From Candidatus Marinamargulisbacteria bacterium (GTDB lineage: Bacteria; Margulisbacteria; Marinamargulisbacteria; UBA817), in assembly GCA_023262965.1 (NCBI GenBank), contig JALQXX010000005.1, positions 1 through 59,857 of the forward strand: a DNA stretch of 59,857 bases. The letters are read 5' to 3'. Shown here one piece after another: positions 1 to 59,857 of the stretch. Position 1 is the first letter of the stretch. Each line of letters starts with the position of its first letter. The notes beneath the pieces are model-generated. The model was not told the DNA's origin. It did not search any database and worked only from the letters and a program-made list of their open reading frames with translations. The translations under genes were made by a program, and so were the position numbers.

Positions 1-122
1 CCCGTACCTTCATACCAATAACTGTATCAACGGTGGGCTCGTTATGTCAATGCATTATGCAGACCCCATACTACTGACCATCGTTTGTGGGTAACGTTTA
101 TCATAGTGCTATCTCAGTTTGT

Positions 123-611
123 GTTTTTATCGTGGTGTTCTTAGAAATTTAGCCGTTTCAGGATGGCAATGGTCGGTTGAGCCGTGTGTTGACAACGTTG
201 CTTTTACGTCGTGCCGGTTATGCCTATGCGCCATATAGCTCACTGGAAAGCGTGATCGAGAAAAACAAAGAAGGCTACTATCTGGCCTTACACCAGACGC
301 AAGTCACAATTCGCACTGAAAACCCGGACTGAAAACCTTGGCTGCAGTATTTTCTGCGGATTTTGACGCAGCAAACCCGCAATCTTGCCGAAAAGGTAGA
401 ACGCGAAAAAATACTCCTATCGAACCTGCCGGAACTATCCATACAAATTCTGGATCATGCACGGCAACACGGAAGGGTAACCATGGCCGATATGGTGACA
501 CTTAGCCGTGCCAACCGTAACACCATCAGAAAGCACTTTAAGGCACTGCTTGAGAAAGGCCACCTGGTATTACGCGGCAAAGGCCGTGGAAGCTGGTATG
601 AATTACCTTAA
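123..611 (+). pseudogene. Fic-family protein with C-terminal winged HTH, inactivated (5' extent unclear)
   Basis: The frame of ORF 363..611 extends upstream as VFLEI*PFQDGNGRLSR. TAG at 150-152 replaces the catalytic His of HPFxDGNGR, and a second stop (TGA 330-332) follows. The C-terminus RNTIRKHFKALLEKGHLVLRGKGRGSWY is wHTH-like. Confidence 0.85.
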
Positions 612-688
612 CTTATTGCGTCCAATTCAGCTTCCCTGCGCCGGATCAGGCCGCGTAGCGTCTTGCCGCCAGACCATCCCCATTTGCA
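608..688 (-). pseudogene. C-terminal fragment of a phage-type (GH24) lysozyme/endolysin
   Basis: Minus strand reads CKWGWSGGKTLRGLIRRREAELDAIS*, matching the GH24 C-terminal pattern W..GG..L.GL..RR.AE. An in-frame stop lies just upstream. Confidence 0.7.
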
Positions 689-730
689 GACTCATCCAGT
701 TCAGGGCATTGCAATAGGGGCGACATCACG

Positions 731-1225
731 CTACACGTCCGCCGTCTTAAATTCACTATAGCCTTCGTAAAAATAGCTCACATCAACCCCTTTCATAAAC
801 AATAATCGATCATCAATTTGGTCGGTTAAGGCACTGTTTATCAGCGCCTTAATTTCGACATCATTCACCACACTGCGCGCCATAGCTGAAAGATAGCGTT
901 CTTTATCAACCTGATTCCAATCAACAACCCGCTTAATTTCTTGCTTCAATAGTCCATCTAACCAGATGCGAGTGGCTCGGCCATTTCCCTCTCTGAACGG
1001 GTGTGCGATATTCATTTCAACATAATTTTGGATAATCGCATCAAAATCACTCTGAGGCATCGCATCAATAGACTCTAATGCCGCTTTAAGGTACATCACT
1101 GGCATAAATCGAAACGTACCCTTTGAACTATTTTTATCACGAATTTTTTATGAAAAGTCATAAATATCGCCAAAAAAATACGCGTGAATATACGAAAGCC
1201 CCTTAAACGTACCAACCGTAACCAT
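731..1225 (-). pseudogene. Fic-family adenylyltransferase (small, NmFic-like) with an in-frame stop
   Basis: HPFREGNGR motif is intact in ORF 731..1105. The upstream in-frame sequence MVTVGTFKGLSYIHAYFFGDIYDFS*KIRDKN is interrupted by TAA at 1148-1150. Confidence 0.8.
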
Positions 1226-1585
1226 GTTGATCATTCATAGTATGGGTAATCATTATGTAGCAGCTGATTCATTAGAGCAATACGCCCCACCACTTTGGAT
1301 AATTTCCATTCTTCACCAACTAATCCGACTCCGCTCAAGGAACCATTCGCCGATGGCTAATCGGAATCGAGCCACGTCGAAGAGCCTCTCAATTGTCACA
1401 TTGATACCCACTCTGGCAAAAAATTGATCCGTATGGCTTAAACCTTTTAGAAATCAGCAGGATGGCTCAATAGGCGTCGGTTTCAGAGAAGCGATCCGTC
1501 GTGCAATCCTTGGACACAACATTAAATGGACGAAACGTCCTTTGTCGAATAGCATTTGAGTTGCGCATTATCTCACAAAAACAGT

Positions 1586-2719
1586 TCACAACATATACCG
1601 CCTCATTATAAATATGCCCAAACGGTGTAATATCGTGCTTATCAGCATGATAGTCCATCGTGCATAAAACGCTTGATTTTTAACATAGATCATTGCAAAC
1701 TCGATCTCTGGCACCCCACCCCTCAATCGTTTAAAGCCACTTGCCCCTGAACTTAAATTCAGCAATTTATTTTCCATAATCGATTTTTGAATAACAATAC
1801 TCATGAGCTGCCGATACAAACCTTCTTTTTGTGGAAGTGCTGTATCATAGCCAACAATAGGTGCTGTTAATACACCGTTTTTTTCAAAAATCCCAATAAA
1901 GCCATCTAATTGTCCCGACTGATTTCTCAATCCATAGTACTGAATCGAGTTTGTTTTATGCCAATACGCCAATATACGACTTGTAAAAGCAGGGTTATGT
2001 TGAGAATGTTTATCCAAATACAATTTATTGTAAAGTGACCCAATTCGGCCAAAATCACTTTGTTGAAAACTGTCATGCTCCACAAGAATATACCCCTTTC
2101 TAGAGACTAACTTTGCATCAAGCTTATTGTTGTATTTATCCTTAAAGTTATTTTTTTTTGGATCAAACAAATACACTTGACGTGTTGGAATTGGAACATA
2201 GCCCACATCCTTAAGTCTTTCGATAATGGGTTCATTTGTATACTTGTTCAGTGATCTAAAAAGAATATAGTGATCCGGAAATACAGATAGTACCTGTGTC
2301 GTTAATTCATCTAAATCATCATAACGGTCTTTTAAATACAAGTTTGTGGATAGCATCCAGTTGTTTATTTGAACAACCCGATTAATCTTAATTATTTTAA
2401 GTATATGATTAAACAAAAAAATAATGCCTCTTAAAAATATCTTTAGCAAAAAATTAGGGACTTTTTCGACTTCTTGATATGCATACGGAATAAATGCTGT
2501 ATAAAGAGAGCACACATAAGCATTTTCATATTCATCATTATTGATACTGACAGGAAAAGCTGCCCTCATCGTACTCACAACCCAACAGTCTGTCTCAACA
2601 TTCCGAATAAGCGACTGAGAGTTCCCTGTTAGAAACAAATCAAAATAACTACCCAACTGAGACACTTTAGTTTTTGTAATTGACCAACTCAATGGCATCT
2701 CCATTCCATTCAATATCAC
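1586..2719 (-). CDS. GNAT/FemAB-like fold protein
   Basis: C-terminal TAPIVGYDT...GLYRQL...LNLSSGASGFKRLRG pattern; last gene of an overlapping operon; start uncertain. Confidence 0.65.
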   Translation of the reverse strand: MILNGMEMPLSWSITKTKVSQLGSYFDLFLTGNSQSLIRNVETDCWVVSTMRAAFPVSINNDEYENAYVCSLYTAFIPYAYQEVEKVPNFLLKIFLRGIIFLFNHILKIIKINRVVQINNWMLSTNLYLKDRYDDLDELTTQVLSVFPDHYILFRSLNKYTNEPIIERLKDVGYVPIPTRQVYLFDPKKNNFKDKYNNKLDAKLVSRKGYILVEHDSFQQSDFGRIGSLYNKLYLDKHSQHNPAFTSRILAYWHKTNSIQYYGLRNQSGQLDGFIGIFEKNGVLTAPIVGYDTALPQKEGLYRQLMSIVIQKSIMENKLLNLSSGASGFKRLRGGVPEIEFAMIYVKNQAFYARWTIMLISTILHRLGIFIMRRYML

Positions 2720-3833
2720 TCGTTGAGGTTTTTTCGATTGATTCCCCTCGCAACAAGGCTTTTAAGCTCATAAATACCAAGCAATACAACTGATAAATTG
2801 TTGGAAAAAAATCCTTAGTCTCACAGATAATATCTTTAGACAACCAAAAATCTAAAATCGTTTTTTTCAAGCCAACGCATCGAGCTTGTTTCCCAAAAGT
2901 CAACAGCATAACTAGTTTTATACTTGCATTTGGCCCATCTGGTTCAATAAAGCTTGAATTCGTTGAATCTACATAAGCCGCTGATAGTCGAGCCTTCTCC
3001 GAAAATAAATGTATCCCACTAGTAAGCCTTGGATTACACTCCAAAACATAAATTTCACCGCAATAACTGCGAATAAAATCGAAGGAAATTTGTCCTGTAA
3101 AGTTTAGCTCTCTTACTATCTCAGAACAAAATTGATTGATTTCAAAACACTGTTTTCTCTCAAAGAAAACCCCTGCCCCTGTCTTGTATCGATACTTTGG
3201 ATGATAAACCACACAAGAAATCAATCTCCCATCCTGGGATATAGCAAACGCACATAATTCCTCACCATCTACCCTTTTTTGTGCAATCCATTTTTTATCA
3301 AGTGTGTTGAGAACCCTACTCTTGTCTTTTTCAGAAGGGTGAAGCACAGTCTCTTCTCCAAATCTAGAAAAAGATGGCTTAAGCACATAATTGTTGAGCG
3401 ATATCTTCGATAGATCGTCTGCATCCTGGATCAAAATCGTATGAGGCGCTCTAATTTGAAACGTCTCTGTGAGCTGTGAAAACACATACTTATTATGCAG
3501 TTTTTCTAGTTTAGAAAACGCATCACAAAAATAGCGACATTGTTTAGGTAAGTAGGGCTTTATCTTTGAAAAATAAAAAATCTCTTCACATGTAGGCACA
3601 ACCAAATCAATCGCATGCTGAACAATTATTTCAGATAAATATTCAGCAAATTTTACCACATTTACACAAGGGGCCGGTCCTACAAACGTCTTTTGTACAT
3701 ACTTAGACGAAAAGGCGATTGCGGGATGTACACTATCAAATACTGAAACCGCATGACCCTCTTTTCCAAGTAAGCGACATAGCGCCAATGTAGCAGGTCC
3801 TCTCGCACCTAAAAGCAAAATTCGTTTAGTCAT
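2667..3833 (-). CDS. ATP-grasp domain protein
   Basis: VLKPSFSRFG, WIAQKRVDG and GQISFDF...VLECNPRLTSG ATP-grasp motifs. Confidence 0.85.
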   Translation of the reverse strand: MTKRILLLGARGPATLALCRLLGKEGHAVSVFDSVHPAIAFSSKYVQKTFVGPAPCVNVVKFAEYLSEIIVQHAIDLVVPTCEEIFYFSKIKPYLPKQCRYFCDAFSKLEKLHNKYVFSQLTETFQIRAPHTILIQDADDLSKISLNNYVLKPSFSRFGEETVLHPSEKDKSRVLNTLDKKWIAQKRVDGEELCAFAISQDGRLISCVVYHPKYRYKTGAGVFFERKQCFEINQFCSEIVRELNFTGQISFDFIRSYCGEIYVLECNPRLTSGIHLFSEKARLSAAYVDSTNSSFIEPDGPNASIKLVMLLTFGKQARCVGLKKTILDFWLSKDIICETKDFFPTIYQLYCLVFMSLKALLRGESIEKTSTSDIEWNGDAIELVNYKN

Positions 3834-5121
3834 CTAACTTGTTTTGAATCCGATAATATTTTTGAAGAATAGACGGATTTTTGACCCATTGTTTAAACAG
3901 AATCTTGGTAGGCACCACTTGAAATTTGTCAAAAAGCAACTCCAGAGCCTTCCTCACCTGAATTTGAATTTTGGGCGTATTTGGAAGCAACAACACTTCC
4001 AATGTTTCCTGAGCCACGCGTCTTACCTCATATTCTTCAATATCTACAGAACAAGCCAATATAGCGCGTTCTATAAAATCAGGATATATAACCGTTTTGG
4101 CATGGGATTGGATCTTGCTTTGAAAATATAGCAAGTCATTTTGTCGACCCTCGATTGATGAAATTGCAAGGTTAGGAGAGCCACATCGGCATTGGCCCTT
4201 ATATTCGTGCAAAATATCATCTAATAAATAGTTGACAAACGGTTGAGACTTACGTGTGAAATCAGTAATTATTGGCATAAACCTATCCTGATTTTCATCA
4301 AGATATTTTTTGTCAAATCTAATATACTCTTCGTTTAGATGAATCGTTCCATATTGACAAGAAATACCCAAAAAACCCTCCGTACATTGATATATTTGAA
4401 GTATTTTTTTATTAAAAAAGCACTCTAAATAAATTCTGTCAATTTCTGACAATGTTTCAGCAACAGAAAAAATTTTTCCAGGTGATATTTTTATCTTTTT
4501 CGATTGCAGCGCCTTTACAATTTCTTTCAAAATAGACGGCGGGGCCACCAATATTGTTGGATTATAGTCAAGCAAATCGGATACCAGCTGATCAAAGGGG
4601 CGCATTAAATCAAAAAATTTAAATTGAATGCCATTTCCCTGCCCCACAGTTTCATACAAATTGTTATTGGCTCTTAGAAACAGGGCCACTCTATTTGACT
4701 TAAATAGTGACCAACCCAGTACTTTTGACGCCATAATTGAAGCCCATTGATTCTGCTCCTGTTTTGAGACTAAAAATACAGAGCGCTTACCGCTTGTGCC
4801 GGTTGATAGTCCGACAGAAATACCATTACTAACAGTGTCGTTAAAATCCCTGGTCTGTTCCATGCGATGGGCTTGTGCCAAGCAATCTTTCAGTGTGCAC
4901 CCAACGGTATTTATCTCGTTAAAAGAATCCAGCATATCCTGTTTTGTGATAATGGGAAGCTGCGAAAAAGATGTATAGGTTTCATAATACCTAGCGTTTT
5001 TCCTGAGCCATCTAAAAAAAATTCTTAATCGTTTATTTTGATAGGCCAACAACTGACGCCTCGTCTTAAAGGCTCTTCTTTTAGCCAATAAAAACAAAAG
5101 AAACAGCTTAATCTTTCTCAT
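3826..5121 (-). CDS. Adenylate-forming enzyme, coenzyme F390 synthetase/PaaK-like
   Basis: LSTGTSGK P-loop, QIYQCTEG, C-R-C-G and IEGRQND motifs. Confidence 0.85.
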   Translation of the reverse strand: MRKIKLFLLFLLAKRRAFKTRRQLLAYQNKRLRIFFRWLRKNARYYETYTSFSQLPIITKQDMLDSFNEINTVGCTLKDCLAQAHRMEQTRDFNDTVSNGISVGLSTGTSGKRSVFLVSKQEQNQWASIMASKVLGWSLFKSNRVALFLRANNNLYETVGQGNGIQFKFFDLMRPFDQLVSDLLDYNPTILVAPPSILKEIVKALQSKKIKISPGKIFSVAETLSEIDRIYLECFFNKKILQIYQCTEGFLGISCQYGTIHLNEEYIRFDKKYLDENQDRFMPIITDFTRKSQPFVNYLLDDILHEYKGQCRCGSPNLAISSIEGRQNDLLYFQSKIQSHAKTVIYPDFIERAILACSVDIEEYEVRRVAQETLEVLLLPNTPKIQIQVRKALELLFDKFQVVPTKILFKQWVKNPSILQKYYRIQNKLDD

Positions 5122-5932
5122 AAAAAGTCAATTTCCCCAACGCTTTCAAATCATGAGTAGGTAATAGTGTCAACTGAGGACAAGCTTTTGCTAATGCGTG
5201 CAATTGCTTAAACGTTTGCTTATACACGGCCCAATCATCCTTAATAAATCGTACGATTGATGGGGGCAACCTATTTTCCATTATTGCACCAATCGACCAA
5301 GCTGCATCAGACACTAAAAATGTATTAATTTGTGGAAGGTACAGTCCATACTGCCCCTTGGCATGTCCAGGCAGATGAATAAGAATTAGATCGTCTTCCG
5401 GAAAAAGAGAAAACCCTTCCGAAAATAGAGGTAGCCCCGTTTTTACTTTGGGAAATGTTTCAATAAATCTAAAATAAGCGTTTTTTGCAGGCAATAATTC
5501 TTTAAAACAAGTTTTTTTAATTAAGCCTAATCGAGACAACCCCTTAACCGATTCAACAGCACTTTTTGAACACACAATATCTTTATCTGGATAACCAACA
5601 ATATCTCCTAAATGATCTGTATGAAAGTGAGATAGAACAACATATGTAATATCAGCCATAGAAACGCCCTTATTGGCCAGCTGACTGACCAAGTCTTCAT
5701 TTGCCCCTAATGACATTGGTGTCACTAAGTTATAAAGCCTATTGGGGAATTTAGCACCATATTTTAATGCTAACTGACCATATCCCATATCAAATAAGAC
5801 ATACTCTCCACTATGTCGTTTAATCAAAAAAGAAAGTGCTGGAAATGGTATCATTTTTAAACGACCACCTCGAATGCTGCAGGCTTCAAGCTGAGAACAA
5901 TATCCACACTGAAAAACGGAGAGCTGGGTCAT
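5108..5932 (-). CDS. Metallo-beta-lactamase-fold hydrolase
   Basis: SHFHTDH (HxHxDH), PGHAKG, SDAAW and PTHD motifs. Confidence 0.9.
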   Translation of the reverse strand: MTQLSVFQCGYCSQLEACSIRGGRLKMIPFPALSFLIKRHSGEYVLFDMGYGQLALKYGAKFPNRLYNLVTPMSLGANEDLVSQLANKGVSMADITYVVLSHFHTDHLGDIVGYPDKDIVCSKSAVESVKGLSRLGLIKKTCFKELLPAKNAYFRFIETFPKVKTGLPLFSEGFSLFPEDDLILIHLPGHAKGQYGLYLPQINTFLVSDAAWSIGAIMENRLPPSIVRFIKDDWAVYKQTFKQLHALAKACPQLTLLPTHDLKALGKLTFYEKD

Positions 5933-6915
5933 GATTGAGAGCTATTTACGTACTCGGAGATCGCATCTTCAACCGAAGCCCTTGGCGCATACCCTAATTG
6001 CTTTTTTGCCTTTTGAATATTAAATGTCTGTGAATATGAAACGATTCCTAATGAATATCGTGTAAGAACAGGTTCAATACCCGTTAGTCGAGCCAGTGAT
6101 TCATCGACACTCGCCTTCATATACGCTATAGGATACGGAATATGCCGAAATTGATACCCTACATTAAGCGCCTTTAGAACCTTAGATAATAGCGATGTTA
6201 TCGAATGCGACACTCCATTTGTAATATTAAAACTCTCTCCCTCAAGACGCTTAGGCGCTTCTAACGCCAATTGAATAGCCAAAACAACATTATCGACATG
6301 TGTAACATCAACCATTGCACGTCCCTGATTAATTAAAAGAAGCTTCCCCTTTTTTAAAGATCGTAATATTCTTGGCATGATAGCGGCATCTCCTGCTCCA
6401 ACAATAGCCTTAGGCCTCAAAACGATGCTGGGCAATCCCTGCGTCTTAAATGAATAGAGTACTTTTTTTTCCGATATTAACTTAGAATTTGAATAAAAAT
6501 TGACCTGGTTTTTAGGAATATATGATGACTCAGTCAATTGCTCACGGTTTTTGAAATCAAAATAGATGCTCGGGGATGAAATATGGATAAATCTCCGCAC
6601 ATTTCTACTAAGTGCAAAATTTATGCAGTTTTGTGTTGCTACTATATTAGAGTCATGGAATTCCTTCTTTTTACCCCAAGGAGAAGAGAATCCTGCACAA
6701 TGCACAAAATCATAGGCCGCTATAGGTAATCGATCCAGTACATCCGAACAACTAAGGTCCCCCGATATAAACCGAATTCCGTTTCTTTCAAAAAAAGTGC
6801 TTAGCTGAGTTTTACGTCCCAATGCGTATACTTCATATCCCAACGATTTTAGGTAAAGCGCCGTTCTCTTACCAAGAAATCCCGTTGCACCTGTTACGAT
6901 AACGGTGTTTTTCAT
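5929..6915 (-). CDS. NAD-dependent epimerase/dehydratase (3-beta-HSD/OleD-like extended SDR)
   Basis: TGATGFLG Rossmann motif, SSPSIY, and YSNSK (YxxxK). Confidence 0.9.
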   Translation of the reverse strand: MKNTVIVTGATGFLGKRTALYLKSLGYEVYALGRKTQLSTFFERNGIRFISGDLSCSDVLDRLPIAAYDFVHCAGFSSPWGKKKEFHDSNIVATQNCINFALSRNVRRFIHISSPSIYFDFKNREQLTESSYIPKNQVNFYSNSKLISEKKVLYSFKTQGLPSIVLRPKAIVGAGDAAIMPRILRSLKKGKLLLINQGRAMVDVTHVDNVVLAIQLALEAPKRLEGESFNITNGVSHSITSLLSKVLKALNVGYQFRHIPYPIAYMKASVDESLARLTGIEPVLTRYSLGIVSYSQTFNIQKAKKQLGYAPRASVEDAISEYVNSSQS

Positions 6916-7916
6916 ACATGTAACTCCAGGATTATACCGCCAAGGCTAACCCCTGCAGCAGTTCCACATAACAGTATTTTTTTGTTCGGTTTAAGTAAGT
7001 CATTTTGGAATGCTACGGATAATGCTGTCGGTAAAGAAGCTGACACTTGATTCCCAAAATCTTCAACAATAGACAACACCTTACTTGAGTCTATTCCTAG
7101 ATGTTTAGTCATTAATTTCAGAGCTGCAGGACTGGCTTGGTGGGGAATAAATAAATCAATATCTTCCAATAATTGATTCGCCTCTTTCAAAAGAGCAAAC
7201 AAAAAGTTTAAAAACAGCTTAGACGTTTTTTTATAGAGCTTGCTCCCATCCATTTTAAAATAATGATGTTCAGCCACATGATCTGGATCAACAACAATAT
7301 TCAACCCTGATCCACCCCCTCTTATCTCACATAACGTTGTATTTGGGTGAGTTTCAAATGAGTATCCACTCATTGAAAATGGAATCGCTCGTTCATGCAA
7401 TGGATATTTACTAATAAGTATCGCAGCCGCACCATCACCAAATAATGCATGTGTTTTTATATCTCGATCATCTAATGCAATATGACTTCTTTCAGATGAA
7501 ACAATCAAAATAGTTTCATACACACCGCTGGTAATATACATACACGCCATGTGAAAAGCTGACAAAAAACTTAAACAAGTTGTATTAATATCAATAGCTG
7601 GGATCGGACTATCCGTATGTAAACGATCTAGTATGTGAGAAGCATTATTGGGGATGGCTTGATGACTTGTCGCTGAAGCAGACAGCAGACAGTCTATACT
7701 ATTTTTATTTAAATTAAAATTTTTTAAAAGATATTTTATTGCAGTTTCTGACATATCGATAGCCGTTTCTTCTACTCCATAATACCTTGTTTTAACGCCA
7801 GAGCTTGCATTATGCGACCCAATTGGTACACCACACTTTTTATCTAAATTCTCAGATGACACCTTCGTTTTTGGCGTCATATGACTAATTCCTGAAATAT
7901 ATAGCATTTCAATCAT
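6912..7916 (-). CDS. 3-oxoacyl-ACP synthase III (FabH)-like condensing enzyme
   Basis: Cys-His-Asn triad (INTTCLSF, FIPHQAS, FGNQVSAS) and FGDGAAA. Confidence 0.9.
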   Translation of the reverse strand: MIEMLYISGISHMTPKTKVSSENLDKKCGVPIGSHNASSGVKTRYYGVEETAIDMSETAIKYLLKNFNLNKNSIDCLLSASATSHQAIPNNASHILDRLHTDSPIPAIDINTTCLSFLSAFHMACMYITSGVYETILIVSSERSHIALDDRDIKTHALFGDGAAAILISKYPLHERAIPFSMSGYSFETHPNTTLCEIRGGGSGLNIVVDPDHVAEHHYFKMDGSKLYKKTSKLFLNFLFALLKEANQLLEDIDLFIPHQASPAALKLMTKHLGIDSSKVLSIVEDFGNQVSASLPTALSVAFQNDLLKPNKKILLCGTAAGVSLGGIILELHV

Positions 7917-7917
7917 A

Positions 7918-7952
7918 TGACATATTATTGAGCGCCGCTCAATAATATGTCA
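7918..7952. promoter_or_regulatory. Perfect 17-bp inverted repeat, candidate TetR operator over the operon promoter
   Basis: TGACATATTATTGAGCG-C-CGCTCAATAATATGTCA fills the tetR-fabH gap. On the minus strand it spans TTGACA-N18-AATAAT. Confidence 0.7.
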
Positions 7953-8552
7953 AGACTCTTTTTCAACTGTTATTCCATTAAGATAGCTTTCAACAAATGT
8001 ATCAATAATTTTTTCATATGTTTGAGAGGTTACCAAATCAAGTTTTTGATGTTCTTTAATTAAAGCAAGTCCTTGCAGGTTTGACCAAAAAATTATTGCA
8101 GATAATTCAATTTTTTCCGTAGAAATATTTGGAATTTTTTTAAACTCTTTTGAAATAGCATCTAGGATATTGCAAATTTTTTCTTGATACCAGTCAGGCA
8201 CTGACTTAGAAGGCGTCTGTGTAGAAATTAAAAAATTCCACAATAAATTATTTTCATTTATGTAGTTGAAAAAAATATGAGTTAGCTCATTAATTGATTT
8301 TTGAAAGTTTTTTTTTGATAGGTCGGGAGTTAAAAAACATTCAAGTAACCGTTCTAAAATAACTGACTTAACATGAAAAACGAAATTATCGTAGCTGGGA
8401 AAAATATTATATACAGTGCCAATCGAGACATTTGACAGTCGAGACAGCTCTCTCATTGTAACGTTTGAATGGCCGCTATTAATTATAGATAACCCATACT
8501 CGACTAACTTTTTTTTATACGCATCCTTCTGATATTTCGTTTGCCGTGCCAT
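7950..8552 (-). CDS. TetR/AcrR family transcriptional regulator
   Basis: N-terminal HTH VTMRELSRLSNVSIGTVYNIF and WHG-like C-terminal FWSNLQG. Confidence 0.9.
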   Translation of the reverse strand: MARQTKYQKDAYKKKLVEYGLSIINSGHSNVTMRELSRLSNVSIGTVYNIFPSYDNFVFHVKSVILERLLECFLTPDLSKKNFQKSINELTHIFFNYINENNLLWNFLISTQTPSKSVPDWYQEKICNILDAISKEFKKIPNISTEKIELSAIIFWSNLQGLALIKEHQKLDLVTSQTYEKIIDTFVESYLNGITVEKES

Positions 8553-8614
8553 CTGTTGTTATTATGACTCATTTATTCTATAAAAACACTTAGTATTTTA
8601 AAGCAATGTAATAT

Positions 8615-8666
8615 ATGGATTCAATCCCGGGTATCCCCATGCTGCTTTCACACGAATCTGCATGTG
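8615..8666 (+). repeat. 52-bp direct repeat, copy 1 (intergenic)
   Basis: ATGGATTCAATCCCGGGTATCCCCATGCTGCTTTCACACGAATCTGCATGTG; 50/52 identical to 10305-10356. Confidence 0.95.
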
Positions 8667-8738
8667 TATTCCGCAATAGCACATGTGTTTCAAAAACCCC
8701 TGTCTTTAACGTATACTATTTTTAATAGGACAAAGAAA

Positions 8739-9155
8739 ATGTCAGAAAAAAAAGAGGCGTTAAACGTAACTGCATTTCGTAAAGCCATTCGTACATTTAC
8801 CGATGCGCTCCATGAATACAATAAAGATGAAACCAATACTTTTGTTCGGGATTCCGTTATTCAACGATTTGAATATTGTTATGACTTATCTAAGAAAATG
8901 CTCATTAGACACTTAAAAAATATGGGGGAAAGTGACATCGATACCCAGTCATTAGCCACTATTGTCCGATTGGGCGCTAAAAAGGGAGTATTGTTACACA
9001 GTTGGGATGTATGGAGCCACTATAAAGACAATCGAAATGCGACCTCCCATGGCTATGATGAAGACGTGGCCATTAAAATTATCTCTCAACTGGATGGTTT
9101 TTCAGAAGAATTAAATTATTTTTTAAAAAAACTTTGTGATTATTATGGAGAATAA
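8739..9155 (+). CDS. HEPN-domain toxin (HI0074-type nucleotidyltransferase substrate-binding family)
   Basis: RDSVIQRFEYCY and RNATSH (Rx4H) motifs. ATG 8739 follows TTCAAA-N17-TATACT (8689-8717) and an AGGA RBS. Confidence 0.85.
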   Translation: MSEKKEALNVTAFRKAIRTFTDALHEYNKDETNTFVRDSVIQRFEYCYDLSKKMLIRHLKNMGESDIDTQSLATIVRLGAKKGVLLHSWDVWSHYKDNRNATSHGYDEDVAIKIISQLDGFSEELNYFLKKLCDYYGE

Positions 9156-9459
9156 TATTGATATCACACCGGAACACTATCAACACATTCATGATATTTT
9201 GAACCGGCATTTACCAAATTCCTGCACGGTCTGGGCATTTGGTTCACGGGCCAACCATACTGCCCAACCCTATTCTGATTTAGACATAGCACTTGATGCA
9301 GGCGATAAACTCGATTTCACCATCATCACGCAATTAAAGGGCGCTTTTGAAGAGTCGCGATTACCGTATACCGTAGATGTGATCGACATGCACCGTGTCG
9401 AACCGTATTTTAGAGAGATTGTTGATAACCAAAAGGTCCTATTTCGACGCATTCCGTGA
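9145..9459 (+). CDS. Minimal nucleotidyltransferase (MNT) antitoxin
   Basis: FGSRA...SDLD...VDVID motifs; overlaps the HEPN gene. Confidence 0.85.
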   Translation: MENNIDITPEHYQHIHDILNRHLPNSCTVWAFGSRANHTAQPYSDLDIALDAGDKLDFTIITQLKGAFEESRLPYTVDVIDMHRVEPYFREIVDNQKVLFRRIP

Positions 9460-9510
9460 AGTGCTCCCCCTCTAGACACGGGCATCATCCGCAGGCTATA
9501 ATCCCATTAT

Positions 9511-9852
9511 ATGGGCGGGACAATCATGGATATTATTGTAGTCGTAACATTATTGGGCATTGTGATGCCGTTAATGATACCTGTAAACCTGTATTGGAAC
9601 AATCATAATTCATCACACACGCTTGTTGGCATCACCGCCTTTTATACCAAACTATCGGCTATCAATAACCACGTGGAAACCCAATTAGTCATTCATAATC
9701 AGCAACTCAATGCCAAATACCCCGTTCCGTTTGACAACTGCCGCATTCGATTTTCACCAAATGGCACATCCCGTGAATCCGATAGCTGTCATGGCATCAA
9801 TCACACCTTAACATTACGGCCCGGCGAAGGGGGTATCGGATACCCATGGTAA
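9511..9852 (+). CDS. Prepilin-like protein (FimT/GspH-like, degenerate)
   Basis: MG|GTIMDIIVVVTLLGIV hydrophobic N-terminus, IRFSPNG motif and a C-terminal Cys pair. Confidence 0.55.
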   Translation: MGGTIMDIIVVVTLLGIVMPLMIPVNLYWNNHNSSHTLVGITAFYTKLSAINNHVETQLVIHNQQLNAKYPVPFDNCRIRFSPNGTSRESDSCHGINHTLTLRPGEGGIGYPW

Positions 9853-10124
9853 TCCCTCAAAGACCATCTCAACAAATCCGCTACCGTGGCTTTCTATTGC
9901 TAGAACTATGGCTTGTTATCATTATACTAAGCACCATAAGCCCCCTATACTGGCGCGCTATTCATCGGGCTATGCGGGTGCATCACCACAATAATACACA
10001 ACACCACCTTTGGATCACCGCTGTAAATCGCATTCATAAAACCATGGAAACGCACCCCCCTACTACCGCCACCACCCTAAAATTCTGCCAAGATGATCGT
10101 GGAATGATGCATGCCTGCCCCTAA
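9846..10124 (+). CDS. Prepilin-like minor pilin
   Basis: RG|FLLLELWLVIIIL class III signal with Glu5; C-terminal Cys pair. Confidence 0.7.
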   Translation: MVIPQRPSQQIRYRGFLLLELWLVIIILSTISPLYWRAIHRAMRVHHHNNTQHHLWITAVNRIHKTMETHPPTTATTLKFCQDDRGMMHACP

Positions 10125-10560
10125 TCGATGTCAGGGCACATTATTAATGGAACTACTGATTTGGATGACCGTACTAACCGTTATTGCCCCACCCATTATC
10201 CATCAATGGCTAGTCCACCGAAACCAATACGCGCGCGCCATCAACACGCTGCAGCACCGCATTGAACACATGGATATGTACACAACCCTACTAACCGATA
10301 GCCAATGGATTCAATCCCAGGTATCCCCATGCTGCTTTCACACAAATCTGCATGTGATTTGTTATTCGGTTAAAAACCATCGTTTACGGCGTCAAAAAAG
10401 AGCCCATGAATCGAGCTATTTTTATACGCATTACATCGGAAACATTCCCAACGTCCAAACCATCACCTGCACCACAAGCTCACAGCAACTGCATGTGTCA
10501 TTAGACATTGGTACACCATCCCATGACTGGTCGTTCTGGCTACCCAACATTATCCGGTAG
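10111..10560 (+). CDS. Prepilin-like minor pilin (PilW/ComGF-like)
   Basis: QG|TLLMELLIWMTVL with Glu5; YSVKNHRLRRQK is typical of J/W-type pseudopilins. Confidence 0.7.
   Translation: MPAPNRCQGTLLMELLIWMTVLTVIAPPIIHQWLVHRNQYARAINTLQHRIEHMDMYTTLLTDSQWIQSQVSPCCFHTNLHVICYSVKNHRLRRQKRAHESSYFYTHYIGNIPNVQTITCTTSSQQLHVSLDIGTPSHDWSFWLPNIIR
10305..10356 (+). repeat. 52-bp direct repeat, copy 2 (inside the pilin-like CDS)
   Basis: Matches 8615-8666 with two A/G differences. Confidence 0.95.
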
Positions 10561-10855
10561 CGTTTTACTGATCTTGCCCGTGCTGGCTGGTTTGGTATTT
10601 GTATCACATTGGTTGCTGTTGGAATGGTCTTTTTCTCGCACACACACCCAATTTTATAACCAACTGCAACAATCTGTACTCAAAAACAGCATCAGTCACT
10701 ATTACCCCATGGTTGTTAGCCAATTACCCCTATTACCCTCCTGCGAGGACCGCGTTGGTCGAACAACCATTTATGTGTTTGATCGCCCATTTTGGTTATT
10801 TCGGTGCCTGGATAATGCCAATCGCATCCAACTCATGGTCATTCGCCAAACCTAA
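10508..10855 (+). CDS. Prepilin-like minor pilin (PilX/ComGG-like, no Glu5)
   Basis: SG|SVLLILPVLAGLVF hydrophobic segment; fourth overlapping gene of the cluster; start uncertain. Confidence 0.5.
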   Translation: MVHHPMTGRSGYPTLSGSVLLILPVLAGLVFVSHWLLLEWSFSRTHTQFYNQLQQSVLKNSISHYYPMVVSQLPLLPSCEDRVGRTTIYVFDRPFWLFRCLDNANRIQLMVIRQT

Positions 10856-10953
10856 CCACCCCCAATTCGTCAAAAAGAGCCGTGTCCCACAATCACTCGA
10901 CCAAGCCATCTGAGGGGCTCCCAATAACCTTGTATTGATAGCCCTATATCGTA

Positions 10954-11523
10954 TTAATCATGGACAGTGAACTGTAGCGATTGCACATCATACCCATTAG
11001 CGTCCAGTATCGCCATAACCGTATTGCGCTGATCCTTTGTAAGGGTCTTTTGGCGCGACAATACCCAACCATAGCGCGCCCGGTCATCCCCAACAACCGC
11101 CACCGTATATGTGTCATCACGATACAAGACCCAATAATGCCCCCAAAACGGCCGCCACCCCAATACATCAAACAAGCTAACCGCTAACCGACCGGAGGTT
11201 CCGGCATCTGCACGCCTGGCAAGCCCGGTTGCTATCGCGCGTTTACCATTTTTTTTAACACAGGTATTGGTGACCGTCAGATACCCATCCGACCGCAATT
11301 GATAGGTTGCCATAACATTTTTTTGGCATTTTTTTTGAAATCGATTGGGAATACGGGCCACTTCAAACCAGTCTCCCTGATATTGGGTCAAATCAAGATC
11401 CGAAACCGGCGTTGTTACCTGAGCATACGCCGAGCATCCCATCGCCACTATAGCGGCGAGTAGCCATTGCATCATTCGGTATTGATGGCGACCCCCATGC
11501 ATACGCTTACACTGCCTCATCAT
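10954..11523 (-). CDS. blc: Bacterial lipocalin
   Basis: YQGDWFEVAR lipocalin signature; YWVL...Y.WVLSR. Confidence 0.85.
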   Translation of the reverse strand: MMRQCKRMHGGRHQYRMMQWLLAAIVAMGCSAYAQVTTPVSDLDLTQYQGDWFEVARIPNRFQKKCQKNVMATYQLRSDGYLTVTNTCVKKNGKRAIATGLARRADAGTSGRLAVSLFDVLGWRPFWGHYWVLYRDDTYTVAVVGDDRARYGWVLSRQKTLTKDQRNTVMAILDANGYDVQSLQFTVHD

Positions 11524-11905
11524 GATTGCGCCTTAAAATCTGAACCAAAAAACCCGCCCATCCCCCCATAAAACATAGGCCCCCCAGGGGCGTAATGGCC
11601 CCCAACCACCGCAGATCCGTGACGGCCAGTCCACACAGACTGCCCGAAAACACCAAAATTCCCATCAAAAAAAGCCATCCCGGCCATCGCGCGGATGCCA
11701 CTCGGTCGGCATACAGTCCGTATAGAATCATCCCAAAAGCATGCCACATCATGTACCGCACCCCTGTTTGAAAAATAACCCGATTGGCTTCGGAAATCGC
11801 ATCGCGTAACGCATGGGTTGCAAATGCCCCCAACAAAACCGCGATACCCGCCAACGCCACACCAACGGCCATTATTACCTGGGAATACCTGCGATGTGTA
11901 ACCAT
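11507..11905 (-). CDS. DUF423/YgdD family membrane protein
   Basis: GAFATH, FSGSL and GAITPLGG motifs. Confidence 0.9.
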   Translation of the reverse strand: MVTHRRYSQVIMAVGVALAGIAVLLGAFATHALRDAISEANRVIFQTGVRYMMWHAFGMILYGLYADRVASARWPGWLFLMGILVFSGSLCGLAVTDLRWLGAITPLGGLCFMGGWAGFLVQILRRNHDEAV

Positions 11906-12061
11906 TATACGAATTGTATCAAATTACCGCATTCCCGCAATCCTATTCCCAAAAAAAGTGGGATGTACAGACGATCGTGTTGCCAACAATCGCCATCTAA
12001 AACGGTTATCCCCGCTTGAAAACTAGACGTAGCTACGGGATCCTTATAGAATTCAACCTAT

Positions 12062-12961
12062 ATGCCATGGGTTGCATTAACTATTTTTGCCGCATTCGCA
12101 CAGACCATTCGCACGGCTTTACAAAAACATCTCAAGGCATCCTTATCAATAGCCAGTATTACCTGGGCCCGATCTTCTTTTGGAATACCCGTTGCCATTA
12201 TCTATTTTTTGATGGCCCGCCATTGGGGGCCCCCAGCCATCATACTAACACCGGCATTTATCGCCGCTAGTTTTTTAGCCGCTATGTTTCAAATGATAGG
12301 AACGTTTTTGTTGGTATGGTTATTCTCGCACACAAATTTTACCATCAGCACCCTATATGCTAAAACAGAGGTTATTCCAACCGCCATTATTGGCGCTGCA
12401 TTTTTTGGAGAGCAGCTATCGTTATTACGTGTTCTTGCCATTATAGTGAGTGTTTGTGGGGTGATCATATTATCAATACCAAGCCCTATCGGGGATTTTC
12501 GGCGTTTATTGACGTTACTATCCTACAAAACCGCGATTATTGGAACATTATCGGGGGTATGTTTTGCATTCGGATCGTTTTGCATAAAGCAAGCCAGCTA
12601 TTATTTACATGTAAACCAACCCCTTGTAAGCAGTGCCACAACATTACTTACCATGGTAATCCTACAAACCATTATTTTAGGCGGGTATTTGCTGATTAAC
12701 GAACGGGGTCAATTGGCTAAAATGAAGCAAAACATATACCCTATGATGGCCATTGGCTTTACCGCGATTATGGGATCAATTGGATGGTTTATTGCATTTG
12801 AACAAACACATGTGGTCTACGTTAAAATCGTCGGGCAAATTGAATGTCTATTTGCTATTGCAATCACCCACTATTTCTTTAAGGAGCGGTTTCGCCCAAC
12901 CGATATTGTTGGCGGCATTATTGTAGGGCTGGCTATTGTATTACTGATTGCAACCCTGTAA
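12062..12961 (+). CDS. DMT/EamA family transporter
   Basis: About ten hydrophobic helices in two repeats (FFGEQL, FFKERF). Confidence 0.85.
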   Translation: MPWVALTIFAAFAQTIRTALQKHLKASLSIASITWARSSFGIPVAIIYFLMARHWGPPAIILTPAFIAASFLAAMFQMIGTFLLVWLFSHTNFTISTLYAKTEVIPTAIIGAAFFGEQLSLLRVLAIIVSVCGVIILSIPSPIGDFRRLLTLLSYKTAIIGTLSGVCFAFGSFCIKQASYYLHVNQPLVSSATTLLTMVILQTIILGGYLLINERGQLAKMKQNIYPMMAIGFTAIMGSIGWFIAFEQTHVVYVKIVGQIECLFAIAITHYFFKERFRPTDIVGGIIVGLAIVLLIATL

Positions 12962-13002
12962 ATAAACCCGTTTAATGCTATACTAATCGACGAGACGTTT
13001 AT

Positions 13003-13740
13003 ATGCCATTCATTCATTCCAACACCGATATTCCCACGCATTTTACACCCCACATACTCCCATTCCCCCCAACGGAGTCGACCATCGATTTTAGTGAATC
13101 GGTTCAGCAATTTGGAACGATTATATCGGAGGCAGGGATTCGATTGGTGTTGCTATACGGCACCTGCCTGGGTATTTACCGAGATACGCAATTAATTGAG
13201 TACGATACCGATGCGGATTTTGGGGTGTACTTGGCCGATTTTGATGCGCTGAACGCCCTAACCCCGACCCTAGCTAAACACGGGTTCTATATCCACAGTC
13301 GAAACGTTTACTCGGTGACCTACCGCACGCCCACCAAACCCATCGACATATGGGTTATTATAAAACGAAAAAACCCCTTCTTTCGTTGTCTGGGCTATAA
13401 ATGGTTGGTGGATCATGTCAATTTTAAAACCAATTATTTTGAAACCCCCGTCCCCCTATCCTGGGGCGGGCAAACCTACTACATCCCTCACAATGTTGAA
13501 GCGTATCTTCAGGAATTATATGGACCAAAATGGCGACAACCGCAACGCGACCGTCACGCAGGACCCCGAAGCCAGCTCTCCCAATGGTTGAACGCCCCCT
13601 TTGTGGATTTTGATATGCCCGGACAATTTTCCGGCGTAAATAGCGTGGGTACCTACAAACCCTGGTGTTCATTTTTACTCAAAAAATACGCCCCTCATTC
13701 CAAACTCTGCCAATTATTCAACCACCCCGATCCATCATGA
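13003..13740 (+). CDS. LicD-family phosphotransferase
   Basis: [21 protein letters not shown] and [13 protein letters not shown] motifs. Confidence 0.85.
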
Positions 13741-15335
13741 AAAAAACCACGCAACTCAAATCACTACTCACATCGCCTATTCTGGCATTTTTAATGGAAG
13801 CCCATAATGGACTTTCCAGTAAAATTGTTGAAGAAGTGGGATTCAAAGGCATTTGGGCCAGTGGGTTAGCCATATCCGCAAGTTTAGGGGTTCGCGATAA
13901 CAATGAAGCATCGTGGACGCAAATCATCGATGTGTTGGAATTTATGAGTGACGCAACCCAGATCCCTATTTTACTGGATGGGGACACCGGTTATGGCAAT
14001 TTTAACAACGTGCGACGACTGGTCCATAAATTGGAACAGCGGGGGATCGCCGGTGTCTGTATTGAAGACAAACTATTTCCCAAAACCAATTCATTTATTA
14101 ATGGTGAGCAGCAAGAATTAGCTGAAACATCCGAATTTTGCGGTAAAATAAAGGCAGCCAAAGACACACAGTCCGATTCTGATTTTTGTGTTGTTGCACG
14201 TATTGAGGCCTTTATTGCCGGCCTTGGCTTGGATGAGGCCCTAACGCGTGCTCACGCCTATGCAGATGCCGGAGCGGACGCACTACTCATTCATAGTAAG
14301 AAATCATCCGCCGATGATATTGTTGACTTTATGCGTCATTGGAAACGCAGCACACCGATTGTCATTGTCCCCACAAAATATTATGCCACACCCACATCGT
14401 TATTTGACGAGTTGGGTATTTCCACAATTATTTGGGCCAATCACACCATCCGTGCGGCGATTCAGGCCATGCAAACCGCTACCAAACGTATTTTTGACGA
14501 CCAGCACCTGCGCCATATTGAACAAAATGTGGCATCGGTATCGGAAATTTTTCGTCTTCAAGGGGCGGATGAATTGGTTGCTGCAGAGCACCATTATTTA
14601 CCCAATGTTGACCGTCAATTTTCAGCCACCATTTTATGCGCAGGATACGCGGATTTGGGAAGCTTTACGGCGTCTAAACCCAAATGCCTGCTGCCCGTAC
14701 ACGATACAACGGTTTTGGATACTCAGCTAGCTTTGTATGCCCGATACAGGATTCATGCCATTACCTTGGTTCGAGGTCACCATAAATCGGCCCTAACCTA
14801 TACAAATATGCGACTGATTGATAACGATGACTACCGAACAACCAGCGAGGTCTATTCCATGTACCTGGCACGCGATGGTTTTTCATCACCGGGGCTATTA
14901 GCCTATGGCGATATTATGTTTAATGATTATTTTATTCACAAATGCCTGAGCAGCAGCGCGGATATTCGCATTGTTGTGGATGCCACCTGCCCACGTACTG
15001 CCACCAACCGGGATTATGTCACCGCATCCCATGCCTACAACCCCCTAACCATTCATCAAAATGACACATTAATCGCCATGGGGCGAGGCGATATTCATGA
15101 ATCCCTTATTCATGGTGAGTTTATTGGTCTAATGGCATGGAACGCCCGCGGGGGAGCCGCCATCCAAACCGTATTCGATGCGATACCATTCGGTGATATC
15201 AAAACCCTATCCATGGCCGCATTTTTTAACGAACTCATTAAACGCCACCCTGTCCATATTATTTTTGTAACCCATGATTGGGTCGATATGAATACCGTGT
15301 TGGATATCGCCAAAGCGCAATCGCTGTATGCTTAA
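13737..15335 (+). CDS. pepM: Phosphoenolpyruvate mutase fused to a cytidylyltransferase (NTP_transferase) domain
   Basis: PepM motif [10 protein letters not shown] (EDKx5NS) and DGDTGYG; C-terminal ILCAG...KPKCLL domain. ATG 13737 overlaps the licD stop (ATGA). Confidence 0.95.
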
Positions 15336-16461
15336 GTCCGCCGATTTTGGTCAAACACTAACCCATTATGGATTCCAGTTATTTTGTGGCGTACCTTGCT
15401 CATTTTTGGGAGATTTAATTCACTATGCCATGAACACAGGGCGTTATATATCGGCAACCAATGAAGGCGATGCCATTGCCACTTGTGCCGGCGCCTACTT
15501 AGGTGGCCAAAAATCGGTGATGCTCATGCAAAATTCCGGGTTGGGCAATGCCGTTTCTCCATTAACATCGCTCATTCATCCCTTTAACATTCCTGTATTG
15601 ATTCTTATGAGTTGGCGGGGAGCTCCGAATATTAGCGATGAACCCCAACACGATCTTATGGGACGCATTACCCTGGATATGCTACGTTTAATGACGATTG
15701 ATTACGCTGTATTAAGCATGGACCCATCCGTTGCGACAGCACAACTGGCCACGGCTAACGCCGTTATTGAATCGGGAAAACCCTATTGCTTAGTGGTTCC
15801 CAAAGGGACCTTCGCACCCGAACCATTGCAGCAGCATCAAACCGCCATTACCTATAGCGACACCCATCATGATCATACCCCTCCCCCGTGCATTGGAACA
15901 CGCACCGATGCGCTAAACCGTATTTTGAAGCATACTCATGCAGCCATTTTATCCACAACCGGCAAAACCGGTCGGGAATGCTTTGCATTGGGGGACTCCC
16001 CCAATCAATTGTATCAAATTGGGTCGATGGGCTGTGTATCCGCCTTGGGATTGGGATTGGCTTACGCAAAACCCCGATTACCCGTCATTGTGGTTGATGG
16101 CGACGGTGCCGCATTAATGCGTCTCGGCAGCTGGGCCACTACAGGATTTTATGGTCCCAAAAATATGTGTCATATTCTATTGGATAATGGCGTGCATGAT
16201 TCTACTGGCGGGCAAAAAACGGCATCGGAAGCCGTTGATTTTTTAGGCTGTGCGGCCAGCATGAACTACCCACGTGTATATGCAGCGACCTCACTGGACC
16301 AGTTGAGCGACTACCTAACACTGTGGCAAAAAAAGCCGCTATTGACCGGGATTTATGTACGCATTTCACCCGGAAGCCCCCGTGAGTTGGGACGCCCGAC
16401 GCTATCCCCCGCTGACGTAGCCCAACGATTTATGACCTTTGTGCGGAATTGCCATGATTAA
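15328..16461 (+). CDS. ppd: Phosphonopyruvate decarboxylase
   Basis: [27 protein letters not shown] and the ThDP motif DGDGAALM...DNG. Confidence 0.95.
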
Positions 16462-18277
16462 TACAGCCATTATTCTTGCCGCTGGTTGTGGCACACGCCT
16501 TCGCCCCCATTTGGCGAGTCATCTGCCCAAAGGGGCACTGCCTTTACAGGACACGCCTATTATTGAAACCAGCATTCAAACACTGTTAGCGAATGGGATC
16601 ACCACCATTTACATTGGTACCGGTCACGGTAGTGATTGGTATGACGCCTTATCCAACCAATACCCCGGTATTCACTGCATTAAAAATCCCGATTTTGCCA
16701 CATCGGGGAGTATGCACACATTGGCCGCGATTATCCCCTATATAAACGGTCCGATCCTATTGCTGGAATCCGACTTAATCTACGAAAAACGGGCGATTTC
16801 TTATCTGTATGATTATCCGGAGCCCAATAGTATTTTAGCGACACCGTATTATGGATACGGCGACGAGGTATTTATAACGGTTAATCCGCAGGATTATTTG
16901 GTCAGCATGTCAAAAAAAGCGGACGGCGACCCCCAGTTGCAGCATGTGCTATCGGGTATATCCAAGTGTTCCTTAGACTTATTGCATCGTATGGCCACAT
17001 GCTACCAAACCCACGCCACACGGATGGTGGATTACGAAACCATTCTTACCGAATCATCGCAGCACATCCCCATTCGTATTCTCAATAATCCCGAGATTCA
17101 TGTTATGGAAGTCGACACCCCGGATCACTATAATCGCGCGCTCAGTCTGTACCCCGATATTAAGATCCGTAACCGGTGCCACCACCATGAACGCCGGTAT
17201 TTGCTAAATCCCGGGCCCGCAACCCTATCCAAAGCCGTTCAATACGCCCAAATTGTGCCCGACATATGCCCCCGAGAAACCGAATTCACCGGGGTTGTCT
17301 CCGAAATTAAACAGCATTTGCAAACCATCGCTAGCCATCAATCCGATGAGGTAACGGTGACGTTATTTTCAGGGTCCGGTACGGCCAGTGTGGAAAGCAT
17401 GTTATCGTCCGTTATTCGCGATACCGATCATGTTCTGATCATTAATCAAGGGGCCTATGGTGAACGGATGATCCAAATCGCCACCATTCACGGGTTACCG
17501 CACACCGTATTTTCACCACCGCCTTTCACGGCCATTCCCTACACGGCATTGGATAACCTGCTATCTCAAGGCAGATTCACCCATCTGGCACTGGTTCATC
17601 ATGAAACCACAACGGGCTTACTCAATGACTTAGGCCCCATATCGGCCTTAGCGCAACACTATCAGCTGATTGTTTGCCTGGATGCCATGAGTTCATTTGG
17701 GGCCGCTCCTTTGGACATGATGACCGATACCGTTCATTTTTGCGCGGCCAGTAGCAATAAAAATATTCAGGGAACGGCTGGGATTGGTATGGTCATTTCT
17801 CAAAAAGCGGCCTTAGCGGCCCTTGTCAACGGCCCCAAACGATCCCTGTACTTGGATTTGTATAGCAATGCCCACTACCAAATCCATCAATTTCAATTCA
17901 CCCCACCCGTCCACACGCTGTATGCATTGCGCGAAGCCTTACGGGAATTAATGACTGAAGGGGTGTCCAACCGATACGCCCGCTACCGGAACGCATGGCA
18001 GCAGCTGCACACCCACATGACCACCCTGGGATTTGACAGCCTCGTGGATTCGCAGGTCCATGGCGGCCTCATTACCGCCTACCGTGTTCCTCCAAATAGC
18101 CGGTTTTCATTTGAGGACTTTCATGATTATTTATACCGACGCCACATTACCATTTATCCGGGCAAGCTTCGTGAGCATGCCACATTTCGCATGGCCACTA
18201 TTGGGGACTTAACCCCCACCGATATCACCCATATTTGCAACGAAATCACCACCTATTTTCAAAAAAACCCCTTATAA
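16454..18277 (+). CDS. Cytidylyltransferase (PntC/LicC-like) fused to 2-aminoethylphosphonate aminotransferase
   Basis: N-terminal ILAAGCGTRL...LPK; C-terminal LLNPGP, HHETTTG, DAMSSFG, SSNKNIQG and IYPGK (PhnW/AepZ class V aminotransferase). Confidence 0.9.
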   Translation: MINTAIILAAGCGTRLRPHLASHLPKGALPLQDTPIIETSIQTLLANGITTIYIGTGHGSDWYDALSNQYPGIHCIKNPDFATSGSMHTLAAIIPYINGPILLLESDLIYEKRAISYLYDYPEPNSILATPYYGYGDEVFITVNPQDYLVSMSKKADGDPQLQHVLSGISKCSLDLLHRMATCYQTHATRMVDYETILTESSQHIPIRILNNPEIHVMEVDTPDHYNRALSLYPDIKIRNRCHHHERRYLLNPGPATLSKAVQYAQIVPDICPRETEFTGVVSEIKQHLQTIASHQSDEVTVTLFSGSGTASVESMLSSVIRDTDHVLIINQGAYGERMIQIATIHGLPHTVFSPPPFTAIPYTALDNLLSQGRFTHLALVHHETTTGLLNDLGPISALAQHYQLIVCLDAMSSFGAAPLDMMTDTVHFCAASSNKNIQGTAGIGMVISQKAALAALVNGPKRSLYLDLYSNAHYQIHQFQFTPPVHTLYALREALRELMTEGVSNRYARYRNAWQQLHTHMTTLGFDSLVDSQVHGGLITAYRVPPNSRFSFEDFHDYLYRRHITIYPGKLREHATFRMATIGDLTPTDITHICNEITTYFQKNPL

Positions 18278-18454
18278 TCCCAACCGATTGCCCTATCTTC
18301 CCCCTGTTTACTGTGCTTAATAGATTAAAAAAAATCGATGTTTTGATTCCCCATAAGGGCGGTATAACGAACTACAAGTTAAAATACAAAAAAAGGGAGG
18401 GTATTAAATCGTATTAACTTAGCTGGTTCAACAACTAAAGGGGGAAAATTAACC

Positions 18455-19159
18455 ATGAATCTAAAAAATAAATTGCTAACATCATTAGCAAGCAAAAAAG
18501 GAAATGCATTATTATTGGCGACAGCGGGTGCGATTGCGGCAACATTTAGTGTCTACTTCTTTGTGTCATTAACCACATTGAGTGACGACTCCAAACAACG
18601 TGTTGCGCATTTATACAATGCCTATCAAATGGGGCAATCGTTAAAAGCAAAAATTGATGGTGCCGACGTCAATCAAGCGCGATTGGGCAACAATATTGAA
18701 AAAGATATTGAAGCACCCATTGATGAGCTATTCCACAATGGGTCATACATCACGCTACAAGAAATGATTAAAAAAGCGGTTATTATTGCTGCAGATGACC
18801 CCACGGCAACCGCTCGAAGTGGAACGGATGTTGGGTATGACCTCGATAATTCCGGTGTATTGATTAAATACGCGGATTCAAGTGGGAATGTCATTACACC
18901 CGATTCCAACTCAACAGCGGTGGTGGCGGATGTTCACTTGTTTGTTAACCTGGCCGGAGCACCGGATGCTGACTCCAACAGCCCGTATGTGGATGGCGCA
19001 CCGTTCTACTACATCTTAATGGATGACTCGCAAGTAGCAACCACCGGATTAACCAAAACGGTCGACTTAGTCCAATTCCCTCAAGGAATTCTATCAACCG
19101 TCGATGGTGGTCCTCAAGCAGAGGTATCGGTAGTATTACCTCAGGATGACGAGGTATAG
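18455..19159 (+). CDS. Type IV pilin-like protein 1 (probable major subunit)
   Basis: KKG|NALLLATAGAIAATFSVYFF class III-like signal without Glu5; RBS TAAAGGGGGA at 18436-18445; followed by a strong hairpin. Confidence 0.7.
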   Translation: MNLKNKLLTSLASKKGNALLLATAGAIAATFSVYFFVSLTTLSDDSKQRVAHLYNAYQMGQSLKAKIDGADVNQARLGNNIEKDIEAPIDELFHNGSYITLQEMIKKAVIIAADDPTATARSGTDVGYDLDNSGVLIKYADSSGNVITPDSNSTAVVADVHLFVNLAGAPDADSNSPYVDGAPFYYILMDDSQVATTGLTKTVDLVQFPQGILSTVDGGPQAEVSVVLPQDDEV

Positions 19160-19191
19160 TATAACAACACCGTCGTAAGCAGTATTGAACG

Positions 19192-19218
19192 TGCCGTAGG
19201 CCCCCAGGGTCTACGGCA
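19192..19218 (+). terminator. 12-bp stem-loop without a U-tract after pilin 1
   Basis: TGCCGTAGGCCC-cca-GGGTCTACGGCA. Confidence 0.55.
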
Positions 19219-19253
19219 AACTTGAATATTGTTTAAAACGAAAGGGGGGAAAC

Positions 19254-19976
19254 ATGAAACAATTACTAACATTTTGTAAATGGTTTGTTACTGAAAATCG
19301 TGGGAATGCATTGTTGCTGACCAGTGCCACCGCCCTCATCGCAACCATGGGCATGTTCTTCTTTACCGCATTGCGTGACATGAGTGTCAAAAACAAAGAG
19401 CGTACCACCCATTTGTACAACGCCACCGTCATGGCCATGTCAATTGACACCTACATTGGGACGTATTTAGAAACGCTTCCTTACCCCAAAAACAGCCTGC
19501 TTCACAACGGCGAAGGCCAATTTAGCGCCTCCGAACTGGCCGATATCACGGGCATTCATGATTTTGATATACTCAGCTTAAGTGATCTCGAAAAAAATGG
19601 GTATATTGTATCGTACAACGATCCAACCGCCCTGCGCGAAGGGGGCCACGATAAACCCTACGATAAAAACGCCACAAAAATCAAAATTGAATTTGAATTA
19701 GACGATGTCAGTAAGGTCATTGGCATTCGTTATTTGGTTAATTTAGCCGGCGATGTTTACGAAGACAACGCCCCCTATAGCCCTGGTGAACCGTTTTTTT
19801 ATATTGTTAGCTTTTCCGATGACATTGACAGTGGCACATACGGTGATTACAACCTAACCGACAACGCGATTACCTTAACCACTGGTGAGGGCTACGCATT
19901 TGATACCATCTTAGAATCCAACGGTGAAGCACCCTACGCCGAGCGAACCGTTATTTTACCAGGAGATAACACGTAG
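19254..19976 (+). CDS. Type IV pilin-like protein 2 (paralog)
   Basis: NRG|NALLL; shares HLYNA, DPTA, LVNLAG and PF(F/Y)Y with its neighbours; LSLSDLEKNGYI resembles the ComGC-type pilin motif. Confidence 0.7.
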   Translation: MKQLLTFCKWFVTENRGNALLLTSATALIATMGMFFFTALRDMSVKNKERTTHLYNATVMAMSIDTYIGTYLETLPYPKNSLLHNGEGQFSASELADITGIHDFDILSLSDLEKNGYIVSYNDPTALREGGHDKPYDKNATKIKIEFELDDVSKVIGIRYLVNLAGDVYEDNAPYSPGEPFFYIVSFSDDIDSGTYGDYNLTDNAITLTTGEGYAFDTILESNGEAPYAERTVILPGDNT

Positions 19977-20740
19977 TGATAGCAACGATTCGACACCTAC
20001 TGGCTACCATTCGTCAATTTATCACCAGTCAAAAAGGAAACGCTCAGCTGCTAACAATGGCAGGTGCCATTGCAGGCACTATGGCCATTTACTTTTTTAT
20101 TAGCATCGCATCCCTAACCCAACAAGATAAAGAACGCGTAGCGCACTTGTACAATGCCTATCAAATGGGCCTAGCGGTGGATAGCATGATCAGCAATCGC
20201 ATTATGCTAAAAGGTGAAAACAACGTCAGCTTTAAAGACGAAGCCGGCGATTACCGGTTCACCAAAAATGACTTTGAAATGTACGTCCAAATGGAATCCG
20301 AAACCGAATTTACACTAGCCCAACTGGTTCATGAAAAGGTGTTGATGGAATCGCGTGACGCCACGGCATCACGCTTGTACGGCACCCCAACCAAATACGA
20401 CGAAACCCATACCACATTAAAAGTTATTTTTGATATGGTTGTCGATCGTTATGATGAAAATGGCGATGCCATTAAAATGGTTCGAGGCGTCCATTATTTG
20501 GTAAATTTAGCGGGACAATCCGTGGATCCCAGCACCGATCTAACCAACGATCCGTATAGTCCGGATATGCCATTTTACTATTTGGTTAGCTACGAAAATG
20601 AGCTGGCGGGATTAACCGAAGCGGATATTACATTAAAATACGACGGCATTAAATTTAAAAGCGTGCTGGATTCGAGCACCAATGGCGGAGGACCGCAAGC
20701 CCAACGGGTTATTATATTACCGGGCGACGTTGACAACTAA
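19976..20740 (+). CDS. Type IV pilin-like protein 3 (paralog)
   Basis: QKG|NAQLL; ERVAHLYNAYQMG, LVNLAG, PFYY and GPQA...LPGD shared with pilin 1. Confidence 0.7.
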   Translation: MIATIRHLLATIRQFITSQKGNAQLLTMAGAIAGTMAIYFFISIASLTQQDKERVAHLYNAYQMGLAVDSMISNRIMLKGENNVSFKDEAGDYRFTKNDFEMYVQMESETEFTLAQLVHEKVLMESRDATASRLYGTPTKYDETHTTLKVIFDMVVDRYDENGDAIKMVRGVHYLVNLAGQSVDPSTDLTNDPYSPDMPFYYLVSYENELAGLTEADITLKYDGIKFKSVLDSSTNGGGPQAQRVIILPGDVDN

Positions 20741-20783
20741 CTGAAGGATTACGGATGCATGATCGATAATCCTGGGGAGAGCT

Positions 20784-22016
20784 ATGTCTGCATTTTGGTA
20801 TAAATTTCGATATATCGATAAAAATGGAACAAAAAAAAGCGATACCCTTCGCGCACGCTCTATTCGGTCTGCCAAATATTACTTATTAAGTAAAAAATAC
20901 ACCATTACCCGTATTCGTCGAATGACGTCCCTTGAAATATACCTAATAAAATTCAATGAAACACCATTGTATCGACTCCTATTCAATCCCAAATTAACCC
21001 GCTATGAGGTCTATTGGCTCACCAAAGAATTGGCCAGCTTTCTGGAATCCGGACTTCCCTTGTTGGACGCCCTCATTGCGGTCAGAGGATTTAGCACCAA
21101 CAAACGGTACCAAAAAACCATTACAACGATTATTGATACGATTCAAATCGGAAAGCCGCTCTCCGCCGCCCTTGAAGCGTTTCCGAGTAGCTTTCCCCGT
21201 TACTATATTATTGCGGTAAAAAGCGGTGAAAAAATTGGTCGATTGGCCGAATCATTACGCTCCAACGCAGAAACCATTAACTGGGTCAATGTCAATCGGG
21301 GAAAAATTGTACAAGCCACGATATTTCCGATTATCAGTTTCATTATGATGGTCACATCATTTATTGTATCGCTACGTGTGTTGGTGCCCTATTTTATGAA
21401 AGTGCTGGGTCAAATGCGTGTGGAACCGCCCATGATTACCGCCAAAATGTTCCAGCTGAATGTGTTTTTAACCAAACATGGGGGCAGCATTTTAGTCGTT
21501 CTTAATGTCCTATTAATTGGCATTGCTGTGCTATCTTCCAACAAAAAGACCGGGTACTACATTGAGCGCGTTATTGTTAAATTGCCCATCTATGGCAGCC
21601 TTTATGTGTATTTTATGAGTACGTATTTATCCCAAATTCTGACCCTACTGATTAATCAACGGTATTCAATTTTGAACGCATTTTTATTATGCAAAGACCT
21701 CTTCAAAGGCCCCTTTTTCAATGCCGAAATGGCCATTATTTACGAAAAAATCAAAACCGGCTACAGCATTGGGCAATCCTTTGATGAATCAATTTTATTC
21801 CCCAAATTTATGGCCCAGCTCATTAAAGACGGGGAGCGCACCGGTACCCTCGACGATAAAATGAGTGCCATTGCGGATTTGTACAAAGCCCGATTGGAAA
21901 ACAAAGTGGAATGGGTGTTCAAAATGATATCCCCAGCCTACTTAGCCTTTACAATTGGGGTCACTGTATTTTTTATTTATGCGTTTTTTTGGCCCGTGTG
22001 GAATTTGTACTTTTAA
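20784..22016 (+). CDS. pilC: Type IV pilus/T2SS inner-membrane platform protein PilC/GspF
   Basis: LASFLESGLPLLDAL, GEKIGRL and GERTGTLD duplicated T2SSF domains with TM helices. Confidence 0.9.
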   Translation: MSAFWYKFRYIDKNGTKKSDTLRARSIRSAKYYLLSKKYTITRIRRMTSLEIYLIKFNETPLYRLLFNPKLTRYEVYWLTKELASFLESGLPLLDALIAVRGFSTNKRYQKTITTIIDTIQIGKPLSAALEAFPSSFPRYYIIAVKSGEKIGRLAESLRSNAETINWVNVNRGKIVQATIFPIISFIMMVTSFIVSLRVLVPYFMKVLGQMRVEPPMITAKMFQLNVFLTKHGGSILVVLNVLLIGIAVLSSNKKTGYYIERVIVKLPIYGSLYVYFMSTYLSQILTLLINQRYSILNAFLLCKDLFKGPFFNAEMAIIYEKIKTGYSIGQSFDESILFPKFMAQLIKDGERTGTLDDKMSAIADLYKARLENKVEWVFKMISPAYLAFTIGVTVFFIYAFFWPVWNLYF

Positions 22017-22651
22017 TCCATCCGGTATACAACAAAACCCAATTCCAACGTCATTGTAATGGATACCCCCGATTCTTGTAGCATAAAATGACGCACCGAA
22101 AAATCAATGGGCAGTCCAAATAAATTGGACAAAAATTGCCCCGTATCATTAAAGGATCCCGATGTGGTTAATGTAACCTTCGTAATCGAAAATACCGTCG
22201 ATAAACTGCTCAATCGCGACACCCCCAGCTGCTTCAGATGCGGCTCAAAATACCGCCGTTCCAGAATGGTGAAATCCAAATTGGGCACAACCGACGATGT
22301 GGTAATGAGCAAACCGGGGGGCTTGGACTGAACCAAAACAAATTGATTGATATAACGCACCGAATTGGTATAGAGCGTATAATAGTGCTGATAACGCTGC
22401 AATGATGCGTTTTTTTTATCCTCAACGGTATTTTGCAAGGCTGACACCTCTTTTTTCAGCCGATTCATGTCTCGCTCGGATCGATTGATTCCCCGACGCG
22501 CGTTTACAATATCCGCCTCCAATGGCTGTATAATCGCTTGGGCTATACCCCATTTGAGCACGGCCAACACAATAAACCCACTCACACCTGTTATGGCCAC
22601 CCGCACCCATGAATGTACCGCCAGTGGGCCAATACGCCATTTATTGATCAA
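22013..22651 (-). CDS. PilO-like alignment protein
   Basis: One TM helix, a coiled coil and C-terminal SGSFNDTGQFLSNL; follows the PilMN-like gene. Likely TTG start at 22651. Confidence 0.6.
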   Translation of the reverse strand: MINKWRIGPLAVHSWVRVAITGVSGFIVLAVLKWGIAQAIIQPLEADIVNARRGINRSERDMNRLKKEVSALQNTVEDKKNASLQRYQHYYTLYTNSVRYINQFVLVQSKPPGLLITTSSVVPNLDFTILERRYFEPHLKQLGVSRLSSLSTVFSITKVTLTTSGSFNDTGQFLSNLFGLPIDFSVRHFMLQESGVSITMTLELGFVVYRMD

Positions 22652-24086
22652 CTTTAGCCTCAATACGAAAGGTGGATGTGTCCACAGCTCCCGACAATCC
22701 CAGTGAATACCGCACCCCACCAACGCCCTTTAAAGATTCAAATTTCTGCAAAAAAAGATAGAAGGAATAATTCCCACTTAAAGCGCTCGCCGTCCCCTGT
22801 ATGGTCAATTGATTGCCCCTAAGCGACATCAATGTAAACCGAATATCGGGGGTGGTAATCGAAATGAGGTTATATAAAAATGAATCCAAATGCAGCTGTC
22901 CTGCCAACGCTGAACCGGTTATATCCGAAAATTCCATAATTTTCTTTTGTTCAGAAATGCGATTGCGCTCCTCAATTAACTGCTGCTGTTTTTCAGCCGT
23001 TTCAGAGGAAGACGCCGAATCGCGTGTTAATTCTCGGTAATCACTACGCAACTGCCAATATTTCAGGCCGTACTGCCCAATGGTCCACACGGCAATGACC
23101 AAAATCCCGCCCAATAGGGCCCGAAATACCAGCCATTCCAATCGTTTCATGAAGGGGATCATATTAAAGGTATCGCGATATTGGGTCGATGCCATGCATC
23201 CCACGCGATACAGCGCCATGCTATCGGTGTCGGTTGTCCATTTGCCTGGCACAAGTGCTAATGGCGCGATTTGAACCGCAAACCGTTCCGGCAACACCAC
23301 CTCATGCGGGGTATCCGACATCCATAAAACATGCGTAATCGGCTGCGTATTATGACTCGAGTAGGTCTCCAATACCGATGCAATAAAGGTGTTCACCGGG
23401 TGATTCACCGCATCCTTTTCTGCCAATTGTCGCAGTGGCAACGCCACCTGACGATACGCCTTTAACGCCCCATTATAGCGAACAAAGGCCTTGGCTTGTG
23501 TTTTGGAAATGTCGACAATCAATTCAGGGGTTTGCAAATCCATGGCCACGCAATCATACCGTAACAATGATGTTAACGCGTGATACCGATTCATCAATCG
23601 TCGCAACACCCATCCCTGTTGATTAACAACCGATTCAATAGACCCCAAAAATGTCTTTTTGATTAGAAAAAACAGAAAAGGCGTTACTTTACTGGATTCT
23701 TTCGGAGCGATTGAAACGGTATATTCGTAATCAGCCATATCCTCAATATCAATAGCCAATGTCTCGTACAATCGCTTTTGTTGGTGGGGATTCAGTGTCA
23801 GACGCTGGGTTGTGATATACACATCGTCCACCATACAAATCACCTGATGTTTCGCTTTTTGCTTGGGCAACATGGGCTTCAATTCGGCCAACACCTGCGC
23901 CAGTGTTTTAATAACGGCATCGTCAACCGACTGAACAACGTCATGCACGACTGTCAATATCCCATTGGTTTGAACCACATACTGCGCCAATACAGTTTGG
24001 GGGCTAATCACTAAAAATACATAGGATTTTTCTTTAAAAAATCCCGTGGTGTTAATATTCAATAAGGGCATTTTGAATCGAGCCAT
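22641..24086 (-). CDS. PilM-PilN-like fusion (GspL-like architecture)
   Basis: Cytoplasmic N-domain, FNMIP linker, TM helix, coiled coil, then PilN-like LISITTPDIRFTLMSLRGNQLTIQGTA. Confidence 0.6.
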   Translation of the reverse strand: MARFKMPLLNINTTGFFKEKSYVFLVISPQTVLAQYVVQTNGILTVVHDVVQSVDDAVIKTLAQVLAELKPMLPKQKAKHQVICMVDDVYITTQRLTLNPHQQKRLYETLAIDIEDMADYEYTVSIAPKESSKVTPFLFFLIKKTFLGSIESVVNQQGWVLRRLMNRYHALTSLLRYDCVAMDLQTPELIVDISKTQAKAFVRYNGALKAYRQVALPLRQLAEKDAVNHPVNTFIASVLETYSSHNTQPITHVLWMSDTPHEVVLPERFAVQIAPLALVPGKWTTDTDSMALYRVGCMASTQYRDTFNMIPFMKRLEWLVFRALLGGILVIAVWTIGQYGLKYWQLRSDYRELTRDSASSSETAEKQQQLIEERNRISEQKKIMEFSDITGSALAGQLHLDSFLYNLISITTPDIRFTLMSLRGNQLTIQGTASALSGNYSFYLFLQKFESLKGVGGVRYSLGLSGAVDTSTFRIEAKVDQ

Positions 24087-24729
24087 CTGAATACGTAAAG
24101 TATAAACTGATAACCCCCGCTTCCGAAAGGGCTGAAAAATAGACCGTCATTGTTGCCATTGTTAACGGGTATGGTGAGGGCAATTGCAAGGGGGCTCGTA
24201 TAGGCACATTCGGGGTTATTCGCCACTCTTCCCCAGTGGCATCCAGCAATGCGTAGGCAATCACTCGATCGGTCGATTGAAACGGATACGTTAGCGCACG
24301 TAATCCGACCAGTTGGGTACCGGCTGCATTCAATTGAATCCCCTGAACCATTGCGCCACTCACCCATGCCGATGAAACGTCGATCTGGGTTTGAAATGCG
24401 TCGTTTATGGCCCGCTGCACATTAAGGGTCGTTATGCGATCATTTACAGTATTTTGAATCGAAAACAGGACCGATTGATCGGGCAATACCGTATTTGAAA
24501 CCGTGTACCGGTCTTGTAACGCATCGGGTAACGATAGGGTTGATTCATTGGTGTGGATCGTATGCCCAATAATGTTGTGAAGGCTCCATTGATCCATAAT
24601 TTCTTGCCGCATCCGCTGATTGGCGTACTGAGCCTTCAGCGAACGGGCTCCCAACATATGCAATACCGTAACCGCTGCAATAATAAAAAACAAAATCCCC
24701 GATGTCAGTAATAAAATATAGCCTTTCAT
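24052..24729 (-). CDS. PilX-like minor pilin
   Basis: MKG|YILLLTSGILFFII from ATG 24729; no Glu5. Confidence 0.55.
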   Translation of the reverse strand: MKGYILLLTSGILFFIIAAVTVLHMLGARSLKAQYANQRMRQEIMDQWSLHNIIGHTIHTNESTLSLPDALQDRYTVSNTVLPDQSVLFSIQNTVNDRITTLNVQRAINDAFQTQIDVSSAWVSGAMVQGIQLNAAGTQLVGLRALTYPFQSTDRVIAYALLDATGEEWRITPNVPIRAPLQLPSPYPLTMATMTVYFSALSEAGVISLYFTYSDGSIQNALIEY

Positions 24730-24731
24730 GA

Positions 24732-25223
24732 TCAATAGTACCCCAATTGGATCACCGAATTTCGACACAACATGACCATCTGAACCGGATCCCCCATTAA
24801 CGAAGACTGCCATTGAAGCGTAATCAACTCAATCGCACTTTCTTGGGATTCGGGCTGCATGTACCGATTCCAATACAAAAACTCGGGCGATACAGCAGGA
24901 TCCACATACCGGTACATAACCGCAGTTAGTGGCGCATCCACACGACTTAATTTGAGTGAATCATCTTCAAAAAACACGTGAAATGAGTTATTTCCCACAG
25001 CATACGTAAACGATTGCATGTCTGCGGTTAGTGGCTGGCAGGGCTCAAATGCCACAGTATTGAGCTTATTGGCCACCCCATTGGCCTCGTTCAACGCCGC
25101 CATTTTAACCAACAACTTCGAAAAATGGTCCATATAGGTGCCGGGATTAATCACCACAATAAAAATAATAACCAATGCGGTTACCAAAAGAATTTCAAGT
25201 AGCGAGTATCCCGCATATTTCAT
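24732..25223 (-). CDS. Prepilin-type minor pilin
   Basis: MKYAG|YSLLEILLV canonical cleavage/methylation motif from ATG 25223. Confidence 0.75.
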   Translation of the reverse strand: MKYAGYSLLEILLVTALVIIFIVVINPGTYMDHFSKLLVKMAALNEANGVANKLNTVAFEPCQPLTADMQSFTYAVGNNSFHVFFEDDSLKLSRVDAPLTAVMYRYVDPAVSPEFLYWNRYMQPESQESAIELITLQWQSSLMGDPVQMVMLCRNSVIQLGYY

Positions 25224-26389
25224 TGGAAATCCATGATATGCGGGGTAATAAAACGAATCCAACGCGCCTGATACCGTAGAGGAATCGGCGTATTGATTAC
25301 AAAGGGCATGAGCAGAGTCATCTGATCATCATACCCGATACCCGCCGCCGTATTCAAAAATTGATCATAGCGGGTTATGGGGGGACTTACCGGATGCACT
25401 TGGCGGGCCGATCCTGCTGGCGGTGGTGATCGCCACTGATTCGCCCATGTTTGAAAGGCGCCATCGATCATGTGATGGGCAAACTCCGTATGCAACCGAT
25501 CCCTATCCGATAAGGTGAATTCGGGATGAGCCGTTAGCAACCATTGCTGTTCTGCCGCGGTATAGAACAATACATACTGCAACAGATTAAAAAAAACGGC
25601 CGTATCCTGAATCAGTGGTGTGGCTTGATCAAAATCCCCCCGCTTCATGTAGTAAAACGCTTGCAATGATGGACTCACATCCGTCAATTCGGGGGGAGTC
25701 GCGCTTCGATTCGACCATAGGTGCATCATGACAGCCATTTCGGGATTTTGGCCATCGTTTTGAGATGCCCATTGAATGTTCCAAAAATCGCTAAACGATT
25801 CGAATAGTCCCGGATACAATTGATGCAAATAATATAAAAAAACCCAGCGATCAAAAGTGGACCAGTACGGGTATGTCATTTGAGGATACTGTCCCACATA
25901 ACGCAATCGATCGGCTGTGTGGGGACGTAGCTGCTGGGCCACACTCATGCGCTCGGAATCCCGCCATTGCTCCATAACATGTTGCAATGAACGCCGAATA
26001 TAATTGGGGATATCCGCGTAGTACAAATACTGAACCATGCCCATTTGTTGAGATCGAGGCAAGGTCATGGATTGCGTGATGATCATGAGTAATAAATCCC
26101 ATCGCTTATGGCTCTGGGTGTAATCCAGTAGTAACGGATGAACGGATCCGTGCCGCAACCCCACATACACATACGCCAAGGCCACATCGGTATCCAACTG
26201 GGTATAATCCCTTACCAAAATTGGGTCAAATTGAGGGGTACACGCGGCGGCATCGGCGCCATAGTCGCGAATCAATACCGGCATGACCCCCCCATAAGCC
26301 ATCTGCTCCTGTTTCATAAAATCGCAATCCATCGCCCCCCAAATATGGTTTACCAAAACACCCAATACCAGTACACCATACCGTATCAT
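25220..26389 (-). CDS. Hypothetical exported, mostly helical protein
   Basis: 389-aa ORF coupled to both neighbours; signal-peptide-like start; no recognised motif. Confidence 0.6.
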   Translation of the reverse strand: MIRYGVLVLGVLVNHIWGAMDCDFMKQEQMAYGGVMPVLIRDYGADAAACTPQFDPILVRDYTQLDTDVALAYVYVGLRHGSVHPLLLDYTQSHKRWDLLLMIITQSMTLPRSQQMGMVQYLYYADIPNYIRRSLQHVMEQWRDSERMSVAQQLRPHTADRLRYVGQYPQMTYPYWSTFDRWVFLYYLHQLYPGLFESFSDFWNIQWASQNDGQNPEMAVMMHLWSNRSATPPELTDVSPSLQAFYYMKRGDFDQATPLIQDTAVFFNLLQYVLFYTAAEQQWLLTAHPEFTLSDRDRLHTEFAHHMIDGAFQTWANQWRSPPPAGSARQVHPVSPPITRYDQFLNTAAGIGYDDQMTLLMPFVINTPIPLRYQARWIRFITPHIMDFQ

Positions 26390-27966
26390 ACAGTTATGGA
26401 AAATTGCCTTCCGCGACCAAACGCCGAGGCGGTCAGCTTAATAATCGGGGCCGCTTGATACCGTTTAAATTCCGATTGCCGGTAGCGCTGTATCACCGCG
26501 TCCACAACGATTTTTCCATAGTCACGGGCCACGTCCTCTTCCGATGTATTTTTCATTAAGAAGGCCTTTAAAATACCATCCAATACCGCGTATTCGGGTA
26601 AGGTATCGGTATCCCGTTGATGGGGGGCCAATTCTGCAGAAGGCGGGCGCGTGATAATACGATCCGGAATCCAATTGTAACGTTGCCCCAGCCAATCCAC
26701 CAATGCGTACACATCGGTTTTAAATAAATCCCCAATAAGGTTCAAGCCCCCGCACATATCGCCATACAATGTAGCATACCCCTGGGCCAATTCACTTTTA
26801 TTCCCCGTTGTCAGTAACAGTGCTGATTCATGGTTGGCCAATGCCATAAGCAAGAGCCCCCGCAGACGGGCCTGTGTATTTTGATGGGCAATGGTACTAC
26901 CGGTTGGCGACCAATCCAACGCGGTTGCGACCGCATCTTTAAGCGTATCAATAGGGATGACACGAACATGACACCCCATGCGTTGGGCCATATCCTTGGC
27001 ATCGGCCATGGTTTCGGGGCTATTGTATTCGGTCGGCATAATAACCGTGGTTACCTGTTCGGGACCCAACGCCGCCACCGCAATAGCCGCAACCAATGCC
27101 GAATCAATCCCCCCAGACAATCCCAAAATCACCCGACTAAACCCCGCCTGGCGACAATATTCGCGCAAACCAAATTGCAGCGCCTCCCACACGGTGTCCC
27201 ACACAGACAGCGGCGATGGTGTATTCAAATCATCGGCAAAAGCGGTAGCTTCTTGAAAAGCCGGCATCGCTCCTTTCACGGCTCCTGAAGCGGTCATAAC
27301 CACGCTACGCCCATCAAATAACAGATCCGTAAATCCCCCCACATGATTCACACTCACCACCGGGCATGCGGCGATTTCGGTTACACGCTGCAAATGGCGC
27401 AGCCGCTCCCCGTATTTATCGATGGTAAACGGCGATGCGGCTATATGAATCACCCCATCCAACGGGCGATTACGCAAATCGAGCACAGGATCCTCCGCAT
27501 AATGGCCTACGGTATACGCCCATATATCTTCGCAAATGAGGACGCCCAACCGACGGCCCTGCCAATCAAAGTACGGCGGGGTTTGGCCCGGGGAAAAATA
27601 CCGCGACTCATTAAACACGTCATCATTGGGCAAACAGTGCTTGGCATACCGATACACCAAGGCGCCATTCGCGGCCGCTACCGCCCCATTGTACCAACGC
27701 CTGCCATCATAATACGGTATCCCCGCCACCAACAGTCCCGCTGCGTAGCGACTCATGTGAATCAGGTCATCATAGGCCGCCATCACGCGTTTCTGACACA
27801 TGGCTTCCATAAATTGATCGGTAATGGGATACCCCCACACAAACAATTCGGGAAACACCACCACATCGGCCCTCACACCCTTCAGAACATCCCGAATCGT
27901 TTGCATATTGGCCGCAATATCCCCCAAACGGGATCGTTTTTGACACAAATACACCGACATGTTCAC
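26386..27966 (-). CDS. nadE: Glutamine-dependent NAD+ synthetase
   Basis: Nitrilase domain (FPE, K, ICEDIW) plus GLSGGIDS, TGNKSE and SAEL. Confidence 0.95.
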   Translation of the reverse strand: MNMSVYLCQKRSRLGDIAANMQTIRDVLKGVRADVVVFPELFVWGYPITDQFMEAMCQKRVMAAYDDLIHMSRYAAGLLVAGIPYYDGRRWYNGAVAAANGALVYRYAKHCLPNDDVFNESRYFSPGQTPPYFDWQGRRLGVLICEDIWAYTVGHYAEDPVLDLRNRPLDGVIHIAASPFTIDKYGERLRHLQRVTEIAACPVVSVNHVGGFTDLLFDGRSVVMTASGAVKGAMPAFQEATAFADDLNTPSPLSVWDTVWEALQFGLREYCRQAGFSRVILGLSGGIDSALVAAIAVAALGPEQVTTVIMPTEYNSPETMADAKDMAQRMGCHVRVIPIDTLKDAVATALDWSPTGSTIAHQNTQARLRGLLLMALANHESALLLTTGNKSELAQGYATLYGDMCGGLNLIGDLFKTDVYALVDWLGQRYNWIPDRIITRPPSAELAPHQRDTDTLPEYAVLDGILKAFLMKNTSEEDVARDYGKIVVDAVIQRYRQSEFKRYQAAPIIKLTASAFGRGRQFSITV

Positions 27967-27979
27967 AACAATCTCCGTT

Positions 27980-28528
27980 TTATTCCGCTGGAAACGGTTC
28001 CGCTTTCACCAAATCCTCTCCCATAACTTCAAAAAAGACCGTATTCACCCGCAAATCCATTGGCACATCCAAATGCCGCGCCACCACATTGGGCTGAATA
28101 GGCACCTGACGATGCCCCCGATCATACAATACAGAAAAATGCACTTTTTCGGGACGCCCGTAATCAAAAATGGCATTCAATGCCGCTCGCACTGTTCGTG
28201 CCGTGCACAGAACATCATCAAATAAAACCACATGCTTGCCATCTACCCCAACCGTTTGAATCGCGGATTCCACCGTTAAATAGGTTTTTTTGGATCGTGC
28301 ATGATCATCCCGATACAGCGTCACATCCAATGCCATCACCGCATCTGGAATTACAAATTGACGCTTTGCTAATGCTGCACGTACCCGTTTGGCCAAAAAT
28401 ACCCCATTGGTTAAAATCCCTACAAACACAACATCCTTCGGCGGCGTGTGACGGACGATATCGTACACATCATTGGCTACCCGCTGAATATCCATAGCCA
28501 CATCATCCGCATCAAATAATACCGTCAT
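27980..28528 (-). CDS. pyrR: PyrR pyrimidine regulator/uracil phosphoribosyltransferase
   Basis: LDVTLYRDD, DDVLCTARTVRAA and DRGHRQVPI motifs. Confidence 0.9.
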   Translation of the reverse strand: MTVLFDADDVAMDIQRVANDVYDIVRHTPPKDVVFVGILTNGVFLAKRVRAALAKRQFVIPDAVMALDVTLYRDDHARSKKTYLTVESAIQTVGVDGKHVVLFDDVLCTARTVRAALNAIFDYGRPEKVHFSVLYDRGHRQVPIQPNVVARHLDVPMDLRVNTVFFEVMGEDLVKAEPFPAE

Positions 28529-29115
28529 TACAGTGTACCTTTGGTTGATGGAACCCCATTCCGTCGTGGGTCACGTTGAGTGGCACGATCCAACAGTACC
28601 CCAAACCCCTTAAACAACGCCTCAATAACATGATGCGCATTGCCTTTATACGGCCAGTCCACATACAGATTCATCCCCGCATGGTTCACAACCGATCGAA
28701 AAAACTCCGCTACCAATTCCGTATCAAACGTACCAATACTCTGAGGCATTATCGATGCCATCTGTAAATACGGGCGCCCCCCCATATCCATTGCAATCAC
28801 ACACAGTGAGTCATCCATGGGAAAAGACCCCGATGCGTATCGGTATATACCGGCCCCATCCCCTACTGTCTGACGAATGGCTTGGCCCAAGCAAATACCC
28901 ACATCTTCAACGGTATGGTGGCCATCAACATGCAAATCCCCCGCAACGGTCACCGTTAAATTAAATAAGCCATGTGCAGCAAACAACGTCAGCATGTGGT
29001 CAAAAAACCCAATGCCTGTTTGTATATGGGACGCTCCTGTACCATCCAAGTCAAACGCCATGGTAATGGCTGTCTCGGTTGTTTTTCGCTCGATTGTGAT
29101 TGATCGTTTTTTCAT
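28528..29115 (-). CDS. hisB: Imidazoleglycerol-phosphate dehydratase
   Basis: TGIGFFDHML, DGHHTVED, NAHHVIEALFK and PSTKG motifs. Confidence 0.97.
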   Translation of the reverse strand: MKKRSITIERKTTETAITMAFDLDGTGASHIQTGIGFFDHMLTLFAAHGLFNLTVTVAGDLHVDGHHTVEDVGICLGQAIRQTVGDGAGIYRYASGSFPMDDSLCVIAMDMGGRPYLQMASIMPQSIGTFDTELVAEFFRSVVNHAGMNLYVDWPYKGNAHHVIEALFKGFGVLLDRATQRDPRRNGVPSTKGTL

Positions 29116-29124
29116 AATTACCTC

Positions 29125-30162
29125 CTAAAACAATGTGTCTTGATGATGGGTTGGCACAGCTGACAACGGGGGAACGACCCCCAAATAGTCATACGCCAAT
29201 GCCGTCGCTACCCGGCCTTTTGCGGTTCGATCCAAAAATCCTTTTTGCAGCAAATACGGTTCAATAACATCCTCCAGGGTTTCCGCCTCTTCGGACATGC
29301 TCGCGGCTAACGTATCCACCCCTACCGGTCCCCCCGAAAATTTGCGAATCAGGGTATCCATATACAGCCGATCGTTTTGATCAAAACCCGTCACATCAAT
29401 GCCCAAGGCCTTTAAGGATTCCGTCACCACCGACACCGATATCCGTCCATCCGAATGCACCTGTGACCAATCCCGAATACGCTTGAGAATGCGATTGGAA
29501 ATCCGTGGCGTGCCTCGGGACGACTGCGCAATCATAATCGCCGCATCGGCATCAATGGGACTGTCCAACAACATGGCTGATCGACGCACAATGTGGGATA
29601 ACTCTTCGGGGGTATAGTAGTCAAATTTTTCGATAATCCCAAATCGATCCCGAAGGGGGGCACTCAAAGACCCAACACGGGTTGTGGCCCCCACCAAGGT
29701 AAACGCATCAATATCCAATCGAATGGATCGGGCGGCCGGGCCTTTCCCAATAATAATATCGAGTGCAAAATCCTCCATAGCGGGGTAAAGCACTTCTTCT
29801 ACAGCCCGATTTAACCGATGAATTTCGTCAATAAACAAAATATCCCCTTTTTTTAGATTGGTTAAAATAGCGGCCAAATCCCCGGGGCGTTCAATCGCGG
29901 GGCCGGATGTAATTTTAATATGCCCCTCCATCTCAATGGAGATGATCGTTGCTAAGGAAGTTTTTCCCAGCCCTGGCGGGCCATAAAACAGGGTGTGCTC
30001 TAAGGATTCGTTTCGATTTTTAGCCGCCTGAATAAACACCGACAAATTGCGCCGCAGATTCGCCTGTCCAATAAAGTCGTCCAACCGCTTGGGCCGAAGT
30101 GAAAACTCTTTGTCATCCTCAACATGTTCGTTTGGGTCATAAAACCGTGTTTCTTCAATCAT
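29125..30162 (-). CDS. ruvB: Holliday junction helicase RuvB
   Basis: [18 protein letters not shown] and GTPRI motifs. Confidence 0.98.
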
Positions 30163-30240
30163 TTGTTATGATTAACCATACCATATGTTGTGGTTATTTC
30201 GCATACAATTTTTGGACAGGCTTACAAATCAATGAATTTA

Positions 30241-31137
30241 TTAAAAACCACGCCGTCTAGAGAATTGGGTAAGCGGATACGTCCGTACCACCTGGCTACT
30301 GCTTGATTCGAATTCGATCGGATCGGGTGACTGCAATCCACGATTGGACAACTCGGCATCGGGCTGGCTGTCACGGCGACCGTCCAGCAGCTGATTGTCT
30401 GAAACACCCGTCCACAGCTCACGAAGATCATCTGGAATATCTATGTAAATACCATCATCGTGATGGGGGTTATTGCTGAATGACCCTGGCTGATCCGGCA
30501 ACACATTACTGGGAGCCGGCAGCTGATTTGCCGAGGGCAACGGACCGTTTTCATGCGGAGGGGGTGTGTCTTCAATTATAATATTGGTATTAATGGTGGC
30601 ATAAAACAATAAAATTATGCATAAACAACCAAGTAATGCACCCATTGAGACAGCGATTAAAAAAGTCAAATAAATGATCGAGTCAAAATCTGCTTTATGA
30701 TAATCCGCATATGTTCCATCTTTAGGCAAATCATTCAAATACTTAATGGCATCAATAAGCTTAAGCAAAAATACCCGCGTATTTTGAATAAGCGCGACGG
30801 TGTCGCCATAAGCCACTTTTTTAAACGTCAATTGACTATCGATACCATTTTTTTCTGATGGCGCCACATTTGCTGCGTTTTGCAAGCTAGCCTCATTGGC
30901 TCTCAACGCAACGTGTTTTACAGAAACAGGAAAGGCAATTTTCAATGCTTGTTGATGATTTTGCACAGGAAACACCGGTTGTGGGGCCTGGTGGCGATTG
31001 TGAATCGAATGCTCTGCACCAAGCGTGCGATCCCTATTATGTGAACGCTGTGCCGATGATATATTCGAGGACCCTGTCCCCATTCCACCAAAAGCAGCAT
31101 GTGCTGTCAAACCGATAATAGATACCTGTCTAATCAT
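30241..31137 (-). CDS. Hypothetical single-pass membrane protein with a disordered Pro/Asp-rich tail
   Basis: 298-aa ORF with AAGGAG RBS and one TM segment (IIYLTFLIAVSMGALLGCLCIILLF). Confidence 0.65.
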   Translation of the reverse strand: MIRQVSIIGLTAHAAFGGMGTGSSNISSAQRSHNRDRTLGAEHSIHNRHQAPQPVFPVQNHQQALKIAFPVSVKHVALRANEASLQNAANVAPSEKNGIDSQLTFKKVAYGDTVALIQNTRVFLLKLIDAIKYLNDLPKDGTYADYHKADFDSIIYLTFLIAVSMGALLGCLCIILLFYATINTNIIIEDTPPPHENGPLPSANQLPAPSNVLPDQPGSFSNNPHHDDGIYIDIPDDLRELWTGVSDNQLLDGRRDSQPDAELSNRGLQSPDPIEFESSSSQVVRTYPLTQFSRRRGF

Positions 31138-31140
31138 TAC

Positions 31141-31260
31141 AACTCCTTTTGTAATTTTTAAAAAAAATAAACAATAAGCTTGAAAATGTCAATATAAAAA
31201 AGCTCCTTTTTTAATTTTTAAAAACAATAAACAATAAACTTAAAAATGTCAATATACAAA
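31141..31260 (-). repeat. Tandem 60-bp duplication of a sigma70-type promoter plus RBS
   Basis: 31141-31200 vs 31201-31260 are 54/60 identical. On the minus strand each has TTGACA-N17-TATT(T/G)T and AAAGGAG. Confidence 0.9.
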
Positions 31261-31348
31261 TGGATCATTTAAATCGTGCCCCCTATGATCAAACCGCCGA
31301 TTAACATATTTACAACCCCCCCTCTGATACGGTATTATCTCTAGTATT

Positions 31349-31579
31349 ATGGCTAGACAAGATCAATTAACCAAAAAACGAAAGCGTGTTGCAAACAATG
31401 TGTCGCATTCCAATCGGAAAACCAAGCGCATTCAACACATTAACCTTCAAACCAAGCGGTTTTACATTGAAGAGGAAAACCGTTGGGTCACATTACGGGT
31501 AACAACGCGTTCGATACGCACCATTTCAAAAATAGGACTAATGTCATTTGCTCGCAAACATGGCATAACGTGTTTATAG
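31349..31579 (+). CDS. rpmB: 50S ribosomal protein L28
   Basis: NNVSHSNRKTKR...NLQTKR motif. Confidence 0.95.
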   Translation: MARQDQLTKKRKRVANNVSHSNRKTKRIQHINLQTKRFYIEEENRWVTLRVTTRSIRTISKIGLMSFARKHGITCL

Positions 31580-31657
31580 TTTCGCCGTATACCGATTCTT
31601 ATATCCCATGCCAATGGCTTTTCTCTTAACTGCATTTCCGCCCCCTTTATTTAGGAT

Positions 31658-32761
31658 TTGGTATTTTTACTAATGACAACGGGTTTAATGCGTTTATTGT
31701 CACCCAATGGCCATTATATCACCGTTTTAAAGAATGAACGCCGATTCATATTTATCACAGCACTCTTTTTATTGTTATCGCTACTAACATCCCCCTACCC
31801 CTGGATTGCGCGCTGGTTGGGTTTTTTGGTGGCGGGCTATGCCACCGTTGCCAATGATTCGATTCAAACCATCGGTACATTTATTGCCTCCAATCGCAAT
31901 AAACCTTGGTGGCTGTTATGGATATTTATTGGCAGCATTTTTATACTAACAACCGTCTATTCATGGCTACATTACGCAGGCGATGTGTCCTATGGCCGAT
32001 TGGCCTCCAAAGGGTTTTCAGAAACCCCTGTATCCTTTTCATTTCTACAAGTAGCCGCGCCTGTTTTTCTGCTGATTTTAACCCGACTTAAAATGCCCGT
32101 ATCCACCACGTTTCTTATATTAACGGCATTTTCTACCAGTGCCACCAGCATTGAAAAAGTGCTCATGAAAAGCCTACTGGGTTACGGATTGGCATTTGGT
32201 ATTGCATTCATAACATGGATCAGTATCTCGCATATCATTCATTGGTATTCAACGGGTCCAGCCAATCCGCTGTGGCGAATCGCGCAATGGTTTAGTACAG
32301 GCGTATTGTGGTCGGTCTGGCTGATGCAGGATGCGGCTAACATTGCGGTGTATTTACCACGTCAGCTATCTTTATATGAACTGGTTTGGTTTATAACCCC
32401 TATTTTTTTGGGATTGGGATTTATGTTATTTAAAGGCGGGGCAGCGATTCAAACCATTGTTGAAGAAAAATCCCGTGTTCACGATGTCCGATCCGCCACC
32501 CTTATCGATATTGTTTTTACAGTTATTTTATTTTACTTCAAAATTCATTCCAACATACCCATGAGCACCACATGGGTATTTTTAGGCTTGTTGGCTGGAC
32601 GTGAAATCGCAATGAGCCTTCGAAATGTATCCCACAAGTCCCTTAAACAGGCACTGGGCATGTGCTCTCAGGACGTCTTTAAAGCCGTATTTGGCCTGAT
32701 TATATCGTTGCTTATTGCCATTGGTTGCAATAGTGCCATGCGCGAAGCGCTTTTTGGGTAA
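31658..32761 (+). CDS. PiT-like (phosphate/sulfate permease-related) membrane protein
   Basis: Duplicated ANDSIQT...MPVSTT and QDAANIA...PMSTT signatures; start uncertain. Confidence 0.65.
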   Translation: MVFLLMTTGLMRLLSPNGHYITVLKNERRFIFITALFLLLSLLTSPYPWIARWLGFLVAGYATVANDSIQTIGTFIASNRNKPWWLLWIFIGSIFILTTVYSWLHYAGDVSYGRLASKGFSETPVSFSFLQVAAPVFLLILTRLKMPVSTTFLILTAFSTSATSIEKVLMKSLLGYGLAFGIAFITWISISHIIHWYSTGPANPLWRIAQWFSTGVLWSVWLMQDAANIAVYLPRQLSLYELVWFITPIFLGLGFMLFKGGAAIQTIVEEKSRVHDVRSATLIDIVFTVILFYFKIHSNIPMSTTWVFLGLLAGREIAMSLRNVSHKSLKQALGMCSQDVFKAVFGLIISLLIAIGCNSAMREALFG

Positions 32762-32832
32762 CCAACGGTGATCCCATGGCGTTTGATCCGGGCACGGGCC
32801 CTCAGATAGAGTAACAAAATGAAGATAAACCT

Positions 32833-33552
32833 ATGGCTAATTTTGTTTTTTCGTCATTTTTATATGCCCAGTTTGATAACGGACTCCATCTTAGCGCAAT
32901 GATGGGCTGTTCTTTTTCAGGCCGATCGCCGTTGCAAATTCAATTGGCTGATGGGCGACGTGAGTCCATATCCGCAGACTACAACAACCGATGTGTTGAT
33001 GATTCGCATTGGTGGTCGTTTCGGCTTGAAAACTGGCAGAATCAATCTGCCTGGGGACTGGAAATCACGCATCACAAAATATACTTAAAAAACACAACCG
33101 ATTTGATTGAGTCCTTTAGTATATCCGATGGTTATAATTTGATTTTATTTAATTTAGCCAAGCAGTATGGCCGCGTCAATTACCGTGTGGGAATAGGGGC
33201 TGTGTTGGGTCACGTTGACGTTACCATTGCGGGTAGAGAGCGCTTTATTCGTAAAGGGCTCGACGGCTACTATCTAACGGGCCCGGCCTTTCAGCTAAAC
33301 GTTGAACGCATTCTTTGGGAATCCGATTATCATTTTATTAGTTTGGATTCAAAATTTACCGCGGCTTACGCCAAAGTTGCCGTTTCAGCCAATCGAGACG
33401 AGTACGCTGTTGCCCCAGATTTTGCGGTTCATATGAGTTTAGCCGTTGGCTCCAAGCCAGCTCGATTACAAAACAAACCATGGCTATACGGACTCCCCCT
33501 TGTTTATCCGCGTATTGTTGGGGCGTTTCTAGGTACCGGTTTACTGCCTTAA
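32833..33552 (+). CDS. Outer-membrane beta-barrel-like protein (true start may be 32819 across a 1-nt frameshift)
   Basis: Amphipathic beta-strand pattern (WGLEITHHKIYL, FSISDGYNLILFN). Confidence 0.55.
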   Translation: MANFVFSSFLYAQFDNGLHLSAMMGCSFSGRSPLQIQLADGRRESISADYNNRCVDDSHWWSFRLENWQNQSAWGLEITHHKIYLKNTTDLIESFSISDGYNLILFNLAKQYGRVNYRVGIGAVLGHVDVTIAGRERFIRKGLDGYYLTGPAFQLNVERILWESDYHFISLDSKFTAAYAKVAVSANRDEYAVAPDFAVHMSLAVGSKPARLQNKPWLYGLPLVYPRIVGAFLGTGLLP

Positions 33553-33593
33553 ATCTTGCTTACGTGACCGATATTGTCGTATAATCATTTACC

Positions 33594-34256
33594 ATGGGAC
33601 AGTCAAACACAGTCATTATCAAACCTCATGCGCGGCGTCGACAGTATGCGCTTGAAATTGACGCAACCGGTGCGGTTATTGTCCGAACCCCTGCCCGACC
33701 AATTCGATCAACCATTCAACGCATTCTTGCCGACCATTCCGATTGGATTCAATTGCAGAAAACACGTGTGGCCCAAAAAACCCGTCATTTATCGGATTGG
33801 CACTCTGATAATCATGTCGCATACCGGGGCACCCTATACCCGATTGGGGTGACAAAAACCGCTGCAATCACCGTATCCACTAATGGTATTTTATTACCCC
33901 AATCGGTATCCAAATCCGCATTTATTGCCAAATACGCCCGCCTGTATTTGCCGCAACGCTGCTATGATATTGCCCATAGCATGCAGGTATCCGTATCCAA
34001 AATTCGCATTCGGCACATGCGCTCCTGTTGGGGAACCTGCCATCGTAATCACAGTATTACACTCAACCAAGCACTCATCCATGTCCCCGATTGGGTCAGT
34101 GATTATGTGATGATTCATGAATGTGCCCATCGCATCCATTTTAACCATTCGCTTGAATTTTGGAATCTGGTCAAGACATATACAGACCGCGTATCTGAAG
34201 CCAAAAAATGGCTACGCTATCATCAACCGGTTTTGTTAAAGCCCCTACCCAAATAA
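33594..34256 (+). CDS. YgjP/DUF45 (SprT-like) zinc metalloprotein
   Basis: MRSCWGTC and YVMIHECAH..HFNHSLEFW motifs. Confidence 0.9.
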   Translation: MGQSNTVIIKPHARRRQYALEIDATGAVIVRTPARPIRSTIQRILADHSDWIQLQKTRVAQKTRHLSDWHSDNHVAYRGTLYPIGVTKTAAITVSTNGILLPQSVSKSAFIAKYARLYLPQRCYDIAHSMQVSVSKIRIRHMRSCWGTCHRNHSITLNQALIHVPDWVSDYVMIHECAHRIHFNHSLEFWNLVKTYTDRVSEAKKWLRYHQPVLLKPLPK

Positions 34257-35395
34257 CGCTTTTCCATACATTCATTATACACGCCTTCCAAAACCTGGCC
34301 GGTATGTGTATGTAAAAATCGCATCCCGTCTTGGGACGCTTGCTGCGCCAACCGTTTTTGAAAATCCGGAACTGTCAACCATTGACGAATAGCGTCGACA
34401 TAGGCATCGATGTTGTCCGGGGTCAATATGCCTGACACACCCGATACCACCACATCTTTAATTCCCATTTCATCCAGCCCAATCACCGGCGTGCCACACA
34501 TAATGGATTCAACTGCCGTTAATCCCTGCGTTTCCGTTTTTGACGGAAATAACATGATATCGGCTGCATAATACGCCGCAAACACATCCGGCTTTGGTAA
34601 ATACCCCGTCAGTGTCACATAATCCGCCAACCCCTGTTTCTGTATTATTTTTTCAACATTTTTTCGTTCTGGTCCATCCCCTACAATAATTAAATGCACC
34701 GGAAACGCGTCATTTCGCAAGCGAATCAAGGCATCTATTAAAAAATAGATATTTTTTTCAATACTGACGCGTCCCACAAACAACGCATTCACATGGTTTG
34801 GTTTACAGTATTGAGCCGTGAATCCCGCCACATCCACCGATGACTCTGTGAGCATATTAATTCCACTAGGAATGACATGAATGGGTTTATGAACCCCATA
34901 CGATTCCAATAATGGCTTCATGGGCTGTGTGGGGACAATGACCGCATCACAGCGATTGCAAAATCGTTTGGATTCTTTTTTGGCATACGTGTAGAGATAT
35001 CGTTTGGGTAGTATGGGCACATAGTGAATGTATTTTTCAAAGCATGTGTGGTACGTGTGTACAACGGGAACCCCCAACCATGCCGCAACCCGAAGCCCGC
35101 CATACCCCATTGTAAACGGCGTATGGATATGAATAATATCCAACTTCAACGATTGAATCTTTTTAAACTGGGGATGAAACGGCCATGCCAACCGATACTC
35201 CTTTTGAAATGGGTATACCACGGAGGGAAACCGCCACACCTGATCCGTTGATGGTACAGCCGGTTGTACATTGGAACAAAACACATACACGCTATGCCGA
35301 TCCTTTAAGTAATCCATTGCCGACTGAATACTGGTCACGACACCATTAATCTGAGGGGCAAAGGTATCCGTAAAGAATCCTATTTTCATAAACAT
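34223..35395 (-). CDS. GT4 glycosyltransferase, monoglycosyl-diacylglycerol synthase-like
   Basis: FTDTFAPQINGVVTS, HIHTPF, HTYHT and SKTETQGL motifs. Confidence 0.85.
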   Translation of the reverse strand: MFMKIGFFTDTFAPQINGVVTSIQSAMDYLKDRHSVYVFCSNVQPAVPSTDQVWRFPSVVYPFQKEYRLAWPFHPQFKKIQSLKLDIIHIHTPFTMGYGGLRVAAWLGVPVVHTYHTCFEKYIHYVPILPKRYLYTYAKKESKRFCNRCDAVIVPTQPMKPLLESYGVHKPIHVIPSGINMLTESSVDVAGFTAQYCKPNHVNALFVGRVSIEKNIYFLIDALIRLRNDAFPVHLIIVGDGPERKNVEKIIQKQGLADYVTLTGYLPKPDVFAAYYAADIMLFPSKTETQGLTAVESIMCGTPVIGLDEMGIKDVVVSGVSGILTPDNIDAYVDAIRQWLTVPDFQKRLAQQASQDGMRFLHTHTGQVLEGVYNECMEKRYLGRGFNKTG

Positions 35396-35431
35396 AGTAT
35401 ATATTATTTACTTCTGTGTAACCATAAATGT

Positions 35432-36457
35432 ATGATGACAGTCATGAAACCAATACGCATCCATATAATCGCCGAAGCGTTCGTGGGAAAAGCCAACGGT
35501 GTTACAACCGCCATCCTTGAATTAATGGATGCCTTAAAAAACGATCCGAACTACACCGTGGTTGATCGTATTGAGGACGCCGACGTTATTCACGCTCACA
35601 CAATTGGATTGGATTACATGCGTTTATCGGGACGCTATCGCAATAAATTGATTGTGTCCGCCCATGTGGTACCCGATTCATTTGATGGCAGCTTGCGTTT
35701 GAGTCGTTTATGGCGGCCCTTGGCCACTATGTACCTACGCTTAGCGTACAATCGTGCACAAACCGTTATTGCTGTTTCCCCCACGGTTAAAACCGTTCTT
35801 GAACGGATCGGTGTTCGCACCCCCATACAGGTTTTATGCAACAGTGTGGACCGTCAAAAATTTAAGCCCAGTACACCCCTTCGCAATACATTTCGTCAAA
35901 AATACGGTATTACTGATGCCTTTGTGGTCAGTTGCATGGGTCAAATTCAACCCCGAAAAGGCATCTATGATTTCATTCAAACCGCGCGATTATGCCCCGA
36001 CATTCAGTTTATGTGGGTTGGTGGCACTCCTTTTAAAGGCCTAACAGCTGACTATAATAAACTCAAAAAAGCCATCAAAAACGCCCCAAAAAATATTATC
36101 TTTACTGGCATTGTTGATTTTGATGATATGCCAGGATACTATGCCATGTCCGACGTATTTTTTATGCCCTCTTACCACGAAAACTTTGCATTTGCGACCA
36201 TCGAAGCCAGTGCGGTACACTTGCCGTTGCTACTTCGCGACAATCCCGAATACCCCTCATCCCTATTCACCCACTACCTCAAAGCCACAACCGTTGCCGG
36301 TTTTTGTGATGCGCTAACGTCATTAAAAAACGACCCGGATTGTTTGAGTCATTGGCAAAATGAATCCAATCAACTCGCCGAAACCTACAGTCGTGATGCC
36401 TATATGACTCATATCAAAAAAGCCTACGCTCACATCGTATCGGGATCCATTCAATAA
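35432..36457 (+). CDS. GT4 glycosyltransferase, CpoA/diglycosyl-diacylglycerol synthase-like
   Basis: HAHTIG, AHVVPDS, GQIQPRKG and PSYHENF motifs. Confidence 0.8.
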   Translation: MMTVMKPIRIHIIAEAFVGKANGVTTAILELMDALKNDPNYTVVDRIEDADVIHAHTIGLDYMRLSGRYRNKLIVSAHVVPDSFDGSLRLSRLWRPLATMYLRLAYNRAQTVIAVSPTVKTVLERIGVRTPIQVLCNSVDRQKFKPSTPLRNTFRQKYGITDAFVVSCMGQIQPRKGIYDFIQTARLCPDIQFMWVGGTPFKGLTADYNKLKKAIKNAPKNIIFTGIVDFDDMPGYYAMSDVFFMPSYHENFAFATIEASAVHLPLLLRDNPEYPSSLFTHYLKATTVAGFCDALTSLKNDPDCLSHWQNESNQLAETYSRDAYMTHIKKAYAHIVSGSIQ

Positions 36458-36489
36458 TCTCAAGGCGATCACCGTGTATCAAAAACAAC

Positions 36490-36565
36490 TGGAGCTCTCG
36501 AGCGGGATTGAACCGCTGACCTCATCCTTACCATGGATGCGCTCTACCAACTGAGCTACGAGAGC
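36490..36565 (-). tRNA. tRNA-Thr(GGT)
   Basis: GCTCTCGTAGCTCAGTTGGTAGAGCGCATCCATGGTAAGGATGAGGTCAGCGGTTCAATCCCGCTCGAGAGCTCCA; cloverleaf with encoded CCA. Confidence 0.97.
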
Positions 36566-36639
36566 CAATACTATATACACAATAGTAATCTATTCATGAA
36601 ATCGAATCAAGGGATTGCGTCATTTGACACCAAAATCAA

Positions 36640-38439
36640 TTAGGGCAACACCGAGATTAAATGCTTTTTGATCATCGACTTCCCGCCATTTGGCCGGATT
36701 GTTACTACCAAGGAATACACCCCATTTGGCACCACACTGCCTGACGCATCGCGACCATCCCAAACAAAAAAGGGGGTCCTGCCAGGAACAACATTCTGGG
36801 TACCCGAGGCGACAACATAACCATACCGCGTATATAACCGGTAATCCAACTGCCCCGTTCGTGTCTCCATAACCTGACACGTTGATACAGCCGCTTGACT
36901 GCGGTACCATGGATTGGGGTAACACAATGGGGTATTGGCCCCATAATCAAACACCATGGAATCCAATTCATCGAGGGGGGGGCTATCCGCTACCCTTAAA
37001 AAATCCAATGCTTTTTCAACATTGATGATGCCATAGCCGTATTTTGAATCTCGATGCCCATTATTTGCCGCAGATATGTGAAACAATCGACGCAATTCCG
37101 ATGGGGATAGTGGCTGATTTTTTTGGCGATAGTAATCTAAAATCAAAGCGGCCGCGCCTGAAACCATCGGGGCGGCCATTGATGTTCCTGACATTTTAAT
37201 ATAATATTGGTTGCTGTTTAATTGCTCTTGGCCCGGAATAGACGCACTTAAAACATCTCCACCCACTGCCATAACATCCAATGTATTGCCATAATTGCTA
37301 AAATACGACACCCCCCCATACGAATTCACGGATCCAACACTGAAGGCACTATCATAGTACGCCGGCGCAGCTTTTACTGTATCAATATTACTGGCCTCAT
37401 TGCCTGCCGCCGCCACCACAAACACCCCACCTTTAAACGCCCGATCAACCGCATCCTGAAAAATAACATCCTCATCACCACCAAAACGCCCGCCCAAACT
37501 CATATTAATAATGTCCGCATTATTGGTAACTGCATAATTAATCGCACGAACAATGTCATCCGTATTGCCCACAGCAGTCATTTCCTGATCCGTAGGGTCC
37601 TTGATAACAAACATCGCCCGCAATGGTAGTATTGTGGCATTGTATGCAACACCCGAAATGCCTTTTCCATTTACCGATGCGCCTACAATTCCCGAAACAT
37701 GGGTGCCATGCCCATTAAAATCTTCTGGGAAGGCATCTCTGGTTGTGTAGTCTTCATAATCAACCAGTATCCCTTCGCTTGAATATTGGCTATACTCCAA
37801 AGGCGACAAGTCAACAAAGTCGTATGACGCATCCAACCGCGTACAGTTGGTTGTATCCATGGTTTGATTCGCTATATCAATCGCCGCCGAGCCATTGCAA
37901 AATTCCTCGTGATTGGCATAAATCCCTGTATCAATAACCGCTACACGAATACCCGCACCCGTGGCATATTGCCACGCATTGGGAATACCCATTACATCAA
38001 ATGCCATTGATTGATACTCCGTATACAGCGGTTCCATCCCCGCTGTTGAAATGGTTTTGTACCGATAATTGGGTTGAAAATGAACAAACCCATCCAATGT
38101 GCGGACCGCCTCTTGGAACGCCTCTTTTTGATCATCCGTCACATCAATTAAATACGTATACTGCGGCACCCGAGTCGATGCACCGGATTGTTGAAGCGTA
38201 GACACGCGCAAGCCATCATCGTACCGATCAAAGAGCTCAACAATAGCCACCCCATACGCCTCTAAAAGCGAACTAGCCTGTGCTATCTGGGCCGACATGG
38301 CCCCCGAAACGGTGGCAGACGAAACCGACTTTCCCGATTCGTACAGGGGGTGGGTCAATACCAAAAAATACGATTGACCCGACCCATACAAAAAAACATG
38401 CATTCCTAAAATGAATGCGATGAATCCCCGACGAATCAA
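36640..38439 (-). CDS. S8 subtilase with C-terminal FlgD-Ig-like domain
   Basis: Triad VAVIDTG / GHGTHVSG / SGTSMAAP; C-terminal YPNP...WDGRDASG..VPNGVY. Confidence 0.9.
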   Translation of the reverse strand: MIRRGFIAFILGMHVFLYGSGQSYFLVLTHPLYESGKSVSSATVSGAMSAQIAQASSLLEAYGVAIVELFDRYDDGLRVSTLQQSGASTRVPQYTYLIDVTDDQKEAFQEAVRTLDGFVHFQPNYRYKTISTAGMEPLYTEYQSMAFDVMGIPNAWQYATGAGIRVAVIDTGIYANHEEFCNGSAAIDIANQTMDTTNCTRLDASYDFVDLSPLEYSQYSSEGILVDYEDYTTRDAFPEDFNGHGTHVSGIVGASVNGKGISGVAYNATILPLRAMFVIKDPTDQEMTAVGNTDDIVRAINYAVTNNADIINMSLGGRFGGDEDVIFQDAVDRAFKGGVFVVAAAGNEASNIDTVKAAPAYYDSAFSVGSVNSYGGVSYFSNYGNTLDVMAVGGDVLSASIPGQEQLNSNQYYIKMSGTSMAAPMVSGAAALILDYYRQKNQPLSPSELRRLFHISAANNGHRDSKYGYGIINVEKALDFLRVADSPPLDELDSMVFDYGANTPLCYPNPWYRSQAAVSTCQVMETRTGQLDYRLYTRYGYVVASGTQNVVPGRTPFFVWDGRDASGSVVPNGVYSLVVTIRPNGGKSMIKKHLISVLP

Positions 38440-39075
38440 TTACTTGACGTTAGCGTACAACTCCGAAATAAATCGTGATTGCAACTCAAAAGGCACATCC
38501 GTTAGCGTTGGTAACGAAATTAGCTTTCCGGTATCCTGGCCCTTACTCCCTTCCAAACGCTCCAAAAATTCGGGCAAAGGCAATGTTGGCTCTTTTTTCA
38601 AGATCTCGTATTTGACCGTTTTATACATGGTCTCGCTCAACGATACTTCCTGACCAATCGAAACAACGGCCGATGGACGATCCAAAATAACCCCGTCAAC
38701 ACGAACATGACGATGAACCACCATTTGCCGAGCCTCAGGCAGGCTTCGGGCAAATCCCAAACGAAATACCAGATTGTCTAATCGGGTTTCTAACAACGAA
38801 AATAAGCGATCCGTCCAGTTCACCACATTACCTTGTTTGGCGTCTTTTACAAAACGACGGAACTGCTTTTCTCGTATATTATAATGAAACAACACTTTTT
38901 GCTTTTCAGCTAAACGAACCGCATACTCGGTGGGACGACGACGCATTTGGCCATGGTGTCCGGGAGGATAGTTCCGCTTGGTTAAGGCTCCGGGCTTACC
39001 CAAACCAGGCAGCTCAATACCCAACCGTCGTTGTTTTTTAAACTTTGATACTTTTACTTTCGATTTACCGCTCAC
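38440..39075 (-). CDS. rpsD: 30S ribosomal protein S4
   Basis: PPGHHG, EKQK and LETRLDNLVFRLGFA motifs. Confidence 0.97.
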   Translation of the reverse strand: MSGKSKVKVSKFKKQRRLGIELPGLGKPGALTKRNYPPGHHGQMRRRPTEYAVRLAEKQKVLFHYNIREKQFRRFVKDAKQGNVVNWTDRLFSLLETRLDNLVFRLGFARSLPEARQMVVHRHVRVDGVILDRPSAVVSIGQEVSLSETMYKTVKYEILKKEPTLPLPEFLERLEGSKGQDTGKLISLPTLTDVPFELQSRFISELYANVK

Positions 39076-39193
39076 AATATCTCCTTATTTTAATACTATT
39101 GTGTATGTATTAAACCGCTGTTACATAGGGTTTGTCAACCACTCCATTCAACACCTATTTTTTATGCGCATTCCAAGCTACAATAATGAGCGT

Positions 39194-39961
39194 ATGACCA
39201 GAACATTAACAATCATTGGATGTGGCTACCTGGGACATCATTTTCTGCGTCAGTTTGGGCATCGCTTTTCCAACATTGTGACAACATCCAAAGCATCTTT
39301 TCCGGAATTTCCTGTTTCACATCATCATTTTTTTGATCTGTATTCATCGACCCGCCTACCCATTGCATCCGATTGGTGCCTGATTAGTATACCCTTTTCA
39401 CGTCAATTAGCAGATCCTTGGGCCTATCCCCATGGACTGCAACAACTTGTCCCACAAATATCTCAAAAAACCGCTATTGTGTTTATTAGTTCAACCAGTA
39501 TTTATCCCTGCATAAACAACTGGGTTACGGAGTCCAGTCAAACCGACATCACTAACCGTGCACGCGCCTTACGCGCAGCCGAACAAGCCATTGAAACCCA
39601 TCCAACTCGATCCATTATTTTACGAGCGGCAGGCCTTTGTGGATACAATCGCTACAGTCGCATGACACCTGCTGTACCCAATGCGAATGCCCCGGTCAAT
39701 CTCATTCATATTGACGATCTCAATCATTTTATATGGCACCTAATGGTCAATCCACCCGCACAATCGGACATTATTAACGTGTGTTGCCCCGAGCATCCCA
39801 CTAAAGCCGATTATTATCGCTATCAATGCGCGCATTTAAACACCCCTCCTCCCTCATTTTTGGAAAGTGATGCCCCCTTTAAACGTGTTGATACAACCAA
39901 AATGACGATGCACTACGCCTTCACCCCACACTACAGCTCGCCGCTGCAGTTTCCATTATGA
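39194..39961 (+). CDS. Atypical SDR/NAD(P)-binding protein (YeeZ-like)
   Basis: IIGCGYLG, FISSTSIY and VNLIHIDD; ATG 39194 preferred because the longer ORF overlaps rpsD. Confidence 0.8.
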   Translation: MTRTLTIIGCGYLGHHFLRQFGHRFSNIVTTSKASFPEFPVSHHHFFDLYSSTRLPIASDWCLISIPFSRQLADPWAYPHGLQQLVPQISQKTAIVFISSTSIYPCINNWVTESSQTDITNRARALRAAEQAIETHPTRSIILRAAGLCGYNRYSRMTPAVPNANAPVNLIHIDDLNHFIWHLMVNPPAQSDIINVCCPEHPTKADYYRYQCAHLNTPPPSFLESDAPFKRVDTTKMTMHYAFTPHYSSPLQFPL

Positions 39962-41172
39962 TAACGGTCGTCAAATGGATGTTTATTGTACTCGTTGCCC
40001 TTGGCGGATATATCATTTACCGTGACCGTTTATTAACCATGGAGTCCGATACATCCAGGTCATTTGCCGAGCAAAAAAACACCCGCAGTATCGGCTACGA
40101 AGAGGGTAAAAAAGTATTTGATGTACGAGTTGATAGTATGTGGCAGGAAACCTATACCGATACCTTTCGATCCAAAAATATCACCTCTGGAACCATCTAC
40201 GATGCTACTGAAGCCGTTATTATCTCGGATTTACGCGGTGACACGGGCATCATCAATACCATCACCAAATCCATTAATGCGTCTGAGAATGTTTTTGCGC
40301 ACATTCATCCCCGCGAACACAATCAAACCATTACCGTGAATGCGCTGGCATTTAGCTATCGACACCTGACCAAAACAGCATCGTTTGCCGATGATACACG
40401 ACTTCAAATTGAAAATACGTATATCAAATCATCGGATGTCACCTACATTAATGATCCGGAACAGTTACTATTAAAGGGGGACACGCATTTAACCAACGCC
40501 TCCAGTAAATCCCAATTCGAAAATGGCCATTTTGATACAAAAACCAATCAATTAATTGTGGATAGCCCCGTTAAAACCGTTTATTCACGGAAGGCCACCG
40601 CATCCCAATCCGATACCGTCCGTGCATTATTAGCGCATGAAACCACCATTACTGCCAAGGGCTTCAAACTGGGTGTTACTGGAGATGATGTTCGTGTAAC
40701 CTATAGCCCCACGGTCGCCGTTTCCCAACCCGATAAATCATTAACCTGTCATACGTTACACATTGATGAGTCCAATGACGAATACTGGGCCTCTGGCAAT
40801 GTGTCGATGGCCTTTGATAATTTAAACTGGCTTAAAAAAGAATCCCATACCTTTAGCAATGATAATATCCGCACCATGATCCGTAATCCAACCACACTGT
40901 CTGCTGAATGGGCGGGTTTTTCCAAAACCAACAACACCTTAGAGCTTGTAACCAATGTGGAAATCAAGCAAAAGAGCATAAAAATAACGGCCGATTATTT
41001 GCGTTATGATACAGTCAATGACCGTATTCATATTTCAGGAAACGTCATGATCCGTGCATTTGGCATGAACCAACTGGAAACCGAACAATTGATTATTGAC
41101 GTGGCCAATGAAACCTTTACCGCCATCACGACATCCCAACCCAGTGAACTGCTATTTGATATGGACTCGTAA
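39958..41172 (+). CDS. LptC/LptA (OstA beta-jellyroll) family protein
   Basis: N-terminal TM followed by repeated ASGNV / ITADYLRYD / ISGNV jellyroll segments. Confidence 0.7.
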   Translation: MITVVKWMFIVLVALGGYIIYRDRLLTMESDTSRSFAEQKNTRSIGYEEGKKVFDVRVDSMWQETYTDTFRSKNITSGTIYDATEAVIISDLRGDTGIINTITKSINASENVFAHIHPREHNQTITVNALAFSYRHLTKTASFADDTRLQIENTYIKSSDVTYINDPEQLLLKGDTHLTNASSKSQFENGHFDTKTNQLIVDSPVKTVYSRKATASQSDTVRALLAHETTITAKGFKLGVTGDDVRVTYSPTVAVSQPDKSLTCHTLHIDESNDEYWASGNVSMAFDNLNWLKKESHTFSNDNIRTMIRNPTTLSAEWAGFSKTNNTLELVTNVEIKQKSIKITADYLRYDTVNDRIHISGNVMIRAFGMNQLETEQLIIDVANETFTAITTSQPSELLFDMDS

Positions 41173-41897
41173 TGACCCAAGAACCCTACATATCCGTTAT
41201 TCTTCCAGCCGGTGGTTCAGGGCAACGATACCACCCTTCCCAACCCAAATTATTGGCTCCGATTCACGGAAAACCGGTTATTTACCATACCGTTGCGGCG
41301 TTTTATAACCATCCCGCCATTTCAGAAATTATTATTCCCTGCACAAATGATTTGAAAAACCAATTGGATGCTGTTCTGCATGCATTTTGCAGCAAATACC
41401 ACTGTGTCCCCAGTGGCCGTAGCCGGGCGTTATCCGTGGCTAGTGGGTATCACAATCGAAACCCCCGTAGTCACTATGTACTCATTCATGACGCGGCTCG
41501 ACCCAATGTGTCCGCGAATTTAATTACCCGTGTTATTGCTGCGTTACACACGCATAAAGCGGTTATTCCGGGCATTCCTGTAACCGATACATTAAAAAAT
41601 GTGGCCAATGGATGGATTACACATACCGTTGATCGGTCCACGCTGGTTGCCGTTCAAACGCCCCAAGGATTTCATGCCGATTGCTTAGCAACGGCCTATG
41701 CAACCGTGCTTCATCTGGACAACTACACCGATGAAGCCAGCTTGGTTGAAGCCTGTGGCACGGCTGGCAAAATCATCGCCGGAGAGCCAACCAACATTAA
41801 ACTCACGGTTGATTCAGACCGTCACTTTTTGGAATACGTATGGGGCCATTCGAATGTTCATCCGGATTCATCTCAATCTCATGACGGTACTTGGTAA
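41172..41897 (+). CDS. ispD: 2-C-methyl-D-erythritol 4-phosphate cytidylyltransferase
   Basis: AGGSGQR, HDAARP, VQTPQGF, TDE and NIKLT motifs. Confidence 0.95.
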   Translation: MTQEPYISVILPAGGSGQRYHPSQPKLLAPIHGKPVIYHTVAAFYNHPAISEIIIPCTNDLKNQLDAVLHAFCSKYHCVPSGRSRALSVASGYHNRNPRSHYVLIHDAARPNVSANLITRVIAALHTHKAVIPGIPVTDTLKNVANGWITHTVDRSTLVAVQTPQGFHADCLATAYATVLHLDNYTDEASLVEACGTAGKIIAGEPTNIKLTVDSDRHFLEYVWGHSNVHPDSSQSHDGTW

Positions 41898-43119
41898 CGG
41901 TTCGACGGGCAATGGGTAACCCAATATGCTTGAGTATATCGGCCAATTTTTGATCGGAAAACAGGGGGTTTTGGTTTTTGTAATACGCAATCAGCAATTT
42001 AACCTGCCGTTTTGTTTTTCCAAAAATACCGCGTTGGCATAAATTTTTAAACAAAATAACCCGACCGTTCCATTCAATGTATTTGGTGCGAACCAATCGG
42101 GATATGGTGCTTTCCGACACCCCCAACTGATTGGCTAAATCTCGCTGCAAACAAGGCAGTAAATAAGCGTCACCCTCCAGAAAATACAAGCGCTGCTTTT
42201 GAATCAAATAGTGACCACAAGCCATCAACAATTCCTGCCGCTTTTGAAAATGCGCCAACCAAATTTTAGCCTCCTCTAATTGTTTTTTTGCTTTTTCATC
42301 AACAGCATTATTTAACTGTTTAATTAAATTGTCGTTTAAATGCACCGTCATGCGTTGCTGTTCCAAATTATGCAGCTCAATGGTGCCATTATCAATCGTC
42401 ACACGCAATGACGGTTGCACTGGAATAGTCATTTCTCGGGATTTAAAAGGGGCCGCGGGATTTGGCTGCAATTGCCCAATAAATTGAATGTAGTTGGATA
42501 ACGTTTCCATAGATATTCCCAAAGCTGCCATAATGGGGCCATACTGATGAGTGGATATTGCATCTAAATACGACTTCACCAGCGTTTTTAAACACATTTC
42601 ATCGGTTTTATTGGTCAATCCGTAACTTTCAATTTGATTCCATAGACATTCATTGATTGATCGTGCACCAATTCCATCCGGTTCAAATGATTGCAGTATT
42701 TTAAGGCAATGGAACACATAGCGTTCATCCACATTGTGTTGGGCCATAATATCCGCTCGTATGTCTTTGTAATTGGGCAACAACCCGTGGTCATCCAAAT
42801 GATCGATGAGTGTCAATACAATATCGTACTCCAATTCCGATATAAATTGAGCATCCAGTTGGGTCATTAACGTCGATAAAAGCGTTTCTTCATAAGTAGC
42901 CACATCCAAAGGCGACACACTATCCGAATCACTATACGAATCTACAGACTCAAATGATGCGGTTTTTACATACAAAAACGGATTTTTTTTAGCCTGCTCC
43001 GTTAAGGACTCTTCAAACTCATTCACAGATTGTTGCAAGACCATGAATCGCTGGATCATCACATGATTTAATTGAAGCATTTGTTTTAATTGCAACGACT
43101 GATAAATCTTAACGTTCAC
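41803..43119 (-). CDS. rpoN: RNA polymerase sigma-54 factor
   Basis: Gln/Leu-rich region I, EPDGIGARS, ESTISR HTH and RpoN box IARRTVTKYR; GTG start near 43119. Confidence 0.9.
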   Translation of the reverse strand: MNVKIYQSLQLKQMLQLNHVMIQRFMVLQQSVNEFEESLTEQAKKNPFLYVKTASFESVDSYSDSDSVSPLDVATYEETLLSTLMTQLDAQFISELEYDIVLTLIDHLDDHGLLPNYKDIRADIMAQHNVDERYVFHCLKILQSFEPDGIGARSINECLWNQIESYGLTNKTDEMCLKTLVKSYLDAISTHQYGPIMAALGISMETLSNYIQFIGQLQPNPAAPFKSREMTIPVQPSLRVTIDNGTIELHNLEQQRMTVHLNDNLIKQLNNAVDEKAKKQLEEAKIWLAHFQKRQELLMACGHYLIQKQRLYFLEGDAYLLPCLQRDLANQLGVSESTISRLVRTKYIEWNGRVILFKNLCQRGIFGKTKRQVKLLIAYYKNQNPLFSDQKLADILKHIGLPIARRTVTKYRHEIEMNPDEHSNGPIRIPKSDGLNQP

Positions 43120-44089
43120 AACATGGCACCGCCAATCCCAAACCCGGCAAAACAGTAACCGGCGTTGATTGGACCCCCGCATCGCGATACACACGCGCCG
43201 CCAACCCAATCATCCCCGCATTATCGGTACATAATGGAATAGCAGGGATACAAATGGGCGCATCAATAGTCTCGACAATATGCGATCGAATCACCCGATT
43301 GGCAAAAACCCCCCCACACAAAACCACCTGATTGGGCTGATACCTATTCACCGTTTCACGAAGTTTGTGTGCCAATATTGTGGCCACTTGATGTTGAAAA
43401 CTCGCGGCAATATCCGGTTTAGCGTACGTTTCTTTGTGAATACTGTGCAACACCGCTGTTTTTAGCCCCGAAAAACTAAACCGCTGCGGATCATTTTGGA
43501 CGGGATGTGGTAACGGCACACACACTGTACCGGATTGAGCCAAAACTTCAATCGCCGGACCCCCGGGATACGATAGCCCCAACATACGTGCCACTTTATC
43601 AAACGCCTCTCCACAGGCATCGTCCATCGTATTGGCCACCATGTGCACCGTTAAGGGGTCCGTCATATGAACCACCATGGTGTGACCGCCCGATGCAATA
43701 CAAGCAATCAATGGAAAGTGCAGTTGATGCGCATCCAATGCCGCAAAAATGTGGCCATGCAAATGATTCACCCCAATCAAAGGACACTGCAACTGCTGAC
43801 TAAGGGTTTTGGCCGCAACAATACCCACCAACAACGCCCCTTCCAATCCCGGCCCAACGGTAACCGCCACATGCGTTATATCGTTTAACGAAACCCCCGC
43901 GGATACCAAGGCACGTCCCAGGACATCATCAATATATTCCGCATGCAGGCGAGACGCCAATTCCGGAACAACACCCCCATACTTGCGATGGTGCCGAATT
44001 TGCGATAGCCATTCATTGGACCGTATACCGGTATCATCAACCACAGCCACGGCCGTTTCATCACAGGATGTTTCAAACGCTAAAATCAT
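43109..44089 (-). CDS. tsaD: tRNA t6A threonylcarbamoyltransferase
   Basis: ETSCDET, GGVVPELASR, NHLHGH, GEAFDK and TDNAGMI motifs. Confidence 0.97.
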   Translation of the reverse strand: MILAFETSCDETAVAVVDDTGIRSNEWLSQIRHHRKYGGVVPELASRLHAEYIDDVLGRALVSAGVSLNDITHVAVTVGPGLEGALLVGIVAAKTLSQQLQCPLIGVNHLHGHIFAALDAHQLHFPLIACIASGGHTMVVHMTDPLTVHMVANTMDDACGEAFDKVARMLGLSYPGGPAIEVLAQSGTVCVPLPHPVQNDPQRFSFSGLKTAVLHSIHKETYAKPDIAASFQHQVATILAHKLRETVNRYQPNQVVLCGGVFANRVIRSHIVETIDAPICIPAIPLCTDNAGMIGLAARVYRDAGVQSTPVTVLPGLGLAVPCCER

Positions 44090-44331
44090 ATAAACGACAT
44101 AATAACGGATTTTAAAATACCTAAAAAAATGAACGCAATCATCGGGGAAAAATCAATGCCCTGCACGGGCGGAATAAGCGATTGAAACGGCTCTAAGATG
44201 GGGTTGGTGATTTGCATCACTAACCGAATGATGGGGTGATACGGGTTATGTGGAATCCATGATAAAAAAACCCGAACAATCATCACAATATACACCGCAT
44301 CAAACACGCGATCAATGACGTCGTGCATCAT
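44086..44331 (-). CDS. yggT: YggT family membrane protein
   Basis: LSW...ITNPILEPF...IDFSP; adjacent to proC. Confidence 0.9.
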   Translation of the reverse strand: MMHDVIDRVFDAVYIVMIVRVFLSWIPHNPYHPIIRLVMQITNPILEPFQSLIPPVQGIDFSPMIAFIFLGILKSVIMSFI

Positions 44332-45137
44332 GATTGCATCCCCTGTGCTAATGCAAGTGAGCGCTGATATGTTGCCGACAATACCCCATCCCAATGGGTT
44401 AAAAACCCGGATGTTTCCATATGCGTCAACCCCGCATGTGTGGTGCCGTTGGGGGAGCGAACATCGGTTATTAATTGATCCAAATCGGCTGGAGGCACCA
44501 TCATCTGGCCCGCACCGGCCATGGTCTGAGCAACCGCTATTTGAGCATCCGCCCTGCGCATGCCCTGGCGCACAGCAAAGGCCACCATAACCTGCGCCAT
44601 TTGATAAAAAAACGCCGGAGAACTACCGGCAATACTCGTAAACGCATGCAAATGGTCTTCATTGGCAACGGGAATCACGGTGCCACAAACCGCTAATACA
44701 GCGAGAACCGATTGTTGACGGGCGTCTGACAATAAATCCAGCCCGTACACCCCAATCACTCCACAGGATACTTGAACCGTCATATTGGGCATTGTACGCA
44801 CAACGGCGGTCGTGCGCCATTTCGACATTAGTGTTTGTATGGATACCCCTGCCATCACCGAAATTAAGACATGATCTGATGTGACATGTGCCGCAATATC
44901 CGGTGATACGGCATTCACCGATTGTGGCTTGACAGCTACAAAAATAATTCGCGATTGACGAAACACATCCGCCACAGACCCCCTTACCACACGATCATGC
45001 GCCACAGCCCAATGCGTGGCGGGTAGTGGGGTGGAGGTAGCCACCATCAACTGGCACGCTGTTTTTTGACACAGTCGATGCCCCAGAGCACCACCCATAC
45101 GGCCAAACCCAATAAATCCCAACCAATTATCGATCAA
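44328..45137 (-). CDS. proC: Pyrroline-5-carboxylate reductase
   Basis: FIGFGRMG, AVKPQ, RTMPN, GSSPAF and SPNGTT; start near 45137. Confidence 0.93.
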   Translation of the reverse strand: MIDNWLGFIGFGRMGGALGHRLCQKTACQLMVATSTPLPATHWAVAHDRVVRGSVADVFRQSRIIFVAVKPQSVNAVSPDIAAHVTSDHVLISVMAGVSIQTLMSKWRTTAVVRTMPNMTVQVSCGVIGVYGLDLLSDARQQSVLAVLAVCGTVIPVANEDHLHAFTSIAGSSPAFFYQMAQVMVAFAVRQGMRRADAQIAVAQTMAGAGQMMVPPADLDQLITDVRSPNGTTHAGLTHMETSGFLTHWDGVLSATYQRSLALAQGMQS

Positions 45138-45642
45138 CAACAACCCCGGCCAAGGTCGGCTTATCATACAAGGGAATCGCACTAACATTCGTAGCTGCCC
45201 ATGCATATGGCAATCGATGGATGAGCGCGTTAAATGATGTGGCATGCACATAAAAAATAAGGGATTGTTCCGCCAACCGTCGCTGCAATTCCTGAAGATC
45301 CGTGTATTCCGAGTCCAGTAACCCAAACTCATCTATATGCTGGTCAATAAAATGGGTTAACGCTTCATTTTGTTGAACATACGCATATGGGTCCAGTTCA
45401 TACCCAACGGCCATCAATTGACGGTACAACTCCCCATACCGCGGCGGTCGGAAATCACTACGCCCCTTTGTATTTTTAATGAAGTTGGATCGGGCCTGTG
45501 CTTGGTGCTTATAGGCTTGAAAAACCGCTGTAACCCCCTCGTGATGCACCTTAACTGTATGCTGAACCGAGCGTATCCCCATAAAAACAATAATCGCAAT
45601 CCAAAAAATACCATTCCATACGTGGTTTTTGGTAATGTTCAT
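45127..45642 (-). CDS. LemA-like membrane-anchored protein (divergent)
   Basis: N-terminal TM, helical body and C-terminal FNALIHRLP resembling LemA YN..I..FP. Confidence 0.5.
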   Translation of the reverse strand: MNITKNHVWNGIFWIAIIVFMGIRSVQHTVKVHHEGVTAVFQAYKHQAQARSNFIKNTKGRSDFRPPRYGELYRQLMAVGYELDPYAYVQQNEALTHFIDQHIDEFGLLDSEYTDLQELQRRLAEQSLIFYVHATSFNALIHRLPYAWAATNVSAIPLYDKPTLAGVVVDR

Positions 45643-45673
45643 GCCACTATAATACTAATAAACGGCGCTGCCG

Positions 45674-46324
45674 TCACCCCATGTAACGGATTTGTGACTC
45701 CGCATGAATGGTTGTGGATGGGCCATGCCCCGACAATACCACCGTCTCAGGAGGCAACGTCATTAATTTGGTCTTTATCGACTCAATTAGCTGATCATAA
45801 TTGCCCCCAGGAAGATCGGTTCGTCCCATTCCACGTTTAAATACCGTATCCCCACTCAATACCAGGGGGCCTTTAAAGGTGTTGATCGATGTGCTCAAAA
45901 AATACGAAACATGTCCTTGAGCATGCCCCGGGGTTTCGTAGACCGTAAAATCATGGTCGCCAATGCAAACCGTCATGCCCTCATGCACCGTATCTGTAAC
46001 ACGAAATGCCCCCGAATACGGAATGCCCAATCGCTGGGACTGTAGCTCTAAGAGCGCTTGATTCATTCCATCATCAGGATGGGCCATAACGGCAATTGGG
46101 GCCCCAGGATACCGGGCCAAAAGGTCCGCCACGCCCCCCACATGGTCAATATGCGAGTGGGTAATCCAAATCGCTCGCAACCGTGTAGCCGGGGGAATCA
46201 CCGCTATTATCCGATCCACATCTCCACCCGGATCAACGACAACGGCTTCCTGGTTTTTTGTATCCACAAGAACGCGTGCATTCTGCTCATAAATTGTAAC
46301 CGGAACGGTTGTAATGGTTAACAT
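45674..46324 (-). CDS. MBL-fold hydrolase (glyoxalase II/YcbL-like)
   Basis: THSHIDH, TPGH, GRTDLPGG and GHG motifs. Confidence 0.92.
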   Translation of the reverse strand: MLTITTVPVTIYEQNARVLVDTKNQEAVVVDPGGDVDRIIAVIPPATRLRAIWITHSHIDHVGGVADLLARYPGAPIAVMAHPDDGMNQALLELQSQRLGIPYSGAFRVTDTVHEGMTVCIGDHDFTVYETPGHAQGHVSYFLSTSINTFKGPLVLSGDTVFKRGMGRTDLPGGNYDQLIESIKTKLMTLPPETVVLSGHGPSTTIHAESQIRYMG

Positions 46325-46330
46325 GGCCAG

Positions 46331-48691
46331 TTACGACCCCACACGGGGCTTAAATTGAACCTGCCCATCATCGGTAATCATCAAAGACGACTGAAACGAT
46401 TCACCGGAACGGGTTTTAAACCCATCCATATCATTCAATTCACGCGATGCCAATAATTCCTTGGCCTCATCAACTGTGATGGGGCGCGACGCAATTGTTT
46501 TCCAAATGACAAATCGGCATCCGGTATGTTTCCATTGATTGCAGGAATACGCTTTTGCTGTTTCCACAACCGATCCCGATTGGCATATCCTACACGTCCC
46601 CAACACAACCTGTTCAAATTGAAATCCAACTTTGCCATCCGCCACGATTAATCGGGCATCAAACGGTTCGCCGTTTGTGCGTTTAAACCCTTTAATAAGC
46701 TTGGTAGAACCCGTTTTAACCAATTGACGGGCTTGCGCCTCCGTGATGGCTTTTTTGGCCATTTGCTTCCATATAACAAACGAACAATTATCCGACTTCC
46801 AACGTGTACAACTATACGATTTTAGACGAGACACCACATGACCACTGTGACACAGGGGACAGGATCCCAAAATCACCTCATCTGACGACACCACATAATC
46901 CGTATTGTCTACAACTTTTTGAATCATATCTTTAGAAAATTGTTTAATGTCATTCATATAATCAATCCAACTCGCTTTTGACTGAGCAATATCATTTAAC
47001 GCTTTTTCCCAGCGACCTGTCAACTCCGCAGAAACCAACTCATCACTCAACATGCAATCAATTAAATACATCCCCTTTGGGGTTGGCACCAACGCATTTT
47101 TTTTTCGTTCAATATAGCAAACTGAAATCAACTTCTCTAAAATCTGCGCGCGTGTTGCGGGCGTTCCCAATCCACAATCCTTCATGGCCTGGCGCAAATC
47201 GTCATCATCCACAGACTTTCCCGCGGTTTCCATGGCCGCCAACACGGTCGCTTCAGTATACAAAGGAGGGGCCTTGGTTTTGCCTTTTTTAAGGTGAATA
47301 GCGGCAATATCAACGTTATCGCCAGCCATCACAGCGGGCAACAAAATGTCAGCGTCATGATCGGTTTTGGGGTACATCGTACGCCATCCCGGCGACACAA
47401 TCACCATTCCACTGGCCTTAAAGGATTCCGTCGCAATAGTCATGTGAATATCGGTGGACTGCTTATGACAAACCGGAAAAAAAGCCGCTAAAAACCGGCG
47501 AATAATCATGTCATAAATATGATTCTCCGACACCGACAGGTTCGCCATAACCGGTGATTTATTGGTGGGGATAATCGCATGATGGTCGGTTACTTTCCCA
47601 TCATCAATCATACGATCGGCAATCGTGTAACCATTGTCAATAATGGTTTGAGTCGCCTGAGAAAATTCCGGTAATTCCGACAATATCGTGATGTATTCTG
47701 GGCATTTAGGCGCAATATCCGTGGTTAAATATCGCGATGATGTTCGTGGATACGATACAATTTTATGAGTTTCATACAATGCCTGAATAACGGTTAAGGT
47801 GTAATCCGCTGAGTAATTGTAAAGTCGATTCGCATCTTTTTGTAAGGAGGTCAAATCATATAACAACGGCTGTTTTTCAGTAATTGTTTTTTGATCCAAT
47901 GCCGCAATGGTCGCCTTGGTTTCGTTTGCTAAGCGCTTGGACAGTTCCGTTGCGACCGATTCATCCAGTATACGACTGCCTTCATTTCCCATCCATTTGG
48001 CCTGAAACGCGCCATTAACATGGATCACATCGGCCAAAATCTCATAAAAATGGCTGGATTGAAAATCCTGATTAGCGCGATAGCGATCCACAATCATTTT
48101 TAATACCGGGGTTTGCACGCGCCCGACACTCATAACGCCACGGCCACGTGAAAATTTAATCGAGTACGCGCGTGTGGCATTGATGCCAACAATCCAATCG
48201 GCCTCTGAGCGCGCTCTAGCCGAATAATACAGTGGCAAATAATCATCACCATGCTTTAATTGGCGAAACCCATCCCGAATAGCCTCATCGGTTTGTGACG
48301 AAATCCACAGCCGTTTTATGGGAAGCGTGCATCCCGAATCCTCGTAAATAAGCCGAAAAATCAATTCCCCCTCACGCCCCGCATCCGTTGCACATACAAT
48401 GGATACCAAATCCGAACGACTCAGTAACCGCTTAACAATGGCATAATGATCTTTGGTGCGTTCAATCGGTTCACGACGAAATGTTTCAGGAATGATGGGT
48501 AATCGATCCAGCTGCCACTGTTCATAAAGGGGATCGTACGCATTTGGCTGACTCAATTCCAATAAATGACCCAAGGCCCAGGTAATAACGTACCCATTGC
48601 CCTCCAAAAACCCATCTCGCTTAGCGGACACATTCAAAACGCGTGCGATATCACGCGCGACGGATGGTTTCTCTGTTAGAATTAATTCCAT
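46331..48691 (-). CDS. topB: DNA topoisomerase III (type IA) with C-terminal Zn-ribbon repeats
   Basis: EKPSVA, DAGREGE, GRVQTP, YPRT, GLGTPATRA and two CxxC...C..FVIWK repeats. Confidence 0.95.
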   Translation of the reverse strand: MELILTEKPSVARDIARVLNVSAKRDGFLEGNGYVITWALGHLLELSQPNAYDPLYEQWQLDRLPIIPETFRREPIERTKDHYAIVKRLLSRSDLVSIVCATDAGREGELIFRLIYEDSGCTLPIKRLWISSQTDEAIRDGFRQLKHGDDYLPLYYSARARSEADWIVGINATRAYSIKFSRGRGVMSVGRVQTPVLKMIVDRYRANQDFQSSHFYEILADVIHVNGAFQAKWMGNEGSRILDESVATELSKRLANETKATIAALDQKTITEKQPLLYDLTSLQKDANRLYNYSADYTLTVIQALYETHKIVSYPRTSSRYLTTDIAPKCPEYITILSELPEFSQATQTIIDNGYTIADRMIDDGKVTDHHAIIPTNKSPVMANLSVSENHIYDMIIRRFLAAFFPVCHKQSTDIHMTIATESFKASGMVIVSPGWRTMYPKTDHDADILLPAVMAGDNVDIAAIHLKKGKTKAPPLYTEATVLAAMETAGKSVDDDDLRQAMKDCGLGTPATRAQILEKLISVCYIERKKNALVPTPKGMYLIDCMLSDELVSAELTGRWEKALNDIAQSKASWIDYMNDIKQFSKDMIQKVVDNTDYVVSSDEVILGSCPLCHSGHVVSRLKSYSCTRWKSDNCSFVIWKQMAKKAITEAQARQLVKTGSTKLIKGFKRTNGEPFDARLIVADGKVGFQFEQVVLGTCRICQSGSVVETAKAYSCNQWKHTGCRFVIWKTIASRPITVDEAKELLASRELNDMDGFKTRSGESFQSSLMITDDGQVQFKPRVGS

Positions 48692-48786
48692 ACCTACAAC
48701 CTTATCATAAAAGCATTGAATACACTATTCATCGTAGCCCTCAACTGATTTTATTTTATTACATTTAAAAATATCAATATAAAAGC

Positions 48787-48816
48787 TGAAAGCCGTCTGT
48801 ATACACCTACGATATA
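48787..48816 (+). promoter_or_regulatory. Bipartite motif TGAAAGCC-N14-ACGATATA, copy 1 (sigma28-like promoter candidate)
   Basis: Same boxes and spacing as 49000-49029, with an unrelated spacer. Confidence 0.55.
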
Positions 48817-48820
48817 CGGG

Positions 48821-48910
48821 TGTAAGGCGTATAATTGGCCTTACTCATTTACAAAGAAGAGCCCGCATGGCACCAGTGTCTCCCCCCTTTATCTGTTGCC
48901 CGGGCTCTTC
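48821..48910 (+). ncRNA. Candidate sRNA 1 (two hairpins, C-rich loop); strand inferred
   Basis: P1 GTAAGGC/GCCTTAC; P2 GAAGAGCCCG/CGGGCTCTTC with inner GGCACCAG/CTGTTGCC; loop TGTCTCCCCCCTTTAT. Confidence 0.6.
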
Positions 48911-48999
48911 GTCACTAACCGAATCTGTGATCGTGTAATCAAAAAACACAGGCACTAAGACCGTATAGAATATCCCTATAATAAAAAAATAAATTAGTG

Positions 49000-49029
49000 T
49001 GAAAGCCCCCCCGCTAACCAAACGATATA
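49000..49029 (+). promoter_or_regulatory. Bipartite motif TGAAAGCC-N14-ACGATATA, copy 2
   Basis: Matches 48787-48816 in both boxes and spacing. Confidence 0.55.
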
Positions 49030-49032
49030 TAC

Positions 49033-49118
49033 TGTAAGGCGTTATGCCTTCCTCTTAACAAGAGCCCACATAATGTACAAAAATCTCTCTCCCCCTTTAT
49101 GTTTTTGTACGTGGGCTC
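49033..49118 (+). ncRNA. Candidate sRNA 2 (paralog of sRNA 1); strand inferred
   Basis: P1 AAGGC/GCCTT; P2 GAGCCCAC/GTGGGCTC with inner GTACAAAAAT/GTTTTTGTAC; loop CTCTCTCCCCCTTTAT. Confidence 0.6.
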
Positions 49119-49145
49119 ATCCCCTCTTCGGATTATTTAACGGTA

Positions 49146-51449
49146 TCAGGGACGTACAGATACCACATTGTGCGACTCTCGCAATTGTTTTGCGGAGGTA
49201 ATCATGTGCGTCAAGGCATCTTTGACTTCCGGCCAGCCACGGGTTTTTAATCCACAATCTGGATTGACCCAAATATGCTCTACAGGCAGTAATTTGGTGG
49301 CTTTTTTAAGTAAGTCTGACATGCTTTCAACCGTTGGAACACGGGGAGAGTGAATGTCATACACACCCGGTCCCACATCATTGGGGTAATTAAACTTAAC
49401 AAACGCGTCCAACAAGGCCATATGCGATCGTGAGGTTTCGATCGAAATAACATCGGCATCCATACGTGCGATGGCTTCGATAATATCATTAAATTCAGAA
49501 TAACACATATGGGTATGAATTTGAGTAGAGTCCATAACCCCACCCGTAACCAATCGGAACGTATCCACCGCCCATCGCAAATAGGCATCCCAGTCGGATA
49601 CATGAACCGGCAACCCTTCCCGCAATGCGGCTTCGTCAATTTGAATCATGCCAATTCCCGCTTTTTCCAAATCACAAACCTCATCTCGAATCGCCAAGGC
49701 AATTTGCATTGCGGTATCCTTTCGAGGCTGATCATCCCGAACAAAACTCCATTGTAGAATGGTTACAGGACCCGTCAACATCCCTTTCATGGGCTTTACG
49801 GTCAACGATTGCGCAAATACCGACCAATCCACTGTCATGGGCTTGGGACGCGAAACATCCCCAAAAATAATGGGGGGTTTCACACAACGTGACCCATAAC
49901 TTTGAACCCAACCATAGCTGGTAAATGCAAATCCATTCAACTGCTCCCCAAAGTACTCCACCATATCGTTTCGTTCAAACTCACCATGGACCAAAACATC
50001 CAGCCCAATGTCTTCTTGAAAAGCAACCGCATCTCGAATCTGATCTTTTAAAAATGATTCATATTCGTTAGCCGATAACCCGCCATTTTTAAAATCACGT
50101 CGCGCTTTTCGAACAGCATCCGTTTGGGGGAAAGACCCGATGGTTGTTGTCGGAAACACGGGCAAATTAAACAATTGTTTTTGTTTGATACTACGATCTG
50201 AAAAACCGGATGAACGCACATAATCCAGAGGCTTAATCTGCGACAAACGGGTTTTAACCGCATTATTATGAATAAGCGCGGATGTTTTTCGACCATTCTG
50301 AACCGCACGATTCGCCCCCAATGCATCCGCTGATGGGTCGGCAAACCCCGTTACAATATCGACTAATTCATGGACTTTTTCATCTGCAAATACCAGCCAT
50401 TGTTTAATCGATTCATCAATATCGGTTTCGTTTGCCAATGTTACAGGAACATGCAATAACGAACATGATGTGGCAACCACAATCCGATCGGGGGATATGA
50501 CAGCCTGTGCTCGCTGAATTTTTTGAATGGTATCGTCATACGCATTCACCCAAATGTTTCGTCCATTAACCACCCCCAAAGACAACTGCTTATCGGCTGG
50601 AAAACCGGCTAAAACCGTTTCAAACGATGTCGACAATCGCGTTACATCAACGTGAATACTATAAACCGGCAAGCTATATACTAACGATTGATTATCCCGC
50701 AAATCCCCAAAATACGTGGTTAAATGCAATCGAACAGACGATGCCGCTGCGATGGCATCATACGCACGCTTAAATCCCTCCTTTTGCGTATTATTTAATT
50801 TTGTAACCGCAATTGGCTCATCTATTTGAATGTCGGTCACCCCGATCGCTTCAAATTGCTTGAGTATGTCACCATACACCGCTATTAATTTATCCAGCAA
50901 CGCCCACTTGTTTGATCCATCTGTGGATTTTCCAATGCTGAGGTATGTTAAAGGGCCCACAATAACCGGACGTGTATCAACACCCCATTTTTTGGCCTCC
51001 TTATAGGCATCAAATGGGGTGGTGGTTGTTAAAGAAAACTCCGTAGCCTCATCAAACTCGGGAACAATATAATGGTAATTGGTATCAAACCACTTGGTCA
51101 TTTCAGCCGCATATTGATTATTCGACGAGTCCTTGGTGTTTCCACGTGCTATTGAAAAATACAGATCCAAATCAACCGGACCGGATACATACCCAAATCG
51201 CGGCGGAATATTCCCAATAAAACAGCTAAAGTCCAATATCTGGTCGTAATATGAAAAATCATTGGACGGAATATAGCGAATACCCGCTTTTTTCTGATAA
51301 TCCCAATTGCGTTTTCGTATCGTCGCGCCAACCTGATGCAAATCATCAGCTGAAATGTCACCGCGCCAATACGACTCCAATGCACGCTTTAACTCTCGAT
51401 TGGCTCCCATACGGGGATACCCCAGTATCGCTGTTGATAATGTTGTCAT
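49146..51449 (-). CDS. metE: Cobalamin-independent methionine synthase
   Basis: MTKWFDTNYHY, IHTHMCYSEF and WVNPDCGLKTR motifs. Confidence 0.98.
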   Translation of the reverse strand: MTTLSTAILGYPRMGANRELKRALESYWRGDISADDLHQVGATIRKRNWDYQKKAGIRYIPSNDFSYYDQILDFSCFIGNIPPRFGYVSGPVDLDLYFSIARGNTKDSSNNQYAAEMTKWFDTNYHYIVPEFDEATEFSLTTTTPFDAYKEAKKWGVDTRPVIVGPLTYLSIGKSTDGSNKWALLDKLIAVYGDILKQFEAIGVTDIQIDEPIAVTKLNNTQKEGFKRAYDAIAAASSVRLHLTTYFGDLRDNQSLVYSLPVYSIHVDVTRLSTSFETVLAGFPADKQLSLGVVNGRNIWVNAYDDTIQKIQRAQAVISPDRIVVATSCSLLHVPVTLANETDIDESIKQWLVFADEKVHELVDIVTGFADPSADALGANRAVQNGRKTSALIHNNAVKTRLSQIKPLDYVRSSGFSDRSIKQKQLFNLPVFPTTTIGSFPQTDAVRKARRDFKNGGLSANEYESFLKDQIRDAVAFQEDIGLDVLVHGEFERNDMVEYFGEQLNGFAFTSYGWVQSYGSRCVKPPIIFGDVSRPKPMTVDWSVFAQSLTVKPMKGMLTGPVTILQWSFVRDDQPRKDTAMQIALAIRDEVCDLEKAGIGMIQIDEAALREGLPVHVSDWDAYLRWAVDTFRLVTGGVMDSTQIHTHMCYSEFNDIIEAIARMDADVISIETSRSHMALLDAFVKFNYPNDVGPGVYDIHSPRVPTVESMSDLLKKATKLLPVEHIWVNPDCGLKTRGWPEVKDALTHMITSAKQLRESHNVVSVRP

Positions 51450-51592
51450 AATACTCCTCTTTCAGTCAATTTACTGGTCTCAGTTTACCGTATATTCTAA
51501 CGGCTTACAACCAACATATGGCCCGCCATCTGTTTTCACTCAACTTAGGTATCATATGGATCGATACACTAAAAGCAGCAAACGAATTCCTC

Positions 51593-52075
51593 ATGATTGT
51601 AGCCAAAAACACTGTTGTATACATTGCATTCACAATAACCGACAATAATTCAAATATATTGGATAAAACCCAATGCCCCCTCCCCGTTATTATTGGGCAA
51701 AATCATATGCTTCCTGTTATTGAATCGGCATTAATCGGACACTCAGCGAATGCCTGCATTACCCTAACCATTGACCCCCATGAGGGATTTGGTATGGTTA
51801 ATGCCGCCCGAATTATTACGGTACCATTGAATCAGTTGCCCGATCCAAATAGCCCCATCAACACCGAAGTGATCCTACCGATGGATACCAACACCGGTAC
51901 CCAACCCCTATACGGACGTATTATTGCACGATCCACTAATACCGCTCAAATTGATTTTAACCACCCACTTGCCGGAAAACAATTGCACTACACCATAACC
52001 ATTTGCGATATCCGCAACCAAACCCCTGAAGAAATAGACACCGGATTACTCGCCGATTGGGCCCATTTGGATTAA
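51593..52075 (+). CDS. slyD: FKBP-type peptidyl-prolyl isomerase (SlyD-like)
   Basis: MIVAKNTVV start and DFNHPLAGKQL; no His-rich tail. Confidence 0.85.
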   Translation: MIVAKNTVVYIAFTITDNNSNILDKTQCPLPVIIGQNHMLPVIESALIGHSANACITLTIDPHEGFGMVNAARIITVPLNQLPDPNSPINTEVILPMDTNTGTQPLYGRIIARSTNTAQIDFNHPLAGKQLHYTITICDIRNQTPEEIDTGLLADWAHLD

Positions 52076-52087
52076 ATATTTACGCTA

Positions 52088-54106
52088 CTAAGACGGATTA
52101 TCGGGTTTATTAGCCGTTGTCGACTTAGACGTCGGCGTCGCTGTCTTTTTTTTAACCGTTTTGTTGGAAGACTTTTTTGCTACATCCGCTGGCAATTTAG
52201 TGCGTTTTTTTTTAGCCGGCGTTGATTTTTCTGGCGTATTGTTGGAAACCGTATTCGTAGATACATCATTGGACGCGACCGATTCCACCAAGGCACGAAA
52301 GGCTTTGCCATCAATAACCTCTTCTTCTAATAGCTTTGTTGACACAACAACCAATGCGCGTTTGTGTTTGGTTAATAGTGCCACCACATCATCATACGCC
52401 TGCTGAATGAGTTGATTGATTTCAGTATCAATTACAAGCGCCGTTTGATCCGAATAATCTTGGGACTGATCATTCATTCGACGCCCTAAAAACACCGGGC
52501 CACTCTCCACACCATACCGTCGTGCGCCTAAGGTTGTACTCATACCGTATTTGCACACATAATTTTTAGCCAATTCAGTCACCCGTTCAATATCATTGGA
52601 TGCACCCGAGGTGATTTCATCAAAAATAATGTGCTCGGCAACACGCCCTCCCAATAAGACTTTAATTTGAGCCATTATTTGATCTCGTGAAATTAAAAAC
52701 CGATCTTCTTGAGGCAACTGCAACGTGTAGCCCAACGCCATACCTCGTGGTAAAATACTGACTTTGTGCACCGGATCGGTCCCTTCCGTGTACAAGGCCA
52801 CCAACGCATGACCGGTTTCATGATACGCAACAATTTCTTTTTCTTTGTCAGACATAACCCGAGATTTACGTTGGGGACCCGCCATGATACGCTCTACCGA
52901 TTCCTCAATCTCCGCTAACGACACCGTATCTTTATTGCGTCTGGCCGCCAGCAGGGCCGCTTCGTTAATGGTGTTTGCCAAATCGGCGCCCGTAAACCCT
53001 GGGGTTCGGCGTGCAATCACCGCCAAATCAACCGTCGGATCCATTTGTTTTTCCGCTGCATGAATGGCTAGTATTGATTGACGACCACTTAAATCCGGTT
53101 TATCTACCGTAATTTGACGGTCAAACCGTCCGGGCCGAAGCAATGCCGGATCCAAAATGTCGGGCCGATTGGTCGCCGCCAAAACGATAATGGTCGTATC
53201 GGCACTAAACCCATCCATTTCAACCAATAGCGCATTTAATGTTTGCTCTCGCTCATCATGTCCGCCCCCCAGACCTGCCCCACGATGACGCCCTACGGCA
53301 TCAATTTCATCCACAAAAATAATGGCCGGGGCGTTTTTTTTGGCTTGCGCAAACAAATCCCGAACCCGAGAAGCCCCCACACCAACAAACATTTCCACAA
53401 AATCCGACCCTGATAAACTAAAAAAAGGCACATCGGCTTCGCCGGCTACCGCTTTAGCCAACAAGGTTTTTCCAGTGCCGGGGGGGCCCATTAATAACGC
53501 GCCTTTCGGAATTTTAGCCCCAATTTTCTTAAATTTGTCTGGCGACTTTAAAAAATCCACTATTTCACGCAGCTCTTCAACGGCCTCATCAACACCAGCG
53601 ATATCACGGAATGTAACAACCTTGGCTGCACCCTCTTTTTTCCAGGGCGATACCCGACTCTTACCAAAAGACATGGCCTGACTACTCGCACCTTGCGCGG
53701 AACGAAACATAAAAAACCAAAACCCACCAATTAATAAAAATGGTAAAAAGGCCTGTAAAATTAATGCCCAAAACCATCCTGAATCGGTTGGATTGACGAC
53801 AATATCCACATTATTCTGCTTTAACTCTTGAATCAAATTCGCGTAATGAACGTAATACGCTTTGTAAACAGCATTATCCTGCGTTGTGTACTGAAGCATT
53901 TGATCCGACGTTCTTATTTCAACACGCTTAATATTGCCATTATCCAAATCGTTTAGAAACTGGGAGAAATCGTTTTGTTTAGGCACATCATTATTGGATA
54001 ACGAGGCCGTGATAATAGACAAAATGAAAAAACTGATAAATATGTACCACACCAATATTCGCCAGTCTTTTTTGGAAGAAGTTCGCTTACGTTTCTTTGA
54101 CATCAT
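52088..54106 (-). CDS. ftsH: ATP-dependent zinc metalloprotease FtsH
   Basis: Two TM helices, [16 protein letters not shown] and HETGH; Lys-rich C-terminal tail. Confidence 0.98.
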
Positions 54107-54192
54107 AACCTATAGTATAGAAATCACAAAAAAAATACAAACACGAATTTGAAAAATTGTCTAAACTCAGGTCAGGAAAAGCAAATGACGTA

Positions 54193-54221
54193 TTGCCATA
54201 AATCCCTAAACCAATTACCAT
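54193..54221 (+). promoter_or_regulatory. Sigma70-type promoter of tRNA-Cys
   Basis: TTGCCA-N17-TACCAT, 22 nt upstream of the tRNA. Confidence 0.6.
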
Positions 54222-54243
54222 AAATCTTGAGTGGGTATTGTTT

Positions 54244-54317
<74 letters not shown>

Positions 54318-54408
54318 AACATCGATCATTTTGGCTTTGTAGGCAAATAATTAATTTAAAAAAGGCTTTGGATTCTCATTTTCTTTGATACTATAGTATT
54401 TAGAGTCT

Positions 54409-55407
54409 ATGTTTTTTATTATTAGCATTTGCATGGCGTTTTTCTGGATCAATATTGTATTTATTTTTGCAAAAGTACCATACTTTTCTTATCCAATTAC
54501 AACATTTATATTTTTCACGCTTTTTGTATATCGTTTTATTATTACTATCGAAAAAGAAGAGGCTCGTTTGACAGATGAAATCAATCACAATTTTGTTCAG
54601 AACTTACCCAAAGAGCGATTATTAAAAGAATTAAAGATGGCTAAACATGTTCAGCAGGCCTTATTATCTATTGACAGTCCCGACATTCCATCAGTAAACA
54701 TTACCAAAAAATGCATGCCTGCCGATACCATTGGCGGCGATTTTTATGGATTTATTTGCAAGAATTTTGATGACATGATGGCGATTAAAAAATCCCCCGG
54801 GATTCTTCGATATGTGCAAAAAGAAAACCAATATTTAGGCATTGTGATCGGCGATGTTGCCGGACATGGTGTATCGTCGGCCTTAATCATGGCATTGAGT
54901 TCCGGACTGTTTTCTGAAATTGGAAAACGCTATCCGTCGCCAAAAAAAGTACTGGAATCCGCTAATAAACATTTGATTCGCTACATCGAAAACTCACAAG
55001 TGACACACGTAACCGCTTTTTATGGCGTGTTAAATCTCAGTGACTCTGTATTTACCTATTGTCAAGCGGGTCACCCCTGCGCACTACTGCAAACGGCTAA
55101 AAACGACATCCATGAGTTAACGGCTGACGGATCATTTTTGGGCATGTTTAATGATATTGTATTTTCGGAAGCATCCGTACAATTATCCAAGGGGGATCGT
55201 TTATTTTTTTACACGGATGGTTTTATCGAAGCCAAAGGGCCAAATGGCGATTTATTTGGCCAAAATCGATTAATGAACCATATTCAAAACTTACAACATG
55301 AGCCTATTGGAACCGTTATCCATCAATTATTTGACGATATCAATATGTATACCCATTATCAAAAAGCCAATGATGATCGCTCAATGGTGATTCTTGAAAT
55401 GACATAA
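54409..55407 (+). CDS. Membrane-anchored PP2C/SpoIIE (RsbU-like) phosphatase
   Basis: IGGDFY, GDVAGHG, AGHP, YTDG and DDRS motifs; two N-terminal TM helices. Confidence 0.92.
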   Translation: MFFIISICMAFFWINIVFIFAKVPYFSYPITTFIFFTLFVYRFIITIEKEEARLTDEINHNFVQNLPKERLLKELKMAKHVQQALLSIDSPDIPSVNITKKCMPADTIGGDFYGFICKNFDDMMAIKKSPGILRYVQKENQYLGIVIGDVAGHGVSSALIMALSSGLFSEIGKRYPSPKKVLESANKHLIRYIENSQVTHVTAFYGVLNLSDSVFTYCQAGHPCALLQTAKNDIHELTADGSFLGMFNDIVFSEASVQLSKGDRLFFYTDGFIEAKGPNGDLFGQNRLMNHIQNLQHEPIGTVIHQLFDDINMYTHYQKANDDRSMVILEMT

Positions 55408-56087
55408 TGCTTGTACGACACATCAAAATCAAGCAGCTCACGGTTGCAACAAAAAAGTCCAATAGTAATAGCGATCGATTAATCATGGAGTATCCGCTTA
55501 CAATTTGTTTTGATGACAAGCGTTTTTTAGCCGCTATTTGTCCGCAGTTTGTGGATTTTTTTGTTCATGGCCTTATCTATAACCACACAAGGTCGATTAC
55601 TGGCCTGCATTTGCAAAACACAGACCCCAATACCATTACCGTCACACGTAATCCGGACCGTGCCCATACCCTATCCATTGATGCCTCTGTGCCATCTGGA
55701 ATTCAACCCGACACGTTAATTCACTGGATGCATTTATTTAAAGATGGCCAATCGTTGTATCGGCAAACGGGCGCAACCGAATCGGTCGGCATTCTTTTAT
55801 CGGATCAATCGGTGCTGACGATCGAGTGCTTGTCCATGGAATCGGCCACACTAAAATTGGTGGGCGCCTTACTAAAAAAAGATTGCCACGCTTACCCGGT
55901 TGTATTTATGTCTCATGCGTTAAAAAACCGCAGTCAGGCCCTGATTGATTTATTGAATCCGGCGATTATTATGTGTCAGTCGGCTATTTCAGCCCATTTT
56001 TTGGATGATTGTATAACCCATCAACGAACCCTTTTTGGATTTTGCCGTAAATCCACCTATAATCGATACACCAATTTTCATTTGTAA
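55407..56087 (+). CDS. Degenerate FdhD-like protein
   Basis: EYPLTI, Q.LYRQTG and TLFGFCR recall FdhD; the CGxCG and EDxGRHNA motifs are absent. Confidence 0.55.
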   Translation: MLVRHIKIKQLTVATKKSNSNSDRLIMEYPLTICFDDKRFLAAICPQFVDFFVHGLIYNHTRSITGLHLQNTDPNTITVTRNPDRAHTLSIDASVPSGIQPDTLIHWMHLFKDGQSLYRQTGATESVGILLSDQSVLTIECLSMESATLKLVGALLKKDCHAYPVVFMSHALKNRSQALIDLLNPAIIMCQSAISAHFLDDCITHQRTLFGFCRKSTYNRYTNFHL

Positions 56088-56193
56088 TGAGGATCCTGCA
56101 ATCGAGCATTTTTTTGCCATTAATGCTATACAACAAAACAATTCTTATGCTATGATCGATACCATAGTATAAATCAAGATTGGAGGTATTAAT

Positions 56194-56340
56194 ATGTCAC
56201 AAGCATACTGTGTTAAATGTAAAGAAAAACGCGAAATGAAGGATGAACAAGAAACAACCATGAAAAATGGTCGTCGCGCCCTTAAAGGAACATGTTCTGT
56301 TTGCAAAACAGGGATGTTCAAAATTTTAGGCAAAGCGTAA
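56194..56340 (+). CDS. 48-aa CxxC...CxxC small protein (DUF5679-like zinc ribbon), absent from the ORF track
   Basis: MSQAYCVKCKEKREMKDEQETTMKNGRRALKGTCSVCKTGMFKILGKA*; GGAGGT RBS at 56182-56187; hairpin downstream. Confidence 0.9.
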   Translation: MSQAYCVKCKEKREMKDEQETTMKNGRRALKGTCSVCKTGMFKILGKA

Positions 56341-56358
56341 GCTTTATATAATATTAGT

Positions 56359-56404
56359 GGCGGCTTTGTTTACCTAGTAGCAAATAAAGCCGTCTGCTTT
56401 TTTT
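56359..56404 (+). terminator. Intrinsic terminator-like hairpin
   Basis: GGCGGCTTTGTTT...AAATAAAGCCGTC followed by a T-run. Confidence 0.6.
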
Positions 56405-56751
56405 GATGAGTGTTGAGTAACACACCAACAAAGGGGGCCCTAGATAATTAGAGCCGACTACAAAAAGGGGGTACATATGTTAATCGTAAGGAATTCCATC
56501 CTGCTGTCTTTTGTATTTTGATCGTTGCAAACTGTAGGAAAGTACGGGGGGGCAAATGACTGTTGCACATACAAAAACGCGGTTCAAAGTGGGTCGTATT
56601 GGCGCCAGAGTGCTAATATGCTGAGAGTGACCTATAAAACGGTTCGAAAGCATCTTGTTTTTGTGGGGAAATAGGCCAAAATCACCCTGAAAAATCAAGA
56701 GCGATGCCGACGTTTATAGCGATGCAGTCTAACAAATTGGAGACTTTAGAA

Positions 56752-56827
<76 letters not shown>

Positions 56828-56894
56828 ATAATCTAATTGTATCGCAATTCCACCAAATGTAAAGACAAAATGCCGATAATATTCGGCCTATAGG

Positions 56895-57548
56895 CTATAG
56901 ACCAATCGCCATACTCAGGGACATGGTCATTCCCGACAATGCGAGATCGGTGGCGACCACTTTATTGAAGGGGGTTGTCACCGATACATCCCCAACAAAC
57001 CGATACGCAACATCCAGATTCAATGACCATTCGGGGTTAAGGTGATACGAAAATACAGCCCCAACCATTGCAACAGGGGCTTTCAAATACCGCTTACGAT
57101 AGGCCGTAACCCCCTTACTTTCCGATAGCATCTGAATGGTATAATATCCCCGCAAATACCCCCCGGATACAAACAGCGACAATCGCGAAAAATCATCGGT
57201 AACAATGGGCACATAGTACCGTATTCCATACACATCCCAGGCCACTGTTGTCTCCGAAAATTCGTCCGATTTTTCCGCTAGAAATTGCCCATTGGTATAA
57301 TCGTACCACAGTACGAACCCCTCATAGGGTTCATTCAAACCAATCCCCAAACCCCTACTCATTAAAATGAAATCCGCACTGCCATTCTCACTACTAAATG
57401 ACATATCTGGATAATGCCCTGCTGAAATCGACGGAATAATCACCACACGCCGCAAAAAAGAATTCGGAATGGGGTCCCAATTAATGGCATGCGTCGAAAT
57501 CGAATACACACCAATCAAACACACGAAGACACGTATATACTGCCACAT
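56895..57548 (-). CDS. Outer-membrane beta-barrel protein
   Basis: Signal peptide ending THA and alternating strands (WSLNLDVAYRF). Confidence 0.65.
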   Translation of the reverse strand: MWQYIRVFVCLIGVYSISTHAINWDPIPNSFLRRVVIIPSISAGHYPDMSFSSENGSADFILMSRGLGIGLNEPYEGFVLWYDYTNGQFLAEKSDEFSETTVAWDVYGIRYYVPIVTDDFSRLSLFVSGGYLRGYYTIQMLSESKGVTAYRKRYLKAPVAMVGAVFSYHLNPEWSLNLDVAYRFVGDVSVTTPFNKVVATDLALSGMTMSLSMAIGL

Positions 57549-57600
57549 AGGTGAAACTATAGCATTGATGAAATGTTTTTTCTAATGTAAACTCATATTT

Positions 57601-58095
57601 ATGAGTTATGCCATTTTAAAGTCATGTCACGTTATTGCTATATTGGCTTGGTCTGCCGGTCTTTTTTATATTGGACGGCTTTTTGTCTATTATGTTGAAT
57701 CGCCTCACTCGGAAACACGGCAGGTATTAACCACCATGGCGCGTCGATTAAATAACGGAATCATTTGGCCCGCATCCATTATCGGTACCCTTATTGGGTT
57801 GCATTTGATTGGTGTGGTAAATGCCCTATCCCAGCCGTGGTTTCATACCAAAGCCTTATTTTTAATCGCTCTTTTTGGCTACCAACATGCATTGTCTCGT
57901 ATCATCAAACGCATGAGTGCCAATGCATTTACACGATCCGCCACATGGTGTCGTGTTTTCAATGAAGTTCCCATTGTACTATTAACGGGCATTGTTTTTT
58001 CTGCGGTTACAAAAGATGCCTTCATCGGATGGGGTGCCTCCGGCATTGTTGTGTTGATGATAGGGCTTTTTTTTGGCGTACGTTATCGCCGATAA
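57601..58095 (+). CDS. hemJ: Protoporphyrinogen IX oxidase HemJ
   Basis: KSCHVIAILAWSAGLFYIGRLFVY, WFHTK and RVFNEVP motifs. Confidence 0.85.
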   Translation: MSYAILKSCHVIAILAWSAGLFYIGRLFVYYVESPHSETRQVLTTMARRLNNGIIWPASIIGTLIGLHLIGVVNALSQPWFHTKALFLIALFGYQHALSRIIKRMSANAFTRSATWCRVFNEVPIVLLTGIVFSAVTKDAFIGWGASGIVVLMIGLFFGVRYRR

Positions 58096-58101
58096 TCCAT
58101 T

Positions 58102-59259
58102 ATGGTCAAACCCGCCATTGTTGCACCCGGTGGCAGTCTAGAAAAAGCCCTTATTGCCCTTCACTTTGGTGCAGACGCTGTGTATGTGGGGGCCCGTCAA
58201 TTTAGCCTGCGAAAATCCGCTACCAATTTAAGTAACAATGAACTGCGTCATTTGTGCGAACACGCTCATGGAATGAATAAACGGGTGTATTTGGCCCTGA
58301 ATAGCTTCCCCCATCACACCGATACCCCCGCTATTATTGCTTTTTTAAATCAGATTCGAGATATCCCCTTGGATGCCTGCATTTGCGCCGATATTGGCAT
58401 GGTTGCATTGATCCAAGCGCATACCCCGTTTGCCATCCATGCATCCACACAGGCCAGTATTAGCAATGCCTATAGTGCCGCGTATTGGAAATCCATTGGT
58501 GCGTCTCGGATTGTGATGGCACGTGAACTGAGTATTGCCGAGGCTGGGGAGATAAAAAAACAGGTCGGGATTTCGGTTGAACAGTTTATACATGGCGCTA
58601 TGTGCAGCAGTTTTTCGGGAAAATGCACCATTTCAAATGTCACTGCCGGTCGGGATTCAAACCGTGGGGGCTGTGTCCAATCCTGTCGTCACCAATACAC
58701 CTTGGCAAACAATGGTGAAGCGTATCATATTATGAATTCCAAAGACTTAATGGGGTTACATCACATACCCGATTATTTTCACCATCATATTGATGCGGTT
58801 AAAATTGAAGGGCGTATGAAATCGGCCCTATATGTTGCCAATGCCTGCCATCAATACCGCATGGCTATTGATGCCTATGCCCAGAATCCCGATGCATTTA
58901 ATCCAACGATCTACAGCGATCCATTGACTCAGGTATCCAACCGCGGCTTTACCTCCGCCAGTTTGGATTCCCCCGCCGGAGCCGATTCAATAGATACCGA
59001 TTGGAACGGCTACACCCAATCATGGGATTTTATGGGCATTGTCACGCAGTGTTACGGCGATCGATCGGTACTAACCACCAAACAACCCCTGTCTGCCACC
59101 GATTCATTATGGGCCTTATCACCAAACACCCCGGCCATGACGCCCATTACCCCATCCATTGAATCCATGACTGGCGATCGATTGGATCACGTTGCACCCA
59201 ACCGCGCTGTTTGGCTGAATGATGCCATACCCGCGTTTTCCATTATTATTCGAAAATGA
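58102..59259 (+). CDS. U32-family protein (TrhP/YrrO-like tRNA hydroxylation)
   Basis: GADAVYVG, HASTQ, HGAMCSSFSGKC, NRGGCVQSCR and KIEGR motifs. Confidence 0.9.
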   Translation: MVKPAIVAPGGSLEKALIALHFGADAVYVGARQFSLRKSATNLSNNELRHLCEHAHGMNKRVYLALNSFPHHTDTPAIIAFLNQIRDIPLDACICADIGMVALIQAHTPFAIHASTQASISNAYSAAYWKSIGASRIVMARELSIAEAGEIKKQVGISVEQFIHGAMCSSFSGKCTISNVTAGRDSNRGGCVQSCRHQYTLANNGEAYHIMNSKDLMGLHHIPDYFHHHIDAVKIEGRMKSALYVANACHQYRMAIDAYAQNPDAFNPTIYSDPLTQVSNRGFTSASLDSPAGADSIDTDWNGYTQSWDFMGIVTQCYGDRSVLTTKQPLSATDSLWALSPNTPAMTPITPSIESMTGDRLDHVAPNRAVWLNDAIPAFSIIIRK

Positions 59260-59857
59260 TTATAACAATTATTGAGCACCCCGATCAATTACCCATAATT
59301 ACCCGCCACAGCGTACGCCATGTTATTATCGACATGCCCGGATGGTCGGTGCGACCGCATCGCCTGTACAATTGGACCCCCAATGACCTGCAACAGCTTT
59401 TCCAAAAAACCGACACCATATGGGTGAATTTGGATGGTCTATACACCCCCCCCGAATTAACGCTATTGGCACATAACCTCCATCACTATGAGGGCATGGA
59501 CCACATTACCGGATTTCGTATACACGATATTGGCTTAGCCACATGGTTGCATCACCAATTTCCCAACCATCGCATTCATCTAACGCCCGAAACCAGTATG
59601 CATCATTACGCCGCCATTGAAGCCGCTTTTAGGGCCGGTATCCATGGGATAACCCTATCCCCCGACATATCGTATTCGGCTATTCGGGACATGTGTCAAC
59701 GAGCCCCAAAATCGTGGTCCTTGGAATTATTTGTACAAGGCCCGATACTTATTCAATACGCCCACCGTCGGTTTCTGCACAACCTATTACCGCAGTCCCC
59801 CGATACCATTATAAAAACATCGGTAACCGATGCGGAACTCCCGGGCCGGTTATTTAC
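59256..59857 (+). CDS. Second U32-family protein (YrrN-like), truncated by the window end
   Basis: Frame is open from ATG 59256 (ATGA overlap) to the end: HDIGL, LSPDIS, LELFVQGPILIQYAHRR. Confidence 0.7.
   Translation, partial: MIITIIEHPDQLPIITRHSVRHVIIDMPGWSVRPHRLYNWTPNDLQQLFQKTDTIWVNLDGLYTPPELTLLAHNLHHYEGMDHITGFRIHDIGLATWLHHQFPNHRIHLTPETSMHHYAAIEAAFRAGIHGITLSPDISYSAIRDMCQRAPKSWSLELFVQGPILIQYAHRRFLHNLLPQSPDTIIKTSVTDAELPGRLF

Follow-up and report, generated by a model that had tools for sequence, protein, structure and literature searches.

We propose that the gap between metE and topB in a genome of Candidatus Marinamargulisbacteria carries two sibling genes for trans-acting sRNAs, which would be read from an alternative-sigma-type promoter and would use a poly-C loop to pair with G-rich Shine-Dalgarno regions. 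The DNA analysed, called the window below, is a contiguous stretch of 59,857 nt (contig JALQXX010000005.1). To this reading as a whole we assign a probability of about 0.6. Its two parts are not equally firm: that the units represent a family of structured sRNAs encoded on the plus strand is highly probable, and, given such a family, we see an even chance that it acts through the pairing mechanism. Together with their homologues, the two units would constitute an sRNA family that is new but of a known kind; sequence, structure, promoter and distribution define it well.

In the model that we favour, the units are sibling genes on the plus strand, each giving an sRNA of ~90 nt that is antisense in direction to both neighbours, and each would be transcribed in this organism from its own TG(A/C)AA-N17/18-CGATA(A/T) promoter. 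The transcript would open with a short hairpin, continue with a C/U-rich single-stranded linker and end in a long hairpin, which would display a 14-16-nt loop with 5-8 C between U's. This loop, perhaps together with the C-rich linker and tail, may pair with G-rich Shine-Dalgarno regions and so block translation without Hfq, in the manner of RsaE/RoxS, sX13 and similar C-rich sRNAs.

Two units of one layout in the metE–topB gap

The gap measures 454 nt (48692-49145), both flanking genes lie on the minus strand, and within it there are two units of ~125 nt each, at 48785-48914 and 48998-49122 (Table 1). They have a common layout: a promoter-like box, a small 5' hairpin, a linker and a long two-part hairpin closed by a 16-nt C-rich loop. 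In either unit TGAAAG-N16-ACGATATA is followed after 5-6 nt by the small hairpin (TAAGGC...GCCTT), and in unit 1 the transcript would start directly 5' of this hairpin (48822..48844). The long hairpin is built in both cases from an outer stem with the core GAGCCC/GGGCTC, a bulge of 3-5 nt on the 5' side that starts with CAT, and an inner stem, and the 16-nt loop ends in CCCCCUUUAU. On the plus strand unit 1 folds with -37.9 kcal/mol (z -5.45) and unit 2 with -27.6 kcal/mol (z -6.51), and for neither of them was there a fold as good among 200 shuffles. The inner stems of the two units have almost no sequence in common, with the pairing intact in both, and the outer stems exchange G-C for A-U pairs. 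The first-pass annotation had described two units of one layout at 48787-49118, with inner stems unlike in sequence and yet paired around a conserved loop; sequence and folding confirm the layout, and the behaviour of stems and loop holds in the window as well as in the aligned homologues.

Table 1. Features of the metE–topB gap, its flanking genes and the candidate target sites (window coordinates)
Feature	Position	Strand	Basis or remark
topB, DNA topoisomerase III	46331..48691	-	TIGR01056, 622 bits (cut-off 516); divergent from unit 1
A+T-rich block AAATATCAATATAAAA, 5' of unit 1	48766..48784	+	similar in relatives (ATTTCxATxTAT); role putative
Unit 1, -35-like box TGAAAG	48787..48792	+	T[GA][AC]AA in 39 of 41 aligned copies
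Unit 1, -10-like box ACGATATA	48809..48816	+	core CGATAT at 48810-48815, 18 nt past TGAAA
Unit 1, 5' hairpin GTAAGGC/GCCTTAC	48822-48828/48838-48844	+	7 bp, 9-nt loop
Unit 1, long bipartite hairpin	48856..48910	+	folding, alignments
Unit 1, outer stem GAAGAGCCCG/CGGGCTCTTC	48856-48865/48901-48910	+	folding
Unit 1, bulge CAT (CAU in RNA)	48866-48868	+	folding
Unit 1, inner stem GGCACCAG/CTGTTGCC	48869-48876/48893-48900	+	one C.T mismatch
Unit 1, 16-nt loop UGUCUCCCCCCUUUAU	48877..48892	+	proposed seed; C-run conservation, single-sequence folds
Unit 2, -35-like box TGAAAG	49000..49005	+	alignment of copies
Unit 2, -10-like box ACGATATA	49022..49029	+	alignment of copies
Unit 2, 5' hairpin AAGGC/GCCTT	49036-49040/49046-49050	+	5 bp, 5-nt loop
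Unit 2, long bipartite hairpin	49062..49118	+	folding; 5-nt bulge
Unit 2, outer stem GAGCCCAC/GTGGGCTC	49062-49069/49111-49118	+	folding
Unit 2, inner stem GTACAAAAAT/GTTTTTGTAC	49075-49084/49101-49110	+	last pair U.G
Unit 2, 16-nt loop CUCUCUCCCCCUUUAU	49085..49100	+	proposed seed; folding, alignment of copies
metE, cobalamin-independent methionine synthase	49146..51449	-	TIGR01371, 1078 bits (cut-off 930); convergent with both units
Candidate target site TAAAGGGGGA	18430..18457	+	ribosome-binding site of pilin-like gene 18455-19159; five G
Candidate target site AAAGGGGGGA	19230..19256	+	ribosome-binding site of paralogous gene 19254-19976; six G

The likeness between the units is also seen by covariance models. 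The first such model was seeded from unit 1 alone, because MAFFT misaligned the two units; searched against the whole window with filters off, it recovered unit 2 at 31.5 bits (E 4.7e-5) as the sole other match below E=0.01, the next one having an E of 0.62. In three DNA runs, the assembled contigs have the same sequence as the window wherever they cover the gap. On its minus strand the A+T-rich block in front of unit 1 contains the TTGATA of a sigma-70-like promoter candidate for topB (48777..48748).

The stems covary and the C-rich loop is conserved

When 11 copies were aligned with MAFFT, which is blind to structure, RNAalifold gave the same small hairpin and the same bipartite long hairpin. 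In this alignment 91.0% of the paired cells can pair, as against 79.7% with shuffled partners, and changes on both sides are found in 14 of the 20 pairs, as against 4.4 expected, neither value being attained in any of 500 shuffles; sliding the partners by 1-3 columns lowers the pairing to 36-57%. With 41 copies aligned to the covariance model, an alignment biased towards the model to which it is fitted, 87.7% of the cells are paired (54.4% in shuffles), double changes are seen in 270 cells (82 in shuffles) and the covariation score reaches 0.618 (0.157 in shuffles), again with none of 500 shuffles as high. Both alignments bear out the covarying stems that had been proposed from the two units, and judged by them RNA structure is under selection at these loci.

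Between the varying stems the loop is kept. A run of 5-8 C is present in 39 of the 41 copies, with the consensus GUU-C(5-8)-UUA, and is unpaired in nearly all single-sequence folds, in agreement with the exposed, conserved C-rich loop that the annotation had postulated. A conserved, unpaired C-rich motif on stems that vary is expected of C-rich-loop anti-SD sRNAs, and it is present here.

A coding role for the C-run was also considered, in the form of a type I toxin or of a proline-rich leader peptide. Type I toxin-antitoxin systems typically occupy tandem loci with several copies, and the units are likewise tandem or multi-copy; moreover, ATG frames of 23 codons in unit 1 and 42 codons in unit 2 pass across the loops, both of them reading S-P-P. 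Against this, an ATG/GTG/TTG frame crosses the C-run in just 18 of the 41 copies on the plus strand, 7 of these frames beginning with ATG, and in 17 on the minus strand, the peptides and frames differ, with none common to the 41 copies on either strand, and the length of the C-run changes by single bases between close relatives. Neither strand has a conserved small hydrophobic ORF of the kind expected in a type I toxin-antitoxin system. We therefore give a small protein next to no chance, and the units appear to be non-coding.

Homologues in Marinamargulisbacteria

The scan of the whole window with Rfam 15 returned three tRNAs and nothing in the gap. At E<=10 the region 48600-49250 yielded a single chance match to a miRNA, with 14.1 bits against a gathering score of 71.8, and the loci of six relatives searched at E<=1 yielded nothing but one chance snoRNA match elsewhere; homology to RsaE is absent by Rfam on either strand. 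The first-pass annotation had recognised no Rfam family, and the search of the window and of the six relatives' loci likewise matched none. A BLAST search with the 339-nt stretch found only itself in its own genome, all other matches having E>=1.5, and in 40 relatives it found two short chance matches to A+T-rich spacer. Homologues surfaced only with covariance models, whose construction and use on related genomes had been suggested as a check.

Model R2, made from units 1 and 2, detected one or two copies in each of three of the five sister-genus genomes (E 2e-10 to 4e-8) and gave no match in the other 49 genomes of the class; taking the covariance models overall, four of the five sister-genus genomes have homologues. 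A pattern derived from the R2 copies led to six metagenome contigs, five of them confirmed by the model and the sixth cut by the contig end, and to three sister-genus records in the species collection (Candidatus Marinamargulisbacteria, Margulisiibacteriota and UBP8). The pattern also matched in an Oscillospiraceae genome (L022), where the model did not confirm it, and this match was taken as chance.

Model R3, a covariance model of 16 rows, was searched against 146 genomes of the phylum and matched 31 of them at a per-genome E<=0.1. At E<1e-3, a threshold at which ~0.15 false genomes are expected over the 146, the matched genomes number 16 and all of them belong to the class Marinamargulisbacteria. 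The genomes matched by R3 have one to five copies, often two to five in the 16 strong ones; the copies stand in tandem in G033 (five matches in L035, spaced by ~120 nt) and in G003, L020 and the window (two each), and additional dispersed copies are found in G001 and G002. Beyond the class the matches are marginal (E 0.007-0.085). Four of them, in genus g57 of another class (E 0.007-0.08), have the box together with two hairpins that each carry a poly-C loop, from which we conclude that the family probably reaches beyond the class. The marginal matches in L052 and L054 have no C-run and are probably the promoter box alone.

Palindromic arms, and tandem or multiple copies in some genomes, are features that a DNA-level element would also have, be it a REP/MITE remnant, a recombination site or a palindrome bound by a protein. 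Many dispersed copies had been named in the annotation as evidence that would speak against its own reading; in this genome (1.46 Mb, 46% G+C, 94.8% complete, 114 contigs) BLAST, motif search and R3 all find two copies only. The GAGCCC...GGGCTC arrangement occurs at these two sites alone, and the remaining four TGTAAGGCGT sites of the genome are unrelated sequence. In addition, no terminal repeats or target duplications were seen, the position is syntenic across genera, the arms covary around a fixed loop, and the unit is asymmetric, with the box on one side only. A DNA element is in our view extremely improbable.

The order of genes in the sister genus is metE, pseudouridine synthase, the element (on the opposite strand), FMN reductase and Smr. 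The element is therefore near metE both there and in the window, yet its immediate neighbours differ, which points to vertical inheritance of a free-standing gene. Its orientation is constant in the window and the sister genus, convergent with the downstream gene and divergent from the upstream one, and this constancy beside differing neighbours argues against a leader or a 3'-UTR of one particular gene. The same arrangement could nevertheless suit a cis-acting antisense role, in which transcription would continue past the hairpin and enter the convergent gene (here metE) at its 3' end, so that collision or the formation of a duplex would reduce expression of that gene. In favour of it, no U-run follows the hairpins in this family, 28 nt separate the end of unit 2 from the stop of metE, and the element, at a locus near metE, faces the next gene convergently both in the window and in G001-G003. 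However, the convergent gene is not constant, being metE in the window and the pseudouridine synthase in G001-G003, G001 and G002 have additional copies at other places, the hairpin takes the form of a canonical terminator in other families, and a cis role would leave the conserved loop unexplained. We hold it to be quite improbable, and keep to a free-standing sRNA gene acting in trans.

Promoter and sigma factor

The box T[GA][AC]AA-N17/18-CGATA[ATG] is found in 39 of the 41 copies, at a fixed distance and on one side of the structure, with a free spacer sequence. Its spacing is 17 in 16 copies and 18 in 23. The -35 part reads TGAAA (29 copies), TGCAA (9) or TACAA (1), often with a T-run after it, and the -10 part is nnCGATA[AT] in 38 of the 41 copies and CGATAG in one. 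In this genome TG[AC]AA-N18-CGATA[ATG] occurs at 17 sites, as compared with 7.8 in shuffles. Eleven of the 17 lie outside long ORFs; two of these are the sRNA units, and the other nine are all located 9-114 nt upstream of an ORF on the same strand that has a Shine-Dalgarno sequence, so the box behaves as a promoter. Besides the units, the genes behind it are an RpoD-like sigma factor (with two tandem boxes) and seven ORFs, one with a U-box domain and six without a Pfam family above threshold. The tRNA genes of this genome have ordinary TTGnnn-N17-TAnnnT promoters, a type from which the box of the units departs. At the level of sequence, each unit thus has the promoter of its own that is expected of an independent sRNA gene.

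The box looks like an alternative-sigma-type promoter. Sigma-28-dependent sRNAs exist in E. coli. In the sigma-28 consensus as given in PMC2859248, TAAAGTTT-N11-GCCGATAA, the -10 element GCCGATAA has as its core the CG before ATA(A/T) that is invariant in our box. The distance to the A-rich -35 box is also alike, the spacing agreeing with the N11-N12 of sigma-28, whereas the -35 part, TG(A/C)AA(T) here and TAAAG in sigma-28 (FliA) promoters, matches TAAAGTTT only in part. A sigma-70 reading of the box, with TTGAAA, a spacer of 18-19 and GATAAT, is possible.

Six genes of the sigma-70 family are present in the genome: two RpoD-like, one group-2-like, one SigB/F/G-like (220.8 bits for a cut-off of 234), one FliA/WhiG-type (223.7 bits for an NCBIfam cut-off of 189.6) and one weaker FliA-like. 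The FliA-type gene comes after lysS-secD-secF, has unrelated genes on its other side and is away from flagellar genes, and a flagellin gene was not found in this genome. Assignment of the box to FliA by co-occurrence fails: FliA scores above the cut-off in 22 of the 146 genomes; among the 16 that have strong sRNA matches (E<1e-3) it does so in 7 and is absent at that level from the other nine. The terms flagell-, motil-, pili and sigma do not occur in a paper on the metabolism of Margulisbacteria (PMC6349859).

Strand and transcript ends

The position of the box on one side, its promoter-like behaviour and the U-runs on the same strand together indicate that the units are read from the plus strand, which the first-pass annotation had deduced from the upstream motif; the 39 of 41 copies with the box and the nine sites in front of ORFs now uphold that deduction. 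By a strict count, 8 of the 41 copies, belonging to other families of the class, have a run of at least five T no more than 14 nt downstream of the long hairpin, and in three further copies a U-run is partly inside the modelled stem. The corresponding minus-strand U-run, at least five A before the long hairpin, is found in 2 of the 41. Folding energy does not tell the strands apart, because G.U pairs are gained on the minus strand: of 11 family copies folded, 8 are more stable on that strand, and otherwise its folds are nearly as stable.

These minus-strand folds, and the minus orientation of both flanking genes, would fit a role on that strand, the hairpins being metE terminators or 3'-UTR stability elements and the box an unrelated conserved site. 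Within the window itself the U-runs are better on the minus strand than on the plus strand, UUCUUUGU and UUGUUAAG coming after the minus-strand hairpins. The annotation had pointed to these U-runs as possible terminators, and they are indeed present in the window, but do not recur in the sister genus, where relatives have GGCCCUUCUAAAGG and GGCCCUUCGAAGG, and the terminator reading was rejected. The counts over the 41 copies also go against it; besides, a terminator needs no conserved loop, the box at a fixed distance on the far side would be left unexplained, and two successive terminators, each with a small hairpin and a box, would be odd. A minus-strand role is accordingly very improbable, and plus-strand sRNAs remain our preferred reading.

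In the window and its family the plus-strand tail of the long hairpin is without a U-run (CUCUUCGUC, CUCAUCCCC, CCCUUCCCAC) and reads CUUCCCAC or similar. Over this stretch of the genome, canonical terminators show no enrichment, with 23 found and 22.9 expected. The one RNA run that contains the organism's sequence provided one identical contig, at 49565-49809 in metE; it leaves the gap uncovered, its strand is not readable, and it is not evidence of silence.

Relation to known sRNAs

In Xanthomonas, sX13 has three loops with short C motifs and is encoded by a single-copy gene. Sibling or multi-copy sRNAs are the products of near-identical genes that have their own promoters, and their conserved CU-rich loop serves as the anti-SD seed. 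The units described here differ from sX13 in having one main loop and give no sequence or model match to it; they differ from the siblings in their homopolymeric C-run with U flanks, and the Rfam models of the latter are unmatched. The likeness to sX13 is in the stem-loops with C-rich loop motifs, for which PMC3771888 describes G-rich mRNA leaders as targets, and the likeness to AbcR1/2, 'cuckoo' (ar14), LhrC1-5, the streptococcal csRNAs and the neisserial twin sRNAs is in the tandem or multiple genes, each with its promoter and a conserved CU-rich loop; one publication on sRNAs of this group is PMC4615179. RsaE/RoxS of the Bacillota is presented in PMC6158497 and PMC5419742 as a small, Hfq-independent RNA of taxonomically wide conservation, whose unpaired C-rich motifs pair with G-rich ribosome-binding regions, traits in which our proposed family would resemble it. 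It has several UCCC motifs, whereas here there is one C5-8 run in the loop of the terminal hairpin; our units also have no Rfam match, another promoter and several copies per genome, and they belong to another phylum. In kind, then, the units are near RsaE/RoxS, sX13 and the sibling CU-loop sRNAs, and in descent they are none of these, since no model matches and phylum, promoter and loop motif all differ.

Among the papers listed by full-text searches, none dealt with regulatory RNAs of Margulisbacteria. If our reading is true, it would give this uncultured sister lineage of Cyanobacteria its first defined sRNA family, and occlusion of ribosome-binding sites by a poly-C loop would have arisen in yet another phylum without Hfq. 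What the family offers is a clean covariance model, candidate targets open to testing, and a promoter that can be recognised and that marks off a small regulon.

Candidate targets and proposed mode of action

Searches of the genome, which is 94.8% complete, revealed no Hfq and no CsrA. The 3' end of its 16S rRNA is CACCUCCUUU, and the usual Shine-Dalgarno sequences are AAGGAG (98) and GGAGG (129) among 1421 crude gene starts. Ranking by duplex energy performs no better with the real loops than with shuffled ones, 326 regions reaching <=-14 kcal/mol as against 320-354. Exact complementarity says more: ten contiguous complementary bases occur in only two of 1398 crude translation-start regions, those of the genes at 19254 and 18455; shuffled loops likewise reach 9-11 contiguous matches somewhere in the genome. 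The site TAAAGGGGGA is perfectly complementary over 10 nt to the five-C loop of unit 2, and AAAGGGGGGA, over the same length, to the six-C loop of unit 1.

The two genes are adjacent and form part of a row of three tandem paralogues, with a T2SS-F/PilC-type gene downstream. The N-terminus of their products resembles that of a prepilin, and pilin-like entries appear as weak Atlas neighbours (0.88-0.91); Pfam and NCBIfam assign the paralogues to no family, and the label pilin-like refers to the Atlas scores only. Orthologues exist in all five relatives, and in 10 of the 11 cases read they have an A-run/G-run site of the AAAGGGGG type at the ribosome-binding site, the sole exception being AGGAGG in G004. 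Because shuffled loops match equally well, statistics give no ground for the choice of targets; it is adjacency, paralogy and conservation that make 18455 and 19254 the best candidates in the genome. The pilin-like paralogues are confined to 6 of the 55 genomes of the class, all of this family, and thus cannot be the general targets of the sRNA family. The G-run sites may possibly be kept for no other reason than that they are ribosome-binding sites.

A genuine plus-strand sRNA family could also act as a decoy that titrates a protein bound by the poly-C loop, much as CsrB/RsmZ titrate CsrA through GGA loops. Such a role would account for the loop, which 39 of the 41 copies present on a long stable stem and whose sequence is conserved to a far greater extent than a short seed would require; the several copies per genome, the two C-rich loops per RNA in the distant L047 and L055-L057, and the unspecific energy ranking of targets are further points in its favour. 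Nevertheless, one or two sites per RNA are few for a decoy, and the C-rich-loop sRNAs described in PMC6158497 and PMC3771888 work by pairing. We consider titration unlikely, and retain pairing with Shine-Dalgarno regions as the proposed mode of action.

A broader reading, which we offer as speculative and doubtful, would place the sRNA family, as the RNA component, in an alternative-sigma regulon conserved in Marinamargulisbacteria. The twins, diverged by one C, would then track the paralogous pilin-like genes with their six and five G, and would link a life-style switch, perhaps host contact, to surface filaments. In this genome the same promoter would also serve orphan proteins, one of them with a eukaryote-type U-box domain, and a second RpoD-like sigma factor.

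The promoter box beyond the sRNA units

The box that precedes each of the two sRNA units in the topB-metE gap, TG(A/C)AA-N18-CGATA(A/T), also lies 9-114 nt upstream of nine ORF starts in G000, the window's own genome assembly. The genes behind it are an RpoD-like sigma gene with two boxes and seven further ORFs, six of which have no Pfam family above threshold, and this box-bearing set looks like a small alternative-sigma regulon. One box precedes a protein with a eukaryote-type U-box domain (28.6 bits, cut-off 21.4). Such domains occur in ubiquitin-ligase mimics secreted by host-associated bacteria, and the protein is a possible sign that the estuarine source organism lives in association with a host. 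G000 also encodes a FliA/WhiG-type sigma factor (223.7 bits, cut-off 189.6), whose gene comes after lysS, secD and secF and has no flagellar genes as neighbours; no flagellin gene was found in this genome.

Features located in the window and in G000 (C, contig; L, locus)
Feature	Location	Strand	Basis
sRNA-type promoter box	C23:15355-15383	-	motif before ORF start
sRNA-type promoter box	C25:12086-12114	+	motif before ORF start
sRNA-type promoter box	C31:366-394	-	motif before ORF start
sRNA-type promoter box	C39:382-410	-	motif before ORF start
sRNA-type promoter box	C47:7539-7567	-	motif before ORF start
sRNA-type promoter box	C61:21164-21192	-	motif before ORF start
sRNA-type promoter box	C61:21250-21278	-	motif before ORF start
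sRNA-type promoter box	C66:991-1019	-	motif before ORF start
sRNA-type promoter box	C114:24039-24067	+	motif before ORF start
U-box protein, 418 aa, behind box	C114:24093-25349 (L064)	+	PF04564
FliA/WhiG-type sigma factor	C39:81426-82205 (L065 5427-6206)	+	TIGR02479
Tandem array, three paralogues (234-254 aa)	window 18455-22016	+	prepilin-like N-terminus
Best sigma-70-like topB promoter candidate	window 48748-48777	-	TTGATA-18-TAAAAT, 10/12 match
185-aa ORF, divergent from metE	window 51518-52075	+	ORF call

Pilin-like array and the sRNA locus

The three array paralogues share the N-terminus KKGNALLL, have no Pfam family and are followed by a T2SS-F/PilC-type gene; the first two carry an unusual ribosome-binding site, AAAGGGGG(G), conserved across the family.

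Upstream of metE no riboswitch was found (Rfam, gathering scores), and the divergent ORF has no Pfam family. A 245-nt contig of metatranscriptome run X5 is identical to part of metE (window 49565-49809), so the source organism or a very near relative was present in that RNA library.

The topB promoter candidate and the unit 1 box adjoin each other in back-to-back orientation, the former within an A+T-rich block similar among relatives, and the two divergent promoters may have a common control region. Directly upstream of the sRNA gene in a sister-genus genome (G002:C51, locus L012, 1628-2368), about 740 nt hold no ORF of at least 70 aa, at the position of the FMN reductase gene in the other relatives; this stretch may be a decayed gene or contain additional non-coding features.

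Follow-up and report, generated by a model that had tools for sequence, protein, structure and literature searches.

Two paralogous RNA elements with C-rich loops and their predicted competence and pilus targets in Marinamargulisbacteria

Described C-rich-loop RNAs and the present locus

In RsaE/RoxS of Firmicutes, C-rich loops are known to bind G-rich sites with no chaperone involved. The 6C sRNA of Actinobacteria also binds G-rich sites through C-rich loops without a chaperone, several G-C pairs being sufficient (PMC6486639). In Xanthomonas campestris pv. vesicatoria, sX13 represses mRNAs with G-rich motifs, including those of 14 type IV pilus genes, via C-rich loops and without Hfq, and its regulon includes a ComEA-related gene (PMC3771888). 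RocR, a Legionella-specific RNA of 66 nt which needs the FinO/ProQ-domain protein RocC, silences DNA-uptake genes by pairing with the 5' leaders of comEA, comEC, comF, comM and radC (PMC6744872). Moreover, Arp of Acinetobacter baumannii blocks the ribosome site of pilA, occupying the SD on this major-pilin mRNA, and limits DNA uptake and twitching motility (PMC12338739), and RepG of Helicobacter pylori targets a homopolymeric G-repeat of variable length in an mRNA leader (PMC8295292).

In this study, we report two putative small-RNA genes in a 59,857-nucleotide stretch of Marinamargulisbacteria DNA (the window), which, judging from sequence comparisons, probably act on translation to control natural competence. 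Marinamargulisbacteria are marine, uncultured relatives of Cyanobacteria, and a literature search, judged by title and the start of the abstract, found no small-RNA study of them; a wider search for work on small RNA, competence or pili in Margulisbacteria likewise listed none. The genome of this stretch is referred to as G000, and its relatives in the same Marinamargulisbacteria family as G001-G005.

The RNAs appear to share the features of the C-rich-loop sRNA class, namely an unpaired C-run on a stable stem and a coherent set of predicted G-rich targets, and the best reading, by analogy, is that they would act like sX13, RocR and Arp. The 6C and RsaE/RoxS RNAs are unrelated families (no Rfam match) with other regulons, in DNA replication, secretion and metabolism. 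Likeness to sX13 lies in the stable stems, the apical C-rich loops (4C/5C) and the G-rich motifs beside translation starts, whereas there are three loops of 4-5 C in sX13 (PMC3771888) and, in the RNA described here, from another phylum, one loop of 5-7 C in an anti-SD-like context. The two are not homologous (no Rfam match at E up to 10), and in the present case the SD is formed by the G-run itself, which individual genes retain across genera. Like RocR, the RNAs have extra paralogous copies and would be multi-target sRNAs acting on DNA-uptake leaders; unlike in the RocR set, ComEA lies outside the predicted targets and pilins lie inside, comM being shared (5/5 genomes) (PMC6744872). A search for ProQ/FinO (PF04352), positive in the E. 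coli control, gave 0/6 genomes of the family, and one for Hfq (PF17209) likewise gave 0/6, with a model that missed the Synechococcus control, so that a divergent Hfq could escape. The pairing described for Arp is long and contiguous (SD plus 17 codons) and concerns one mRNA, in contrast to the short G-C-rich helix and the many mRNAs predicted here (PMC12338739). RepG acts on one main leader (tlpB-hp0102) in a length-dependent, phase-variable manner rather than on the ribosome sites of a regulon (PMC8295292). The G-runs here differ in length as well, with 5-8 G between species, as does the target repeat of RepG (PMC8295292).

The two elements and their RNA family

The intergenic region 48692-49145 carries two elements on the + strand. 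Both flanking genes are on the - strand, and only the start of metE and the end of a topoisomerase gene face the region. Copy 1 (48817-48918, +) was matched by the covariance model with 76 bits (E 1e-14) and folds into a 5' hairpin (48822-48844, +) and a long hairpin (48856-48910, +), the 16-nt loop of which (48877-48892, TGTCTCCCCCCTTTAT) has six C. Copy 2 (49029-49129, +; 65.7 bits) likewise folds into a 5' hairpin (49036-49050, +) and a long hairpin (49062-49118, +), with five C in its 16-nt loop (49084-49099, TCTCTCTCCCCCTTTA). Both C-rich stretches are thus placed within 16-nt apical loops of stable + strand hairpins. Fold z-scores on this strand were -4.1 and -4.6 for the two hairpins, equal stability being reached in 0/200 shuffles; on the minus strand the two elements gave -2.6 and -1.9.

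Rfam searches returned no family at gathering thresholds in the window and, at E up to 10 within 48600-49300, nothing but a chance microRNA match (E 9.1). No paralogues of the elements besides the two copies were found in their own genome by blastn-short, and a blastn comparison of the region with 40 relatives yielded short matches only, one of which, in G002, was the first homologue. The covariance model identified nine copies in 5/6 genomes of one Marinamargulisbacteria family, with 1-3 copies per genome, and its best match in 49 other genomes of the class was no better than E 0.37. In G005, which is 71% complete, no copy was found, though sites with G-runs are present. Nine of 24 metagenomic matches to the loop pattern were members of the RNA family, which thus has 8 metagenomic variants besides the genomic copies. 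Across 17 distinct family sequences, 93.1% of cells pair, versus 33-56% with the partners slid, and two-sided changes were seen in 13/23 pairs, a level reached by 0/500 shuffles. The loop core GUCUCCCCCC is unchanged in 8/9 genomic copies, the stems differing. The order topoisomerase gene, sRNA, metE is shared by G000 and G001; other neighbours surround the G001 C24 and G002 C15 copies. Both elements thus belong, as paralogues, to one structured RNA family that is conserved and covaries, which upholds the paralogy proposed in an earlier note on this DNA. A search of the class with the loop pattern by itself was rejected, since its three matches were non-homologous and at least two were ribosome sites read backwards.

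A promoter-like box, TGAAA-N17-ACGATAT, precedes each copy on the + strand, at 48787-48815 for copy 1 and at 49000-49028 for copy 2, and this box, with its exact 17-nt spacing, was read by eye upstream of 9/9 genomic copies. Searched genome-wide, TG[AC]AA-N17-ACGATA[AT] was intergenic in 8/8 cases in G000 and in 17/21 in G001; an initial regular expression of sigma-28-like form did not define a regulon, whereas the exact box did. A U-tract 3' of the long hairpin was present in 1/9 genomic copies only (G001 C24b). Metatranscriptome contigs of this organism (one RNA run, 7% of sampled words) covered metE only, and DNA runs spanned the region.

Loop pairing, ribosome-binding sites and predicted partner genes

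The apical loop of the long hairpin is 12-16 nt across the family and follows the pattern GUCUCCCCCC(C)UU(U/A)U. It resembles the 3' end of the organism's 16S rRNA, CACCUCCUUU, with the U inside CCUCC replaced by C (16S 3' ends: GGATCACCTCCTTT). G-run sites were defined as at least 5 G within 22 nt of a start, using our own crude gene calls and starts, the choice of start being biased to SD-like upstream sequence; on these crude calls, 152/1451 genes of G000 carry such a site, as do 49/1725 in the AT-richer relative G001. Against a G-run site the anti-SD needs a G-U wobble, and against a GGAGG site the loop has a C-A mismatch. In calculated helices, the loop beats the anti-SD on 128/152 G-run sites in G000 and 46/49 in G001, versus just 18/106 and 15/147 GGAGG sites. 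Housekeeping-type genes with G-run sites in G000 include MutL, SecF, PdxJ, SucA and RibD, which contradicts the statement in the earlier note that housekeeping genes here use a GGAG-type SD or none.

Three complementary strings had been singled out in that note, and all three were recovered. Of copy 1, TGTCTCCCCCCTTT (48877-48890) pairs at 13/14 positions with AAAGGGGGGAAACA (19241-19254); of copy 2, TCCCCCTTTA (49090-49099) pairs at 10/10 with TAAAGGGGGA (18436-18445), and CTCTCCCC (49087-49094) at 8/8 with GGGGAGAG (20774-20781). The note itself calls the seeds short and of low complexity. Non-self perfect 10-mer complements number 19 for loop 1 and 20 for loop 2 genome-wide, where a uniform search space of 2.9 Mb would give about 28, and the short seeds by themselves do not exceed chance. 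Within the loop, the invariant 5' half (GUCU) is unused in most predicted duplexes, only that with G002 comM (GGGGGAGACU) reaching it, and no GGGGGGAGAC site was found at any gene start in G000.

AAGGGGG-N3-9-ATG occurs frequently throughout the class, in each of 55 genomes, and 49 of these are without the RNA. AAGGAGG before ATG is likewise present in all 55. The ratio of AAGGGGG to AAGGAGG counts was discarded as non-discriminating, being 1.0-2.6 in the RNA-bearing family and equally high in some RNA-less genomes. Among 1048 reciprocal-best ortholog pairs of G000 and G001, a G-run was kept in both members of 13 pairs versus 3.4 expected if independent, and GGAGG in 47 versus 10.2 expected. 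SD type is generally conserved between orthologs, and therefore G-run conservation alone requires no sRNA. The G-run sites of the FliG-like, JAB and S1 genes in G000 are absent from the relatives. G-to-A changes, which would strengthen ribosome pairing at a G-run site, are absent at 31/32 sites of six core genes.

By computational assignment, 9/13 conserved G-run pairs are type IV pilus or DNA-uptake genes, namely the canonical pilin, pilin-like A, pilin-like B, a minor-pilin-like gene, the assembly ATPase, a weak PilC-like match, ComM, DprA and an SSB paralogue. Five of the 13 score above curated family cut-offs (N_methyl pilin, T2SSE ATPase, ComM/YifB, DprA and SSB), and four were placed by context or weak matches (pilin-like A, pilin-like B, the 92-aa minor-pilin-like gene and a weak T2SSF). 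G-run sites are common in G000 as a whole, and pilus and uptake genes make up 9/13 of those kept in two genomes. Partners were ranked by ungapped helices in G000, with ranks given out of 1313, and by rank product over the 1048 ortholog pairs; a ranking that allowed bulges (RNAduplex type) gave too much noise (pilin-like B 14th and 26th, pilin-like A beyond the top 30) and was replaced. The pilin, the SSB paralogue, pilin-like B, a 206-aa protein ending in a T9SS (type IX secretion) sorting tail, ComM and pilin-like A head the rank product, and the top-ranked G000 helices also include those of SSB, MutL, SecF, PdxJ, RibD, SucA and an M23 peptidase.

The canonical pilin gene (G000:C19:8694-9092) encodes a type IV pilin with the prepilin motif RVRG/FSLIEL and was matched by PF07963 (24.4 bits, cut-off 21.2) and TIGR02532 (26.1 bits, cut-off 16.3). 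Its G-run is kept in 5/5 genomes, with 6 G in G000 and 7, 8, 7 and 7 G in the other genus. A FliA/WhiG-like sigma factor gene adjoins it. G-runs are also kept in 5/5 genomes on the SSB paralogue, on ComM and on the ATPase. For DprA, conservation rests on the G000-G001 pair, the start sites in G002-G005 not being fixable. ComEA (comEA) is without a G-run; on ComEC (comEC) one is present in G001, distant and doubtful in G005 and lacking in G002, the gene being 5'-cut in G000.

Within the window, pilin-like A (gene 18455-19159, +; site TAAAGGGGGA at 18436-18445) ranks 9/1313 for loop 2 and keeps its G-run site in 6/6 genomes. Pilin-like B (gene 19254-19976, +; site AAAGGGGGGAAACA at 19241-19254) ranks 6/1313 by helix and 3/1048 in the two-genome ranking; its G-run is kept in 5/6 genomes, G004 having GGAGG. 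The PilC/GspF-type platform gene of the T2SSF family (gene 20784-22016, +; site GGGGAGAG at 20774-20781) ranks 12/1313 for loop 2, and is a weaker candidate partner because it has only four G and two-genome ranks of 29 and 91. A 92-aa minor-pilin-like gene (9846-10124, +) with the motif RYRG/FLLLE has its G-run (9829-9833) within a conserved leader, GAAGGGGGTATCGGATAYCCATG; it is among the 13 conserved G000-G001 pairs, and its ComGF-like match is weak (E 0.0018, below the cut-off).

Pilin-like A and B gave no N_methyl or other Pfam or NCBIfam match. Their N-termini read (K/R)G-N-A-L-L-L, without Glu5, and do not conform to the F/M-x-x-x-E motif, and the two proteins are pilin-like by context and architecture only. 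The pilin-like structure model has a helix (19-73) followed by strands, at a mean pLDDT of only 59.8. A Foldseek search with pilin-like B gave nothing at E <=0.001, 3 of its top 4 weak matches being type IV pilins (probability 0.10-0.23), and an Atlas feature search leaned to N_methyl/T2SSG clusters (score 0.91), which serves as a lead only. An alignment-based search of genome contigs brought up five relatives, a single-protein query having found none. The pilin-like paralogues occur in 6/6 genomes of the family and in 0/49 elsewhere in the class, and the RNA in 5/6 and 0/49.

The idea of the earlier note as a whole is partly supported. Its pilC is indeed of the T2SSF/PilC-GspF type, while its 'pilin 1' and 'pilin 2' (pilin-like A and B) fall into no Pfam or NCBIfam family. 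Its choice of pilin and pilC genes as partners holds in that pilin-type genes rank with the strongest and most widely kept of the predicted partners, and is too narrow in that the partner set extends beyond the pilin operon of the window. A subunit switch, with loop 1 assigned to pilin 2 and loop 2 to pilin 1, was not upheld by the comparison of genomes, as the 5-C loop occurs only in this genome and all copies in the relatives have 6-7 C. Nor did C-run and G-run lengths co-vary on pilin-like A and B across the six genomes, where no pattern was seen (5-8 G, one GGAGG).

Proposed mechanism and alternative readings

The partner set includes the pilin on another contig, the ATPase, ComM, DprA and the SSB paralogue, and therefore reads as a competence/DNA-uptake regulon reaching beyond the pilin operon. 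The reading we favour, with moderate confidence, is that sibling trans-acting sRNAs of about 100 nt repress this competence/pilus regulon by occluding G-run ribosome sites. The sRNA loop would base-pair with ribosome-binding sites bearing, in place of GGAGG, a G-run (AAAGGGGG(G)A). By calculation, its helix would be stronger than that of the ribosome at a G-run site, where the anti-SD needs its G-U wobble, and would be weaker at a GGAGG site owing to the C-A mismatch. Because G-run sites are kept across genera on type IV pilus and DNA-uptake genes, the sRNAs would occlude them and repress translation of a natural-competence regulon comprising the canonical pilin, pilin-like A and B, the pilus ATPase, ComM, DprA, the SSB paralogue and probably ComEC. 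We infer that the sRNAs are transcribed, pair in vivo, repress rather than activate, and need no chaperone.

If this is true, the RNAs would be the first regulatory RNA of Marinamargulisbacteria, and a regulon would be set apart by the spelling of its ribosome sites alone, GGGGG and GGAGG being nearly alike for the ribosome and opposite for the C-run RNA. These bacteria would be naturally transformable, with competence gated post-transcriptionally, and MutL and the 206-aa and 105-aa unknown proteins would be co-regulated with DNA uptake. A more far-reaching version, which we regard as doubtful, takes the G-run SD as a code for the whole competence/pilus regulon, read by an anti-SD mimic, phase-variable and with a promoter class of its own. 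C and G lengths would be matched (6 C with 6 G in this genus, 7 C with 7-8 G in the sister genus), and slipped-strand changes in the pilin G-run or the sRNA C-run could move genes in and out of control. A dedicated promoter class, possibly served by the FliA/WhiG-like sigma factor, would drive the RNAs, and competence might be inversely coupled to another lifestyle programme.

The number of G-run sites in G000 could also mean that the RNAs bind them as a global brake on about 10% of its genes, pilus enrichment being merely a matter of which genes keep G-runs. The 152/1451 genes with such sites, the advantage of the loop on 128/152 of them, and the SSB, MutL, SecF, PdxJ, RibD, SucA and M23 peptidase genes among the top helices all fit a brake of this kind. 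G001, however, has only 49/1725 sites, the 13 shared sites belong mostly to pilus and DNA-uptake genes, and three housekeeping-type G-run sites of G000 are lost in relatives, and we consider such a brake quite improbable. Unlikely, too, is another role for the C-rich loop, such as protein binding, an RNA sponge or an unseen target matching the whole GAGUCUCCCCCCC, where the fit to G-runs would be a low-complexity coincidence and G-runs just another form of strong SD, retained by genes under common regulation. This would accommodate the GUCU 5' of the C-run that most duplexes leave unexplained, the lack of GGGGGGAGAC sites at G000 gene starts, the chance level of the seeds, the general conservation of SD type and the class-wide occurrence of G-run motifs without the RNA. 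It fits less well with the restriction of the RNA and the pilin-like paralogues to the same family (5/6 and 6/6 versus 0/49), and with the avoidance, at 31/32 sites of six core genes, of G-to-A changes that would improve ribosome pairing. In length, the pilin G-run also tracks the C-run (6/6 for G000 against 7-8/7 for the other genus), which amounts to a single evolutionary contrast.

It is highly improbable that the elements are no RNA genes but cis-acting DNA or RNA elements, for example bidirectional terminators of the flanking genes or repeated extragenic palindromes. Their position between two genes, the folding of the hairpins on both strands and the lack of an evident U-tract terminator of their own would suit such elements. 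Both flanking genes, however, lie on the minus strand, and the promoter-like box stands before every copy on the + strand. The loop is invariant and the stems show covariation, whereas a terminator would need the reverse, and the copies at G001 C24 and G002 C15 have other neighbours, with only 1-3 copies in each genome.

Two plus-strand hairpin elements and their relatives

Two putative sRNA elements (copy 1, 48817..48918, and copy 2, 49029..49129, both on the plus strand) lie in an intergenic region at 48692-49145, whose neighbours, a topoisomerase-like ORF of 786 aa and a metE-like ORF of 767 aa, are both encoded on the minus strand. On the plus strand, each C-rich stretch forms a 16-nt loop at the apex of a long hairpin with a short hairpin ahead of it on the 5' side. 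The plus-strand folds have z-scores of -4.1 and -4.6, equally stable shuffles being found in 0 of 200, whereas the minus strand folds more weakly (z -2.6 and -1.9). The complementarity to ribosome sites described in the earlier note was recovered in full. Loop 1 (48877-48890) is complementary at 13 of 14 positions to 19241-19254 of pilin-like B (19241..19976). Loop 2 is complementary at 10 of 10 positions (49090-49099) to 18436-18445 of pilin-like A (18436..19159), and its CTCTCCCC (49087-49094) at 8 of 8 to 20774-20781 of a PilC-type gene (20774..22016). By themselves, the loop seeds are weak evidence; the 1.46-Mb genome contains 19 and 20 perfect, non-self 10-mer complements of the two loops, against approximately 28 expected under a uniform model.

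Rfam searches with the elements gave no match at gathering thresholds, nor when the E limit was relaxed to 10. A homologue in G002, a genome of the same family and another genus, was located through a 20-nt blastn match; its loop is identical and its stem different. A covariance model built on six copies was run over 55 genomes of the class, with the tighter filter settings that take effect beyond 40 genomes. Nine copies were found, two in the genome of the window (G000), three in its relative G001, two in G002 and one each in G003 and G004; G005 (71% complete) contained no copy by this model, and the other 49 genomes of the class gave no match better than E 0.37. The G000 locus and the C21 locus of G001 are both flanked by a topoisomerase gene and metE. 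The loop core GUCUCCCCCC is unchanged in eight of the nine genomic copies, the exception being copy 2 of the window (CUCUCUCCCCC), and a U-tract follows the long hairpin in one of the nine. In a single metagenome scan, the loop pattern matched 24 stretches, nine of which are family members by the covariance model (eight new distinct sequences; two members cut by contig ends); loop conservation among these nine is by construction, because they were retrieved via that pattern.

Across the 17 distinct sequences, 93.1% of cells pair, compared with 33-56% once the partners are slid, both sides have changed in 13 of 23 pairs, and the observed score was reached by none of 500 shuffles; the nine genomic copies alone gave 88.8% pairing and again 13 of 23 pairs changed on both sides, both alignments having been fitted to the covariance model and hence biased towards the structure. 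Independent single-sequence folds gave the same architecture across all copies. The sRNA family is non-homologous to any described one and belongs to a phylum without known sRNAs.

G-run ribosome sites within the genome and across genera

Ungapped helices were scored using ViennaRNA, a G-run being defined as at least 5 G within 22 nt of the start. The earlier note had set its proposal against the case in which G-run sites are common genome-wide and pilus genes are not enriched among them. The sites are indeed common (152 of 1451 crude genes in G000), and AAGGGGG-N3-9-ATG is present in 55 of 55 class genomes, RNA-free genomes included, in counts comparable to those of AAGGAGG-N3-9-ATG. Genes of the pilus operon nevertheless stand near the top of the 1313 genes ranked in G000: pilin-like B ranked 6th with loop 1 and 22nd with loop 2, while pilin-like A and the PilC-type gene ranked 9th and 12th with loop 2. 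A canonical type IV pilin on another contig (G000 C19:8694-9092; RVRG|FSLIEL, N_methyl above cut-off, GAAAGGGGGGAC ahead of its start) ties with pilin-like B. The best loop helices in G000 also include those of an SSB-family gene, MutL, SecF, PdxJ, RibD, SucA, an M23 peptidase, JAB-domain and S1-domain proteins and a FliG-like gene; the G-run sites of the FliG-like, JAB and S1 genes are GGAG-type or absent in the relatives.

Crude gene calls, with start choice biased towards SD-like upstream sequence, numbered 1451 in G000 and 1725 in the whole genome of G001 (1.908 Mb, GC 37.8%) and gave 1048 reciprocal best hits. A G-run site was present in 124 of these pairs in G000 and in 29 in G001, and 13 pairs had one in both genomes, where 3.4 would be expected (hypergeometric P 6e-6). 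Conservation of SD type is general (GGAGG was kept in both genomes in 47 pairs, with 10.2 expected), and the excess of shared G-runs is therefore not itself the point. The 13 genes comprise the canonical pilin, pilin-like A, pilin-like B and a 92-aa minor-pilin-like gene (window 9846-10124); a T2SSE pilus ATPase and a weak T2SSF-like protein; ComM (YifB family, 367.9 bits against a 362.4-bit cut-off), DprA, a divergent SSB-family protein and MutL (G000 C18:2835-4667); and a sulfatase-family ORF with a doubtful TTG start, a 206-aa protein with a T9SS-type sorting tail (G000 C39:23849-24469) and a 105-aa protein without family (G000 C93:54429-54746). The 206-aa protein, the 105-aa protein and MutL are candidates for co-regulation with transformation. 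Ordered by the product of helix ranks, the top genes were the pilin, the SSB paralogue, pilin-like B, the 206-aa protein, ComM and pilin-like A. ComEC has a 6-G site in G001 and is cut at a contig end in G000; ComEA has no G-run site.

In the wider family the G-run is kept at 31 of 32 sites of six genes: the canonical pilin, the SSB paralogue, ComM and the pilus ATPase in 5/5 genomes each, pilin-like A in 6/6, and pilin-like B in 5/6, G004 having GGAGG. The canonical pilin carries 6 G in G000 and 7, 8, 7 and 7 G in the other genus; C-run and pilin G-run lengths match (6/6 against 7/7-8) in this single contrast between two genera.

The pilin-like paralogues occur in 6/6 genomes of the RNA-bearing family and in 0/49 elsewhere in the class. 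The earlier note had called pilin-like A and B pilins, a label that sequence did not bear out, neither showing pilin family membership. In a low-confidence model of pilin-like B (pLDDT 59.8), strands follow an N-terminal helix of 55 residues, and the fold search with it placed type IV pilins among weak top matches. In the leader of pilin-like A, a second purine/G-run motif, AAAAAGGGAGGGT, was observed at window ~18383-18395, ~40-60 nt upstream of the ribosome site; G001-G005 have AAGGGGG(G)TGRT at the equivalent places, with a tiny ORF behind it in some genomes. This motif may mark a second sRNA site or a leader peptide. At window 9511-10855 there are four small overlapping ORFs, which probably constitute a minor-pilin operon; two of them show prepilin-like motifs (RYRG|FLLLE and CQG|TLLME) without family matches, and the second gene of the run carries a conserved G-run leader.

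The loop as an anti-SD mimic and the proposed control

The 16S 3' ends in the assembly read GGATCACCTCCTTT and the sRNA loop ...CUCCCCCCUUUAU. At G-run sites, the mean helix with the loop was -11.8 kcal/mol in G000 and -12.5 kcal/mol in G001, against -8.6 and -8.3 kcal/mol with the anti-SD, the loop being stronger at 128/152 and 46/49 sites. At GGAGG sites the corresponding means were -6.2 and -5.6 kcal/mol against -9.4 and -8.8 kcal/mol, with the loop stronger at 18/106 and 15/147. By these calculated energies, the loop therefore distinguishes between G-run and canonical sites. The 16S rRNA of G000 is present as four separate fragments on short contigs (C75, C26, C80 and C81), and their sequences differ past the 3' end; they represent either several rRNA operons or mis-binned contigs.

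Because the kept G-run sites lie mostly on pilus and DNA-uptake genes, we read the two window copies as putative sibling trans-acting sRNAs whose loop would occlude the ribosome sites with G-runs in a regulon for type IV pili and DNA uptake; the earlier note had proposed paralogous sRNAs setting or switching pilin subunit expression. By analogy with sX13, RocR and Arp, repression would be the likelier effect of the predicted transcripts. The sRNA sX13 acts independently of Hfq through C-rich loops on G-rich motifs at translation starts, and 14 pilus genes and a ComEA-related gene are de-repressed in its mutant (PMC3771888); RocR silences comEA, comF, comEC, comM and radC through leader duplexes (PMC6744872); and Arp sequesters the pilA SD (PMC12338739). 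Hfq and ProQ/FinO domains were found in 0/6 genomes, the Hfq model being of limited reach. For the 6C sRNA it has been argued that several G-C pairs are enough without a chaperone (PMC6486639), and the same may apply here. Only one predicted duplex, that of G002 comM (GGGGGAGACU), extends into the invariant GUCU on the 5' side of the C-run; the ribosome site of this gene (L288; G002 C34, just before 13610) reads AAGGGGGAGACT. The RNA may therefore also have a protein partner or additional targets.

Both sRNAs with C-rich loops and the control of pili and competence by sRNAs are known kinds. The loop of this family is an anti-SD mimic in which a U has become C, and SD spelling, kept gene by gene across genera, marks the proposed regulon; both features go beyond described cases.

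A promoter-like box and a candidate sigma factor

Every genomic sRNA copy is preceded by TG(A/C)AA, exactly 17 nt and ACGATA(T/A), and the box ends 6-8 nt 5' of the sRNA's 5' hairpin. Genome-wide, TG[AC]AA-N17-ACGATA[AT] occurs at 8 sites in G000, all intergenic, and at 21 in G001, 17 of them intergenic, against a chance expectation of ~1 per genome as estimated from information content; among the four 'genic' G001 boxes, one is that of the C21 sRNA copy, beneath a spurious 74-codon ORF. The G000 sites are at window 48787-48815 and 49000-49028, C25:~12086-12114, C61:~21163-21277 (two), C31:~365, C66:~990 and C114:~868-896. Sigma-28/SigD-class promoters have the form TAAA-N15-GCCGATAA, which the box resembles in sequence. 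A 288-aa sigma factor with FliA/WhiG as its nearest family (74 bits, below the 189.6-bit cut-off) is encoded at G000 C19:10868-11734 (minus strand), with the canonical pilin gene 1.8 kb away, and is a candidate reader of the box. The box sites seem to form a regulon under an alternative sigma factor. In G001, genes 3' of the box include those of an ankyrin-repeat protein, a trypsin-like protease and a sigma-70-family factor. Beyond the sRNAs, the box was also observed ahead of several large proteins without assigned function.
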